A stretch of DNA of 63,667 nucleotides, the filler included, from Rhabdomonas costata (Eukaryota): the NCBI GenBank assembly GCA_019059605.1. It is 34 parts of 34 records of this genome, joined end to end, with 100 filler letters (N's around TTAATTAATTAA, not from the genome) between each part and the next. Parts side by side here need not be neighbours in the genome. Positions count along the whole stretch, not along the records: positions 9,391 to 11,167 come from JAHMHO010009219.1; 33 more parts are not named here. The stretch is one strand, 5' to 3'. A program made the position numbers and the translations under genes. Below, in pieces: positions 1 through 63,667 of the stretch (its first letter is position 1; every line of letters begins with the position of its first letter). Under the pieces are notes generated by a model, which worked only from the letters and a program-made list of their open reading frames with translations, made no database searches and was not told the origin of the DNA.

Positions 1-1777
1 GTGGTTTTGTACAGTACCCTAACAGCGCTGATTCAAAGACACGAAAACACATGGACGTGTAGATCAAAATTACTCAGCACAGTAAATTGGCAAAACAGTG
101 GTAATGGAAACATTCAGGCCACTAAATAGAAGATCTGTGAGGTAAAAAACAAGCGCAGCGCAACGGAAATTTGAGAGCACACAGTGCACTGAAATTTGAT
201 TTGAAAGAAAGCCAAGGCAAAATTGTGAAACTAAAACAGCTTAGTGACTTACTTCACAGAACTGAAGCAACTGTAGCAGCCTGAATGAGCCATTAACAAC
301 AGCTAACAACCACTGCAGGATATCCGGAAGGAGGTGTGGCACGAAAAAACGTGGTTGCGGTGGCATTGTGGAAAGCTGATTTTGTGCCCTTGTGTTTTTG
401 CTTGTGGTGGCTTTGGTACTGGCTTTAGTGTTTCTGGTTTGTGTTGTTGCTGTTTTGTGTAGTATGTAGTGTTTTACATTCTTACATTCCATGCTTTTCT
501 TGCTTAGGCTTATGGCCGTGTGTGCCTTTGAATTTACATTTTTGTTGATAATTGGCATGGTGAACCATGGAGTGATTATCTGCTTAGTCTGGTGGCGTAC
601 AGTCAGGCGCAATGTGAGAGGCCATCATCAGTGTGCTGGTCGCGTGTCATGACTGCCGCTTTAGCATGCATGGAATTAATCGACTTAGATAAAATGTTCT
701 TGCGAGTAATTGATGGCAATATGACACGTAGGTGTCTTCAGTTGTTACACGCGCTAATATTGTTTGTTTGTTAATAGTTGCAGGTACAAAGACCCCTTAC
801 AATGACACAGTGTTTTTCAACAACGTCTTGGACTCAGTGTTATAAGAATCCCATTTTCTGTTGACCGTGTGTAAATCAGAGAATCTGCGGCAATTTTCAT
901 GTGAATGTGATTTGCTGAAATAAGCGTCTGAATGTTTATTTGTGTTGAACAAACCGATTTATATTTTGTGTGCAGATGGAGAATGCCAGAGCGTTTTGTA
1001 TCGGATGGATACAAAAAATGGTTCTTTTGTGTGTGAAACACGGCATCGTTACTGGTGAAAACAAAAACAGTAAAGATAGTGTGATGCATGGCACATGCAT
1101 GGAAAAACTGAATAAAGATAAGCATCTTATTGGAAGGTAACACATTTTGTTGTGAGTGTGTATGTTGCAAAGGATAGTGGACGATACCAGGAAAGAGAAA
1201 TCATGGCTAGTGGCGGCGTTTGCAAATATGCGGTGCGTGGTACCATGTGGTAAATTAGCACGCAATGGTATGTAGTATTGCTCAAGTAAATGCGTTGAAC
1301 AAAGATTAGTGGTGCAACTGGACATAAAGGTGAACAAAAACAGAGAAAAAAATGCCGTCAATTCACGTGTGCCAAGGCGGTGCTGGATCTATTAGAAAAC
1401 ACCTCGTAAAATTACTGAATGGTTTACGCACAGACTGGCAATGATGGGTTTGAAACCAGCATAAGCGGAGACGGCGTTTACTATTCAAAGTATATATGTA
1501 TGTGGCACAGGCCCGAGACATTTGTAACTAATAAAAGGCAGATGTCAGGTTGTACCTATAACAGAGCCAGAGAGAGCAGGAAGTTGCGTCCCGGTCCAAA
1601 ATTATACCGTAGATGTACATACACAGAACGTACTGGCTGAGTGTATAAAGAACAGTGTGGATAGCGAAAAAAGAACTCCATGTTCACAAAAAAGACGAAG
1701 AACTGAAGGATAAGTGGAAACGATTCATAAATCTGCGCGCGGCGCGCAGCGCTAAGGTGTCACCTAACAAAACAAAC

Positions 1778-1877
1778 NNNNNNNNNNNNNNNNNNNNNNN
1801 NNNNNNNNNNNNNNNNNNNNNTTAATTAATTAANNNNNNNNNNNNNNNNNNNNNNNNNNNNNNNNNNNNNNNNNNNN
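1778..1877. other. Artificial contig linker (N44-TTAATTAATTAA-N44); first of 33
   Basis: Identical 100-nt spacer with stops in all six frames. Linkers start at 1778, 3654, 5530, 7406, 9291, 11168, 13045, 14922, 16798, 18674, 20550, 22426, 24302, 26178, 28054, 29930, 31792, 33668, 35543, 37420, 39295, 41170, 43045, 44920, 46795, 48670, 50545, 52420, 54294, 56169, 58044, 59919, 61794. Confidence 0.99.
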
Positions 1878-2047
1878 GGGTTTGTGTCTGTCATTTCCAA
1901 GCTGATGGTGGGTAATCAAATGTGTTTCGTCATGCTTGCGCGCCTCAGCCGAGACGCTCTTGACTTCTCCTCCTTTGATTTACGTGCTGCTTGCGTCGCA
2001 TTTTTTTCAGTTGCAGTTTTTGTCTATCCCTGTGCACCTGTGCACAG

Positions 2048-3395
2048 GGGCACCCTGCTCTCGGGCGTCGTGGTGCTCCTGGCGCTGTTCGCTGTTAGGA
2101 AACGGTTCCCTGTGAACCTTCTGTTGTTGGCGCTGTTCACTGTTCTGGAATCCTGGAGCGTAGGTCCCGTTTTTGTCCACACCTCCTCGCGTTGTTCCAA
2201 AGCCGTACGCGGAGAAATGTGACGGAGTAAAACGAAACCCCTAGGTGATACGCCATGCACCGTCGTTTTTTTTTGGATGAGTAACTTTTTGCGTCGGGGT
2301 CTCGCGTAACGTTCTTTCTTACATACTCGCTCTCGCCGAGCATCGGATGTGAACAGAGGTCTCCAGGTGCACTCTAACTCGCCTCGTCCCGGCCTTTTTT
2401 CTCGGTCTTTTTGAACCTTTCCGAACCCGGCAGCATGAAGAGAAAAATCTTAAATCCATCAGAACATTTAATTCGTCGTCCTAATCCTTTTCTCTCTATG
2501 ATTCTTTTGAAAACAAGAACCCTTTGAAGGCCAACCGACCAGGTATGGAAATATGTTTTTCATCACAACAAAAAACAACAGCAGAGGGAACAAGTGCAAA
2601 GAATTTTTTTAAAAAGAAACACAGGGCACGCATGAGGGCTAGCTGAAGGGCTCTCAACGCAATGAGACAGCCAAGGAAAGAATCACATTTACGAGGGGCG
2701 CGGGGGAAAACGTAGCGCAAGGAGGGATCGATGTCGTGTGGGCTGCAAAAATACAGGGTTTGCATTGTTCACTGCATCGGGAAAGCGTGTTTTTCTTTCT
2801 TTTTTTTTTCTGAAATTTGTTTGCTGTGAACTTGCTGATATTCGTGTTTGGATGTGATAATTCGGTTTCGGTTTGCAAGAACACTTCCGCAGCTTCCGTA
2901 AGGGTCCGAATTGAATTTCGTGTTCGATTGAACCCGTCATGATTTAATGATAGTCCAACTTTGATTTCCACTACCTTGATATGTAGAATGGGAGGGGGTA
3001 AAACAGGCGCGGTCTGTGCTCTGTGTGCGGAGAACCAGGCGGGGCCAGCCGTGGTGGCTGCCGCGGGGATGACAATGGCCATTTTTTTCGCCCTGACCGC
3101 GTTCTGCTTCGTCTCGCGGCGGGACTTTGGCTTCCTCTGGGGCGGCCTGGCCTCCGCGGTTATGCTGCTCGCCGTCTTTGGGGTGTTGATTGCCGTGTTT
3201 CGGTGGCGGCTGTGCTGGCTGTACGCCTTGCTGGGGGCGGTGGTAATCTGCGGGTACATTCTGTTCGACGTCTCCAGGATCCTCCACAGACTCCCGCTCG
3301 ACGAGTACATCCAGGCCTGCGTGGAGCTTTACATGGACCTTCTCAACCTCTTTCTGTTCCTTCTCTTGCTGCTATTGTCCGGGGCCAAGGAGTGA
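2048..3395 (+). CDS. Bax inhibitor-1 / Lifeguard (TMBIM) family membrane protein, 3' part, two exons
   Basis: Exons 2048-2163 and 3007-3395 joined by a GT..AG intron (2164-3006). Spliced product: ..RKRFPVNLLLLALFTVLESWSVGAVCA..RDFGFL..YILFDVSRILHRLPLDEYIQACVELYMDLLNLFLFLL*, the BI-1 family C-terminal signature. Confidence 0.9.
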
Positions 3396-5964
3396 GACCA
3401 TTATAGTTGGGCACAAAAAGGATGTCAGCGAGGAAAGAAAGTATTTGATCCTCGTTCTATTTTTGATGGGAATTGTGAGCATTTTTCAGAGCGGTGGTTA
3501 CTCTCGAGTTTGCGCTGCGCGCGCGCTAGTGAGAACACGAGAGCGAAGGTTCGTTTTGTTCGGGGTGACCATGGGAACGGAGAATGGGTGCTTTTCGGCA
3601 ACTATGGATCCGAGTGAGTCTGCTCCTTTTTTTATTTTCGAAGAGTAGCTTTTNNNNNNNNNNNNNNNNNNNNNNNNNNNNNNNNNNNNNNNNNNNNTTA
3701 ATTAATTAANNNNNNNNNNNNNNNNNNNNNNNNNNNNNNNNNNNNNNNNNNNNTGTGGTGTGGGTGCTGCCTATCACTGCGGTGGCGAATGCTCTCTGAA
3801 ACTGCCGCGGTTTTCCGTGTTAGGCATGCATTACTTGGTTTATGCGGAAGCTTTTCCAAATCCACCATTCATTTGCATCGAGGTTTACCCGAAAAATTCA
3901 GCGAAAGCATCCTTTGTGAAGGCGCGTACATCCCCGCGTGCATCCATCCCCGCCAGCATGTCCGGGCAAGACCACAAGGTTATGACACCTTTCTTTGCAT
4001 ATAGAGAATTTCGGCTGTGCTTTGAATTTGAAATTAAGCATAAAACTGGAGCGAGGCTTTAACTGATCAAGGGAAACCTGACGTCACCTTCGCCTTCGCG
4101 TCCGTGCATCGCCAAGCAATTCCCTTTCTTTTCGGATACCAACATTGCCCTATCGACCCTATCGACCCCATCGAAAAATACCTCGAGACATACATACGCT
4201 CCTCAATTATATGGGTCGCTTCCCACCAAGCCGCTCTGGTTCACGTTGCTTTATTGCATTCGTTTGATCCTCACCTTGAACCTTCGGGGTGGTTTGTAAA
4301 CACACCAACCAAAATGCCAAAACATAATCACCAGAAGCTCAAGACCCTTCTCGAGACATATTCTGCATATGAACAGCCTTGTCCGTCGAAATCTATGAAA
4401 TCTACGGAGCCTTAGGGGCATTACACGATATTTGAATGCATGGCCTGCACAAGTCCGAAAAAAATTTCCTCTGTCCTGGTTTTTAACAGAAAGTGAGAAC
4501 GCCTTTGCTTACGGAGGTGACTGCGAAAACGCCCCTCTGGCAAGGCTGGCTTCTGCGGACCGCTTGAAGGGATGCGTTCGTTGTTGTTTTTGGATGGGCC
4601 CGGTCTCTCTTCGGCGACGAATCCAGGCGCCGGCGTCCTCCCTCCCTTCTATCCGTGAGTTTTCTGTTGTTTTTATTCCACGTTTTCCTTGTCACGCCAC
4701 AGTCTCCTTCTCTCTACTGCCCCCAGCACTGGTTTTTTGTTCACAGTGGCGCTTTGACTTACACGGAGGGAGGCTGGGGGATCCTACCACACCCATCTCT
4801 GGTACTTAACGATCTATCTTGGTGCACCAACACCAACACGGGCGCTACGAGGTATGTGGATGCGTATAATGCAGCAGAGAATTGCACTTGATCGCAAGGA
4901 TTATTAACTTTCCGCTGTTCGCTTAGGAATAGGGACCTCCTCACCTAATCTCAAAAACATTTTAAGTGTTGGTGTGCAACTCATTGGTAGCCCTTTTTCG
5001 AATCTGAATATACAAGTATTTGACTTTGTGTGTCAAAAAACGGTGAAGCAAACATAACATGGAGCCACCTAAGTTTTCTGTTCCCTTCCTGTTCCCGGGC
5101 CACTGGAACCGCAGAGCCGGTGGCACTGTACCTTGTTGAAGGAAGTTGGTGCATTTAACCTTTGTCTTCTTTAACCCGTTGCGCAGGACATCCTTGATGC
5201 ACCGTTTCTGAAGTGTTCCTTTCAAACACCACTCCCGCCATCGCCCGCCAAATAGAAAAGCGTTACGCCAAATAGGTGCAGAAAAAGCGCAAGCGAGGTA
5301 CCCGAGTTCCGTGTTGCAAAGGCTTCGCCACGAAACTTTGACCACGCTACGAAGCGGTGAACACCTGCACGTGGCACCCTTCCAAGTTGCGTTTTTCTAG
5401 CCCTGGCCTTTTTCCCCCCTTGCCATTTTGGCGATTGTTGCCCGGAAACCCGGAAACCAAGACCAAGGGAATCGACCGCTTTTCGGTCCAATCCTAAACA
5501 CGGAATAGGATAAAATCCCCCACACCACANNNNNNNNNNNNNNNNNNNNNNNNNNNNNNNNNNNNNNNNNNNNTTAATTAATTAANNNNNNNNNNNNNNN
5601 NNNNNNNNNNNNNNNNNNNNNNNNNNNNNTTGTTTTGGGCTGTTGCTAAACAAAATCGAAGACTTACGCCATCAAGGCGAAGTAATTCAAAGAAGTGGCC
5701 CGAGTGAGGTGCAGCGGCGACAACTTAGGGTCAGCTGAGCACCTGCTTCCTAAAAATACATAGCAAGGGAGAAAACTGGAAGGGAGGAAGGGGGTCGACA
5801 TGCCCCGCGGTGCTGCTGCTCGGCGGGTAGAGCGGGACAGTGGGTACCCCGGCAACCCCCCACGGCGTAGTTGTTGCGGGTGAGATGGCGGTCCGTGTTG
5901 CCAATGATGCTGCGCACAGAAGTAAGCCAAGGCTGATTTAAATGACGGGCTCCACCGACCCACG

Positions 5965-7043
5965 TTACACACCTTCCGGGACAAGTGCTTTAAAAATCCA
6001 CTGCACTTTTGCAACGCTCATCGAATCCGGTGTACCAGCAACCAAATTTGGCAACCACTCTTCCGAGGAGAAAGCAGTGACCAGAAAAAGGGCATGGGGC
6101 AAGGAATCAAGAACTGGGGAGTCCCAAAATCTCCAACAGAACCCTGAGCTGCTGCAGACGTCTGTGCAGTTTGCCACCAGAATCACGCCACTTAGTTTTT
6201 TGGGGCAAATTTCCCGAACGTTGACATCCAGACCCTTGGCACTGCAATAGAAGCGATCATACTAATCGAAGATCACCAGGTTGGAGACCTCGGTGAGAAT
6301 GTACTGGAAAGAAGGTGAGTCGGGCTGTTTGGGCTTCGGCCACTTCAGCTTGTACCGAGGGTTAAAGTACAGCTCCTGGAAAACAACCACACAATGCTGG
6401 ACACGCTGCCCGCACCTCATAGCTTCCAGCCTCGGTAACGCTCTCACAGCGTACAGGAAATACAGCCCCGTATCAACGTGCACACCATGGTGGTGGTAAC
6501 CCTTCAAAGAAGTAGCACACTAGGCTTTCAGGTGCGGAAAAAAAAACAGAGCCTCCAGGAGCATGAACACTTGCATCAACTCCAGAAGTAAGTCCCACGC
6601 TCCCACAGGTCAGATGATCGGGAATCTCGAACGCAACATATATTCCAGCTTCAAACCTTGCTCCCCACCCCAAACATTATGCGGCATTGCGTCATGTTCA
6701 AAAATTAAGATGCAGAGGTAAGCCGAGCGTCGCAACGGCGGGAGACAAGGCAGTCCAGTCCCCCGCGACACTGAAAGCATCCATATAATTACGACCTCCC
6801 AACTCGGGTTTTCCCATCACACAGAAAAAGAGGCGGACAGAGGGCAGACCCAGTTCCTGGGCAGGGCCAGGGAGGTGCTCTGCACCATGTGCACGTCCGT
6901 CATCCACAGTTGCATGCTGAGATTGAGGTACAGTTGCCCATTCGCTGCGCTTCTCCGCAGGAGGGGCCGCACCGGGGGGTACTGAAAGACAAACCGCTCC
7001 ACCCACTGCACATAGAACGGGGACATCGGGGCCACAGCGGCCT
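5965..7043 (-). CDS. Multi-exon protein-coding gene fragment, product unknown
   Basis: GC-rich exon-like blocks bounded by AG/GT (about 6852-7043 APMSPFYVQWVERFVFQYPP..; about 6289-6501 GYHHHGVHVDTGLYFLY..). No family recognised and the 3' structure is uncertain. Confidence 0.4.
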
Positions 7044-7505
7044 ACGCAGTAGAGGCAAGAGTGTAGAGGGTGTAGAGGCACGAGTATTATGCGCTGCTGG
7101 TGAGGAGCTTTTTTCTTCTCTCGGTAGGCTTTCGAATGTCCTCTGCCTGGAAGCTCCTCAGTTGGAAAGATGTTGCCTTCCATACATATATGAGCGTGCT
7201 CTGAAGAATATGAATATTCCGACGGTTCATTTGATTCTCCAATCTCCCGAAGGGACATGTGCATCACCCTACAACACTGCGATCAACCGTACAAAACTGC
7301 GTTCCGGCGTACCCAACCTGCCCCACCTTCAGCGCAAAACATCCTAAAAAATAATTCTTTTGGAAACACAGAACACACTTGAGAAAAAATTTACCCCCAC
7401 CCCACNNNNNNNNNNNNNNNNNNNNNNNNNNNNNNNNNNNNNNNNNNNNTTAATTAATTAANNNNNNNNNNNNNNNNNNNNNNNNNNNNNNNNNNNNNNN
7501 NNNNN

Positions 7506-7624
<119 letters not shown>

Positions 7625-8620
7625 GCGGACGTCATCCACTCGACGAGTCAAATTTGTGTGGAGAACCCTCATGTAGCATCGTACGAAATATTGTCCCTTC
7701 TTTGAAATACGGATAGGGTTCCAAAAAAAAGACCAGCCATCCCTCACGATGCAGTCAAGGTAATTTCCCAAATGCTTAATTCGCCCATGGTGTGTCTTCA
7801 CGCCTCCGCTGCTGGCTGTGCCAGCGGGTGCAAGCCATCCATCTTGGAGGGGGGAGGGTTGGGAGGGTTGGGTTGGGTCCCATTTACTCCCATTCCAAGC
7901 GGCAGAGGGACGAGATGGGAGTCCACGACTTCCTGCTGCGCGGCGCGGATCAGGACTTTGCCAACCAGTCTCCGAAATACCTCTCGATGTGAGAAGGTTC
8001 TGTTTTTTTGTGTGGCTTTATTTTTTCTTCTCACTTTTCCATCACTTTTTCATCTCTCACATTGCACTTTCCTTGACTTTTGATGCCATTGCTTCCCCTT
8101 GGCCTTGCACTGCAGCTCTTTGTCCCTGTTTATTTCTTTGTGAAAAGCGGAGGAAATACTATGTAAAAAAACTTGTGTCCGATATAATCCAGATAACCAC
8201 CCACCCTGCCGCAATCATTGCCGGGCGGACGCTCATTTAAAAAGCTGTTTGTCTTGTTTTATGAACATGTTTAGCCAGCCAGTAAGTGAAAGCTCTTTGC
8301 GAATGTGTGAAAGAGCCCTCCGAGACTCAAGGGCAAGATAGCTCCGTTCAACCGGGAACGATGTCTCTCAACACCATGCTGTTATAAAAAGGAGCGGGAG
8401 GGCCTATACGAAACTTCAAGTGGGATTTAGTGGGGGACATGTTTCGGCAACGGTTTTGCGTGCCTTTCATGCTTCTCTTCTTTGTTCTGATATATAATTT
8501 GAGAGATGGTTCAGCCCCCCACCCTTGCTTTTGTGCTTTTGTACTTTGTGTATCATTTATGCATAGCGTATTACCATGTTACCTTACTCACACTACATTA
8601 TTAGGTAGTTTGACGTGGGC

Positions 8621-8722
8621 GAGTGTGAGTGTGAGTGTGAGTGTGAGTGTGCGTGTGAGTGTGCGTGTGATTGTGTGTGAGTGTGTGTGAGTGTGATTGT
8701 GAGTGTGAGTGTGAGTGTGTGC
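8621..8722. repeat. Imperfect (GTGTGA)n microsatellite
   Basis: Directly visible tandem GAGTGT units. Confidence 0.9.
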
Positions 8723-8996
8723 GCGTACAGCTGTTGCTGTTGCTTTGGGCAAGCGCATAAGTTCAGGCGTCCATGAAACCGCGGTTCTATTGCCCAACTG
8801 CGTTTTTCTTCGACCCAGCAGAAGAGGAAAGGGCCATTCCCCCAAACCAGTGGGCCACGGCGGCGGGATAATCGAGCAGATACCCGCCGGGCATAAGTTT
8901 GGAAGCAGTGAACCTGCTTCGTTTTCGTTTTCCTTTCTCAGCTCCTTTTCCTGGCTGCTTCCTTCCCTGTCTGTTTGGGTTGTGAGTTCTTGACCC

Positions 8997-9128
8997 ATGG
9001 CGGAGGCTGCCTCGAGGGACTTGGCTGAGGTTCGGAGGCTGCCGTGCGTGGCTGACGCCCAACTCGAGGACCTAGTGGCGAATATTCGGCTGAGCAGTGG
9101 CCGGGAATACTGCGTCGTCCTTGACGAG
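8997..9128 (+). CDS. Probable first exon of an unknown protein (MAEAASRDLAEVRRLPCV..)
   Basis: ATG downstream of a pyrimidine tract, GC-rich codon-like sequence, then an abrupt change to T-rich sequence. Confidence 0.4.
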
Positions 9129-9390
9129 GCCTGTTCCCCTCATGTTTTGCCCTTCACTCTTCCCTCTAAAAATGGTTGGGTTGATACAGATTTCTTTTCG
9201 CTTTTTTTCTGCTCACTATTAGCAACATGATATGATGTGTACTGAACTGTGGCAACATGAGCTGGTTTGCGAATAGTGAGCACACAAAAANNNNNNNNNN
9301 NNNNNNNNNNNNNNNNNNNNNNNNNNNNNNNNNNTTAATTAATTAANNNNNNNNNNNNNNNNNNNNNNNNNNNNNNNNNNNNNNNNNNNN

Positions 9391-9976
9391 TTTTTTGTTG
9401 ATATGTTTTATGTTGTGTTAGTATTGGAAGACTATAATAATCACCAATTGATAAAACATACAATTTATTAGGTAATACATTAACTTCTAATAATTTATTA
9501 AACATATTTCCTATATATAAATATTTAAGTGAATTAGGTAATACATTTGTTTTAATTTGTTGATTAAACATACAGCCTAAATCTAAATAAGTTAACGATG
9601 ATGGTAATATATTTTCTTGTATTTCTTTATTGAATTTATTTCCCAATGTTAATATTCTTAAATTATTTGACATTTTTGGTATTATTAAATTGAAATTAGT
9701 AAAAAGTAATGTATGTGCACTACTATATACATGATCTAATGTTGTTATATTTTCACTTATTTTTACAGTATTATTAATTACACGGTTTTTTATATCATAA
9801 TGATTCACATATACATCTTTATTACATAAATATTTATTATATTTGTATAAATTATAATCTTTTGTATTTTTTTCAATCATATGTATTCTTTTATTTATTA
9901 ATTTTATTTTATTACGATCATATACTCTTAAATATTCTATTATTATTTTTATTGTATCTAAACATAAATAGATCAT
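9391..9976 (-). CDS. F-box-like + FNIP repeat protein, giant-virus type (runs off contig end)
   Basis: N-terminal LCLDTIKIIIEYLRVYDRNKIKLINKR (F-box-like), then about three 22-aa repeats: FNKEIQENILPSSLTYLDLGCM / FNQQIKTNVLPNSLKYLYIGNM / FNKLLEVNVLPNKLYVLSIGDY. These fit the FNIP consensus. Intronless and very AT-rich. Confidence 0.88.
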
Positions 9977-10024
9977 GATTATTAAAATAAATATATAAAA
10001 AATATTTTATTGTCATAGATTGAT

Positions 10025-11167
10025 TTATGGATTTTTTTTGATTTTTTTTTGATAATGTATATATATTTTATGTAATAGAGACGGATTATATTTTCGTTCA
10101 ACACTTTTTATTTGTCTAAGAATTTCATTTTTTGTTAATATATTTGATTTATAAATTGTATCTATATCTTTTTTAAAATTTTTCTGTACATTACTTATGT
10201 AATTTAATAAATAATATATTGCTGAATTTTGTACTATATACGTCTTTTTTGGACCTTCTGTTTCTATAAATCGTATATATTGATCTATTTTACATTGTAT
10301 AATTGAGGTTCTTGATACTTTATTTAGAAAGATATTTAATTCATTTAATAATCTTATGGTTTCATTATGTACATTTTCTATTTTATTTTGATTTAAATAA
10401 TCATAAATAATTTTATATTCAGACACACATTCATAATTGTCATTATAAAACATTAAATGATTTTTCATATCATAACTTTTTTTATAATAATATCGTAATC
10501 TACGACCGAATAAATTAAAAAAATTATTTTGTTCATCATATTGTATAATATCATAATATTTCATATCATAATGTTCTTTATTTTCAGTTTGTTTTTTATA
10601 TTTTCTTTTCATTACAAATAATCGTGTTTCTGAACTTCGTGTTGGTGCATATACCTGTAAATAAATATCTCCTTCTAAATATAAAAAATAATTATTTTCA
10701 TTTATTGGTTTTGATTCATCATTTATAACAAGTTGTGATTTTATATTATCATAATCATATGTCGTTGTTACTTCTATTTTATTTTCAATTATATATGGAA
10801 GTCTGAATTTAAGTAACATAAAATCAGATTTTAATAAAACACCACATTTTTGTTGTAATAGCATATCTTCCATGATCACTTCTTCTTCAGTTGTTATTCG
10901 TATATCACTTATAAATATCACTTTTCTACCATTTGCGATTTGTAATGCTTCATCAACTGTTTCTTCTGTAAAATATTTATGTTTAATTATTACATTTTCT
11001 TTTTCTTTAACTGCAAATTCTGTTTTGTCATAAAGTAAATAAGTTGTTTTAAATAATTCGAATATTTTAGGTAAATGTATACCGGATGCTGCTCCGATAT
11101 AAATTACAATACATTTATCTAATGATACATATTGTGATACTAAAGTTAAATATTCAATTTCTGAAAA
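10025..11167 (-). CDS. Cap-specific mRNA (nucleoside-2'-O-)-methyltransferase, poxvirus VP39 / poly(A) polymerase regulatory subunit family (5'-truncated)
   Basis: The frame stays open from the listed 10921 to the contig edge: FSEIEYLTL..IVIYIGAASGIHL (SAM motif; VP39 VYIGSAPGTH)..VIFISDIR (ISDVR)..LKFRLPY (LKWRCPF)..GDIYLQVYAPTRSSETRL (LQPFAPSYSAEMRL). The D-K-E catalytic positions are present in the expected order. Confidence 0.88.
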   Translation of the reverse strand, partial: FSEIEYLTLVSQYVSLDKCIVIYIGAASGIHLPKIFELFKTTYLLYDKTEFAVKEKENVIIKHKYFTEETVDEALQIANGRKVIFISDIRITTEEEVIMEDMLLQQKCGVLLKSDFMLLKFRLPYIIENKIEVTTTYDYDNIKSQLVINDESKPINENNYFLYLEGDIYLQVYAPTRSSETRLFVMKRKYKKQTENKEHYDMKYYDIIQYDEQNNFFNLFGRRLRYYYKKSYDMKNHLMFYNDNYECVSEYKIIYDYLNQNKIENVHNETIRLLNELNIFLNKVSRTSIIQCKIDQYIRFIETEGPKKTYIVQNSAIYYLLNYISNVQKNFKKDIDTIYKSNILTKNEILRQIKSVERKYNPSLLHKIYIHYQKKIKKNP

Positions 11168-13639
11168 NNNNNNNNNNNNNNNNNNNNNNNNNNNNNNNNN
11201 NNNNNNNNNNNTTAATTAATTAANNNNNNNNNNNNNNNNNNNNNNNNNNNNNNNNNNNNNNNNNNNNTGTGTGGTTTCTTTTTTGCTTGGTTTACTAATT
11301 TCGACAACCAATGACATCAGTAATTCAACCATACAGCACCAGCGTAAATCGCTGTTGTTTCCGCCGTGCGCACCTGGTAGACTATTGTCGTTAGCGTTGA
11401 CCTTGGTGTAGAAGACTCCAAATTGTTGTTCACTCACCCACCAAACCACCACCACCACATTTCACCACAAGTCAAGCACAGCACGTAACAAATAGATACA
11501 CGAACCAACTCAGCCTGTTTACTGTTAACTTTATTCTTTTTCATGTCAAGAAGATTCTCTGCCATCTACTAGCGCTTGTATTACCAAACGTCGTTCTTAT
11601 GGAACCGCGAAGACACCGCATGACCCACCGAACACACAAATGGTGAATTTCGTGAACTGATAAACCCAGAGTCTAGATCTTCTACCAGTGGTAACAAATT
11701 TGTATTTACAGTATCGTGAAAGCGGGCTAAGTTACCTTTTGACCTCTGCCTCCACCACGGGTAATTGGATTCCTCACCCCAACAACGGGCAGTAATGGTA
11801 TTGTGGGATGCAAACCTGTATCGATAGAATGGTAGTGTAAAGTTTTACCTCTGAATAGGGTAACCAGTTCAGCGACACCAAAGACTGTGACTACAGCGTT
11901 TTTTTCCAGTGCTCTTCTTTGAGATTCTCTGCGCATGCTCATTTGTGTTTTTCAGGAACTTCACGCCACTCCTGTACCACACTTAACACCATATATAACA
12001 CCATATATCATCCACCAGTAACTTCCAATAAATGGTCTTTTTACTGTCTCTTCCAGATCCAAATTTCTGTCTAAGCGTGCCTGTTAGCTGACACGCTTTT
12101 GTATACCACGAAAAGACCATAACGCATCGTCCATGCATCGAAGTGTTTGCGCTGGTTGATGTTGTTTTGTGCTTATCCCGAAAAAAGGTTCGCAACTCGC
12201 ATCTTGTGCATCAACTCTGCCTTAAATCCATCAGCCAAATAGCAATGACGTGTTGTAATACCCGCCGCACAAATATGTAAAGAGCTTTTACAAGACACAT
12301 CCAACGAATTGTATTTAGTAGGGTTGCGTTGTGCACTTCCGCTCGCTAGGTTTAAGTTGATTAAGCTTTCTCTTCGGGGGTGATTTTAAAATTTATTGGC
12401 CGCGGACAGAGGCGAGTCATCCCTGATCCGAGGTTCTTACACTGGCGTGCAGGAGATGCTCGATATACGTATCGGGAAATAAACGGGTTGTGTATTTTCT
12501 AAAGACTAATTTAGTGGATTTCTGTTAAATAAAATATGATTCTATGTTTTCCGTTGGACCTTTCATGGAACTAAAATCTTATATTAGTATTTTGTGGACA
12601 CCCATGGGTTTGGTGTATTTTACGGACCCATTGTTTGCCACACAGGACAGTTCATTAGCCCGTTGTGGATCATTTGTTTTTGGAACACTGCAATCCTACA
12701 GACGGAAAGAAAAGAAACAACGGCAGCGCTCCAGAGCAGTCTTTCAAAATGTACACAAAGCTGTACCGTCATCCCATGGAATATACAAGAATGTCGATTT
12801 GACGATGGAAGCCCGGAGTAGACAAATTCAAAGAAGATATCTTATATATAATATTTTTCCGGCGGAAGCAGGCAATTAACGTGGCCCTGGGATCAGACAG
12901 AAGAACTTGCATGAGGTTGTAGTGGTTTATGCGATCATTAGGACCAGGCAGACAAACTTGCAATGTGTCTAATGGTGAGGCACGCGCGCGCGGCCCGAGG
13001 AGGAGCCACATTGCAAGTTTGTCTGCCTGGTCCTAACAACCACANNNNNNNNNNNNNNNNNNNNNNNNNNNNNNNNNNNNNNNNNNNNTTAATTAATTAA
13101 NNNNNNNNNNNNNNNNNNNNNNNNNNNNNNNNNNNNNNNNNNNNTTGTGGGGGTCTATCCGGTCTTTGATGAGGTGCACGCTACTAGAGGGCAAAGGCGA
13201 AACCGGATATCAGGTCATAAAGGACAGGCCGTGCCATTCTGGATATTCCGTGCCAATGACTGCTCGGCTCGGAGAAATGATCTGACACATCGGATCCTAA
13301 GCCTATGGTTCCTGGACTTTATGCACAATCCGGTCCGCAACCAAACTCCAGTGCAACTCATTCTCTTTGTCCATATCGCGTCTCTAAACCTGGGTTTCAA
13401 CGCAGGTCACGGATGGCTCGCCAGAACTGCACACCTGCGGCGAGGAGATTTTGAGGATTATTTCAACTGATCGGACTTCATGATCCTCCGAAACGCTTAC
13501 CTGATCCTCGGTGGAGGACGCATATATCTCTAGCTGTTCCACCAGCTGTTCTAAGACCACTTAACAGGTTCAACTGGTGTGAGCCATAGTCCGCATACAC
13601 AGCGTATCAGAGACATCCCCTTGAGAATGCCATTGCGGC

Positions 13640-14260
13640 TAATTGTCCTAGTTTTCAACTGGAATACACTCCAGTGGGAAAACAGCGTATGATAATGTCG
13701 AGAACCCATTGGCAAGAGCAACCTGCTAGAGAGTCTTGAGGTTATTTTATGGTACTGCTCATATGTAAGTGCTCCAACACCCGAGGCAAAATGGAACATG
13801 TCGGAAATCAGGACTGACGTGTTCCAAGTAGCCAAAGAGTGCCCTTGTTCCTTGTCCAGTAGTTGAATATATATCCATATGCCGGGACCTTTCGTCCACT
13901 CCAGCCAGTGATCTCATGTCCAGGGATCCTGGTGCCTCTGTCTTCATGAAACATGAGGTTTGTGCTTGCAAAATGGCTACGGGAGTGAACGTTGTCGCTC
14001 GTCGAGTCAAAGGGACTCACAGCATTTGCCACAGCGTCTGGTTGTGCAGGAAGCCTGACTACAAAATTTGTTCCAGGCCTTGCAGGTGGTGAGGACTTGT
14101 GCTTGCGTGGGGCGTCTTGTTTCCATGGACAGTCATCTGGAAACGATGGCGAAGTGAGGCAGTTTTGTTGTTGTTGCCACTGGGCAAGAACGTGGCAAGT
14201 TTACCGGTGTGCAATGGGAGGCGACATACTGGGGCCGCCGTCTCATACAAAGGTCCTCCA
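13640..14260 (-). mobile_element. Highly decayed DIRS-like retroelement remnant (RNase H / methyltransferase-like region)
   Basis: Frameshifted fragments in the order seen in DIRS pol C-termini: PDAVANAVS (N..ADALS), HFASTN (DLFAS.N), IFNYW..TLW, FPTCSILPRVLEHL (FPPFSLIPRVL). Weak similarity, many stops. Confidence 0.3.
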
Positions 14261-15379
14261 CACACACAACGTGGGCTCCAATGTGAGCAATGTTGCATCA
14301 ATGGTGCGGATAAATTTGGCTGTTTGGTCAACTTCTTCCTATGGGATACACACATGAATTATCCTAAGTGGAAATACATGTTAACAAGGCAGCGCTGGGA
14401 CAAAGATAATTACACATACACACAATACTGGTGTCACACCCACATCCAGATGATTAGCATTCGCAGTTTGGAAAAAGCCCCCATGCACTGTGTGACGCGG
14501 CCTTGTCCTGATGAAACTTGTAACTGAGTGTACGTACACATCGCCGCTCTATTTCTTACTTCTGAAATGTGATGCGCATTGAATCCAGATATCACACAAT
14601 TTATTTAACAAATAAAACGCATCAGACTTTGACATGTGATGCGAATGACGATATAACACAGGTGATGTTTAATTTCCAAAAACTGTCGTTAGCGGTTGGC
14701 CATTGCCTGACCAACGGTTGTCGTCATGGCTTACTGGAGCATGAATGTTCATGCCACCAAGGTGTTTCTCATTTCCTTCCTACGGCAGAAGACATACGGA
14801 ACAAGTTTTTATTCATTTTGAGTAGTTTACAGATGGACTACATGTGAAGCGGAAACGGAACCATCAGGCAGAGATTTTATAGGAGTATCACAGGATTTTG
14901 TAGGAGTATTTACAACCAACCNNNNNNNNNNNNNNNNNNNNNNNNNNNNNNNNNNNNNNNNNNNNTTAATTAATTAANNNNNNNNNNNNNNNNNNNNNNN
15001 NNNNNNNNNNNNNNNNNNNNNGGTGGTGTGTGTGTGTGCGTGTGTGTGGAGGGGGTGTGAAAAGGATTATCTGAGATCACAGGAGGAGGAAGAGCTGAAG
15101 AGAGACCACTCAGCCCGCGGTGGAAAGTGCCATTGACGTTTCCCAGGAACCTCCGCCCAGCAGCCAACAGCAGAGGGTGATCCGTGACAACCGCCGGCCA
15201 GGGAGAGTATTTGGCCTGCTGGAGGTAGAAAAGACCTCCACCAAAGCCTTGTGCACGTTGTGTGTGTGTATGCGTGTTAAGTTTCCTTGAGAAATCCAGA
15301 AGGTGGCGGCCCTATTTTAGATGCTCCGTGAGGCTCAGGTAACCTCGCGGGACCCGAAAGCTCGAAAGGCATATAGCGT

Positions 15380-16450
15380 GAGCCCTGGAGCAGGGCGAAG
15401 AGGGGGAATACCCGAGCCCACCGAAAGTGTGGGCTGTTTAAAGTGATCTCGCGGCCAAGCGGTATGGAATAGACCCAACAAATGGTGTGGTCATGCCTGT
15501 TCTGGACGGGCTGTGATCGACCAGTTGGTTCCGCACGGACTCGAAGTACGCCACAACGCCCGTTATTGTGACCGCCGTATACTGCACCACGGATGCTCTG
15601 AAGCCCTGTTCTTTGGCCGGCATGACCACGGCGATGCGCAAACCCATGGACACGTGTGCTTCGCAAAAGTGTCTGGGAAACATCTTAGATTTGACGACGA
15701 CCGCACTTTACAAGGCGCATGATGCCAGCAATACTTTGCGTATTCATTTGGCACTGTAGCTCTACTACCTACCACAGACGGCCAGAAGCGGAATAAACAC
15801 ACAGAGATACACCAGAAATCATCCACCAGTTCTGTCAAATGTTGGAACGTCACGCAAACCACAACTGCTATCCTGCTATCCAGTTTCTGTGATTGATCTT
15901 TGCTAGCAATATGCACGCCAATCGGATTTATTTTCTGAAATCATGTCTTCATGTCATCGATTACCAGCAGCTTATATCTCAAACCTGAACCGCCAGCCTC
16001 ATGGGGTACACAGTTTTTTGCATTTCCATCATGTGTCGTCACCTGCGAGTTCAGGTCTGGATTGCTTGATGTGCACCCACAAGAACCATGCAGTTGGGTG
16101 AAAACCAATGCTGGGACGTGAAATTTGTCGAGCAGCAGACAACAGGTAGACAATCGCAACAACATGTTTTAGTACGTTTATAACCACAAGATTTTTTCAA
16201 CGTGTCCAGCGTGTTTTACTAGTCCTACACCTCTAATTATTCTCTTCTTTGCATCTTGTGACTGGAGTGGGTTGTTTTTTGGGAAGAAAAATACTTCTAT
16301 AATTGCAGTGCTCACACACAGCAGCGAGCGCAGATGCTGATCCCGTTGCGAGATGAAGTGTCGTCACGTCCGCGCAACAACGCTCCGTTGCCTTCCGTGG
16401 AAGCCCATAATGTTCTCTTACTGAAAAACCGAAGCATATCATTACCATCT
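15380..16450 (-). mobile_element. Possible decayed non-LTR (LINE) reverse transcriptase remnant
   Basis: Scattered fragments EHYGLP, IIRGV, LVDD and TFGGLGY occur in RT order but in broken frames. Confidence 0.25.
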
Positions 16451-16897
16451 CAATCGTTACATTTCCTCACCATCACTGAGCCACTCTAATTTGCTTCAGG
16501 TTTTCCAGAGTCACGTTTTACGCTTTAGTGCAACTATCATCTGTTGTGGCCATGTGTTGCAAAGAGTACACTGTACTCTTTTATGTCTCCGTGGAATGGC
16601 GTTTCTTCCATCAATACTGTGTGCTTAAGCGCTATAAAAGAGGTTGAATTTACTTCCACAACGACGCACTACGGAGTGTTGATGCAAGTTATTGAAGTTT
16701 TCGAATGTGACCATGATATACACAGCCAATCACGGGGTAGTGTTTTGCAAAAAAAAAAACTACTGTCTGATCCCCCACTTATAATTTATGCACACAANNN
16801 NNNNNNNNNNNNNNNNNNNNNNNNNNNNNNNNNNNNNNNNNTTAATTAATTAANNNNNNNNNNNNNNNNNNNNNNNNNNNNNNNNNNNNNNNNNNNN

Positions 16898-18330
16898 GGG
16901 GGTTGTGGACAGGCAATTACCGATTCGGAAAACCAAGTCACCACAGGACCAGGGCCAAGCCGAAGCCTCTCGTTATTCCCGCTGACCTCCGTCACCGACA
17001 CCGTGAGCCCATAGGGGTAAGCAGCATTCAGGTGAGTGGGGCTGAGTGGAGTAAAGCTGATAGTCTTGCGCACCGCGTTCGCCAGCAGCCGTGCGCTGTC
17101 GCGGAGTTGCCTCTGGCGGTGCTCCTCGGCGAGCTCCTGCACAACTTCGTCCAAGGCTTCACCCTTGAGAAACGCCCGGCCGCGGGAACCGTTAAGGTGA
17201 CATAAAGAGTGGGTTTGCTCTGCTGACAGCTGTGGGATGCAACCTAAAATCCCGGCTTCAAAAACATAAAACCTGAAGGGTTAGAACAAGGTCCTCTGAC
17301 CTTGTTTCCAAATCACAACAAAAGAAAACGAGTACGACATGCAGGGGACGTGGGGCGGAAACTGCTGCACACCTCAAGTGAACGGCATGAAATCTGGTAC
17401 TGCAGTGTGGCCACAGAGTAGCTCGTGAACAGCACCATCTCCTCCGCCGTCAGCGGGCGTCCCATTTGCTTCGCAAGGGGGAGCAGAGCCGTCGGGACTA
17501 GGCCTTCGGCCATCACTTTGCGCTTCTCAGAGGCCTGCAGAACAACCTTGAGCTCGGCCAAGGTCTGTTCCGGGTTGACTCCTGTTGGGGCGGAACATGG
17601 TAGGCGTGGAAGAAGGAGGAAAAATGGGTGCAGACGAGGGCCTGTTGTATTTTCTGTGCCCGGTGGGGGCGGGGCGCTTGCTTCATCACCCCTCCATTTA
17701 GGGGTAGCTCACATACAGCTAATATCTTCCAATCATTCCCCTAAAAAGAGTACCGCCAATAAAAATAGCCACCCAACCGGTCGTTTTGCCACGAATTGCT
17801 TAGCAGTAACAACCGCTGCCACATCCCCCGCTCCGCCAGCTGTCCCACTGGTCCGACAAAGGACGGCAACGAAAGCTAAACGACTTTTGTACTACCATAA
17901 CCACACAGAATTGAAACTCAAATCTAAAAGCAGTCATCCTGCCATAAAAAGCGAGAAGCCGCGCTGCACGCCCAGTCAGTTCATAGTTCCAAAAAACAAA
18001 GAAAGCGTCCGTCCAAAAAGCAAAAGTGCACGGCTCACACAACCATGAGAAAGGCTCACGCCTGAGAGCTGCCCAACCCCTATGACACCCTGGCCCTCTG
18101 CATGCGCCCACCGGGATCTGTCTACTATCTATTGCATGGGGCTCCCACCCCGACTGTCCGCTATAGGCCTGAAACGGAAAAAATCTCATTCGTCCCTCGG
18201 ATGCTACACCTTGCGCAAGGTCGGCGTTCACCTTCGCCATCCCCTGCGCAGAGAGACGCCGCAGCAGCTCCACCTCCTCCGCAACGAGCTCCCGCTCGAG
18301 AACCTCGGAGAAAGTCTCAGTCAGCGCCAT
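16898..18330 (-). CDS. Three-exon gene 5' part, unknown helical protein (MALTETFSEVLERELVAEE..)
   Basis: Exons 18210-18330, 17373-17581 and 16898-17163 joined by GT-AG introns with consistent phases. Confidence 0.65.
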
Positions 18331-18773
18331 GAAGTGGCTCCGTACAAATCCGTGCAGGAAGTGCCGAGAAAAGGATTGAAAAAAGCACAGAAATTCAGAT
18401 ACAGGGTAGCACAGATACGGGAAAACACGAAAATTTGACAGGGGGGAAGCGCCTGATACAAAGAAGTGCAATGAAAATCGTCGAGGAGAGAACCTTTACA
18501 AACTGCTCGTGAAGGACTCGAAGTTATGATCGGCAGACCTTGTGCACCGACGCGGCTCACGAAGAGCACAAAAACGCTGGCACAGCAGCCCATCACATAA
18601 AGGGACGCACCACCAAAATGGGTGGAACATAAAATGTTCCAGTTCCACTTCATTGGGACCCCAATCGCACCCANNNNNNNNNNNNNNNNNNNNNNNNNNN
18701 NNNNNNNNNNNNNNNNNTTAATTAATTAANNNNNNNNNNNNNNNNNNNNNNNNNNNNNNNNNNNNNNNNNNNN

Positions 18774-20486
18774 GTTGGTTGGTGATGTACCTTCTCAGGG
18801 GCTCCAGGAAGCCCCATGGGCCCGGGGGAGGCGTGATCCCCGTTTGCACGGCGTAGTAGGTACTGTTGTAGGCCCACTTTAGGTCATGCAGCCCGTACTG
18901 CACGGCAAAAACAAGGGCAAAAACTAAACTAAGGAATACCCGTGGACCTCAGCCTCAGGTTCCACAGGACACAAAGGGCAGGAACTGAACAGCTGTCGAA
19001 ATCAGGAGCTGCCAGGTGATGGATGCACCTGAAGGCGAATTCCCCCACGCATCAGATTCTCACAGTCATCACCCTCGCTCGAGAAACTGAACGTGCACTT
19101 CTGCAGCAGAGGAGTCCCATACTGAAGTTATTTCCGGGGAAAGGGTCCACGTCATATTGTTCGTGGAGGGCCCGTGTTAAAGGATACGTCTTATGCTCTT
19201 GTTTCAGAAGGAATGGGTTCTCTTGAGTCCATCGTTCATATGTGGAAATGCTCGCTTGTCCCGAGCCCCTTGGAAAAAGGCACGCCCAGTTTCATCCTCC
19301 GCAACCGATTGTCAGCCCGTACCCCTAAAAGCCACATTCCTGAAGGCCCCTCCGCCAGTTTCCCTCTCCGCGCATCACCTGAAGCACCACCACGTCGTGG
19401 CTACCGAGAGTGCCCGCGGCCCTCATCCCACTGAGGATTGCGGTTCCGTCGGACAGCAGGTGGCCGCCGTGGTACTGCACCTTGCCCACCCTCTGTGCGC
19501 TGAGATTGTGCTTGGGGAAGGGTAGGCCACACCGCCCCAGTACGCGGCGATAGAGCGACAGCGTTGGGGGGGGGGGGAGGTAGGGCAGCCTCTAGCGGGG
19601 AGAAATTCACGGTGAAAAATGCAGCGTGCCGAGTTTTCCGGCCATTACCTCGCTTGACCATCGTCTGCACACCCTTTTTTTCTGCAGCAACTGAGACCTG
19701 AAGGTTTTCCTTCCTTCTGTCCGTTCTCCTTTGCGTGTTTTTTTTTCACACGTGACTATGCGACAAATATTTGCTTCTCCGCTCCTCCGCTCCTCCGAAT
19801 ACCTGTGAAATAAGCAAACGCAAGGAAGAGTTCACATGAAAAGGCAGAATGAAAATGGACCTCTATGCAGAGTCAGAGCACTTTTCTTTGACACAAGGTA
19901 CGCCTGAAAACTGACGCCGACGTCAGAAAATGAGAAATTGGTTTGTGGGCGAGCCGTTTTCCCAAAAAAGGTCGACCCTCGTAGGTCCCCCTCTCCTCAC
20001 AGTACAAGCGTAATTTTGCCGTTTTTGTTTCAAATGTTCACTGTTTCGAGTTTCTTTGAGAAGCGTTCGCTGCTCAACCGGCAGTGCTGGTGAATAGCGC
20101 GCGCTACTCGAAGGCTGAATAGCATATGGTGAAACATTCTAAGCCCCAGTACTGCTCTCTCTTTCCCCTCTTTGGCCCACCGTCAAAGTTGACCCGAAAG
20201 AGACCCTCCATAAAAGAAAAACGAGAGCAGTGCTGTCGCCCAGGAACAGAATATGGCGGGCCCGGAGGTGAGCGTGGTGGATCTGTGCGGTGGTAGCGCG
20301 ACGGAAGGTGCAGTTAAACCGCTGCCACTGCTGGGACAGGCCAGCCCACAGGGCCAGCCCGGCACGGCCTGAGGGCCGGGGGTGGGCCAGGACGCCTGCA
20401 TGGGTGACACACCATGGGAAGGACAGCGCACCGCAGCCATGCAGCAGCCCACACAGAGCCAGAGCGTACACCCATCCACGGCACAT
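18774..20486 (-). CDS. Secreted SGNH/GDSL-type (PC-esterase-like) acyl esterase/transferase, 5' part
   Basis: Exons 20223-20486, 19379-19591 and 18774-18897 (phase-0 GT-AG introns). Signal-peptide-like N-terminus, HILFLGDSTALRL (GDS block I) and DVVVLQYGLHDL (block III-like). Confidence 0.75.
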
Positions 20487-20742
20487 GTACAGAGAGCAAG
20501 GCGACCCGAGTGAGAGAGAATAAAACGGATTCAATCACTTAGAAACCAANNNNNNNNNNNNNNNNNNNNNNNNNNNNNNNNNNNNNNNNNNNNTTAATTA
20601 ATTAANNNNNNNNNNNNNNNNNNNNNNNNNNNNNNNNNNNNNNNNNNNNGGTGTTGTGTGGATATGGAGACGAAAACCGACAGTCGGTGATATCAAAAAA
20701 ACGTTTCTTCTGCCCAAACTCACTAAACGCACAAGGGCTCAC

Positions 20743-21643
20743 CGCAAAGGAGTGAATGGTGATTCCCCCAATGTTCAGCGCAGCAATGCCGGTTGGAGCG
20801 GTCACAAAAGTCTTCTTCTTCATCTCCCGCAAGCTCCGAATGATCTCTTTCAACACAAAGCTCTTCCCCGTCCCCGCTGCACCTGCACACCACAGAGGGA
20901 TGACTCAAGGAGGAAGACGCCCCCTATTGCTTTTTCTTCTTGCCTCGTATCCGCGCTTGAGTGAGAAGAAAGAGCAACCATCACGGAAAAAGGAAAACGT
21001 GCCATCTCTTCCTGAAACCTGCAGCAATCTAATTTCCTATTGCTTCTCTCCCTCTTTCGCGTTATTTATGCAGCAAATGGTAGCATGACATGATGAGTGC
21101 AATAAATCCCTTAAAATGCAAAAAAAAATTTGAATACACGATAATTGAATACACGAATCCACGAAAGGGTTACGAAAGAGCCGCCAAGGGGCACCACCGG
21201 CCAAGGGTGAAAGGTCGGGACTCTCCTGACCCCAAGGACCGGCCATGCAGCGTTTCGGGAGTCCTGCTGTATATACAAAAGACCCCAGGCCTGCTTTGGC
21301 TTAGCCCTCCTTACACACTGAAATGAAAAAAATACTCGATCAAAAAAATGATTGTACTACGGTTCCGTCGGCTTTGAAAGCAGAGGAAAAACCAAAAAGG
21401 AGCCCTGAAAAATCCGAGAACACAAAATCCGCGCCAGAGCTGCTCTTTAATTCAAGCTGATTTCACTGACCAGTATAAAAGATGCTTTTCCCCGACAGCG
21501 CGGCGTCCAGCACGATTCGCTGGGAATTGGAGAGCAGTCTCCGCCGGCGGGAGACTTCGGTATTGTCCACCAGAGCACATTGAAGTCCAGCAGCAAGAGG
21601 CTGGGCTGGCGGCGCAACATCAGAACTCTCACCGCGGCCAGAC
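20743..21643 (-). CDS. PIF1: PIF1-family 5'-3' DNA helicase, internal exons
   Basis: Exons 21471-21643 and 20743-20882 splice to LSNSQRIVLDAALSGKSIFYTG|AAGTGKSFVL..VTAPTGIAALNIGGITIHSFA (motifs I, Ia, Ib). Further upstream exons are likely up to about 22420. Confidence 0.93.
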
Positions 21644-24151
21644 CTTGACATTTAAAAGCAATTTGACACAGACTAAACCGTAAACTGAGACCACGACGGA
21701 TGCGAAAAAAACCACAGGCATAAATATAATGGCTAAAACGAAAAGCCTGTGAAAAGCCGAGTTCCATGAACATAAACAGGTCTGTTTTCACCTGATGAAG
21801 ACTCGATTTTGCTTTTCTGGGGTGTTTCTTACCCCTTCAGCAGAGTTGCCGTGAGTTTTCGGGTCAACAGCTGTTTTTCGAGGCGGGCACCGAAACGTCA
21901 AAAAGTGATGGGAACACATAATGCAGTGCAAGATATTTCAAAAAGCCTCCGCGTCTTCGGCGCGGATAGCCAGTGTTTATCAAATAATGTTTATTACATA
22001 ATTGCGCACACACGAACGCAGGCAGCACAGGCATGATAAATGATTTCAAGACAGGACTCACTCTCACGAATTCAGGGAGGGGTCATGACTCAAAGCACCA
22101 ATGCCGGGAGCAGGAAAGGAAGCGAATAGAGGGATGAATCGGAATCGGCCGGATGAATCGATACCCTGGATCTGGCGCTGCTGGAGAGGACGATGACACG
22201 CTCCGAATGCCGTTTTCAAAGCTGGGCCCCGGGTCCACAACAATACCTAAAGAGCCCAGACAATTCTCCAAGTCGGCACGACAGGTAAGCAGCAGGCCCC
22301 CCGCAGAGCATTTCAGCGGAACAACGCAAACCTGTGATGAAGACAGGTTGCTTCTGCAAAACTGAGGATTGTTCAGCGAAGACACCAAGGGGCAATTCAG
22401 CCACTTTCCTCTCATCCCACCACACNNNNNNNNNNNNNNNNNNNNNNNNNNNNNNNNNNNNNNNNNNNNTTAATTAATTAANNNNNNNNNNNNNNNNNNN
22501 NNNNNNNNNNNNNNNNNNNNNNNNNGGTTTTTCGGCGGAGTCAATTTGACAATTCCGGTTCTTTGAATTAATGTTAATCAAAAGCGGTTTTCCCGATCGC
22601 ATGCTGAATTGATGACTCAAGCAGTCTTCATTATGAGTAACTTGTAATTAAACAAAAACATATCCCCCTTATGTTGGCACTGACTCAGGGGATGATTTAA
22701 TATAAGTGAACGCGTGCTTTTGTCGGACGTAACAAAGTGTTTTATAAATAGTCAATTTCATCCATGAGCAGAGAACGCTTCCACCAGCTGCCCAAAACTT
22801 CCCTTTTCTTTTTTAGCTTCCTCTTCCATTTCTGTTTTCTATTTTTCCGCTTTTTTTCTAGCTTCCGTTTTTCCCCTTCCCTGAATTCGATTCTTTAAGG
22901 AAAGTTTGAGATTCAGTATTTCCGTAGCTTGTCTTTCTTGGATTCCGTCCTTCGTTGCATTTTGTCCTTTTTTTTTTGCCTTTTGTCATTTTTCGAATCA
23001 TTTCCTTAATGGCTTTTTTAGAGCTTCTTGAATTCCACATTTTTTCTCCGGCATATCGGCCATTATTTTGGAGAAAAACCGGGCGATTTGGGAAACTGGG
23101 GTTCCTCCGGGAAAGGTTTTACCTGTGGGTATGATTTCCAAAAGTCCCTGAATTATGTCCTTCCCCCGCCCATTCCTTTATTGGATTTTGGGCCGTTTTC
23201 ATTTGGCTGGGTATTCGGGCTTCTTGATGTCGGCCGGGCCCATCCCAACCGGCACCTCGACGGCGCCGTCCAGGAAAGGGACGCGGGCGAAAAGAGCCTG
23301 GATAAAAAGAGGTGCTGGGAACAAATCGGGGAAGCGATCGTTGGGAAGCGATCGGTGGCAGAGGGTAGGGCATAAAAAGGGGGCGCGTGGCGCCGCAAGC
23401 AGCGAGAAAAGACCAAAGCACACCACGGCAACGCACCGCGAGAAGACACAAGCCGGAAAGATGAAGCACAAAAAAACAGGCACGCCAAGAGAGTGCACCA
23501 GCTTTTACAAGGGGGGCGCCCGGCCGAATTGATGCGCAGGTCTGCCGGAGGCAAAAACAGAAACAATGCAGCCGGAAGTCCGAAAGGAATCCAGGGGGAA
23601 GGTCCAGCGAAGGTCCGGGCACGGAGAGGACGAGTTAAATAAACGGTCCGCCCGTGCTGGGAATCGCTCGGTGCATTTGCTCCGCCCGGACGTTCGGGCC
23701 GGGCATATTCTTATGGGAAACATGGTGGGAACGGGAATTTTGAACGGGAAGCAAAAGGGCGAAAATTTCTAGCAGTTTCCGTTTAGGATCTTTTCCGGCC
23801 TTCGTTCTTCGGGAGGCTAGTCATTCTGCCTCTACCTTGACGGCCTTGGTCCACCCATACCGCCGCCGATGGCGGGGAAGGTGAGCAGTGCGTCACCTCC
23901 CGACTGCGAAAATGCCAGTTTGTTTAACCTCGTGGGCGGAAAGCTCCTTTTCAGGGTGGGTTGGCCCCGCAGTCCTGTAGACATGTGATGGACGAGTGGG
24001 ACGGCAGCCTTGGTTCTTGGAACGTCCATGCTTGAACCCAACCTGGCAGCCCAAGGCCAAAAGGCAGGTGAGGCACCAGGAAGCTGAACCAGCACAAGTA
24101 GTCACAAACAAACAGCACCGAGCAAAGTGACAAGCATGGATCGACCGATCA

Positions 24152-24301
24152 TCACTTCGCCGCGGGCTTGGACTTGGCCTCCTTCGGCTTGGCCTCCTTC
24201 GGCTTGGGCTTAGCCTCCTTCGGCTTGGGGGCGTCAGCCTTGGGCTTGGCATCCTTGGGCTTCGGCTTGGCATCCTTGGGCTTCGGCTTGGCATCCTTGG
24301 G
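24152..24301 (-). CDS. C-terminus of a Lys/Pro/Ala-rich repeat protein (histone H1-like or ribosomal-protein tail)
   Basis: PKDAKPKPKDAKPKPKDAKPKADAPKPKEAKPKPKEAKPKEAKSKPAAK-TGA with strong AAG/GCC/CCS codon bias. This frame is not in the ORF track. Confidence 0.65.
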   Translation of the reverse strand, partial: PKDAKPKPKDAKPKPKDAKPKADAPKPKEAKPKPKEAKPKEAKSKPAAK

Positions 24302-24401
24302 NNNNNNNNNNNNNNNNNNNNNNNNNNNNNNNNNNNNNNNNNNNNTTAATTAATTAANNNNNNNNNNNNNNNNNNNNNNNNNNNNNNNNNNNNNNNNNNN
24401 N

Positions 24402-24900
24402 GTGGGGTATCTCTTTGGGAGGCCCCCCTCCGATGGGCACTGGCCGGCTCGGGTCTATTTGCGCCTGTGCGTTGGGAAGAGAAAACACGGTTGCCCCACA
24501 TCTTGTTGTTGGCCAGCGATAATTCGCCTGCTGGGCGGAGATCCTGGGGAAACCTCACTGGCGCATTAGAGCCCAACCTTCACACTTGGACCTGCTCTAT
24601 CCCCGGAACGGACTCCCGGCCTGAGTGCACCTCACCAGGCCATTGATCCTCACATCCGTAGGGAAGACTGTGTGACTCTAGCCTTAAGGTCAATCTCCCA
24701 GAAAGTTATACTCAATCTTTTGCAATCAAGCTGCCCAGGGCCATGCTCTGGGTGTGAACATTTGTGCCGGGGGCCTCCAGGACCCCGTGCAGCTGCCCAC
24801 AGCGTTACGGGAGGGCCTTGGCCTGTGAGGGGCTGTTGGCCCCCCGTTTCGGAAGATTGCTCGGGGTGGACACCATCGGGACCTCTGTGCGGTGGACACT
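24402..24900 (+). mobile_element. Decayed DIRS-like element remnant (RNase H and downstream motif)
   Basis: GVSLWEAPLRWAL..HILLLASDNS (RNase H E..DN) and, in another frame, PPFRKIAR (PPF..I.R). Broken by stops and frameshifts. Confidence 0.3.
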
Positions 24901-25660
24901 TCCCCACACTTCCCCCATTCCCCACCACTCTGTCTCTCTGTCCACCGGGAACCATAGCCGCTCACAAAAGCATGAGACGCTGTCCGCCTGGAAGGAGCGG
25001 GGCAGCAGTTCTACGGAAGACTTGCGAACATGAAAGTCTTCAACTAGTGGGGAAAGAGTCTATCCGCAAAGCGACGCAAAAAACGTGATAAATGCGTATA
25101 AACTTGCAAATGCTGCAAAAAGTTCTCTTTGGGGCTGCAAAAAGGGAGGGAAAAAACAACAGGCACTCAATATATTTCGTGCCCCCACCACCCCACCCCA
25201 CGGGCCAGCCGTTGACCAACTTTGGGGCTTCCTCAACCATAATCGTCCTGGTATCTCGGTACCCTGTCTTAGGACGCATCACCGCCTCATTGCCCTCAAT
25301 AGCCCCTCTTAAAACCCTTGTTTACAACCCGAGGGCTGAATAGTCGGAGGACCTGTTGAAACAATGTCACGAGGGTAACATTTGCTTGCTCCAAGCCGCT
25401 TTGCCCCAAAGGCAGGAGAAAGCTCACAAACTTACCTTCACGGATACGGGGGTACGCGACACTTCCCCAAAGAGGCAACAAAGCAAAGCAAGCAAAGCAA
25501 AGAATTCTACTTTGTAACCACAAGAGACAGAAAGCAAAGCACACACACACAAACAAACATGCGATTCAGCCCTGCAATCACCAAACAACGCACCAGTTCC
25601 AACCAAAGCCCAACACAACACTGCGCCCACAACTCCCATGCATGCGGACAAACAGGCTGG

Positions 25661-26177
25661 TTAGACTCGCGTTACGTTCACGTTACAGAACGACACTGGT
25701 GCGCAGTAAGTGGAGAAGGCAATGCTCTCGGCGTCCTTAACAGGTTCGTCCTGGTCTTCGTACTCCAGAGCGATTGCGCTTTCCTCCGGTCGGAAGAACC
25801 GCACCACAACTTTGCTTACCACTGGCGTGCTCTGCAGGGAGACCTCCAGAACATAGTTGTGTGGCTGCAGAATGTCCAGAGACTCACAAAAGTTGGGAAC
25901 CTCTTTCACGTTCACTTCATTCTTCTTGATAAAAGCTCCACTGGGTCCCCCACGCTTCCAGTCAACAACAACCGTGTACCCCGACCAGTGCTCTGCTTTC
26001 TTGCCATAGCTGACACTCCAAGGCCCGCCTCGGACGGAAAGCTCCACTTTGAAAGAGCTGCCGCGAAGAGGAAAGGGGATGTTGCAGCGATCACCCTCGA
26101 GCTGAGGGAGGACAAACCAGAAACCTGTGCAATCCTCCTGGGGCTTCATTGCAAGCATCGATTTAGCAACCACAACC
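25661..26177 (-). CDS. Unknown protein C-terminal region, probably beta-rich
   Basis: 170-aa open frame from the contig edge to TAA with alternating hydrophobic strands (FKVELSV, YTVVVDW, YVLEVSL). No family recognised. Confidence 0.5.
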
Positions 26178-26281
26178 NNNNNNNNNNNNNNNNNNNNNNN
26201 NNNNNNNNNNNNNNNNNNNNNTTAATTAATTAANNNNNNNNNNNNNNNNNNNNNNNNNNNNNNNNNNNNNNNNNNNNGGTT

Positions 26282-26393
26282 GGGAGCTCGGCGCCTCGGT
26301 GAGCTTTGCCCACCTAAGCCTGCAGGAATTTTTCGCGGCGCACGCCCTGCTGGAACAGCCCAGTCTGCTCTCTGGGCCTCCGTGCAACACCGG
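26282..26393 (+). CDS. Inverted continuation of the NACHT gene (winged-helix motif)
   Basis: ELGASVSFAHLSLQEFFAAHALLEQP matches the NACHT F.H.S.QEF.AA motif but lies on the strand opposite to the rest of the gene. Confidence 0.75.
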
Positions 26394-27930
26394 GGCGCCG
26401 AGCTCCCGAAGCCGCCCCACCCGCAGCGGGGCCTGCCTCAGCATCTCGTCCACAGTCTTCCTCTCTGTCTCCGTCTCAGGCTCGGGCTCTTCAAACAACT
26501 CTCCTGTCGGCGGCGAAGGTGACGACGGAGGGAAGGCAGCGGAAGGGAGAGCCACCAACCCGGCATTGGCGTCCAGTTGGGGCAGGCCTGCACTGCGCTC
26601 TCTGCTCGCACTGCTTCGGAAGCGACGGAGGAAGATCTGCCGCACCACTTTCATCGGCTGGTGCGTCGCCTGCAGCGAGCACAGCAGCACCGCCAGGTCC
26701 TGGCAGGCCTCCAGCCTGGTGGCGGGAGCCGAGAAAGAAGCCTGCAAAGGCGCTGGCAATGAGAAGCTGGAAAACGGAACAGAGGCAGGTGGTGCCGCGT
26801 TTCGTGCTCCGGTAGTGGTGGCGTGGCTGCTGCTGTTCTGCAGAGGCTCCTCCATCAGCAAATGGCGGTATACCTCGCCACGGCTCAGCGCTTGCCGCCG
26901 AGGCTTCTCTAACTCCTTCAGAACCTCCTCCCTCGCTCCGCAAAGCATCGTCGCAAGCGCTGGCGTCCCGATCAGCTCTCGAAGCTCTGGAATCTCCCGC
27001 ACTCGCCTCACAAGAACCTCGGCCAGCTGACAACCCTCCTCCTCGGCAGAATTCTTGGCCCGCTCGTCGTGCTTCCGGACAACCTCCTGGCGCGCGGCCC
27101 GCATCTTTTTCAACACCTCCGGGCAGTCCATATGGGGGTCTTTCTGGCGAACCGCAATCCCAGCGGCAATCATCTCCTTTCCCTCCTCGGCCTGCCGCGG
27201 CTTCAGCTTTTCCTTCGCCAGCACAGGGTCCGTCGCCGCCTCAAATGCAGAGTAACTCAACACCTTATACGCAAGGGCCTCGAAGTCATTCTCCGTGAAG
27301 GGCAGCACCCAGTGCTTCGTGACTTCCACTTCCCTCCCCAGCACCTTGGCGACTGCAACAGAACCGACCCCAACGGCGTCCGGACGAGAGGTCACCACAA
27401 CCCGCCGCAAGGCCTTCCCCACCACCTGATGGAAAAGCCCGACAAGCCCACCCCGCTGGCGCTGCTGCTCCACAGCCTCCCGCACCTTGGGAACCACCTC
27501 GTCCCAGGAGTCCAGGATCAGAACCACACTGCTCTTCTTCGTTTCCTCGAAGTCCGCCTTGCTCACCCCCATCGTCTCCTCAAAGAATTTGGACAGCGCA
27601 GAGGCACTGGACAGGCCCTCGCCCACTATGGGCAGCGATACGAAGATCCCATACACGCCCTTCTCCACGGCCTCCAGAAGCTCGTGGTGGACAAGCAGAG
27701 CTGTGGTGGTCTTGCCCATCCCACCGGAGGACAGTACTATGTCCACGGGCATCTTGCCCTTCCCATCCCAAGCCTTGCCCAAAGCGAGGCCACACAGCTT
27801 CCCCAGGAGCTCGTAGGCCGGCTCGCAGTGCTCCTGGTCGGGGGTGGCCCGCACCGGGATGTGCCTCTGCCGCAGCGGCTCGAACAGGAAGTCCAGCTTG
27901 CGCTGCAGGAACAGCTTCGAGGATAGCCCG
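26394..27930 (-). CDS. NACHT/STAND-class P-loop NTPase (NLR-like), partial
   Basis: Walker A SSGGMGKTT, Walker B VVLILDSWDEV, sensor VVVTSRP, VLPFTEND, GxP motif LIGTPALATML and SRGEVYRHLL. More than 500 codons without an intron. Confidence 0.85.
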
Positions 27931-30900
27931 CGCTGCTCTTCTTCGTTTCCTCGAAGTCCGCCTTGCTCACCCCCATCGTCTCCTCAAAGAATTTGGACAG
28001 CGCAGAGGCACTGGACAGGCCCTCGCCCACTATGGGCAGCGATACCACAACACNNNNNNNNNNNNNNNNNNNNNNNNNNNNNNNNNNNNNNNNNNNNTTA
28101 ATTAATTAANNNNNNNNNNNNNNNNNNNNNNNNNNNNNNNNNNNNNNNNNNNNTGGGGGTCTCTTTCAGGAGAACACCGAGTACTTGAACATGCTGAAAT
28201 GTGCGGTCGCCGACCTTGCGAGGGCGGTGGTGGCAGAGGTAATGTCTTATTTTGTGCATGCCGCTCACCAACAGCGCTCTCTGACTGTTTCTTCTGTTTC
28301 ATAAGCACTCAGAGAAGAGGAGAGAGTTAACCACTGGCGTCGATCGGGGGACATTTAATCATATGCCGTTCGTGACCTTTTCGTCGTGGGCCAGTCGTAA
28401 GTGCAACGGTGATAAAAGCGCTAATTGCAAAGCTCGTCTCACCTTTTGGCGTTCGCGGTGAAGTACCTTTGCAACGGTTTGCCTCCGCCTCCCTCGCTCT
28501 CTCACAGGGATGCGGAGCAGCGGCATTCCACGAGGTTTGTCGTTTGGGATTTTCCTTCCTGTTTTTTTTTGTTGTGTAGGGTTTGTTGGTATGAGCCGTT
28601 TACCTAAAGTCGTGGAAGTCCACAAACGGTGACCTGGTGACCTCAGTTCGAGCTGGCCTTGTTCCAGCAAAGTTACCCCGACCCTTCAGAACAGTCTGCA
28701 GAGCCAAGGACTACAAGGACTCTCAAAAAACAACTGCGAAAATCCTGCGGCAGTTCTTGATATATTTTTGTTTGATAACATCACGTGCACACCTCAACTG
28801 GCCATCTCTAGGATCCGCGTCCTCTGTTGAGGGTCAGTTGAAATGTGTTTTCTGTTAAAAGAGTAAAACAAAGGAACCCCGGGCTCTTTTCACGTCATTT
28901 CTTCGGACAGGTAACACCCCCCCTCCTTTTCTGAATGAGCACATGACAGCTTCAGCTGCTTTTCCTCCTCTTCCACAGAAGCAAAGCATTCTGGAGAAGC
29001 ACCTGTGGAAGTTCTCCGAATGCCACCGAAAGCTTCTTGAAAGGAAAGAGCAGGTGTCGTCTGCTTTTCCTGCGCATATGCGTTCACCAAACCGATCACT
29101 TCGCGAACAAAAGCGATGCGCACAACAACTTAGCACCCCGAAACAATTTTCTGTGAGCGATGAGCACACAGCCGCATCGTTTCTCAGGGCATCCTCCCCA
29201 GCTCCCTTTTTCTGTGGTGGTTGTTCTTTCGTCTCACTCAAGCGTGCACGCGAGGCGAGAAAAAAGAGCAAAGAGGAACCTCAGCGAAACATCATCAGTC
29301 AAAAGAAGGCCAGAAACACTGGGCACTTCTGGGAAGGGGGGACGGGAGGTCGAATGGGTAGACGAGTGGGTTGGGATGTGCTAAAAAGCACGAGGAGCGA
29401 AATCCGGCATGAAAACACACAGTGTGCGTCGGGAAAGTCCAGACAGACACATTTACAAGGGGAAACCGAACCAGGCAGGAGAAGGAGCTCCAACACGGTA
29501 GACAGGAGCTCCAACACGGGAGACAAAAACGGTACTTTTTCTCGCGGGGAGAGAGAGAGACCAGGGAGCAGGCAGCATAGGCTCCGGGTAAGGGAATGGG
29601 AATGGAAATGGAAATGGAAATGGGAATGCAACCGCCTTCTCTCGCGCGTTCCCTACCTGCTTGCTAAGCTCCAGCTTTCGTCTTGTACCTTAATGGTGGA
29701 GCCCGACGCACTGGATTCGCGTGCTGAACTGCGCTGATTTAATGCTTTTTTGGCGTCCAAACTATCCATTTGTCTGGAAGCGTGCCCCGTCACCGCGCAT
29801 CTTGCGATTTGAAGTGGGCCTTGGTGTGGGGCAAGACTGCGTTTTTCAGAAAATTTGCAGGACTCTATCTGGTTTTCAAATGTCCTTTTTGCATCCACTA
29901 TGGGGCGCTGGTGACGGACAACACAACCANNNNNNNNNNNNNNNNNNNNNNNNNNNNNNNNNNNNNNNNNNNNTTAATTAATTAANNNNNNNNNNNNNNN
30001 NNNNNNNNNNNNNNNNNNNNNNNNNNNNNTTTTGGAGAGAGGGTGAGTGCAGTTGACAGGATGAAAGGGGGAGGCAGGGTGCGGTGATGCTGATGACAGG
30101 GTGCTTGGAAACGACGTTAAGGAGGGGGAGGATGCCGAAAAATGCCTGCACAACTGTCTGACTCCATCCTCGGCAGCGTCGGAAAATATCCAGAACGCAG
30201 CACCCCCTCCCTCCCTGCTTCACAGGGATATTTGGGTAGAGCTAATATTTCGTGCTGAACCTCCTGCTGAAGCCACATAACCGTTGGACCAAACATCTAG
30301 TGGTTTGGATTCCTCTGAAAGTGAATGAATGCACCCCAGCTTCCGCGGGGGCGTGTGGGGAAAGCCCCCATGAGGCCCTTTCCGCGGGATGCTACTTTGA
30401 ATGTGAAGTGCTCTGGGTTGAGGCTCATAGGTGCATTTCCGTGGCAGGACTGCGATATTCGGCCCTGCTGCATTGCCCCGTGATCATCATGGGACACCAG
30501 GCAACCTGGCTCCTGCCCCACACCTAAGCACACCATAGGCAATTTCCATGGTCCACAGGAAAAATAAACGTTAAGCAAATGAGAGAACCCCCCTCCCCTC
30601 CAAAAGCCCACTGAAACCCCAAAACTGGGAATTTATTATGTGACATTTACAACACTTGAACTCTTTTCAGCCTGTATCTGTGCCAGTGGTCCTTTGCGGC
30701 TTCCTGTGATGTGCCGTGGGGTCAGTTTTCGGTCTAGCCTGCTTCTCATTATCGTCCACCGTGTCCCATCCATTAGTGTCCACGGAGCAGCCAACAGGGA
30801 AATTTTACACACGAAGTTCATTCACGGCAGGGACACGAAAGCGGTGGAGGGGAGTAACATCAGGAGTGGAAAGTGAGAGATGGGGAGGAAAATGCTCCGG

Positions 30901-31405
30901 AACAGCATTGCAAGTTCCGCCTGAACCCCCTGGAGAGTGTTGTCCCGTTGCGTTTCAGAATAGCGCTGGCTTGTTTTTGTGCGCTGTACTCCTGAAGAAC
31001 AGGGCGGGATGGATCATCGCCGCAGACCATGAAACCACTCTCGTGGGCACATCATCCGAAGAAAACCCAGCTTTGCGGATGCGCAAAGGATATTGTCTGT
31101 GGGGGAGCTTCGCTTGAGCTGTACCGGCAACACAGCTCATCTCTCCACAATCGAAGAAGGGACTGTCAGAAAAGGAAGTGTTCGGGAGTTATATTTTTTC
31201 CTTTCACTCACTTCCCAGTGTGTCTTCCCGTATGCAACTTTCAGGTAACGTAAGTGCCTTCTGCCACTCATTGTGGAGAAGCTCAGGGGACAATATCACA
31301 CCCAATGACAGTTCTCGCAAAGGCATTCCGAATAGCCAGCAGCGGAGGGAAACCCCAACGCCGCTTCTCTATGAAGATCGTTTTCCAGCGTCATTCTCTG
31401 CTTAG

Positions 31406-31624
31406 GACGCTTCTGGGCTTGTGCCCTTGGCCGTTGCCATGGCCGCCCACAACGCCACCGCCTGTGCAGTGCTGGCCGGGCCCACTTTCGCTGCGGAGGC
31501 AATGTCCCCGAATGACGTCTTCGACGAGGCGGCGGCGTCGACGATGCTCCACCACGCCGCGCGGCACAACATGGATGAGTTTGTCACCGTTTTGCTGGAA
31601 AATGGAGGCAGCGTTACTTCGATG
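31406..31624 (+). CDS. Ankyrin-repeat protein exon
   Basis: AG/GT-bounded 219-nt exon: DASGLVPLAVAMAAHNATACAVL..STMLHHAARHNMDEFVTVLLENGGSV. Confidence 0.8.
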
Positions 31625-32552
31625 GTGTGCTGTGCTTCCTTGGGTGTGGCGGGAAGGCCGTGCCCTGGCGGTATTTTGAGCACATTTGTGTGGTGAGTAC
31701 AGGCGATGACTGCAAGGTGCTAATGAAGTGTTCTAAAAGGAAGGGAGGGCACGTATTTTCACCTTGCAGTCATCGCCTGTACACACCACAANNNNNNNNN
31801 NNNNNNNNNNNNNNNNNNNNNNNNNNNNNNNNNNNTTAATTAATTAANNNNNNNNNNNNNNNNNNNNNNNNNNNNNNNNNNNNNNNNNNNNGTCGCTGTG
31901 CGCACGGCAACAAACCGGAGGACAGTGTCAATGCCAAACCTTACCAGCAAAAAAGTAGAAGCCTAGGAAGGTTCGCCAGATTACGCGAATGGGCGAATGG
32001 GGAAAAATTGACGGACCACAAAAACGTGCACAACCAGAGGTTAGCTGTCACGCTTGGGCTGATCCTACTTAACAATCCTACGTGCAACCAGAACTTTGGG
32101 CATCCACTAAGGGAGAAGTTGGGATGGAGGTCGAATCTCAATCAATTTTCCGTTCAAGGTTTCCCCTCAAGAAACCTTTTGGAGAAATCACTTTGACCCC
32201 CCTCCCACTCCGTGACTAGAGCAGCACAGGAAAAGGGAAAGGACGCTGTTACACAGGACATGGGAGATCACAGAACGGCCAGCAATGGAAGAGACATCTG
32301 CGCACGTGCACATGTACACACGCGTGCACTCGCGCCATTGGAATCGGGCAACTGGTCGGAGGTACCCGTAAAATTAGTTGCGAGTTTGCGACCCCCTGAG
32401 TAGACCTGACCAGACGCCAGCTGTGGGGTAGGGTGGGAAAACAGGAATCTTCGCATTAACCGTCAGCCAAAGCCCTGCCAACAAGCCATTACAGAACCTC
32501 CCAATCACAGACACTCGTAAACACCGTGATCCCAAACAAAGGCAAGCCATAC

Positions 32553-33491
32553 TTCCCTTGTCCAGCATGCGGTTCACCGCGACAGTCTTGTAGTGCTCCT
32601 CCATCCTTCGCCGGAAGTGCGCCGTGGCAGACTCTTTCAGAATATCCTACAGCACCAGCACCAGCACCAGCAGACAGCGCCCATCCCATCGCATCCCATT
32701 GCATCCCATTCCGTTTCCATTGCATTGCATTGCATTGCATTCCATTCTCATTCTTAGTGTGTGTGGCGGGGGGGAGGGGGGCAACCCAACCCTCCCCGCC
32801 CAGTTCTCATTGCTCACCTATGCTGAAGAGAAATGCTGCGTTCAGCTGGTTCTAGAAATATTTATCCACAGGAAAGGCTTTCCCCAAACTTCTATGGGGT
32901 ATGCGTAATTGCGGCTGGGCACACGTTGCTGACGCAGAGAATGTCCTCGAGGTCGGCGTTCTGGGTGGCCATCTGGTCGATCAGCGAGTCCTTCACTCGC
33001 ATCTCATCCTCGGCGTACTTGCCGTACCGCAGCACGTCCGGGGGAGCCATGGAGCGGGCTTTCGTGACGCGCTGCTTGCTCTGAGGTGTGTCCGCGTGTG
33101 CGTGTGCGTGTGCGTGTGCGTGTGCGTGTGCGTGTGCGTATCTGTGTGATTGTGTTCGCACGTGTGCAAACAGGTATGTGGTAAGAAGAGGAGGATGAAT
33201 GACCGTGGTAGGCTTCCGACAATGTGCGGGTTAAGTGAAATACCAGGTTCGTGCATCTTTCAGTGACGGTTGCAAACCGCCTGTCGTCTTACGACTCAGA
33301 ATGTAGTCCCAAGCGGGCGCATAACTCAGCCCATACCCCCACGAACTCATACAATGCATTCGAAGAGTCCTCCGTGGAAAGAGCCAAGCAAGGGCTGGCT
33401 CACAACTGCACCGCAGTAAAACCATGCGGCTGGCTGTGCAGGTCTTCTCTTCACGTTCAACTTCCTTATATGCTTTCATCTTTAACATAAC
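32553..33491 (-). CDS. Multi-exon gene fragment, unknown helical protein
   Basis: Exons about 33424-33491, 32925-33080 and 32553-32646 join in phase (..DLEDILCVSN|DILKESATAHFRRRMEEHY..). Confidence 0.6.
32651..32748. repeat. Intronic (CCAGCA)n and (GCATT/CCATT)n simple repeats
   Basis: Directly visible tandem units. Confidence 0.8.
33094..33138. repeat. (GTGTGC)n microsatellite
   Basis: Directly visible, next to the 3' splice site of a minus-strand intron. Confidence 0.9.
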
Positions 33492-34476
33492 TTTACCAAC
33501 CAAAGAACCACTAGCACGTACACATGCTTGCTGCTATTCGGTTCCCGTCTGCGTTATCGGTCAGTTTTAGTCAAACTGAAAGCCAAGTCAACTCCTGTCT
33601 CTTCATTCCCTATACTGTACCATTGGGAAACAAAATTGGGTTCTTGTCACGATACTACACCACCACANNNNNNNNNNNNNNNNNNNNNNNNNNNNNNNNN
33701 NNNNNNNNNNNTTAATTAATTAANNNNNNNNNNNNNNNNNNNNNNNNNNNNNNNNNNNNNNNNNNNNTGTGTTGTTTTCACATAGTTTAAGCTCCATAAT
33801 AGTGCGGAGCCAGAGGCCGAGCCACCGCTTCCCGAGCTTCCCGAACTTCTGTAGAGAATCCGCGCAGACGGGTTGACGCATGTGGCAAACAAGAACATAG
33901 AAAAGAAGAAGGGAAGGTGCACATAGTTTAAGCTCCATAATAGTGCGGAGGAAGGTTACACCTAAACGGGATCCGATGTGCTCCGAGTATTTGGAGCATC
34001 CCCTTCTATGTAAAAATAACTGCCTGCCGCCGACTTGCTCGCCGACATTGGTCGTCATTCTCCCATCCCAAAACGTCACAACAACATTAAGGAAGCAATC
34101 ATTATCATTCGTTGTCACGCCGCCGTGGAATTGTGGAATTGGTGGGTTTCAGAGAGAGGGCGGGGAGGGGGGGAGAATTGGTGCACATCGAGAAAAGTAA
34201 ACACGGGCGAGCACGCCCTACCGCAACAGATCCGTATCCCCAGCGTGGCTACGATCCTGAAACGCAAGAGTATACAGAGACAGGAGAACGTGTCACAATA
34301 CGCAAAGAACCGCTGACATGACACCTCCAGCCATCCTAAAAAGTACGTCCTGCTTTGTTTACACCTAATGCGCGAAACTGTCATGTCTTGGGCAGAAGAA
34401 TTTGCGCGACTCCGCACATAAATCGGGGGATGGGAGGGGGGGCGATTGGGCCGCTAGGAAAAGAGCTAACGAAAAC

Positions 34477-35520
34477 CTTCTCTGAGGCAGGGAATAGGCT
34501 GTCGTGCGGCGCGGCAAAGCGGATGCAAGGCAGCACCAGCTGCGACACAACGAGGGCCCGGACCTCGGAGTAGGGACACTTCTGCGCGCAGAGGAAGCAG
34601 ATGCACAGTCCCTCCCCTGTTTCCACACTCCAAGGAGTTCCCATAGAGGGCACCAGCAAACAGAGTGCACAAATAAAGTTTGAGCATCGCTCTATCGGGA
34701 AGCCGCCACCTCCATTCCTGTCAGCTATGAACAACCTAATCACAACCACTGCGCTACCCCAAACGGAGTTTAATATCTCAGGGGCTGAAAGCACACTCAG
34801 GTGCACACAGCGAGGGGTCAGATGGGTACAAGGTTCGCACCAGAAGTAGCTCCTTCCAGGAGGTGGTGCGACTGAAGCGGAGCAAGAACCCCCGGGCACT
34901 GCGGAGGTGACTGAGGAGTACCCGCGACAGAAGGGCGGCCCACTTCGCGAGGTTCTGTCCCCGAGCTCCGCTGCGGCACACCACGTCCAAAACGAACCGG
35001 GAGATCAGCGCGCCAAACTTGCTGTCCTGTGCAATGAGAAAAAGGGAGTGGGATGTCCTCCGTGACCTGTGCATGTGTGGGATGTGTGTAGCCAGTCCTT
35101 TTACTCGACAGGAGCCCCTCACCAGATCCTATGTGCACCATGTATGCAGTCATCCATGGGTGCAGGATGTACCGAGGAACCGAGGAACCGGATGCACCGT
35201 TCCATAATCACCGTCGTGGGGTTCGGGGACAGCATTCAGAGAGTCATAAGAATCTTCTATGGGTGTCCAGGGGGATAGGGCTCTGTGCGATGTAGAGGAA
35301 AGCGGTGCCATCGCAGCCCCCCAGTTCGTCGGAAATAGGGAGAATGAGGGAACAGGGGAGCAGGGGTGGGTGGCCAGCTGGTGTCCTCACCATAAGTTAA
35401 GCGCACATGAAGAAAACAATCTAAGCAGGAAAGAACCTTCCTCACGGCTCCGTTGGCCCCTGCAGAGGCGACATTCCATACAAACTCCCTGAGCTCGGGG
35501 TCGAAGAGATACTTCTCGGC
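34477..35520 (-). CDS. USP9/USP24/USP34-like ubiquitin-specific protease, region C-terminal to the catalytic domain
   Basis: Phase-0 exons 35446-35520, 34841-35026 and 34477-34581: KYLFDPELREFVWNVAS..ISRFVLDVVCRS..LAKWAALL..WKELLL|KCPYSEVRAL, resembling the family motif EYLLECPSAEVR. Confidence 0.6.
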
Positions 35521-35670
35521 CTATTGAAAAAAACACAAAAACNNNNNNNNNNNNNNNNNNNNNNNNNNNNNNNNNNNNNNNNNNNNTTAATTAATTAANN
35601 NNNNNNNNNNNNNNNNNNNNNNNNNNNNNNNNNNNNNNNNNNTCCGGCACAGGGCTTGCAGGGTGCCCAC

Positions 35671-36194
35671 AGTGCGCTCAAGCTCCTGAAGCTCTTGCTG
35701 ATGCTCCTTCTGTCGCTCCTAAAAACAACACCCTTTTCATGTCAACAAAGCCGAAAAAGAGCGAGTAAATAATCCAGGCCGGACTGATGCAGGCGCACCA
35801 AAAAGCGGTCATACAATGATTCTTTTCATTCGTTTCGTTTCTGTCGATTCTGTAGGATCCTCTTTCTGGCACTCCCCGCACAAATTCACAATGCCTTCAC
35901 ACATCTGAAATGCAATTCTCACATTAGTGAGCGGGTCAGTCATTGATGGCCAAATTATGAGCGGAGGCATTCGAAGCGAAATCACGTCAACCAAACGGCT
36001 CTGATAACTGATGACCGAGAAGTGGCAACTCCCACTGGTGGTGAGCAGAATTTCTCTCCTAACATAGTATCACGGAGCCCGGTGACCTCGGCCGAGGAGT
36101 GACATTGCTGAAGCTCCGCACTGTGCTGTTCCTGAAGCTGCAGGATGTGGTGAGTATGCTCAGCCTTCACGAAGTCAAGCTCCTGTGACATAAC

Positions 36195-36232
<38 letters not shown>

Positions 36233-37108
36233 CCCTGCCCCCTTCCCACGCGGTTCTTGCAAAGCCGATTGAGATCGGATGTTTGGAAAGAGGGCCTCAA
36301 TTGCCGTCCTGGTTTCTGAGCAGTTCCAGATGAGAAGTCTGGTCCACCACACAAGGAATCGCGCATGCGATTGGGACAAAGATACCCTATTTTGATCACT
36401 AAGCACTGGAAGTCGAACCCGCCTCAAGGCAACAGGCAGACGGTTCTTTCCGCGTGCGCAGGAAGCAACTACCTTTCCCTTGCCCTCCAGCTTCAGCGTG
36501 AGGCTCCGCACCTTCGCCTCCAGCTCCCCCTTGAGTGATGGCACCAGCTGAGACTGTGTGGAAGGGAAAGAGAGTCCTTTCGTTCACAAGACACCAATAC
36601 CAACCCTTTCCACACAACGAACAGCGAGAGAGAGTCATAGCAATTCTGAATACGGACCCCTAGTTCACGGTTATGGGGCCATTTGCGTGGTTGCCTCAGT
36701 TCACATATGAACCCACATATCTCACTGGCCGTCTTCCCCTCACAGTGGCAATGAGGTTTCGTGGCAACGCCGAGGCCATTAGCTTTTGCTTTTTCACCCG
36801 GCGGCTTTCTGCTAGTTGATCCATTGCAGCAGCGGGCGCCTGCGCGATAGAGGCTTTGATTGAGAGTAAACTGATACGGACAAAACCATGCTTTCGTGAC
36901 CGTCTAAAATGACGGCAAAGGCCTTGGCATGTGTAAAAATCGAGAGTACACCGATAATCGTGAACCAGCCCGATAATCGTGAACCAAAATGAGATTAACT
37001 AAGGCTACCAAGTGAGTGGCTTGGCGAAGCTCGGCCAGCGTGTCGGTGTGCTCCTTCTGCAGAGTGTCCAGCTGCCACTGAAGGCTCTCGACTTTGGCCT
37101 GATACTCC
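35671..37108 (-). CDS. Coiled-coil protein, several short exons
   Basis: AG/GT-bounded exons: EYQAKVESLQWQLDTLQKEH, LKGELEAKVRSLTLKLE, ELDFVKAEHTHHILQLQEQH, ERQKEHQQELQELER. Confidence 0.55.
36198..36229. repeat. (AG)n microsatellite
   Basis: Directly visible; on the minus strand it forms the pyrimidine tract of an intron. Confidence 0.95.
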
Positions 37109-37519
37109 CTATTCGGCAAATGCGTGCGCGTCACGACACATGACACAAAGTGGCAAAATCTGGGAAATTAAGTAGAGTTGTAACAAACCTATAAAAGAGA
37201 ACAGTGTCCATTCATCAGTTGTGACTTTATTTTGGGTTCACTTCCAAGAAAATAGTGCACCACAATTTCCAGTGTGCCAACGTTCCACACAACGCACCTG
37301 GCTAGCGTGGGGCGATGGAAGGGCTAGAGTGGAAGAATCGGAAGAATGGAGGGGATGGAAGAGCACAGGAAAAAGTGCACAAGAACAGGAATGGGATGGA
37401 AGAAACAACAGCAGCAGCANNNNNNNNNNNNNNNNNNNNNNNNNNNNNNNNNNNNNNNNNNNNTTAATTAATTAANNNNNNNNNNNNNNNNNNNNNNNNN
37501 NNNNNNNNNNNNNNNNNNN

Positions 37520-38628
37520 TTTTGTTGTGCCGCCGAAACCTGCGGGAGGGCGTAAAAGGTGTCTTCAGTGGAATCTGCTTCACCAAAGGCACCAGAGATT
37601 TCTGAAAGACTGCGAGGCATTTCAACCTCCACGGGGAAAGAAGTAGGCCCGGAAGGTCCGGACGGATCTCCGACGGGTTTTGCTGCGCCGAGTGAATCGA
37701 GCGCTTCTGCCAGGGCATTTCTTCTCCTTCTGTGATCTGTGCCCTCCCCAGCTTCTGAGCTGCGACAGGTGGAGCGCAGTCGGAAGCAGACATCAGAGAG
37801 AAGGCTGCCAGTATTTTTGGCAGCCTGCAGCCGTGACCGAACTGCAGAGTGGTCAGACGGGGACTGCCGCACATCCACAATGTTTCGGGCTGGTGAACAC
37901 TCGCTGCAAGTAGGGGAAGCCACCAAGACAGTCGAAGGCTTCACAGACCCGTCTGCGGTCGAATTTGCTGAAAGCGAACGACAGTGAACCCTTGAGGAAG
38001 AGGACGACGCAGAGGAAGCATCGCTGTCCATTGATGACCGGTCAGTTTCACGGAGCGAAAGAGAAACGATGCTCAAGGACATTGCGGTTCGGTTTGATCG
38101 AATCGGTGCGCTGGCAGTTCCCAAGGAGGAATCAGCATTCTTGCCAGTAACCTGGACAGGCTTGCTCCGCACTTGTACGCCCTGCACACGAGCTTTTCCA
38201 GCCAACCTGCGGTGCCTACCTCGGGTTCGGGATTCCGACATGTCCATTCGAATATCCCTGTCAACTGCCTTCACCACCGCTGAGGACGAACGAAGCACAG
38301 CAGAACTGGAGGAAGCCTGCACTCGTGAGGGACTAGCGGGTCTCACCAGAGGCACACCAACCACGCACATCGCATCAAAGCTCAACCCAAGGCCCGGCGA
38401 CGAGTTTGCCGATTTTAAACTCGAAGTTGGCCGCAACTGTGGGGTTCCAGCTGTTCGCCGAACGGCAGTCTCTTCCGGAGACTGTTGCCCCGCATCTGCC
38501 GGCACGGCTGCGGGGCTGGAGGGACATGACACCCGGCTTCGGGAGCGAGCCCCCGGAGACAAAGGAGTCCGTGAAGCCAATGGCGAAGAAGCGCCCGAGC
38601 TCAGTTGAACTCCGATGGAAAAATGAAC
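37520..38628 (-). CDS. Long exon of a Ser/Pro/Arg-rich low-complexity protein
   Basis: About 370 open codons to the contig edge with disordered-type composition. A likely upstream exon lies near 38955-39105. Confidence 0.5.
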
Positions 38629-39570
38629 CTGACATAAAAGGGCAGCATATCCATTAGCCCGCTGACACCCCAAGACTAAAATGCAGCCTTCGAGCTGCAT
38701 ACCTTGAGCCCACCATTACACATACACCATCCAAACCCAGAGAAAGTAAATTCGTCCCAGAGGGTACCAGCGGTCAAAGTAGCTTAATCGCCTGAAAGGC
38801 AGGAAACCACGAACGGGTGTGCGACTCTTGTTGAACCCTAGTCAACCTCGGTCAACCCACGATGTCAGAGGCATGATGCACAAGATACTGACATCCTCAG
38901 CATCTTCTATTCCAAGAAAAGCTGCTCGAACCTCTCTGTGGGCACTAAAATACCTCCGCCTTTTGTGTGAAGGTTTGCTCGAGAAGAAGGTCGTCATCCG
39001 CTGCAGGAACGAGCTCCTCGGCATACAAAGGGATATCAATGCGGCAGTGTCCACCCACCTCCAAAAAGCTGCGGGGGAGACAGAGCTCCCCCCGTAGCCC
39101 AAGGTCAGGCCGCTGCACCACCTGTGGCACACAATGCCCCGATAAATGCTTTCGTGTCTTACTTTGTTTGTTTTTGCCTGCTTGCAAGCTTCTGTATACA
39201 ATCATATCTTCAGGCAAGAGGCAAGTACGCGAGATTCCCACTTTGGCCTCCGCCAGAGCAGCGTCGCTCTCTCCATCTCTCTTCTTGATAACGGNNNNNN
39301 NNNNNNNNNNNNNNNNNNNNNNNNNNNNNNNNNNNNNNTTAATTAATTAANNNNNNNNNNNNNNNNNNNNNNNNNNNNNNNNNNNNNNNNNNNNGGGGGG
39401 TGTTGGACAGTACCAGCGCCGTCAGAGATCCCCACGAGTTTTCTGCATTCTCTACAGAAGGCTTAAAACGGGCCCGAATGGCCGCACTGAGCTGATTTTC
39501 TTGCGGTTAACATGGAAAACATGTATTTATTTCCTGAATTTCATATTTTACTTTCCGTCTTTTATCACAG

Positions 39571-40329
39571 GAACTTTTTGGTGACAGTCTGGACTTTTTG
39601 GACTTCAAAGATTTGCTCATTTGCGAGTCCGTGAGCAAGGTTGTTCAACGATTAATTTTGCACAGGAAGCTGTGGAGGAATCAGTTTGAAAACTTTGTTC
39701 GAAAGGAAAATTGGTGTGAGCAAAGTCTCTTTTCCTTGCTTGGCAGGCGTTTTTCTGGCTTTTTCTGTGGGATTTTCAACATTCACAGGTGTTGGCCGAG
39801 AGTTGATGCTGAGCACACAAACTGGAAAGAGCAGTTGTTCACCTACTATCTGGTTCCCTTGAGTCCTCCCTGTGCTCAGAAGGGCTTTCGAAATTTGACG
39901 AATCTTCCTGTTTCTATCTTGTTTCCTTCTCAGGAGACAAAAGTGAGAAGGTCATTAATACGGAACGTTCTTTCGGCAAAGTTTGTTTGGAGATGCACCG
40001 AGCTGTGGGATCGGCTGCCTGAGGCTTTTAAAATCCACCAAAGCCCAGTCTTCGAGGTGGCAAAGCTGAATGGTGTTCCTGTGGGATGGACAGTCTGGGC
40101 TCTCCTCCATTTATGTTTTGCCATGTTAGTTTTTCTCCCCTTCCGACCTTTTCGGATGTTATGCCTGCAAGAGCAAAAGTGTATTTCTATTGTCGATGTG
40201 GTTTTCATGCTTACATACGCACTCACAGATTCTCCTGCAGCGGCTCCAAAGAGATGGCAGGTCGGAGCCCTTGGGTTTTCTTTATATGTGAAATTAATCG
40301 TGGTGATTGTTTCCAACAAGTTACGATAG
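39571..40329 (+). CDS. F-box domain protein (partial)
   Basis: After a polyY-CAG acceptor: ELFGDSLDFLDFKDLLICESVSKVVQRLILHRKLWRNQF fits the F-box consensus. The downstream part of the ORF may include intron sequence. Confidence 0.5.
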   Translation, partial: ELFGDSLDFLDFKDLLICESVSKVVQRLILHRKLWRNQFENFVRKENWCEQSLFSLLGRRFSGFFCGIFNIHRCWPRVDAEHTNWKEQLFTYYLVPLSPPCAQKGFRNLTNLPVSILFPSQETKVRRSLIRNVLSAKFVWRCTELWDRLPEAFKIHQSPVFEVAKLNGVPVGWTVWALLHLCFAMLVFLPFRPFRMLCLQEQKCISIVDVVFMLTYALTDSPAAAPKRWQVGALGFSLYVKLIVVIVSNKLR

Positions 40330-41741
40330 CTACGCGGACCGGCGGACCGTGACAGTATTGGTGAAGGGACTAACAAAAAGGAGAAAGGAGGAAACTCGTG
40401 GGGCGAGCAGAGCGGTCTCTATTTTCGCACGCAGTAATCAGAACAAAGTGAAGGAGACGTGAGTGGTGGAAAAGAACGGAGACCACACATCACAGAACCT
40501 CGGAAAAAGAACCGCGCAGAAGAAAAAGTTGGGAGGGTGGAAAGGGGGGTCACATTAGTGACAGGGAAGCGCCGGGGACAGCACCGCCTCCTCACCCGCG
40601 AAAGGGGGAGCCCAAACGCCGCCTGCTTGAGTGTACCCGCTGCTGAGCTCAAGAAAAAAGATCCACTTTTTCATTGTCGTCATCATTCACAACTCTCGTT
40701 CAACTCCGAGTTCGCTAGGCTCCGGGGCTCCGGGTGGGCTGGTTTACATGTTTAGGCTACCTGGTGAAAATTCGAGGGTGGTTTGAGTTCGCGCACGAAT
40801 ATGTAAGGACGGGTCTTTTATTATTCTAAATCGGACAGGACTTAACAAGGCTTAAAAACTCACAGAAACTGGGGGCATGGTACGCCCCCTCCAGTGAACT
40901 ATGCAAAAAGCTGGTTGGCGAATATTGATTTGCTTCGCAATCTTTTGTTTCACTCGTCAGACACTCGTCTCATAACAGGGGCAAGGGTTCGGTTTACCAA
41001 GGAGAGAACTGCCAATCTTCATTCGGATGCCTGACACCCGCGCAAGCAAATCTGGATACGGATTTTCGCGATGATTTTCAGTGGCTGGCTTTTTGGCATA
41101 GATTTTTTTTTCTGCCCTCTGCCCACCGCAACCTGCTCCATCCGATCAGAGAGCCCTTGCCCACCCAACNNNNNNNNNNNNNNNNNNNNNNNNNNNNNNN
41201 NNNNNNNNNNNNNTTAATTAATTAANNNNNNNNNNNNNNNNNNNNNNNNNNNNNNNNNNNNNNNNNNNNGGGGGGTGGTTGGGGGGGTCTGCTCTGACCA
41301 ATGTGGATGCCTCATTTACTCCCAGCTCATATATTATTAGCTCATATATTGGCATGTTATGCTTCTGGTTTGGTCTTATTATCCTCAGCCAACTGGCACT
41401 CGACACGCTTGTGTCCGGCTTCCGTAAAAGGCACTGGTCACCGTGTCTGTAGCTGGGTAGGGTATTCCCTGGAAGGTGTGGAGTTCTTACTCGCACACGC
41501 AGCGCTGGTTCCCTAAATAGTGCGCAACGAATATTTCAGCTGGGTTTGAACCCCCGCTCATGTCCAGAAGCGAATCCCCAAGGGTTCACAAGAAATGCTT
41601 TCCCGCCCTTGGTGGGACAATTATTGGTGGGACTTTCCGAAGCTTCAACGTGGCAGTGAGCTAGTATATATGGGGGTGAAGGCCAGGTTTCATTCCAGAG
41701 CGCGAGGAGTCCTCTCGCCAGGGCACCGCCACCCACCCCAC

Positions 41742-42826
41742 CCTTGCAATCTGAAGACCCTTTTCCGCGAAGAACGATACGACCGAAGGGGTGGTCATCG
41801 GGGTACTCGGCCGACGCCCCAGGCCCAGGTTGCCACAGCACCCATTGCCCCACACCCACAGTGTGCGCCGGTCCGCGCTGACCGCTGCCCCATGGAGGCT
41901 ACCAATGGAGGCCACACAGACGGATCCCGAGGGAAGCATGCGATGCAGTACTGTGGGCGAGGTGGGAGCGTTGCTCCACAACGAGCCGTCTTCCCCAACC
42001 GCGATGACGTTGTCCCCACAGGCGTCGACCTGGAAGGCCGAGGGTGGGCGCAAAGGAAAGCGATTCCTTGTGGCCTTTCAAAACCCGAGTAATTAAATTG
42101 ACATCGTCAACTGATCAAGCAGCTTCATGTGTTTTTCGCCGGTGGCCTCCTGCTTTCTGCGATTGGAACAAGTCTACGCTAGACGCGGGAGTGGAGACGG
42201 GGACATTAATAGAGTGAAGGGCGGGGGAGAACTGCTAGAAAACAAGCACGAAAAACTCCCGAAAACGTCCTAAAAACCCAGCAGGACGGGCGTCAGGTAC
42301 TGTTCGGAGTTGGAAAGGAGAAGACAAATACATCATAAAAAAGAGAGCTTCTCGGAGAATCCGCCCACGGGTCGCTCACTATATGGAAGCCGACGGTTTA
42401 GACATTCCCGCGGTTGAAGCTCCTCCGCTCAAGCAAAAGCGGTAGTGACCAATAGGTCTCCTATTCACTCAACCGAACTCACGGAAAATACCCCAAAATA
42501 AAGAAAAGAAGAACAACTGGATAATGCTGGCGCTGAACCTGTGACAGGCGCCCAGGGTCGCCGTCGAACCCAACCTCGCCCACCTGCATGCCCTTGCGTG
42601 AACCCACGGCTCCAATCGTCAGAACTTCCGGGCATTCTCGCCGCATCCCCTGGCTGCTCTCCAGCAAGGCCACCGCGAAGGTCCGCCCGACGGCGCAGTC
42701 CCGGACGGGCCCGGGAAGACCTTGGACCTCTGTGGGAGAGGAAGTGAACTCCGTGTTGGCAGAGCCCCACACCCAAAGCGTCCCGGTGCTTTGTAGGGCG
42801 CAGAACAGCCCATAGTCCGCGCTGAC
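41742..42826 (-). CDS. RCC1/BLIP-II beta-propeller repeat protein, internal exons
   Basis: Phase-0 exons 42584-42826 and 41742-42029: GTLWVWGS..PTEVQGLPGPVRDCAVGRTFAVAL, and SIGSLHGAAVSADRRTLWVWGNGCCGNLGLG. Confidence 0.85.
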
Positions 42827-43199
42827 CTAGCAGGCAATCCCCACATACTGCACAGATAGGGCTCACCTCTCTGGCACACGACAACGAGCAGAGGCACCAT
42901 ACGGTAGCTCACCCCAAAAAGTCAACAGTACAAACGAGGAACGAGCTGCGTTAACGATTTCCCTCGCAATTAGGCTAATCACGAAAGGTGGCGGAAAGCA
43001 CTCAAGTACGTCATAGATCAACGGTTTGTGCTCGAACAAACAACNNNNNNNNNNNNNNNNNNNNNNNNNNNNNNNNNNNNNNNNNNNNTTAATTAATTAA
43101 NNNNNNNNNNNNNNNNNNNNNNNNNNNNNNNNNNNNNNNNNNNNTGTTTTTGTGGGGGATCTGCCGCCTCATGTCTAACCCAATCCCAAAGGGAACGTT

Positions 43200-43868
43200 T
43201 TTCGTGGTCTGGTTTTCACGATGGTGAACGGCGCCAAGCGCGCTCCTCCATTGCAGAAACTTCTGCGACACCTTGATGCTCGCAGCACCCGCAGATACGC
43301 TAAGCGGCAGCAAGCTGGCAGCTGTGCTGACTTGAGCGTGCTGACCTCAGCGGCACCGGTGCCTTACCACCTCACAATTCGCTTTCACCGGTTCTATCAA
43401 TCGCAGAGCAGCTTGCGTCTGAGACTGCGTTCCTCTTGTGCTCCGCCATAGACCACGCACGACCTAGCATTTCATGGACCCAACTGGTACTGGGAGTATT
43501 CCCGACCTTCTGCCCTCGCTTCTCGAGATATGTAGCGCTCTCTGGCAGTCGGTCGACTACATCCCGACGTACACACGAAAGTTTTGGCAGTGTATCGTAA
43601 CGAATTGCCTCAATACCGTGGCCCAGGCACCCTCGGAAAGTTCACTTACCCTGCTTTACCTTGCCTCCAAAGCCCTCTTGGCTACACCCCGTAGGGGAGG
43701 CAAGTCACTCGCTGAGGCAGTTTCCAGCACATTTCGAGCCAGGCTGATTTTGTGGCTTCAGGGGCATTATTAGAATCTGTGAACAACGGTGTCCCAAGAG
43801 CACTCCAAGAAACCTCTCAGACGTGTCAGCAATCATTTGAACGCGCAGCTGCAAAAGGTTGAGAGACT
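43200..43868 (+). mobile_element. Decayed CRE/SLACS-like non-LTR retrotransposon, pre-RT region
   Basis: LPSLLEI..YIPTYTRKFW..LYLASKALLATPRRGGK..RARLILWLQGHY*NL resembles the conserved LPK.VL....RGG..R...W..G segment upstream of RT in CRE-type elements. In-frame stops present. Confidence 0.55.
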
Positions 43869-44399
43869 GGTTGTGCTTTTGGTAATTTGCTTTTAGTATT
43901 TTTTAATAAGACGTAAATGGTTTCTAGTTAAATCAGCCCACACACCCACTCTTTAGAGATGCACAAAAGTATAAAAGAAAACCCAATTTTCCTTTGGAAT
44001 TTGATTTAGTGGTTTCCACGATCTCTATCTCACTAGTGTATTGTAACGGTCATTCAAAAGAAAAAATCAAAGATAACAAGGCTCCATTGAAGAAGAAAAA
44101 TATAGAAACACCAATATTAGCCCACAACAGAGGAGGTTCAGGAGGTTTACACTTAAATAGCACAGCAGGGGTGCGCTTACCTTTTATTGAAATTACAGCG
44201 CCGGTACCATCATACCACCGTTAATCGGAATTCTCTGACACAATGTTGTGATATTCCAAACTTAAGGCTTCATTGTTTTTGCCACTTTCTGCGCGCTGTT
44301 TCTCAGCATGGAGTAAAAAAGGCTCCATAGCCCCCCTTTGTTCGTCCCGGATTTGTTCGTCGCCTTTTGAGGTTGTGCTTTTGGTAATTTTTTGTGAGT

Positions 44400-44919
44400 T
44401 GCCAACTGCTTTCTCGCAGAAAATAAGAACGTGCCATACGATTCGTTACATGGTGGACGTGGAAGCGGTCCTGCACTGTTGCCTGCCGTATTAAGTTCTT
44501 GCTCCATACCTTGCCATCCTCCTCGGTGGTGCTCGAGCTTGATACCATTTGTGAGTAAGGTCTTTAGCAAGGTCTTTCTGCCATAATTGGAGTGGAGCAG
44601 CTACCAGATTCGGTTTGTAAGCTTGCGACCGTTCCCCTGCGACTCGGGGATCTAGGCCTCCGAGCCACAAGTCAGATTCAGTTTGCGGCGCGTCTGGCCA
44701 TCCTTGTTTCAGCGTCCGAACTCTCGCAACAACTGAGGGAGGCACCATGTATCCTCTAACAGCTATTTCTTCCTGCAACGTCACTCTACGAGTAGAACCT
44801 CGGAGCCCCATTAATGCCCCTCTTAAGCCACTGAAAAGGCCCTGCAATTGACTGAGCATCTACACCGAAGCTAGCTTGATGCCGTGGTTCGCCTCGCTAA
44901 ACCACCTTAGCTTGAGCGA
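44400..44919 (-). mobile_element. Decayed non-LTR retrotransposon, post-RT region
   Basis: Frameshifted GGLARR.., QKDLAKDL..APPRRMARY and AGNSAGPLPRPP..GTFL resemble the region between the RT thumb and the zinc knuckle of CRE-type elements. Confidence 0.35.
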
Positions 44920-47900
44920 NNNNNNNNNNNNNNNNNNNNNNNNNNNNNNNNNNNNNNNNNNNNTTAATTAATTAANNNNNNNNNNNNNNNNNNNNNNNNN
45001 NNNNNNNNNNNNNNNNNNNTGGTTGGCCAAAACTACAGTAAATTCGGCGACCAGCTTCCTGTCGCCGTTCCACAGCTCACCGGTGGTACCCCGCCGGTGC
45101 ACCGTGTACCACTCCCTGTCGGTTAGGCTAACAATCCAACCATCAAACAAGTCATTAATCTTCTTCTTAACTCACACTCAAATCTACATCATGGACCAAT
45201 CCCATGTTACAGCGCCGCTTCTTTTCCCATGCAGCGAAGGGTAATCTGACGGCACCCACAACGTACAGCGGTGGACATTTTCATTTGGAAAACACAAGAA
45301 GCAAAAGTGGGAGCACGACCGACTTCGACGGATGGATATCCATTTATGAGTATGTCCACGTATGTGTTATTTCCTCGTATTATTCGGTTGAAGATGCAGA
45401 CGAGTATGTAACCTAGTGCACCGGCAGGATCTATGTATCCATGGTGTTGGCTAATTTGGTGAGCAAACAGGCTTTCGATGGTCTTCTTATTTGCTCGCAG
45501 CGCTGACAGACCTCGCCGTAATTGACCCCAAAAAGACGGCCGCACCGGGACGAGTTCTGAGGGGCCTCCAAGCTCCCCCTTAAGTTCCCCAGTCACACTG
45601 CGAGTCCTTCACCGCCAGTACAACGCTCTCCGCGAGTTCTCTAAGTGTCTCCAGCCGAGGGCCCTCCGTGGCGGCACCGGTAACGGCAGCCACCACGACG
45701 AGCTCATCGTGGCCGTCCCTAACCCGGCAGGCGCACAGCAGAGTTGCTGGGGCATCTCCCGCGGAGAGCAGGAGGTAGCACAGGTCTGTCGTGCCCGTGG
45801 TGGCTAAGGGGTGGCCTCGTGGGAGGGCCGGGGCTTCTGGCGAGAGCAGCACCTCACTGAGGTACCGTGAGGCCCGAAGGTGACTGACGTAGTTCTGCCG
45901 CGAGAGAAGCCACCACCCACCACCAAAACCACCGCCACCCACCCACATAAACACCCACAGAGAGAAAGTTCACTCTCAAAGATGTCCTGACCCCCAGTGC
46001 AAACCATGATTAGGAGAGTACTGCTTAAAAAGGTTCACCTAACTAAGTCCATAGCTACACTTTAATCTTCAAAATTCCATTTTTTTTGTTACATCCAACT
46101 TCCGAAATCCCAAATTTTAGAACCTTATTAATTATCGAAATGTTTTGGATCAGTCAGAAAAGTTCACACTGATCCTAGAATTCAGGTAGAGAGGCAAATC
46201 ACATCCCTTTAAATTAGACCCCTACTCGATAAGAGTACAATTTAAACATCTTACACGCCGTATAGCAGACAATGAGATCGGAATGATCCAGCACAGAATA
46301 ACGCCACTCCCAGAGGACCCGTGAGGCCCAAAGGCTGACGTAATCTTGCATATAAACACATGAGAAAGAAAGGCGGTCAGTCAACTGACTGGTGCTCCGG
46401 CCTGTGAGCGCAAGGAAATAATTTGGCACCACGGCCTCTTTTAATACCCTTAATATCATATTAACCTCCTCTCCCAACGAAGTGTAAGAAACGTATGGGG
46501 TGGGGGCAGGAAACCAGCAGTAAGGAGAGGACGCCACAGTTTGTGGAGCGAGCGAAGATGGCGTGCACTGAGGCCAAAGGTCGCATCAGAATGCACCCCT
46601 GCAGGCCGTCCTACGAAGGGGAAACCCGCACGATGACAGGCTTCGTTTCAAGGCCCTTTATGGCCTTAAGCCGAAAATTCCAAACATAAGAGCACAACCG
46701 GAAGAGTTCTTCTGCTCGCTTGCACAAGCTGTGCGCTTTTGTATAACTGCTGTCTACGGTTACCACTCGGCTTCACTTCCTTCGTCACCCACCTNNNNNN
46801 NNNNNNNNNNNNNNNNNNNNNNNNNNNNNNNNNNNNNNTTAATTAATTAANNNNNNNNNNNNNNNNNNNNNNNNNNNNNNNNNNNNNNNNNNNNGGGGTT
46901 TGGTGAGCCCATCCTCTGGCTTGGGCACCGGGACCCGGTCCAGCAGGAAGCACTCTACGGACAAAGGTCACCTCTGTGGAGGCTTTCAGTGGCGGGTTGG
47001 GTGGGGGGAAGGGGATGGCTATGGTGTGTGTTGGTCGGCCTCGCTGCAAATGTTCAGATGAATGAGGACGCATTTCCCTCTTGGGTGGGGTTGCTCTCGG
47101 TTGATCGGATGGACTCGACGTCTTTCCTACATCCCACTTACGCGGCCGTGCCTTTTCTCTCCCTCCTCCTTTCCTCTGACCCTCCTCCCTCTTAAATCCC
47201 CGTTAACGATTCATTCCCCGTTAACGATCATTTTGGCTCCCGTCTGACGCCACTGCTGGTGCGGGGCAAAACTCCTCGAGGCTGTATCACTACTTACACA
47301 TTTCTTAATTTGTTGCCTTCTTTCTTTTTGGCTGTCGAAGCGTACCTTTGGTACCCTGAAGGAGTCTGTTGTGACTCTTTCTCCACAGACCCGGCCCCCG
47401 TGGGCCCCACGCTGGACCGCGCTCTGCATGGGATTCTGGGCCGCCACAGCAAGGACGTCTCTGCGCTGCGCAAGAGCTCCCGCCCCGTCCCCGTGTCGCC
47501 CTATGTGCTGCACTCCAGGATCTTCCTGCGGCCGCTTCTGCAGGGGGGGCTGTACCCCGAACGCACCCATCGCGGCAGCCGCCACCACATGCAAGCCCCG
47601 GGCTGGCAAAGTGCGTGCGTGCAGTTTTGTGACTGTAAGCGTATTGTGTTTGTGCATGTGCGGGTGGTGCCTGCAAAGGACAGAGGACCCAAGAACGGAT
47701 AGCCCCTGCTGCGGCATGAAAACTATGCGGGGCTGTACTTCAGTCACCGGGCAGCGATGGCAGGCGAGCAGAAGGGAACAATTGTAGTCCCCACCCCTGC
47801 TGCATCTCCGTCGAAGTGTGAAGTGAACGAATCCACACATTTTGGTGTATGGCTGCGTTTGCAGGATTGCTGGGGTGTGGTCAGTGATTGGCCAGCAATC

Positions 47901-50900
47901 CTGCAAGAATCGCACGGCCACGTGGGCGGTTGCAATTCGAAAATACGGCTGTGACACAGCAGAACAGTAACCAGTCTTTATGCTGGGCTTTTCTGAACTT
48001 CTTCTGCATCAGATGCTCTGGGAGTTCCAGATGCCGAGTTCATGGCCTCCAGCCCGCTCTCTGGCCACGACGATCCCTTCATGCGGTCGTACCTTTTGCA
48101 CAAGTCCACCAGCCGAACGTACCAGTCTCAGTACTCGCAGAAGAGGCTTCGGCTGCCCAGCACCTCTGCACCCCTCCACGGCGAGAACAGGGCACTGTGA
48201 CCTCCCTGAGTTGGGCTGGGCTGGCTTGGACTCACTTGTGGTTGCATGCGCATAATCAACATGAGCTTCTGCATGTATGTGAATGTGTGCGCCTGTCCGT
48301 CCATGTGTACGATTATGCTGTGGTTGCTGCGCGAGGCAGAGAGGTCCTCAAGTTTGCTCAGAGTTTGTTTCCGTCCATTCATTGAACTGTGCGCGCGAAG
48401 CGGGCAAATGGGCAGAATAAGATCGCGGTAACCTTTTTTTATCTGGCGAACTCAGAATCAAAGCGACCAATTTTATTGGACAATTAAAATCAGGCTCTCC
48501 GCTCTAAAAGGAGGCACTAAACTAAAATATGGCATAGTTCTGTGCCATGGTTCACCAACGAGCTCGGTTGACGCTGTTTCTGGTGAACATAATCATCAGA
48601 AGAAAGGTATGTCCTCTGTAGTCACCTGCAGCACAGCGGGCTTTCATCTTGGAAAACACAATACACAACNNNNNNNNNNNNNNNNNNNNNNNNNNNNNNN
48701 NNNNNNNNNNNNNTTAATTAATTAANNNNNNNNNNNNNNNNNNNNNNNNNNNNNNNNNNNNNNNNNNNNCACCTCAGTTTCGGCCCCGGGTGTTTTTCTC
48801 GGTTCGAATTTTTTCGCCACTTTTTGTGCTATGTGTTTGTGAATATCAGTGTCCGCTTCAAAACTGTTGAGCGACCAAAAGTCGGCATTCTTTTCGGTTC
48901 GGCGAAATTGACGGACGATGTGAGAAGGGCATGGTATTGCGGGAGAGAGATGAGGGGGGGGGTCGTTAACGGTTTTGGCGTTCGCGAATTTTGGGAATTG
49001 TCGTTTCCGGGCTTTGACAGGCAAATGGGAGAAGACTATTTAAGGTGCGGAGGCCAGTCCGCGGCAGGGTCGGAGCGGGGAGCGGACGGATGGGGAAGGT
49101 CGTTCCATGGGGTGGGTGACGCTCCCTTTTGCAGCTCTAACCGTTTAGTGGTTGCCCCCCCCCCGAAAGAAACCAAGTGGGCCCGTCGGGATGCTCTTTC
49201 CCGGAAATCACATGAACTTGTCCTCGACGATTTTTCACCAGTGCTGCTCTTTTGTCCTTTAGTAACCCTTGAGTGGGTTTAACCATTTGAGTTTGGGTTT
49301 GACGAAACGCAAGAAGGCCCTCGCATTTTTTTTTCAGTTCCTGGGTCGTCCAAAAGCTGCGAGAAACCTGTTTCGTGCTCTTCAAGCGGCAGACGCCGTA
49401 CATCAACACGCAAGCACTGCGTATGGCATTCACCCCCTCTCCCACCCCGCTCCCTCAGTGTGCCGCCAGGCTTGTGTTTCTTGTGTTTCTTTCTCCCGAC
49501 ATGGTCCTAACCAATGTGGGTGAGGTGGAATGGCTTTGTAGCAACCCATCAGTTTTGGTTTTTATGCGGGACTGCTCAAACTCGGCTTTCCGACGCTACA
49601 CTCGGGTGGGAAGGCACTTATCGCGGGTAGGTGCTGTATTGCGGATGCTCATCACCTCCATAAACTCATAAACTGTTATAACTTAATAGATATCGTACCC
49701 GCTCTACAAACGTTTTTCCAGGTGCGTTCGTGGTCTTCAGGGTTCGCGAACAGCAAGGTGAAGGTCAGCGGTTTTAGCTCACACGATGATTCCTGCTCAA
49801 TCTGTTCAATTGGTGTTAGAGACAAAGCGTACTCACTGGTGTTTTTGTCCCTGGGTCAAACCTGAGAAATGCTTTCAGTCCTGGCACAGTCCCGCGTTTC
49901 CTTCATCTTCACCCATTGCTCCCCTCCTTCTCGTTTTTCCATGTCACATACCCCACCCTCTTACAGTGGGACCATTTTCCTTCCACCCTCTGCCAATGAC
50001 GGTTTGAAGTCTCCCCCCTCATTCAACGTGGTATCTCTTTGCGGCTGTGTACATCCTCGCTACTTCTCCCCATGACTCTCCCCCTCTTTCTTCCTTACAT
50101 TTTCTCCTTTGAATAATCCATGGCACCTTGTTTTTGGGGGCATGCCGTGTTTAGAACAGCCATTATCAAGGGCAGTAGCAGTTAACCACGGATTCGGTGT
50201 GTTGTCTTTCACTGGATGGGATGGGTCTCCGCATGTTTGAAGATGCAAGTTGTAGTGCATTCATTCCGCCCCCGCTCTGGCTGCATTTTACCTTTTCTTC
50301 ATCCGAGGAAATGTTCATTCTCGCTTCCAACAGCTCGAGTCCCATCGCGGCGGCAGCGGTGGAGACCGCCCCCATTGGGGTGCGCCTGGAGGCAGCCCTG
50401 CTTGTTGCCGCCGCGGAAAAGAATCTCTTCCCTCCCTCCCGCCGTCGCCCACCAGCCCGGCGATCGCCTCCATTGCTGCTAACTTCCCTCTCCATCGACC
50501 TCCCGTCGGGTTTCAAGTTTACTAATGGGTCCAACCCACACCCCNNNNNNNNNNNNNNNNNNNNNNNNNNNNNNNNNNNNNNNNNNNNTTAATTAATTAA
50601 NNNNNNNNNNNNNNNNNNNNNNNNNNNNNNNNNNNNNNNNNNNNTGTGTTTTGGAAGCAGAAGCAACGTCAGCAAAGATCCTACACAGAGAGACATGACG
50701 CAGACTGAGCCAACTTTAAAAGTCATCAATAGCATCATCTACACACACTCCAGCGGTCAAATGAATGCCACTGACCTTGGGTTGCAAGGCCAGACCCCGT
50801 GTTAAGCTTGCTGCACTCCGGGACGCCAACCCGCGGTGCAGGTAGAAATCCTCTCCCAGCTCCTCTACGGTAGCAGGAGGCTCGGCACTGGGTGGGCGGT

Positions 50901-53269
50901 CATGGCTGCGCAGCGGACCACCACTCCCCTGGGGGAGCCTTGCAACCAACGGATTGCAAGGTGAAACCTGAGAGGCTCCTTCATGCCCACTGGGGCTCCC
51001 CACCAGTCGGAGAGAGGAGAAAATTGTATTTTCCGGCTCCCTTTGCATAAAGTGCCAGCCATTTGAGCACTACGGCGTGCCAAGCAGTATTGTACATTGA
51101 GCATGGAAAATGTTTTGTTGTTTTTCTCTGAAAGAGGCCGGTGTTCTGGGAAAGGATTCGACTATGCAGTTCGAGTTCCATTCGGGTGGTTGGTCATCAT
51201 ATAATTCACGATGGTAATTGGTAAGCCAACAAAACTTAAATGACGACGGTGTCGGTGCGGTCTCGTGTCGTAGGCACTACTCCAGCGATATTACCCGGAA
51301 GGCTTGTAGAGAGAGAGAGGAGAGGAGAGGAGCCCTACCGAAGCACATGAAGGAAAAATGGAAGGCAGTGTGGGATCGAGTGAGACAGGAGTGGGGCTGC
51401 GGGGAGTGTGTCCCAGCAGAGCAATGGGGGAAGAGGATTCCCCTCCGGCAAGAGCCCGAGCAAGAGCTCGGCGGGCCACAGACGCCCCCGTCAACTCGGG
51501 ATGTACCGCCACAGAGCTGGAGGATCGACGAAGCCGGTGCATCCCGTACTGCAGCGAATGAAGAGAGCGGTGAAAACTAGGACATCGGGTTACAGTGGGC
51601 CGACCGAAATAGATGCTGCCAGGTTGCAAGTAGTAGCACATTTCAGTGTGGTCACACAGAGACAACGATGCAAAACAGATGGCATATTATTACGAAAGGT
51701 AAGAGGTCTTCGAAAAATGTGAAAAGAATGACGTAAGACACGAGGCATGTCCAGAAACAAGAAGTCCATACGAACAACATAATATGGTGATGGTTGTTCC
51801 ATTCCGATGTCCCTCCAAAACACGCGCTTCAGAACGCGGTGTGCGTTCTTCATTCCAAACTCGTTTAGAAGAAGCCAATGACACCGCTTAAGAATATAGT
51901 CGGACTTGCAGAACTTGCTTCCTGAACAGAAACTTCATATCTAAACTTGACGATGGGAGGATATATCGAACAACAGGCCAGCAAGCAATCACCTGCGTAT
52001 ACCCAGAATCGTGGAGGCATAGTTGGGACACGTCACATCACTAAAGGGTAAGGTTGTCAGATGAGAGTGCCCCGCCTACCTGCATCAGTGCGACGTTCGG
52101 AAGTCGGGGGCGAGGCAAGGTCCACGAGCCGGTCCTTGCTGGGGCCAGAGGGGATTCACCCCACTCAGCCTACCAGACAACACCGGGAGTTGGGAGAAAA
52201 CGTTAAAGACTAATCTCCTGGGCGATTCAATTCACCGAAATCGAAACAAAAACTGATAGCAACAAGGAACAAGGAAGTGAATCGTCATAACAGACCACCA
52301 CATCGCTCCTCAACAAATGCACGAAACACAAGAGCAGCTGACTGAAGCGGTAAAAGAGGAGGAATGGTGGTTGAGCAAAGCAAAGACGGTTCCACACACC
52401 ACACCCGAGTCCCCAACACNNNNNNNNNNNNNNNNNNNNNNNNNNNNNNNNNNNNNNNNNNNNTTAATTAATTAANNNNNNNNNNNNNNNNNNNNNNNNN
52501 NNNNNNNNNNNNNNNNNNNATCGGGTTAAGAGCCTCCGCAGCTCCGCGGAGATTTTGGTTCCACTTTGGTGAGCCTTGACATAAAGCAGAAACTTTTTGC
52601 TTTTTAAATACCTGGTGGCAGCGGAGGGGACGAATGCTTCCTAAGCAGCCAGAGGAAAAATGTGAAGATCCCTTTTCTTGCTTCCTTTTGCGCAATTGCA
52701 GAGAATCATGTCCCACGTCTTGTCCACTTGAGTACACCGTCGTCTCGCTCCATCAACCTTCCCCTCTCTGCCCCGCCTTCTCAGCTTTTTGGGAGGCATC
52801 ACTCGGAACCTCCCGTTTTCTGGATTCTCCCCGCTGTCCAACTGTTTTTGGCACATGCTGTGCCCTCGAGGTTGTAATGCGCACTCTGTACCTCGTTGCG
52901 GTGTCGACTCTTGGGTCTTTTCGAGCACTTGATCTGCCTGGAGCTGATCTACAATGCCTTGGTGACCTCCTGGGCACACCTCTGTGTATAGAGCTTTAGC
53001 TCAACACCTCCCCCCACCCACCCACGCACACGCACATGGGCATTTTTGATAAGTTCTGTTTGGCTTTGGTCCTGCCTTTGCTTCTTGGAAAGCAGAGTGC
53101 TGCGTTCGTATTGGCACGAAAAGAGTTCGTGACCGCGCAGAAAAACAGAAAAAAAACTTGCTGATTCCACAACACGGCATCACCACTTTCCCACAGTGCG
53201 TAAGCAAACCAACCACGTTGAGCACCACAGCACAATGAAGGAAAGTTTTCGAAAGCTCCCGCCGTCGCC

Positions 53270-54293
53270 TCATGGGCTTTTGGCGTCTTCCGCTCGGTCT
53301 GCTTCAGATGCCTCGGGGTGTCTTTGGCACCGCGAGGTCAGCGTGCGCTCGGCGGGTATGATCTCCGCCAGGCGGGCGGCAAAGCGGGAGAAGGGACACA
53401 GCGTGGCCGCCACGGCGGGGCTGACCCCCTCCAGTGAGGCTCCACCCCCACCCCGGCAAAAGGGGAGCGCCACAGGATCGCCGCAGTACAGAACCCGAAC
53501 AAAGATTCCCTGAATCATAAAGCAAGAGACTACCTCGCGAACCCCTCCCCAAAAGACCGAAGTCCAAGCACGGAGACTCAAAAACGTTGCCAAGGCCTGA
53601 AATCGAGCTATTCCAGACGGACGTGCCATTTTAAACAATGACCAAAATGGAGTGGCTCGGCCCTGCTCTGCAGCATCGCAATGAGCAATACAGAGGTTAT
53701 TGCTAAAAAAAGTAGGGTTACAAAAAGTAGATTCAGTTTCGGAAGAGGCGGCAAACCTGGACCCGGACCCCCGCCAGAGGCATGCTCCACTCTAAGCATG
53801 GAAGCTCATAAGAGACCATAAGAGGAACCTAGAACCAACGATACTGAATGTAAAAGGCGGATGGTGAGGGTGAAGGCAACCCTGCTCGGCCGTGACAACA
53901 GTCATATGTGCATAGGGAGAGATAAGCGCGTTGGCTGATCTCATTGGGGTGGGAGAGAGCAGTGTGCCACCTTCCTTCATAAAACGGCACAAAACCCGCG
54001 CTTCTTCCAAAACGAAAACCTCTGTGTCATTTCCCAACTGCTGAGCCTGCGCCTGTCGGGCAGCAGCGGCGGTGTCCTGGAGAAGCTCCAGGGTCAGTGT
54101 AGCGCCGTAGGGGGGCCACCGCCCTTGCAGCGCCCCCAGCCCCCCAAGGGCGCACAGCAGGGGCCCCACCGTCATGTCATGGGCGCTGTACTGCACCAGC
54201 CGGGGGACCGCAACCCCACACCGCCACCTCTCCCGACGGTCCCAAGCCCACATCCCGCAGAGAGGCAGTCCTCGAGCCACCGCAGAATGTCCC
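53270..54293 (-). CDS. Histidine acid phosphatase (branch 2), 3' part
   Basis: Exons 54020-54293 and 53270-53509: RLVQYSAHDMTVGPLLCALG..WPPYGATLTLEL (HD motif), then FVRVLYCGDPVALPFC..LCPFSRF. Confidence 0.9.
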
Positions 54294-54529
54294 NNNNNNN
54301 NNNNNNNNNNNNNNNNNNNNNNNNNNNNNNNNNNNNNTTAATTAATTAANNNNNNNNNNNNNNNNNNNNNNNNNNNNNNNNNNNNNNNNNNNNTGGTGGG
54401 ACAGAAGGCTCCCCTACCTTCGATGTGCTGCTGTCCTTCCCAAAGTCAACCAAAATACATTTGCGGTTCCACGAGATCTCAATTGGTGTGCACCAACGAG
54501 AAGAGAGGAGGATGGAGATAAGCGCACAC

Positions 54530-54869
54530 TTTTTAAGGATCGCATCTCCTCCATCGCTCTCTCCGTGTCGAAGGACTTCAGGGCGAACAGCAGCACATCG
54601 AAGGTAGGGGAGCCTTCTGTCCCCCCGCGCACCGCTTCTTCCAAAGAGGTAAACAGCTTCACTCGAGATGCGTCCAAATGAATGGGGGAACCCAACTCCC
54701 CTGCATACACCCCAAAGTCCAGGGTCAAGCCCTTGCTGCGAAGCTCTTCCGCTGCGCTGGGCATCTCCAGAAACCCTACGGAGTACCCGCAGTGGGCCAA
54801 AGAGACCCCGATATAAGTTCCAATGGCCCCGGCTCCGTAGCACAATACCCTCAGGGACTTCGTCTGCAT
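54530..54869 (-). CDS. panE: 2-dehydropantoate 2-reductase (ketopantoate reductase), first exon
   Basis: MQTKSLRVLCYGAGAIGTYIGVSLAHCG (GxGxxG)..FDVLLFALKSFDTERA (D....VKS.DT motif), ending at a GTGTGC donor. Confidence 0.85.
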
Positions 54870-56708
54870 TTGTCAAAAAGAAAAATGAAGGATAAAGACC
54901 GGTCCCTGTAAAAAGCGGACAAACAATGATCTGGTGTATTTTTTATTGCGATCGGAAATAGGCACAACAAAAAAAACAACTTATGCACTGTCCCAGTCAC
55001 CCAAACCAAGAGAGAGAACGGGGATGCGACGGTCCAAACCGATCTTCCAAAAAAAAAAAAACGAATCCCCCTATTAAAAAAAGGCGACAAATTCCTCACG
55101 GAAACCAAAGAAGACACCAGGCTGGCTGGTGCTGTACGGACCTTGCAACAATTCCGTTCACAAATAGCAGAGATGTCAGATCAAAAACTGTCTAAATGAT
55201 TTGAATTTCTTTCTGGGAAAAAGTTGCGGCCCAAGGCCCTCAAAAAACCACACCCGCCACAACCAATTAGGTTTGTTTTTGCGTTCGCTCACGTTTTTAC
55301 AAACGCAACGAGACTGAAAGCCATGGATAGCGAGTGAGTGGGGAGTTTTTCCAAAAAAAAAAAGCGCATGGCCTCAGCTTTGTCGAAGGTAGTTCACTTG
55401 AGGACAGCTTTAGGTGGATAGCTGGGTCAAGGTTCCCTGCAAACGCGAGCCCCATAACGCAGCGACAGCAACCCAGCAGTGCCACGGATGAAAACTCTGA
55501 AAAGAGGACTTTGGGATGGAAGGAATCTGGGAACAACACGTTGCACTCCTCCGCTCGCGTGACAAATAACGCTCACAGAGATTGTCACCATTGGGTGCAG
55601 TGAACAGGGATGGGGGGACGGACCGCCGCATGGAGCTCAGCGCCGTCAGCAGAGGGGAATGCCGCCGAAGAAAAAGGCATCGCATCCCTCCCATGCGAGA
55701 ATACGAGAATAAGCAGTACAGAAACACTTTGTGAGGGCTCCACTGGGTGCCGGAGGGTGGAGAGTGCTCATTTCACCAGTCCGGCCCAGAACCAGAATCT
55801 TCCATGGCTGGGTGCCCACAAGTGGGTGTGGATTTCGACCGAGAGGGCTGGCGGATATGAATGAAGGCCCACCTTGCGCCGTGCCTGAGACGAACAGCTT
55901 GATGAAAATGGTCAAAACGCTTCGCGCTGTCCGTGTCACATTCAAAAGTTGGTGAACACCTTTCCCTGTGGGAGCAGTCACAAAATAGAACCATTCCAAC
56001 TCAAGGAGTATGAAGCACCACAAAAATGAAAACAAACGCATTAGGCACATGATAGGCACCTCCCTAAAATATCACAACAACCCCCCGATGAGCACTCTCA
56101 GCAAAAAGAGTGCCTCGATTGGGGGGGGGGGCAATGAGATCCACAAAAACCCCAACCACACCCAACACNNNNNNNNNNNNNNNNNNNNNNNNNNNNNNNN
56201 NNNNNNNNNNNNTTAATTAATTAANNNNNNNNNNNNNNNNNNNNNNNNNNNNNNNNNNNNNNNNNNNNGGGTGGGGTGTTGCCCTGGCTGAGGAGCGAAG
56301 AGGAATAGAGGTGCCGTTTCTCGGTCGCCTGGCACGCCTTCTCTATGTAGGTTTTCTATGTGCATTCTGTATGCGATTGTGGGTTGTGGGCTGTGCGGCA
56401 CCGGTTTTTGGTGCGGGGCATCAGGTCGCTGAAACTCAACTTCATATGCGAAGATATATGCCCAGAACGGCATCCCACGTACTTATCTCACCCCTTGTAT
56501 TCAGCTGCGGTTCGAGCTGGCAAGCGACGGATATCTACTGTCGCAAACGTTTCACTGCTCCGAAGTCTTCGCTACCAACTCAAACCGACGGACGCACCCG
56601 TGAGTACGACTCCCCAGCAAACACGACCGAAAGATACAAGCATCCGCCGAGCGGCAGATGGGTCTGTCACCATAACCCAAACAAAACCAACCCCGCCTGG
56701 GAAAGCAC

Positions 56709-57467
56709 CTCCAAGGGGAAAATCTCAGAGATGGTGAGGTAGGCAGCGGAGGCCGAGGCCGAGGCCACGAAGAAAATCGCCGACCAGCACAGAGTCTGAG
56801 TCACCGCCGTCAACCTTTCGGCCAGGAAGAGCGCCCCCGTGGCGGACAGTAGAATGGCAGAGAGGAGGTAGGTCGTCACAATCATCGGTTTCCGACCGAT
56901 CTGAGGCGACAACCCGAATCCCGTTCACTTCAGCCCAAACTTGCTGGGCGGGCTGGGGAGGGGGGGGGGGTCTGCACCCGTGGAGCATGCGTGTAGTGCC
57001 CCATGGAACCCGAGGATTGGCAGTAGATCGTAGTAAATGTCGTGAATATTGGTTCGAGCTGATTTCGGGGCTGACGCACAAACAATCACAGAGACACGCC
57101 CAGGAGGCATGTTCAACCCACCAACTCTGCGCAGGCCCACCTTGTCAAACAGGGTGCCCAGCAGTGCGCAGCCCAGGAAGTTCGTGGCACAGAACGGGAT
57201 CATGTACAGCCCAGTTCGGGCCGGGGGGACGCCGTAGAAGGTCTTAAGGACCAACCCATAGGTGAAGAACAGGGCGTTGTAGAAGAAGCTCTGCGCCACC
57301 ATCAGCGCCAGACCCAGCACGCTGCGGCTGCGGAAGCCCGTCAACATGTGCCCGACCATCTCCCACGGGCTCACCCGCACCCCAACCCGAAGGGTAACGG
57401 TGTACTCGGGCTCTTCCAGCGGGGTGACCAAGTAGGCCTCCACCCGGGACTCGATCTCCGAGGTGAC
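56709..57467 (-). CDS. MFS transporter, two internal exons
   Basis: Phase-0 exons 57141-57467 and 56709-56900: RSVLGLALMVAQSFFYNALFFTYGLVL..LLGTLFDK|IGRKPMI (motif A)..SAAYLTISEIFPLE. Confidence 0.92.
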
Positions 57468-58143
57468 CTTGCGGAGAGTTGGCAGCCCACAATGGCTTTG
57501 CTTATTCGTCCCCACAGATCTTTGGGCTGGTTGTCACGGCTCTTCTGAACAGCTGTTTCGTCGACCTCGGGAGTTCTCAGAATCTCGCTGCATGTTTCTT
57601 TTCCACTTTCTATGTATGCGGCCAACCCTCAGGCCGCCCCTACTGCACTCTGAGCGCCTGCGGACGTCCCTTAGGAGGGTGGGATCTGTCTTTTTTCACG
57701 GGCAACCTCGGTTTCCGAAACAACTTGCTATGTAACCAAAACAAAACTGACCGTTGTCGACCTTTTTTAAAGACAGCCAGCTCACACCATTCAGGAGCTA
57801 AAACCTTTCTTGGTAAACCCGAAACGCCCAGACCTCTGAAAATTTATTACAATTGACAAGACTGATAAAAAACGTAAACAGATCCTAAAAAGGTAAATAA
57901 TTCTCCATCGTTGTCCCCTCGTGGGTCAATGTTGGGGCAAAAACTGCGCACATACAGTAGATTATTGACCTTTTGGGGGAATATGGGGGCTAACTTAAAG
58001 ACGCAGATGCTAATTAAGTTAGCCCCCATATTCCCCCACAACANNNNNNNNNNNNNNNNNNNNNNNNNNNNNNNNNNNNNNNNNNNNTTAATTAATTAAN
58101 NNNNNNNNNNNNNNNNNNNNNNNNNNNNNNNNNNNNNNNNNNN

Positions 58144-58706
58144 GGTGGGTGTTCACTCGCGTGAGGAAACTTCGCGATTTCAATACTATCGGTGATATCC
58201 AGCGCAGCTGCGAAAAGGGGACGAATTCATCGCTCGCACTGAGCGGGAATAAATTGTTCTGCCGTTCACTCACCCTGGAAGCAAGAGATATCAAAACAGG
58301 CTGATGCACGAGGGGCTTGCCCGTCTGTGAACAGGTACGGTACCCAGATTTTTTCATCACAATGACATGAAATCCGGAGTAGCTTGACATCAAGGAGAAG
58401 CTTTACCCAGGTCAATCGGCAGATGACAGACCAGACATCGTCTCGCGCATTTTTCGCGACAAGGCGCTGCAACTCCTCACGGACATGAAAGATGGAACAA
58501 CATTTGGAGCTCAATCTGCCTATTACACAGGAGTTAACGAGTTCCAGAATTCACGCTAACCACAAATTCACGTTGCTGTAGAAAGAACAGAAAACCAGCC
58601 CGCTGAGTTTGTTGACGCGGACATGTCTGCTCAGATGTCAGAGAAAGAAGATGCGCAGCTGGTGAGAAGTTACATGGTTCACAGCTGCAAACTTCGCCAC
58701 TGCTAG
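58144..58706 (+). mobile_element. Helitron Rep (HUH) domain pseudogene
   Basis: YPDFFITMT*NPE*LDI..PGQSADDRPDIVSRIF..TFG..EFQNSR*PQIHV..LVRSYMVH matches the Helitron PDLFITFTCNPKW..DRPDIVARVF..EFQKRGLPHAH. Upstream frameshifted PFTHPGSKRY. In-frame stops. Confidence 0.88.
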
Positions 58707-61700
58707 ATTGGCAGCACGTGCAGCGCTCTGCCTATCCAGTCAGTTCGGACCTCCACATGGTTTGACAGCACTGGCTAACCACTTTACACGCGTGGATTTG
58801 CTGAAAGGTTTGCGCAAGTTTGACTGCGACGTCAATGTCGAGTACGCAGCTGGTGCCAACGGTTCCGATGGGAAAACTGGTTGGTGCTGTCGCGGTGTCG
58901 AACGCGGGCTGATCCCACGGTTTGGGACGTGGAACCCTGTCCAAATGCTCGATGGTACGCTAAAGAAGCACCTGTCCTTCAATCTGGATCAGTTCTCCAC
59001 CCCAGGTGCTGTCCACACGTCCTTTTCGAAACCAACCCCACGGAACCCCAACGGCATCTCCAAATCCTAAACCCCTGCTCCTTCCTGGCATTCTGGTGGC
59101 ACTGCTGGCACCTGTGGCAGCGAGTAACGACGAACATCCGAAACACCACGGTCTGCAGGTACGAGATAACTCGTATTGTCTGGCTCCTTCGTCTGGCTTG
59201 TCCAGCCCTAACGCCCATGATGCGCCCCACCACTAACGCTTTCCACTGCATTTTTGGTCTCTGTTCCACAAGCCAGAAAACTGCAACGGGCACGTCCTAC
59301 TACTTCAACCTGCATGCCCGAGACTTACCTCATGCCCCCTACGCCCGGTTTGCCAAATTTCCTGCCCCTCACGCCACCCACGAACCTGACATATTCTGGT
59401 TTGCACCGAACAACTGGCTCTTCTTCTTCCCTTCGTGGAAGGCCTACATTTCTAAAGACCTACTTCATCCCCTCGACTCCACAATTCCTGTGGTGGATTC
59501 GACTCGCGCTCGCTGTCTACTCCAAGCTAGCCGCTAACGCACCTGTCACCCAAACGGACAGCAACCGCTTGTCCATTCCACACTGTGTCCCCACACTGCT
59601 TAGATCGGACTGCAACATGACAACCCAATTTCCAGACCGGAACACAACTTGCCTGCATCCTCACCGTGTGGCTTGAGTCCATGCCTGGCCTGTGCCTTGG
59701 TGGCCGTAGTGCAGGGCTGGCGGGTTTTTATGGTTCTCGTTTCGTGGGGCTCTACTTCCTGCACTGGGCACTTGTTCATCCTCGCTCCCTTTTACGACTT
59801 TGTGGGCTTTATCTCGGCAAAGCCGCAACCGCCTGCAGCACGCGCTCCAAGGGAATGGGCGCGGCCGCGGTGGTCAGCGTTGGGCGTCCCGCAACGCCGA
59901 TATTTCTCAGGGAGCTCCNNNNNNNNNNNNNNNNNNNNNNNNNNNNNNNNNNNNNNNNNNNNTTAATTAATTAANNNNNNNNNNNNNNNNNNNNNNNNNN
60001 NNNNNNNNNNNNNNNNNNGTGGGGGGTGTGATAGTGGAAACGGGAGACCAAAAGACCAGACCGTCCCCCGAGCTTTCCTGCCACATTCCGGTGAGCACGT
60101 CTTATTCTGCCACATTGATGTGTAATGTGTAGTGGTGGATCGTGGGCAGTTCCATATTCCTCAGCCGCCCGAGATGATGCACATCGGTCGGCACACCACA
60201 TCGCTTCCCATGGTGTCCCATTGGTTTTGTAATGAGGGTGGGGGATGTTGCGAGGGATCCTTCCAATTTTCCCAGGCCTTTTCTGACTCTTCTCTTCTCT
60301 TCCATACCACTTGCGCATTGCGTTATTGTGACAGTAAAGCTCGGGGGACGGTCTGGTCTTTTGGTCTCCCGTTTCCACTATCACACCGCAGCCAGCCGTA
60401 GCGGAACACTGTCTGGGACGTCTGGCAGGCTGTTTGCAGACGGCGGCCAATCCTTTCACCCACCTTTCTGCCAGACTGCCTCGAAATAGCAGCATTCTTA
60501 TAAAATGCCAACGATGCCTGCACCAAAAGCTGCAGCATCCAGGGGTTGACTTTCGACCATCTGATTTTTCTTGATACGAATCACGCCCGACACCTCCGAC
60601 ACCTCGGATTAATCTGACAGCAGCGCAACACGCCAAACGCGCACACGAAGTCCTTTGTCATCGGTCAGTTCTCAGTACTTACGATGCAACCGACGCCACA
60701 GCTGCCACCACAGCACCCCACGTGCAACCGTGCGCCTTAAAAAATGCTCTGCATAAAGGAATCAAAGAGCAGGGATCGTTCTCACACCATGAAGGTTCAC
60801 CGAGAGTGTTGAGAGAGGTAGCGACAAGGAGTGACGGGGGGTAGGAGAAAAAGGCGCACCGCGGCACGGCGGTGCGGGTCGCCGTGCTGCTGGGGGCGCT
60901 TGCTCAGCGCACAGCTCAGCTTCAACAAGGGACACCCACTCCCTGCCACTGCCAACTCCACGGATCACCCAAACTTGTTTGTCCCGCAAGTCTCGCAAGA
61001 GCGATCCGCAGCGGAATTGATGGATTAATGGAAGAGATGGAAGAATGGATGAGACATCGTAAACACCGAACATTTTAAAATGCACCCTTCAACAGTCCCA
61101 CCCGCATCCGCCACGAAGTGGGCATTCCGCCTGCCAGGAGACAGACAAGCAATGGCATCAGCGTGTTGTGGGTGTACGTGTGTGTATGAGGCGCGCGACG
61201 GCGATGGTGTGGCACAATTCGACAGTGTAAATGTATGAGACAAATTCGGGGGAGGGGCACAGGAGATTACCGACTATGTGAAAATGGCACTGCACGAAGG
61301 AGCCAAAAAATCCACTTGGGCAAACAAAAAATCCTTCTCTTCTAAATGTCGCTCGCAAAGAGCAGACAACAACGGGGAAGGAGAGAGTAAGCTGAGTAAG
61401 CTTTTGCTTCAGCACTGAGCCATGAGGTGCATGGTTTGCTGCTTTCCGTTTTGTGTTGCACTTCAGCCGAGTTTGGAAGAAAGCAAACGACAAAACCAGG
61501 ACATGCTTGGATGGAATTCATGGTTGTGCTTAACTTGAAAGGTGAGAAGGCGTGAAACGCGACATGCATGGGGAGGGGCACAGAAGAACACACACCTGCA
61601 AGCGCAAAGCAAAACAAAGGCAAAAACAGCAGCACCAGCATCAATGAAGGCACACGCACATGGTGCATACCAAACCAAATGTGGTTTTGCATGCGATACC

Positions 61701-63393
61701 CCTCTTGGTTCGCGTCAAATTCTCTCCTACGCCGGAACACTCCTGCTCGCTCGCTCAGCACCCCGTAAAATACCAAATCCCAAGTCCACCCCCNNNNNNN
61801 NNNNNNNNNNNNNNNNNNNNNNNNNNNNNNNNNNNNNTTAATTAATTAANNNNNNNNNNNNNNNNNNNNNNNNNNNNNNNNNNNNNNNNNNNNGGGTGTG
61901 TTTGTTTTGTGTGTGCATAGCATACCATGAGTTGCACAATTAGTTTCCATCTTGCTTTTTCATTCAGAGAAGAGGCTGACACAAGGGTTGATTTCGAACT
62001 GGTTTGGGACCCAATGGTAATGCCAATGGGCATTTGTCTCTGACCATTGCTATCATAATTCTTCGTGCGTTTTCGTTTAGGAAAACTGAATTTTCGGAGA
62101 TGCCTACAAACAGTCAATAGACCTCACCGATGCTGATTGAAAATGAAACAGCGCGGCAAGTCCATCGCGGTCTGCTCCGCTTGGAAAACAATCCAAACTG
62201 AGCTACGGGCCAAAACGAAACGCCTGAAGCCCAGTTGCACCGCAACTTCCTGCTCTGCGCCGCCGCCTCCACGGGGATTTCTACCTTTTGCCCCACCAGC
62301 CCATTTATTCAACTTAACGTTACCCCATAAGTGCCACGTCACCCCAAAACCTCCAAGCTGCTGATCACAGTGAAAAGACTGAAGGGAACTGTTTTTGCGC
62401 TGGGAATCGGCGAGCTGTTCAGTTTCAAAAGAGCGTTTGTGAAAATGTCAGCAGTAACACACAGCGTGCCAGCTAGATACACGGACACACAGAGCAGCTC
62501 TTGTATGCCCCATCGGGTGGCACAAATGACAGTTGGCGATATAAAAGCGAGAGAGAGATTCACACATGCTCACGAACACGCATCACGAAACAGCTGCAAA
62601 CTGAGGACGAAACTGAGACACTGAGGACAACGTCAGGTGCACTGCCCTCGAAACTTGACCGCGACAAATAGCACAACCAGACATCCTTCCCAACACCAGA
62701 CCACAGAAAACCAGCTCCCCATGTGGGACTCAAGCCAAGTGACTCAGTGCTGTTCTTCTGTCCTTTCTTTTATTTCAGCTGCACCAAAATCATACATGCA
62801 CAAACACACGGCGAGTCACAAAAGCATATGGGCTCGACCTCGTCCCAAACCGTCAAAGCCAACCGCCCATGAGGATTGAAACCGCAAGCATTGCAACCAA
62901 AGCAATTAACCAAACCTGCATCGCTTCATCTGCATTTAGCCCACCTCATGATTCCACGTTGTACGTGGCGGTGGGGAGTGGGGATTCCCCTCCCTAGGCC
63001 TTCAGCTTAAAGTTGGGCAGAGTTGCTTGTCCGCGAGGGGGAGTGGTTGTCTTCGATTGGATTGAAACGGGTATTTGCATTTCCGAAACTCGAAAACTCT
63101 TTGGATGGGGTGGAGTTATGCGCTTCTCCAAAAGAACACTTATGATCAAAAGTTTCGGTTATATCAAAGTGAAAGCAGGGGGTTATATCATACAATGGGA
63201 TGTTCAGCAAGCTGGAGTCCTCCTCTTGTGATATTACTACAACTTTGGGCGGTCAGTTTTAACATCGATCTCGACCCACAGAAGTAGAGGGAGCGCTTCT
63301 TTTGAAGCATACGAAGATTGGAGGTGCATGGAGAGGGGGCACTGGAGGAATGGGAATGCATCCCGCGGCCTCAGCAAAAACACGGGACTATTT

Positions 63394-63625
63394 TCAGTTC
63401 AGGGAGGACGCCACAGCGAAGAAGACCAGAATTACGATGAGAAACCCCCCGAAGATGAAAGTCGCGAGGAACCGGTCGACAAGCACCCATAAAGGGGGCC
63501 ACGGCTTGGTCACCGGCACCGCGGTGGTGGAGCCGACCGTCACGGTCACGGCATCACCGGCCTTGGGCGGGCTGAAAAGACATGAGTGCATGGACTCGGC
63601 TTTTCCCACTATCTTGATGCACGGT
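63394..63625 (-). CDS. Terminal exon ending in one transmembrane helix
   Basis: ..WPPLWVLVDRFLATFIFGGFLIVILVFFAVASSLN-TGA with GC-rich codons. Confidence 0.5.
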
Positions 63626-63667
63626 GACTGATGTCTGATGTGTTAATACATTCAGCAAGCCAAAACC

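Follow-up and report, generated by a model that had tools for sequence, protein, structure and literature searches.

Contig 6 of the window analysed here (the whole stretch of Rhabdomonas costata DNA, 63,667 nucleotides with filler) is best explained as a genome fragment from a giant virus (Nucleocytoviricota) that is uncultured and very rich in AT, a reading to which we give a probability of roughly 0.8. The window consists of 34 contigs, each of 1762-1785 bp, joined by 33 N...TTAATTAATTAA...N spacers. Contig 6 (9391..11167, no strand assigned) is 1777 bp long, with 19.5% GC and 97% coding sequence, and is probably a piece of giant-virus genome. We infer the viral origin from the relatives of one gene, ORF1, and by analogy with these relatives the virus probably belongs to the order Imitervirales (mimivirus relatives).

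Composition and coding content of contig 6

The GC content of contig 6 (80.5% AT) compares with 41.5-63.0% GC in the other 33 contigs, and its GC3 is about 8%. The initial annotation had estimated by eye that the contig was about 80% AT, unlike the others, and measurement agrees. On composition, the view that contig 6 is foreign to the other 33 contigs is therefore supported. In a tblastx comparison with 18 viral loci, contig 6 was the sole matching contig among the 34 (114 HSPs, E ≤ 1e-4).

The contig was also described as holding two intronless ORFs on the same strand, 48 nt apart. This is correct: both lie on the minus strand, and their frames are continuous to the contig edges. The lengths of both are far above chance. 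With a per-codon stop probability of 0.107, frames of this length would stay open by chance with a probability of 2e-19 (ORF1) and 3e-10 (ORF2), and in 500 shuffles the longest ORF had a mean of 66 and a maximum of 132 codons, compared with the 380 codons of ORF1 and the 195 of ORF2.

Elsewhere, an Rfam scan of the whole window gave zero matches, and 20 ORFs of 170-568 residues from other contigs included none over any Pfam cut-off. Four sub-threshold Pfam matches were seen on three of these 20 ORFs (NACHT, F-box-like and F-box, MFS_1). An atlas search with the 568-residue ORF of contig 15 returned bacterial STAND/NACHT clusters only, and the same search with the 398-residue ORF of contig 21 was empty.

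ORF1, a VP39-family methyltransferase

Poxvirus VP39 is a cap-specific mRNA nucleoside-2'-O-methyltransferase and also the processivity subunit of the poly(A) polymerase. ORF1 (10025..11167, minus strand) comprises 380 codons (11167->10028) and a TAA stop at 10025-10027, its 5' end being cut at the contig edge. The initial annotation had pointed to PF01358 for this ORF, and the model does match, with 35.2 bits against a cut-off of 25.4 (E 8e-9), over residues 2-281 and model positions 40-290 of 292. A profile of ORF1 and 28 relatives matches VP39 itself with an E-value of 9.5e-25. NCBIfam gave a match for neither ORF1 nor ORF2.

The AF2 model of ORF1 has a pLDDT of 87.9 and a pTM of 0.87. The top PDB matches found for it by Foldseek are VP39 chains, from monkeypox and vaccinia, with E-values of about 1e-13, a TM-score (target) of 0.70-0.75 and an rmsd of 2.8-5.3 Å over about 295 columns. 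Residues D88, K120 and E180 of ORF1 fall in the columns of VP39 D138, K175 and E207, and are invariant in 29 sequences. The column of K41 (within GQxKLL) lies three residues beyond the end of contig 6, so three of the four residues of the K-D-K-E tetrad are readable in ORF1. The SAM-binding motif is YIGAASGIH (residues 23-31), of which Y23, G25 and G29 are invariant. The cap-binding residues reported for VP39 are Y22, F180, D182 and E233 (PMC4402537); by manual count of columns, ORF1 has Y125 at F180 and D211 at E233, and the Y22 position is off the contig. ORF1 and its clade also have a helical extension at the C-terminus, about 100 residues long (in ORF1 roughly residues 290-380). From its sequence and modelled fold, ORF1 is a VP39-family SAM-dependent cap ribose 2'-O-methyltransferase, with the activity itself predicted.

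Relatives of ORF1

A sequence search with ORF1 gave 118 matches. The best of these are 37-43% identical, and all of these are unnamed metagenome proteins; 10 clusters among the best matches likewise carry no informative names. Nothing in 5.8 billion public proteins exceeds 43% identity to ORF1. Matches that carry a eukaryote name are much weaker, with E-values of 3e-13 for Arcella, 5.5e-9 for Naegleria, 3e-4 for Brachionus and 4e-11 to 4e-6 for four EukProt proteins. There is no Dictyostelium protein among the 118, though the database includes Dictyostelium proteins, and no kinetoplastid or medusavirus protein either.

A structure search of BFVD returned, as the top eight entries for ORF1, proteins all annotated as giant-virus 'cap-specific mRNA 2'-O-methyltransferase': five from Pithovirus (four LCPAC MAGs and Pithovirus sibericum), and one each from Mimivirus LCMiAC01, Tupanvirus and Barrevirus. 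Because these matches mix Pithovirus-labelled and mimivirid entries, the order of the virus is not settled by ORF1.

A scan of IMG/VR with the single ORF1 sequence did not find close relatives, and an alignment-based scan found 15 loci, 10 of them named GVMAG, with a GC content of 17-28%. The metagenome loci with methyltransferase relatives are similarly AT-rich, with 65 of the 75 below 30% GC and a median of 22.7%. In a tree of 132 rows, ORF1 falls in a clade of 58 rows with an SH-aLRT support of 98, which takes in 12 of the 13 IMG/VR rows and none of the seven eukaryote-named rows. The loci from IMG/VR and from metagenomes were retrieved with motifs of the clade of ORF1 itself, so part of this clustering follows from the way they were selected. 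Forcing ORF1 together with six eukaryote-named rows costs 185.7 lnL (p-AU 5e-7), the group for this AU test having been chosen after the tree was seen.

Genomes that carry the relatives

It is the genomes in which these relatives are found that suggest what kind of virus is involved. The capsid model PF04451 matches above its cut-off in all four giant-virus bins with ORF1 relatives, and in none of three single contigs with such relatives, which are 7-11% complete. MutS_V is likewise above cut-off in 4/4 bins. MutS7 is described as a lineage marker for the Imitervirales, or Mimiviridae in the broad sense (PMC6163669), and the matches in the bins are MutS_V at the level of the domain, as PF00488 does not tell MutS7 from other MutS proteins. 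Among five records with ORF1 relatives, PolB and VLTF3 were each found in two and A32 in one; for the bins searched, the figures are 2/2 for both PolB and VLTF3 and 1/2 for A32. Metagenome bins may contain stray contigs, and a same-contig link between a methyltransferase relative and a hallmark gene was seen in one case only, where the relative L013 and the A32 match share a contig of 128.9 kb. On the 1777 bp of contig 6 there is no hallmark giant-virus gene.

The closest IMG/VR relative of ORF1 (L001, 38% identity) is placed directly after an RNase III gene; two ORFs further upstream is a poly(A) polymerase of mimivirus type (PF21649 and PF19244), and a TFIIS-type zinc ribbon lies beside it. 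This arrangement agrees with the mimivirid mRNA-maturation cluster as described in PMC4402537. It was found on one distinct contig (present in both collections, as L001 and as L020) among the 15 IMG/VR and 75 metagenome loci, which partly overlap. As a general rule, a cluster of poly(A) polymerase, RNase III and methyltransferase was dropped, there being one distinct contig only.

The initial annotation had called contig 6 a giant-virus contig of Mimiviridae-like type. The viral part of this proposal is supported by the methyltransferase clade, whose members are found on giant-virus contigs and in giant-virus bins, apart from the eukaryote-named proteins. The Mimiviridae-like part is probable, and comes through relatives only: MutS_V in 4/4 bins, the poly(A) polymerase near the closest relative, and the repeats of ORF2, which resemble those of CroV.

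ORF2, an FNIP/FGxxFN repeat protein

ORF2 (9392..9976, minus strand) has 195 codons, with its ATG at 9974-9976 and its 3' end cut at the contig edge. PF05725, which had been suggested for it from the sequence, matches in two stretches with 79.3 bits against a cut-off of 21 (E 2e-22). The repeats, of 22 residues, occupy residues of about 100-185 (9422..9679, minus strand), and read LRILTLGNKFNKEIQENILPSS, LTYLDLGCMFNQQIKTNVLPNS and LKYLYIGNMFNKLLEVNVLPNK, after which a fourth begins. They can be set beside LxxLxFGxxFNQxIxENVLPxx, the consensus given in PMC9525666. The repeats of ORF2 have the same period, the FN and the NVLP or NILP endings, and in every repeat seen L or I takes the place of the F of 'FG'.

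A phmmer search with ORF2 found CroV Crov588 with an E-value of 1e-139, summed over repeats, and Crov539 with 2e-18. The structural model has a pLDDT of 73 overall and 92-97 over residues 101-180, where it forms a solenoid with one strand per repeat, and Foldseek aligns it to Crov588 with an E-value of 6e-7, an rmsd of 1.0 Å over 97 columns and 44-45% identity. On its repeats and modelled fold, ORF2 is thus an FNIP/FGxxFN-type leucine-rich-repeat protein like CroV Crov588.

The N-terminal residues of ORF2, about 95 in number, match no recognised family and have no relatives among 175 FNIP proteins. An F-box had been expected here, and it was not found. Pfam gave no F-box match on the whole of ORF2 (E ≤ 1), on residues 1-60 (E ≤ 10) or on 12 relatives; the sole F-box-LRR structure match is MAX2 (E 0.87, probability 0.10), and the N-terminal helices are modelled at a pLDDT of 58-79.

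The initial annotation had also used FNIP repeats as a mark of mimivirids, and this argument fails, as named proteins of Dictyostelium are no worse matches to ORF2 than that of Cotonvirus. They do so at 33-47% identity, three Dictyostelium species are among the 20 'longer' matches, and the D. firmibasis match, over residues 16-181, reaches 68.6 bits, compared with 49.7 for Cotonvirus, the one named mimivirid. Judged by sequence, ORF2 alone fits Dictyostelium equally well and does not discriminate in favour of a virus. Searches for its relatives in the records with methyltransferase relatives were empty (0/4 with the Pfam model, 0/5 with the protein as query), results that are weakly informative, and no ORF2 relative was seen near the methyltransferase in any of the 15 IMG/VR or 75 metagenome loci. 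Only three IMG/VR records have an ORF2 relative, in one identical stretch of 10.8 kb; these records are of 339-733 kb with 30% GC, and neither a capsid nor a methyltransferase match was found in them.

Contig ends and intergenic spacer

Degenerate primers consisting only of G and T are used in DNA amplification. Contig 6 starts with a G/T-only 10-mer, TTTTTTGTTG (9391..9400, plus strand), which overlaps the final 3-4 codons read in ORF2. At any one position of contig 6, a G/T-only 10-mer would arise by chance with a probability of about 0.003. A G/T-only start of at least 7 nt is found in 28 of the 34 contigs, 10 being the commonest length, and we consider that the run at 9391..9400 is probably left over from a whole-genome-amplification primer and is not viral sequence. 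The initial annotation had proposed that contig 6 has both a G/T start and a C/A end in common with the other contigs. The start is indeed as described; the C/A-only end is 4 nt (AAAA) and not distinctive, compared with at least 7 nt in 24 of the 34 contigs. The start ties contig 6 to the amplification chemistry of the other contigs.

The spacer from the ORF1 stop to the ORF2 start (9977..10024, minus strand) is 48 nt long. The octamer AAAATTGA, which we take to be the mimivirus early-promoter element, is absent from the spacer and from contig 6, and a terminal hairpin after ORF1 is not evident in the spacer (z -0.83, with 38/200 shuffles folding as well); a single spacer says little on either point. 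The inverted repeats found are AT-rich and weak.

Origin of the fragment

The fragment could be virus-derived and yet lie in the nuclear genome of the host, as a giant endogenous viral element, rather than come from a free or replicating virus. Such elements occur widely in protists, Euglena gracilis being a described case (PMC12455990), and since both ends of contig 6 are inside viral ORFs, no junction is visible. We nevertheless regard this origin as unlikely. The gap in GC to every other contig is more than 20 points, with the GC3 of about 8% already noted, and neither ORF is broken, over 380 and 195 codons respectively, although a stop would be expected every 9-10 codons, so that an integrated copy would have to be very recent. 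The elements in Euglena are described as eroded and as coming from the Asfuvirales, a different order (PMC12455990). It is also quite unlikely, by a little more, that contig 6 is nuclear DNA of an AT-rich eukaryote owning both genes, for instance a dictyostelid or another amoebozoan present as prey or contaminant. ORF2 would suit such a source well: a published HMM search lists 557 Dictyostelium FNIP sequences, the 'LP' with which the repeats of ORF2 end is reported for both Dictyostelium and CroV (PMC9525666), D. firmibasis outscores the named mimivirid, and three Dictyostelium species are present among the 20 'longer' matches. Eukaryotes, including the amoebozoan Arcella, have VP39-family proteins as well. 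It is ORF1 that argues against an amoebozoan, with no Dictyostelium among the 118 matches from a database that includes the genus, none of the seven eukaryote-named rows in its clade, and rejection by the AU test of a grouping with six of them. The architecture is also virus-like, with a 48-nt spacer, 97% coding sequence, 575 codons without an intron and the very low GC3; dictyostelid intergenic regions are much longer than 48 nt, and dictyostelid exons are nearer 27% GC.

The close packing of the genes and the very low GC would also be in keeping with the reduced genome of an endosymbiont, but the chance that contig 6 comes from an AT-rich bacterium or archaeon is almost negligible: a scan of 185,579 prokaryotic species (one genome each) produced one weak methyltransferase relative, 28% identical over 137 residues and located on a MAG contig, NCBIfam was empty for both ORFs, and the known members of both families occur in eukaryotes and in viruses of eukaryotes. 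A giant-virus fragment thus remains the preferred explanation. On this explanation, viral DNA would have been present in the amplification reaction that yielded the other contigs, and may have come from an infecting virus, a virus that was eaten, a virus stuck to the cell, or a contaminant.

Proposed functions and significance

The giant-virus fragment would carry two tightly packed genes with intact frames. By homology, the enzyme encoded by ORF1 is predicted to use S-adenosylmethionine and a K-D-K-E active site, and to methylate, in capped viral mRNA, the 2'-OH on the ribose of the first nucleotide or nucleotides transcribed; this mRNA would be made in a cytoplasmic virus factory. Adenosines within poly(A) tails may be a further target of the enzyme, as shown for Megavirus Mg18. 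The repeat solenoid of ORF2 would act as a protein-binding scaffold for host or viral targets.

A more ambitious reading is that the other contigs come from a cell of a euglenid, or of another euglenozoan, in which this virus was actively replicating, the virus being of a lineage whose VP39-like methyltransferase is at most 43% identical to public proteins. We consider this distinctly unlikely. If true, a euglenid would for the first time be linked to a replicating giant virus, and this would be only the second giant-virus system in Euglenozoa, Bodo saltans virus being the other. The euglenozoan host group builds a hypermethylated cap 4 with VP39-like enzymes, and a VP39-family enzyme in a virus of such hosts would bear on the proposed viral origin of the host enzymes.

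The practical value of contig 6 is that it correctly flags foreign, virus-like DNA, which should be binned apart before claims are made on gene content or horizontal transfer. Natural virus-host links are scarce for giant viruses, and more of the virus in the assembly together with an identified cell would give one. As it stands, a fragment of 1.8 kb with two common giant-virus gene families is a divergent addition to a large uncultured clade, with no new biology. It is mildly useful for the study of giant-virus mRNA maturation, in view of the helical C-terminal extension conserved in the methyltransferase clade, and of the one relative that is clustered with a viral poly(A) polymerase, directly after RNase III.

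Comparison with known systems

A close known counterpart of ORF1 is Mg18 of Megavirus chilensis, which is reported to 2'-O-methylate capped RNA and to methylate poly(A) tails internally, and to bind the viral poly(A) polymerase without being its processivity factor (PMC4402537). Given that Mg18 lacks the processivity role, this is not expected of ORF1 either. Both are VP39-family enzymes, Mg18 from an AT-rich giant virus and ORF1 probably so, and Mg18 has the K-D-K-E tetrad of which D, K and E are readable in ORF1, a likeness drawn from the published description of Mg18; the poly(A) polymerase that Mg18 binds has a mimivirus-type counterpart near the closest IMG/VR relative of ORF1. The C-terminal extension of about 100 residues sets the ORF1 clade apart from Mg18 and from poxvirus VP39. 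The cultured megamimivirine entries in BFVD that are nearest to ORF1 (Tupanvirus, Megavirus courdo11) are only 23-25% identical. ORF1 has the fold of poxvirus VP39 and a similar SAM motif, YIGAASGIH compared with YIGSAPGTH; however, the identity is 18-19%, and a single-sequence phmmer search finds no PDB chain. Other VP39-related cap ribose methyltransferases include the medusavirus Cap3 methyltransferase and the kinetoplastid TbMTr2 and TbMTr3, and members of this group are reported to act at cap position 1, 2 or 3 (PMC13393146).

For ORF2, the nearest structures are CroV Crov588 and Crov539 (PDB 6nyr, 7zal), which likewise have 22-residue repeats with an xGxxFN core, the asparagine and an NVLP ending. 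ORF2 differs in having L or I for the F of 'FG', and in having about four repeats before the contig end. The function of the FGxxFN family is described as not known even for CroV (PMC9525666). The Cotonvirus japonicus 'F-box and FNIP repeat-containing protein' (P0299) matches ORF2 with an E-value of 7e-8 and 35% identity over 127 residues, and Pfam found no F-box in this protein, despite its name.

Meeting a piece of a giant virus among the contigs of a protist is nothing unusual, giant-virus DNA in single-cell and sorted-cell protist data being well documented (PMC6789865, PMC6792449, PMC12644861, PMC10327091, 10.64898/2026.10.11.758280). Unlike those cases, the present one consists of 1.8 kb only. 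In a 2021 review (PMC8061765), Bodo saltans virus, which is a cultured mimivirid of a kinetoplastid, stands as the one DNA virus documented for Euglenozoa; this agrees with the initial annotation, which named it as the only known cultured giant virus of that group. Since that review, endogenous Asfuvirales elements, now eroded, have been described in Euglena gracilis (PMC12455990).

Composition and gene structure of contig 6

The window is made up of 34 contigs of 1762-1785 bp each, with 33 spacers (1778-1877, 3654-3753 and onward) consisting of N runs around TTAATTAATTAA; it represents many molecules, and any feature crossing a spacer is an artefact. Contig 6 occupies exactly 9391-11167 (1777 bp), as in the initial annotation. 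Its GC content is 19.5%, against 41.5-63.0% in the other 33 contigs, in agreement with the earlier description of a sequence about 80% AT among balanced or GC-rich ones. The two same-strand ORFs described there, 48 nt apart, are also present, both on the minus strand. ORF1 is open at one contig edge (11167) and closes with a TAA at 10025-10027 (380 codons, 5' end missing); ORF2 extends from an ATG at 9974-9976 to the other edge at 9392 (195 codons, 3' end missing). Given the contig's base composition, roughly every ninth codon should be a stop, and stop-free runs of these lengths have chance probabilities of 2e-19 and 3e-10, respectively; the longest ORF across 500 shuffles of the contig was 132 codons. 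The coding fraction is 97%, and GC3 is near 8%. AAAATTGA, a mimivirus motif, is absent from the single spacer between the ORFs, and the hairpin there is no better than those of shuffled sequences (z -0.83).

Most contigs have G/T-only or C/A-only ends of 7-28 bases (for example 3754-3766, 54394-54400 and 56141-56168). A G/T-only start of at least 7 bases is found in 28 of the 34, most commonly 10 bases long, and a C/A-only end of at least 7 bases in 24. The initial annotation gave contig 6 the same signature at both ends, which holds for its start, with ten G/T-only bases (chance about 0.003 at a given position of the contig), but not for its C/A-only end, where four A's are not distinctive. 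These ends are probably what is left, untrimmed, of a degenerate amplification primer made of G and T alone. If so, contig 6 shared its amplification with the other contigs, and primer sequence may account for the final few codons read in ORF2; the extremities of the contigs are not to be treated as genomic. It is worth adding that contig 5 begins directly from its edge with a TGTGTA hexamer microsatellite (7506-7530), and its G/T-rich start is therefore repeat and not only primer remnant.

ORF1 is a VP39-family methyltransferase

The HMM comparison proposed in the initial annotation places both ORFs above the Pfam cut-offs for PF01358 and PF05725. For ORF1, PF01358 scores 35.2 bits (cut-off 25.4) over residues 2-281, and the assignment to the VP39 family is borne out by profile and fold. 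A PDB search with the single sequence gave no match; a profile of ORF1 and 28 relatives (alignment A1) matches vaccinia and monkeypox VP39 at E 9.5e-25. The AlphaFold model built on A1 (pLDDT 87.9, pTM 0.87) has VP39 chains as its best PDB structure matches (E ~1e-13, TM (target) 0.70-0.75, 18-19% identity).

In the HMMER alignment, VP39 residues K41, D138, K175 and E207 fall in conserved columns. D88 (SDIR), K120 (LKFR) and E180 (SSETRL) of ORF1 are invariant across the 29 sequences; the K41 column (GQxKLL) lies three residues past the contig edge, so that the catalytic tetrad of ORF1 is three-quarters verified. The SAM motif reads YIGAASGIH. At the VP39 cap-binding residues named in PMC4402537, ORF1 has Y125 for F180 and D211 for E233, the Y22 position being off the contig.

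Beyond the Pfam domain, A1 and the model indicate four predicted helices (residues ~290-380) common to the closest relatives. In several relatives from public loci the methyltransferase domain sits inside a far longer ORF of 736-1300 residues (L006 7745-11215; L008 1717-5616; L014 6824-10117; L007 8840-11212; L011 8906-11113; L015 753-3152). It follows a DEAD/DEAH helicase core in L006, and 330-900 residues without a Pfam family in L008, L011 and L014. Since the N-terminus of ORF1 is off the contig, a similar fusion is possible there.

Relatives of ORF1 and their giant-virus credentials

ORF1 had 118 matches among 5.8 billion proteins, the best (37-43% identity) all being unnamed metagenome proteins, for which the protein clusters supplied no names either. 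The seven eukaryote-named matches are far weaker: Arcella (3e-13), Naegleria (5.5e-9), Brachionus (3e-4) and four EukProt transcripts (4e-11 to 4e-6). A motif scan of IMG/VR with A1 found 15 loci, ten of them named GVMAG (giant-virus metagenome bins), at 17-28% GC; a scan of metagenome contigs, overlapping in part with the IMG/VR contigs, found 75 (median GC 22.7%, below 30% in 65). Across 185,579 prokaryote species, one genome each, there was a single weak match. The one prokaryote-labelled match (L095/L094; 28% identity over 137 residues) is on a 30.8-kb contig titled Candidatus Omnitrophota MAG, which recurs in the metagenome set at 45% GC; it may be viral or eukaryotic and placed in the wrong bin.

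A maximum-likelihood tree with 132 rows places ORF1 in a clade (SH-aLRT 98) that includes 12 of 13 IMG/VR rows and leaves out all seven eukaryote-named ones. Forcing ORF1 to group with six eukaryote-named rows, a set chosen after the tree was seen, cost 185.7 log-likelihood units (p-AU 5e-7). Because the motifs that retrieved the viral loci came from ORF1's own clade, the grouping of these loci with ORF1 is in part a product of the method; the weight lies in the clade being populated by giant-virus contigs, with no named eukaryote in it.

NCLDV major-capsid genes score above the Pfam cut-off in all four searchable bins (those of L001, L004, L006 and L013), with 2-8 matches each, and in none of three single contigs with methyltransferase relatives, estimated at 7-11% complete. 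PolB was found in two of five records, VLTF3 in two and A32 in one, where it shares a 128.9-kb contig with the methyltransferase relative L013; these hallmark searches left out L005, L007, L009 and L014. In a tblastx comparison with 18 viral loci, contig 6 alone matched among the 34 contigs. All four bins also carry a MutS domain V gene, a domain-level match in which subfamilies are not told apart; the MutS7 gene is described in PMC6163669 as the one protein unique to Mimiviridae.

The closest IMG/VR relative of ORF1 (L001, 38% identity; L020 is the same contig) lies in a cluster at 3235-11317 that reads, in order, TFIIS-type zinc ribbon, mimivirus-type poly(A) polymerase (PF21649 and PF19244), 201-codon ORF, RNase III, VP39-like methyltransferase, 182-codon ORF and SNF2 helicase. 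The poly(A) polymerase/RNase III pair is described as a mimivirid mRNA 3'-end maturation cluster (PMC4402537). Only one distinct contig, out of the 15 IMG/VR and 75 metagenome loci, shows the methyltransferase linked to this cluster. L005 has other surroundings: an IF-2-like GTPase, a GT41 glycosyltransferase, a RING protein and a mitochondrial-carrier protein. A fold search of BFVD, a viral structure database, placed giant-virus 'cap-specific 2'-O-methyltransferases' on top for ORF1 (21-26% identity). These mix Pithovirus-labelled and mimivirid entries, so the Mimiviridae-like placement of the initial annotation, favoured by the MutS genes and by the poly(A) polymerase of L001, is probable and not settled.

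ORF2 is a FNIP-repeat protein

FNIP repeats score 79.3 bits on ORF2 (cut-off 21). Against PDB sequences, ORF2 matches Cafeteria roenbergensis virus (CroV) proteins Crov588 (E 1e-139, summed over repeats) and Crov539 (E 2e-18). Its model has a pLDDT of 73 overall and 92-97 over residues 101-180, and superimposes on Crov588 with an rmsd of 1.0 A over 97 columns. The repeats fit the 22-residue consensus published in PMC9525666 but, unlike it, have L or I for the F of 'FG'.

The searches did not bear out the F-box that had been proposed alongside the repeats: Pfam had nothing at E<=1 for the whole ORF or E<=10 for residues 1-60, the model had no significant F-box structure match, and the domain was absent from 12 relatives scanned, including a Cotonvirus protein named 'F-box and FNIP'. 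For the N-terminal 95 residues, 175 FNIP proteins yielded just a single match, of borderline strength (phmmer E 0.002, 12 bits).

Neither does ORF2 serve as the viral marker it was taken for. At E<=1e-3 the FNIP proteins amount to 5387 representatives, and the 20 'longer' matches of ORF2 include three Dictyostelium proteins (33-47% identity) and one mimivirid protein; the D. firmibasis protein reaches 68.6 bits (residues 16-181) and that of Cotonvirus 49.7. Because both groups match, ORF2 is no help to the viral reading. FNIP relatives were found in none of four (Pfam model) or five (protein query) records with methyltransferase relatives, empty answers that are weak, and in the flanks of none of the 15 IMG/VR and 75 metagenome methyltransferase loci. 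No record with genes of both types was found in these IMG/VR and metagenome searches.

In IMG/VR, a relative of ORF2 occurs in three records only (L016-L018; 339-733 kb, 30% GC, one classed as a provirus), which share one identical 10.8-kb stretch with FNIP genes. They gave no match to capsid (PF04451) and no VP39-like methyltransferase gene; they could come from a giant virus with a divergent capsid, or could be eukaryotic DNA catalogued among viruses.

The other contigs

No Rfam match was found in the other contigs, and none of the 20 longest ORFs tested from them reached a Pfam cut-off. Their low coding density suggests a eukaryotic source. Family hints in these ORFs are confined to sub-threshold matches: NACHT in a 568-residue ORF of contig 15 (63% GC; 26280-27983, minus; 20.8 bits against 26.7), F-box-like in contig 22 (39538-40326, plus; 20 against 24.3) and MFS_1 in contig 31 (56928-57533, minus; 21.3 against 33.4). 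The atlas neighbours of the first are all bacterial STAND/NACHT NTPase clusters, and contig 15 could be a bacterial contaminant or carry a eukaryotic NLR-like gene.

Origin and possible function

That contig 6 is giant-virus DNA, as initially proposed, is well supported (probability about 0.8) by the clade of ORF1 and the capsid genes in the bins of its relatives. Counted against this is the lack of any giant-virus hallmark gene on the contig itself. An AT-rich amoebozoan source, to which the Dictyostelium matches of ORF2 would be no obstacle, is improbable: ORF1 has no Dictyostelium match in a database that includes Dictyostelium proteins, the tree and AU test set it apart from named eukaryotes, and the 48-nt spacing and 97% coding fraction are virus-like; GC3 is extreme. 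For a giant virus, the link to the sampled cell could possibly be infection, prey, an attached particle, recent integration or contamination.

By homology, ORF1 would be a cap ribose 2'-O-methyltransferase of a virus transcribing in the cytoplasm. Among mimivirid homologues, Megavirus Mg18 alone is known to have been studied: it adds methyl groups to capped RNA at the first nucleotide as well as within poly(A) tails, and binds the viral poly(A) polymerase without raising its processivity (PMC4402537). The cap position methylated by a medusavirus relative is position 3, and VP39-like enzymes serve positions 2 and 3 in kinetoplastids (PMC13393146). As VP39 relatives act at differing positions, ORF1 may methylate any of these. 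ORF2 would form a leucine-rich-repeat solenoid, presumably a binding scaffold; the function of its repeat family is described as not known even in CroV (PMC9525666).

Giant-virus DNA in single-cell protist data is familiar (PMC6789865, PMC6792449, PMC12644861, PMC10327091, 10.64898/2026.10.11.758280), and endogenous giant-virus elements of another order are already reported from euglenids (PMC12455990). Of modest weight unless the full assembly ties it to an identified host, contig 6 adds a divergent member to this known kind.
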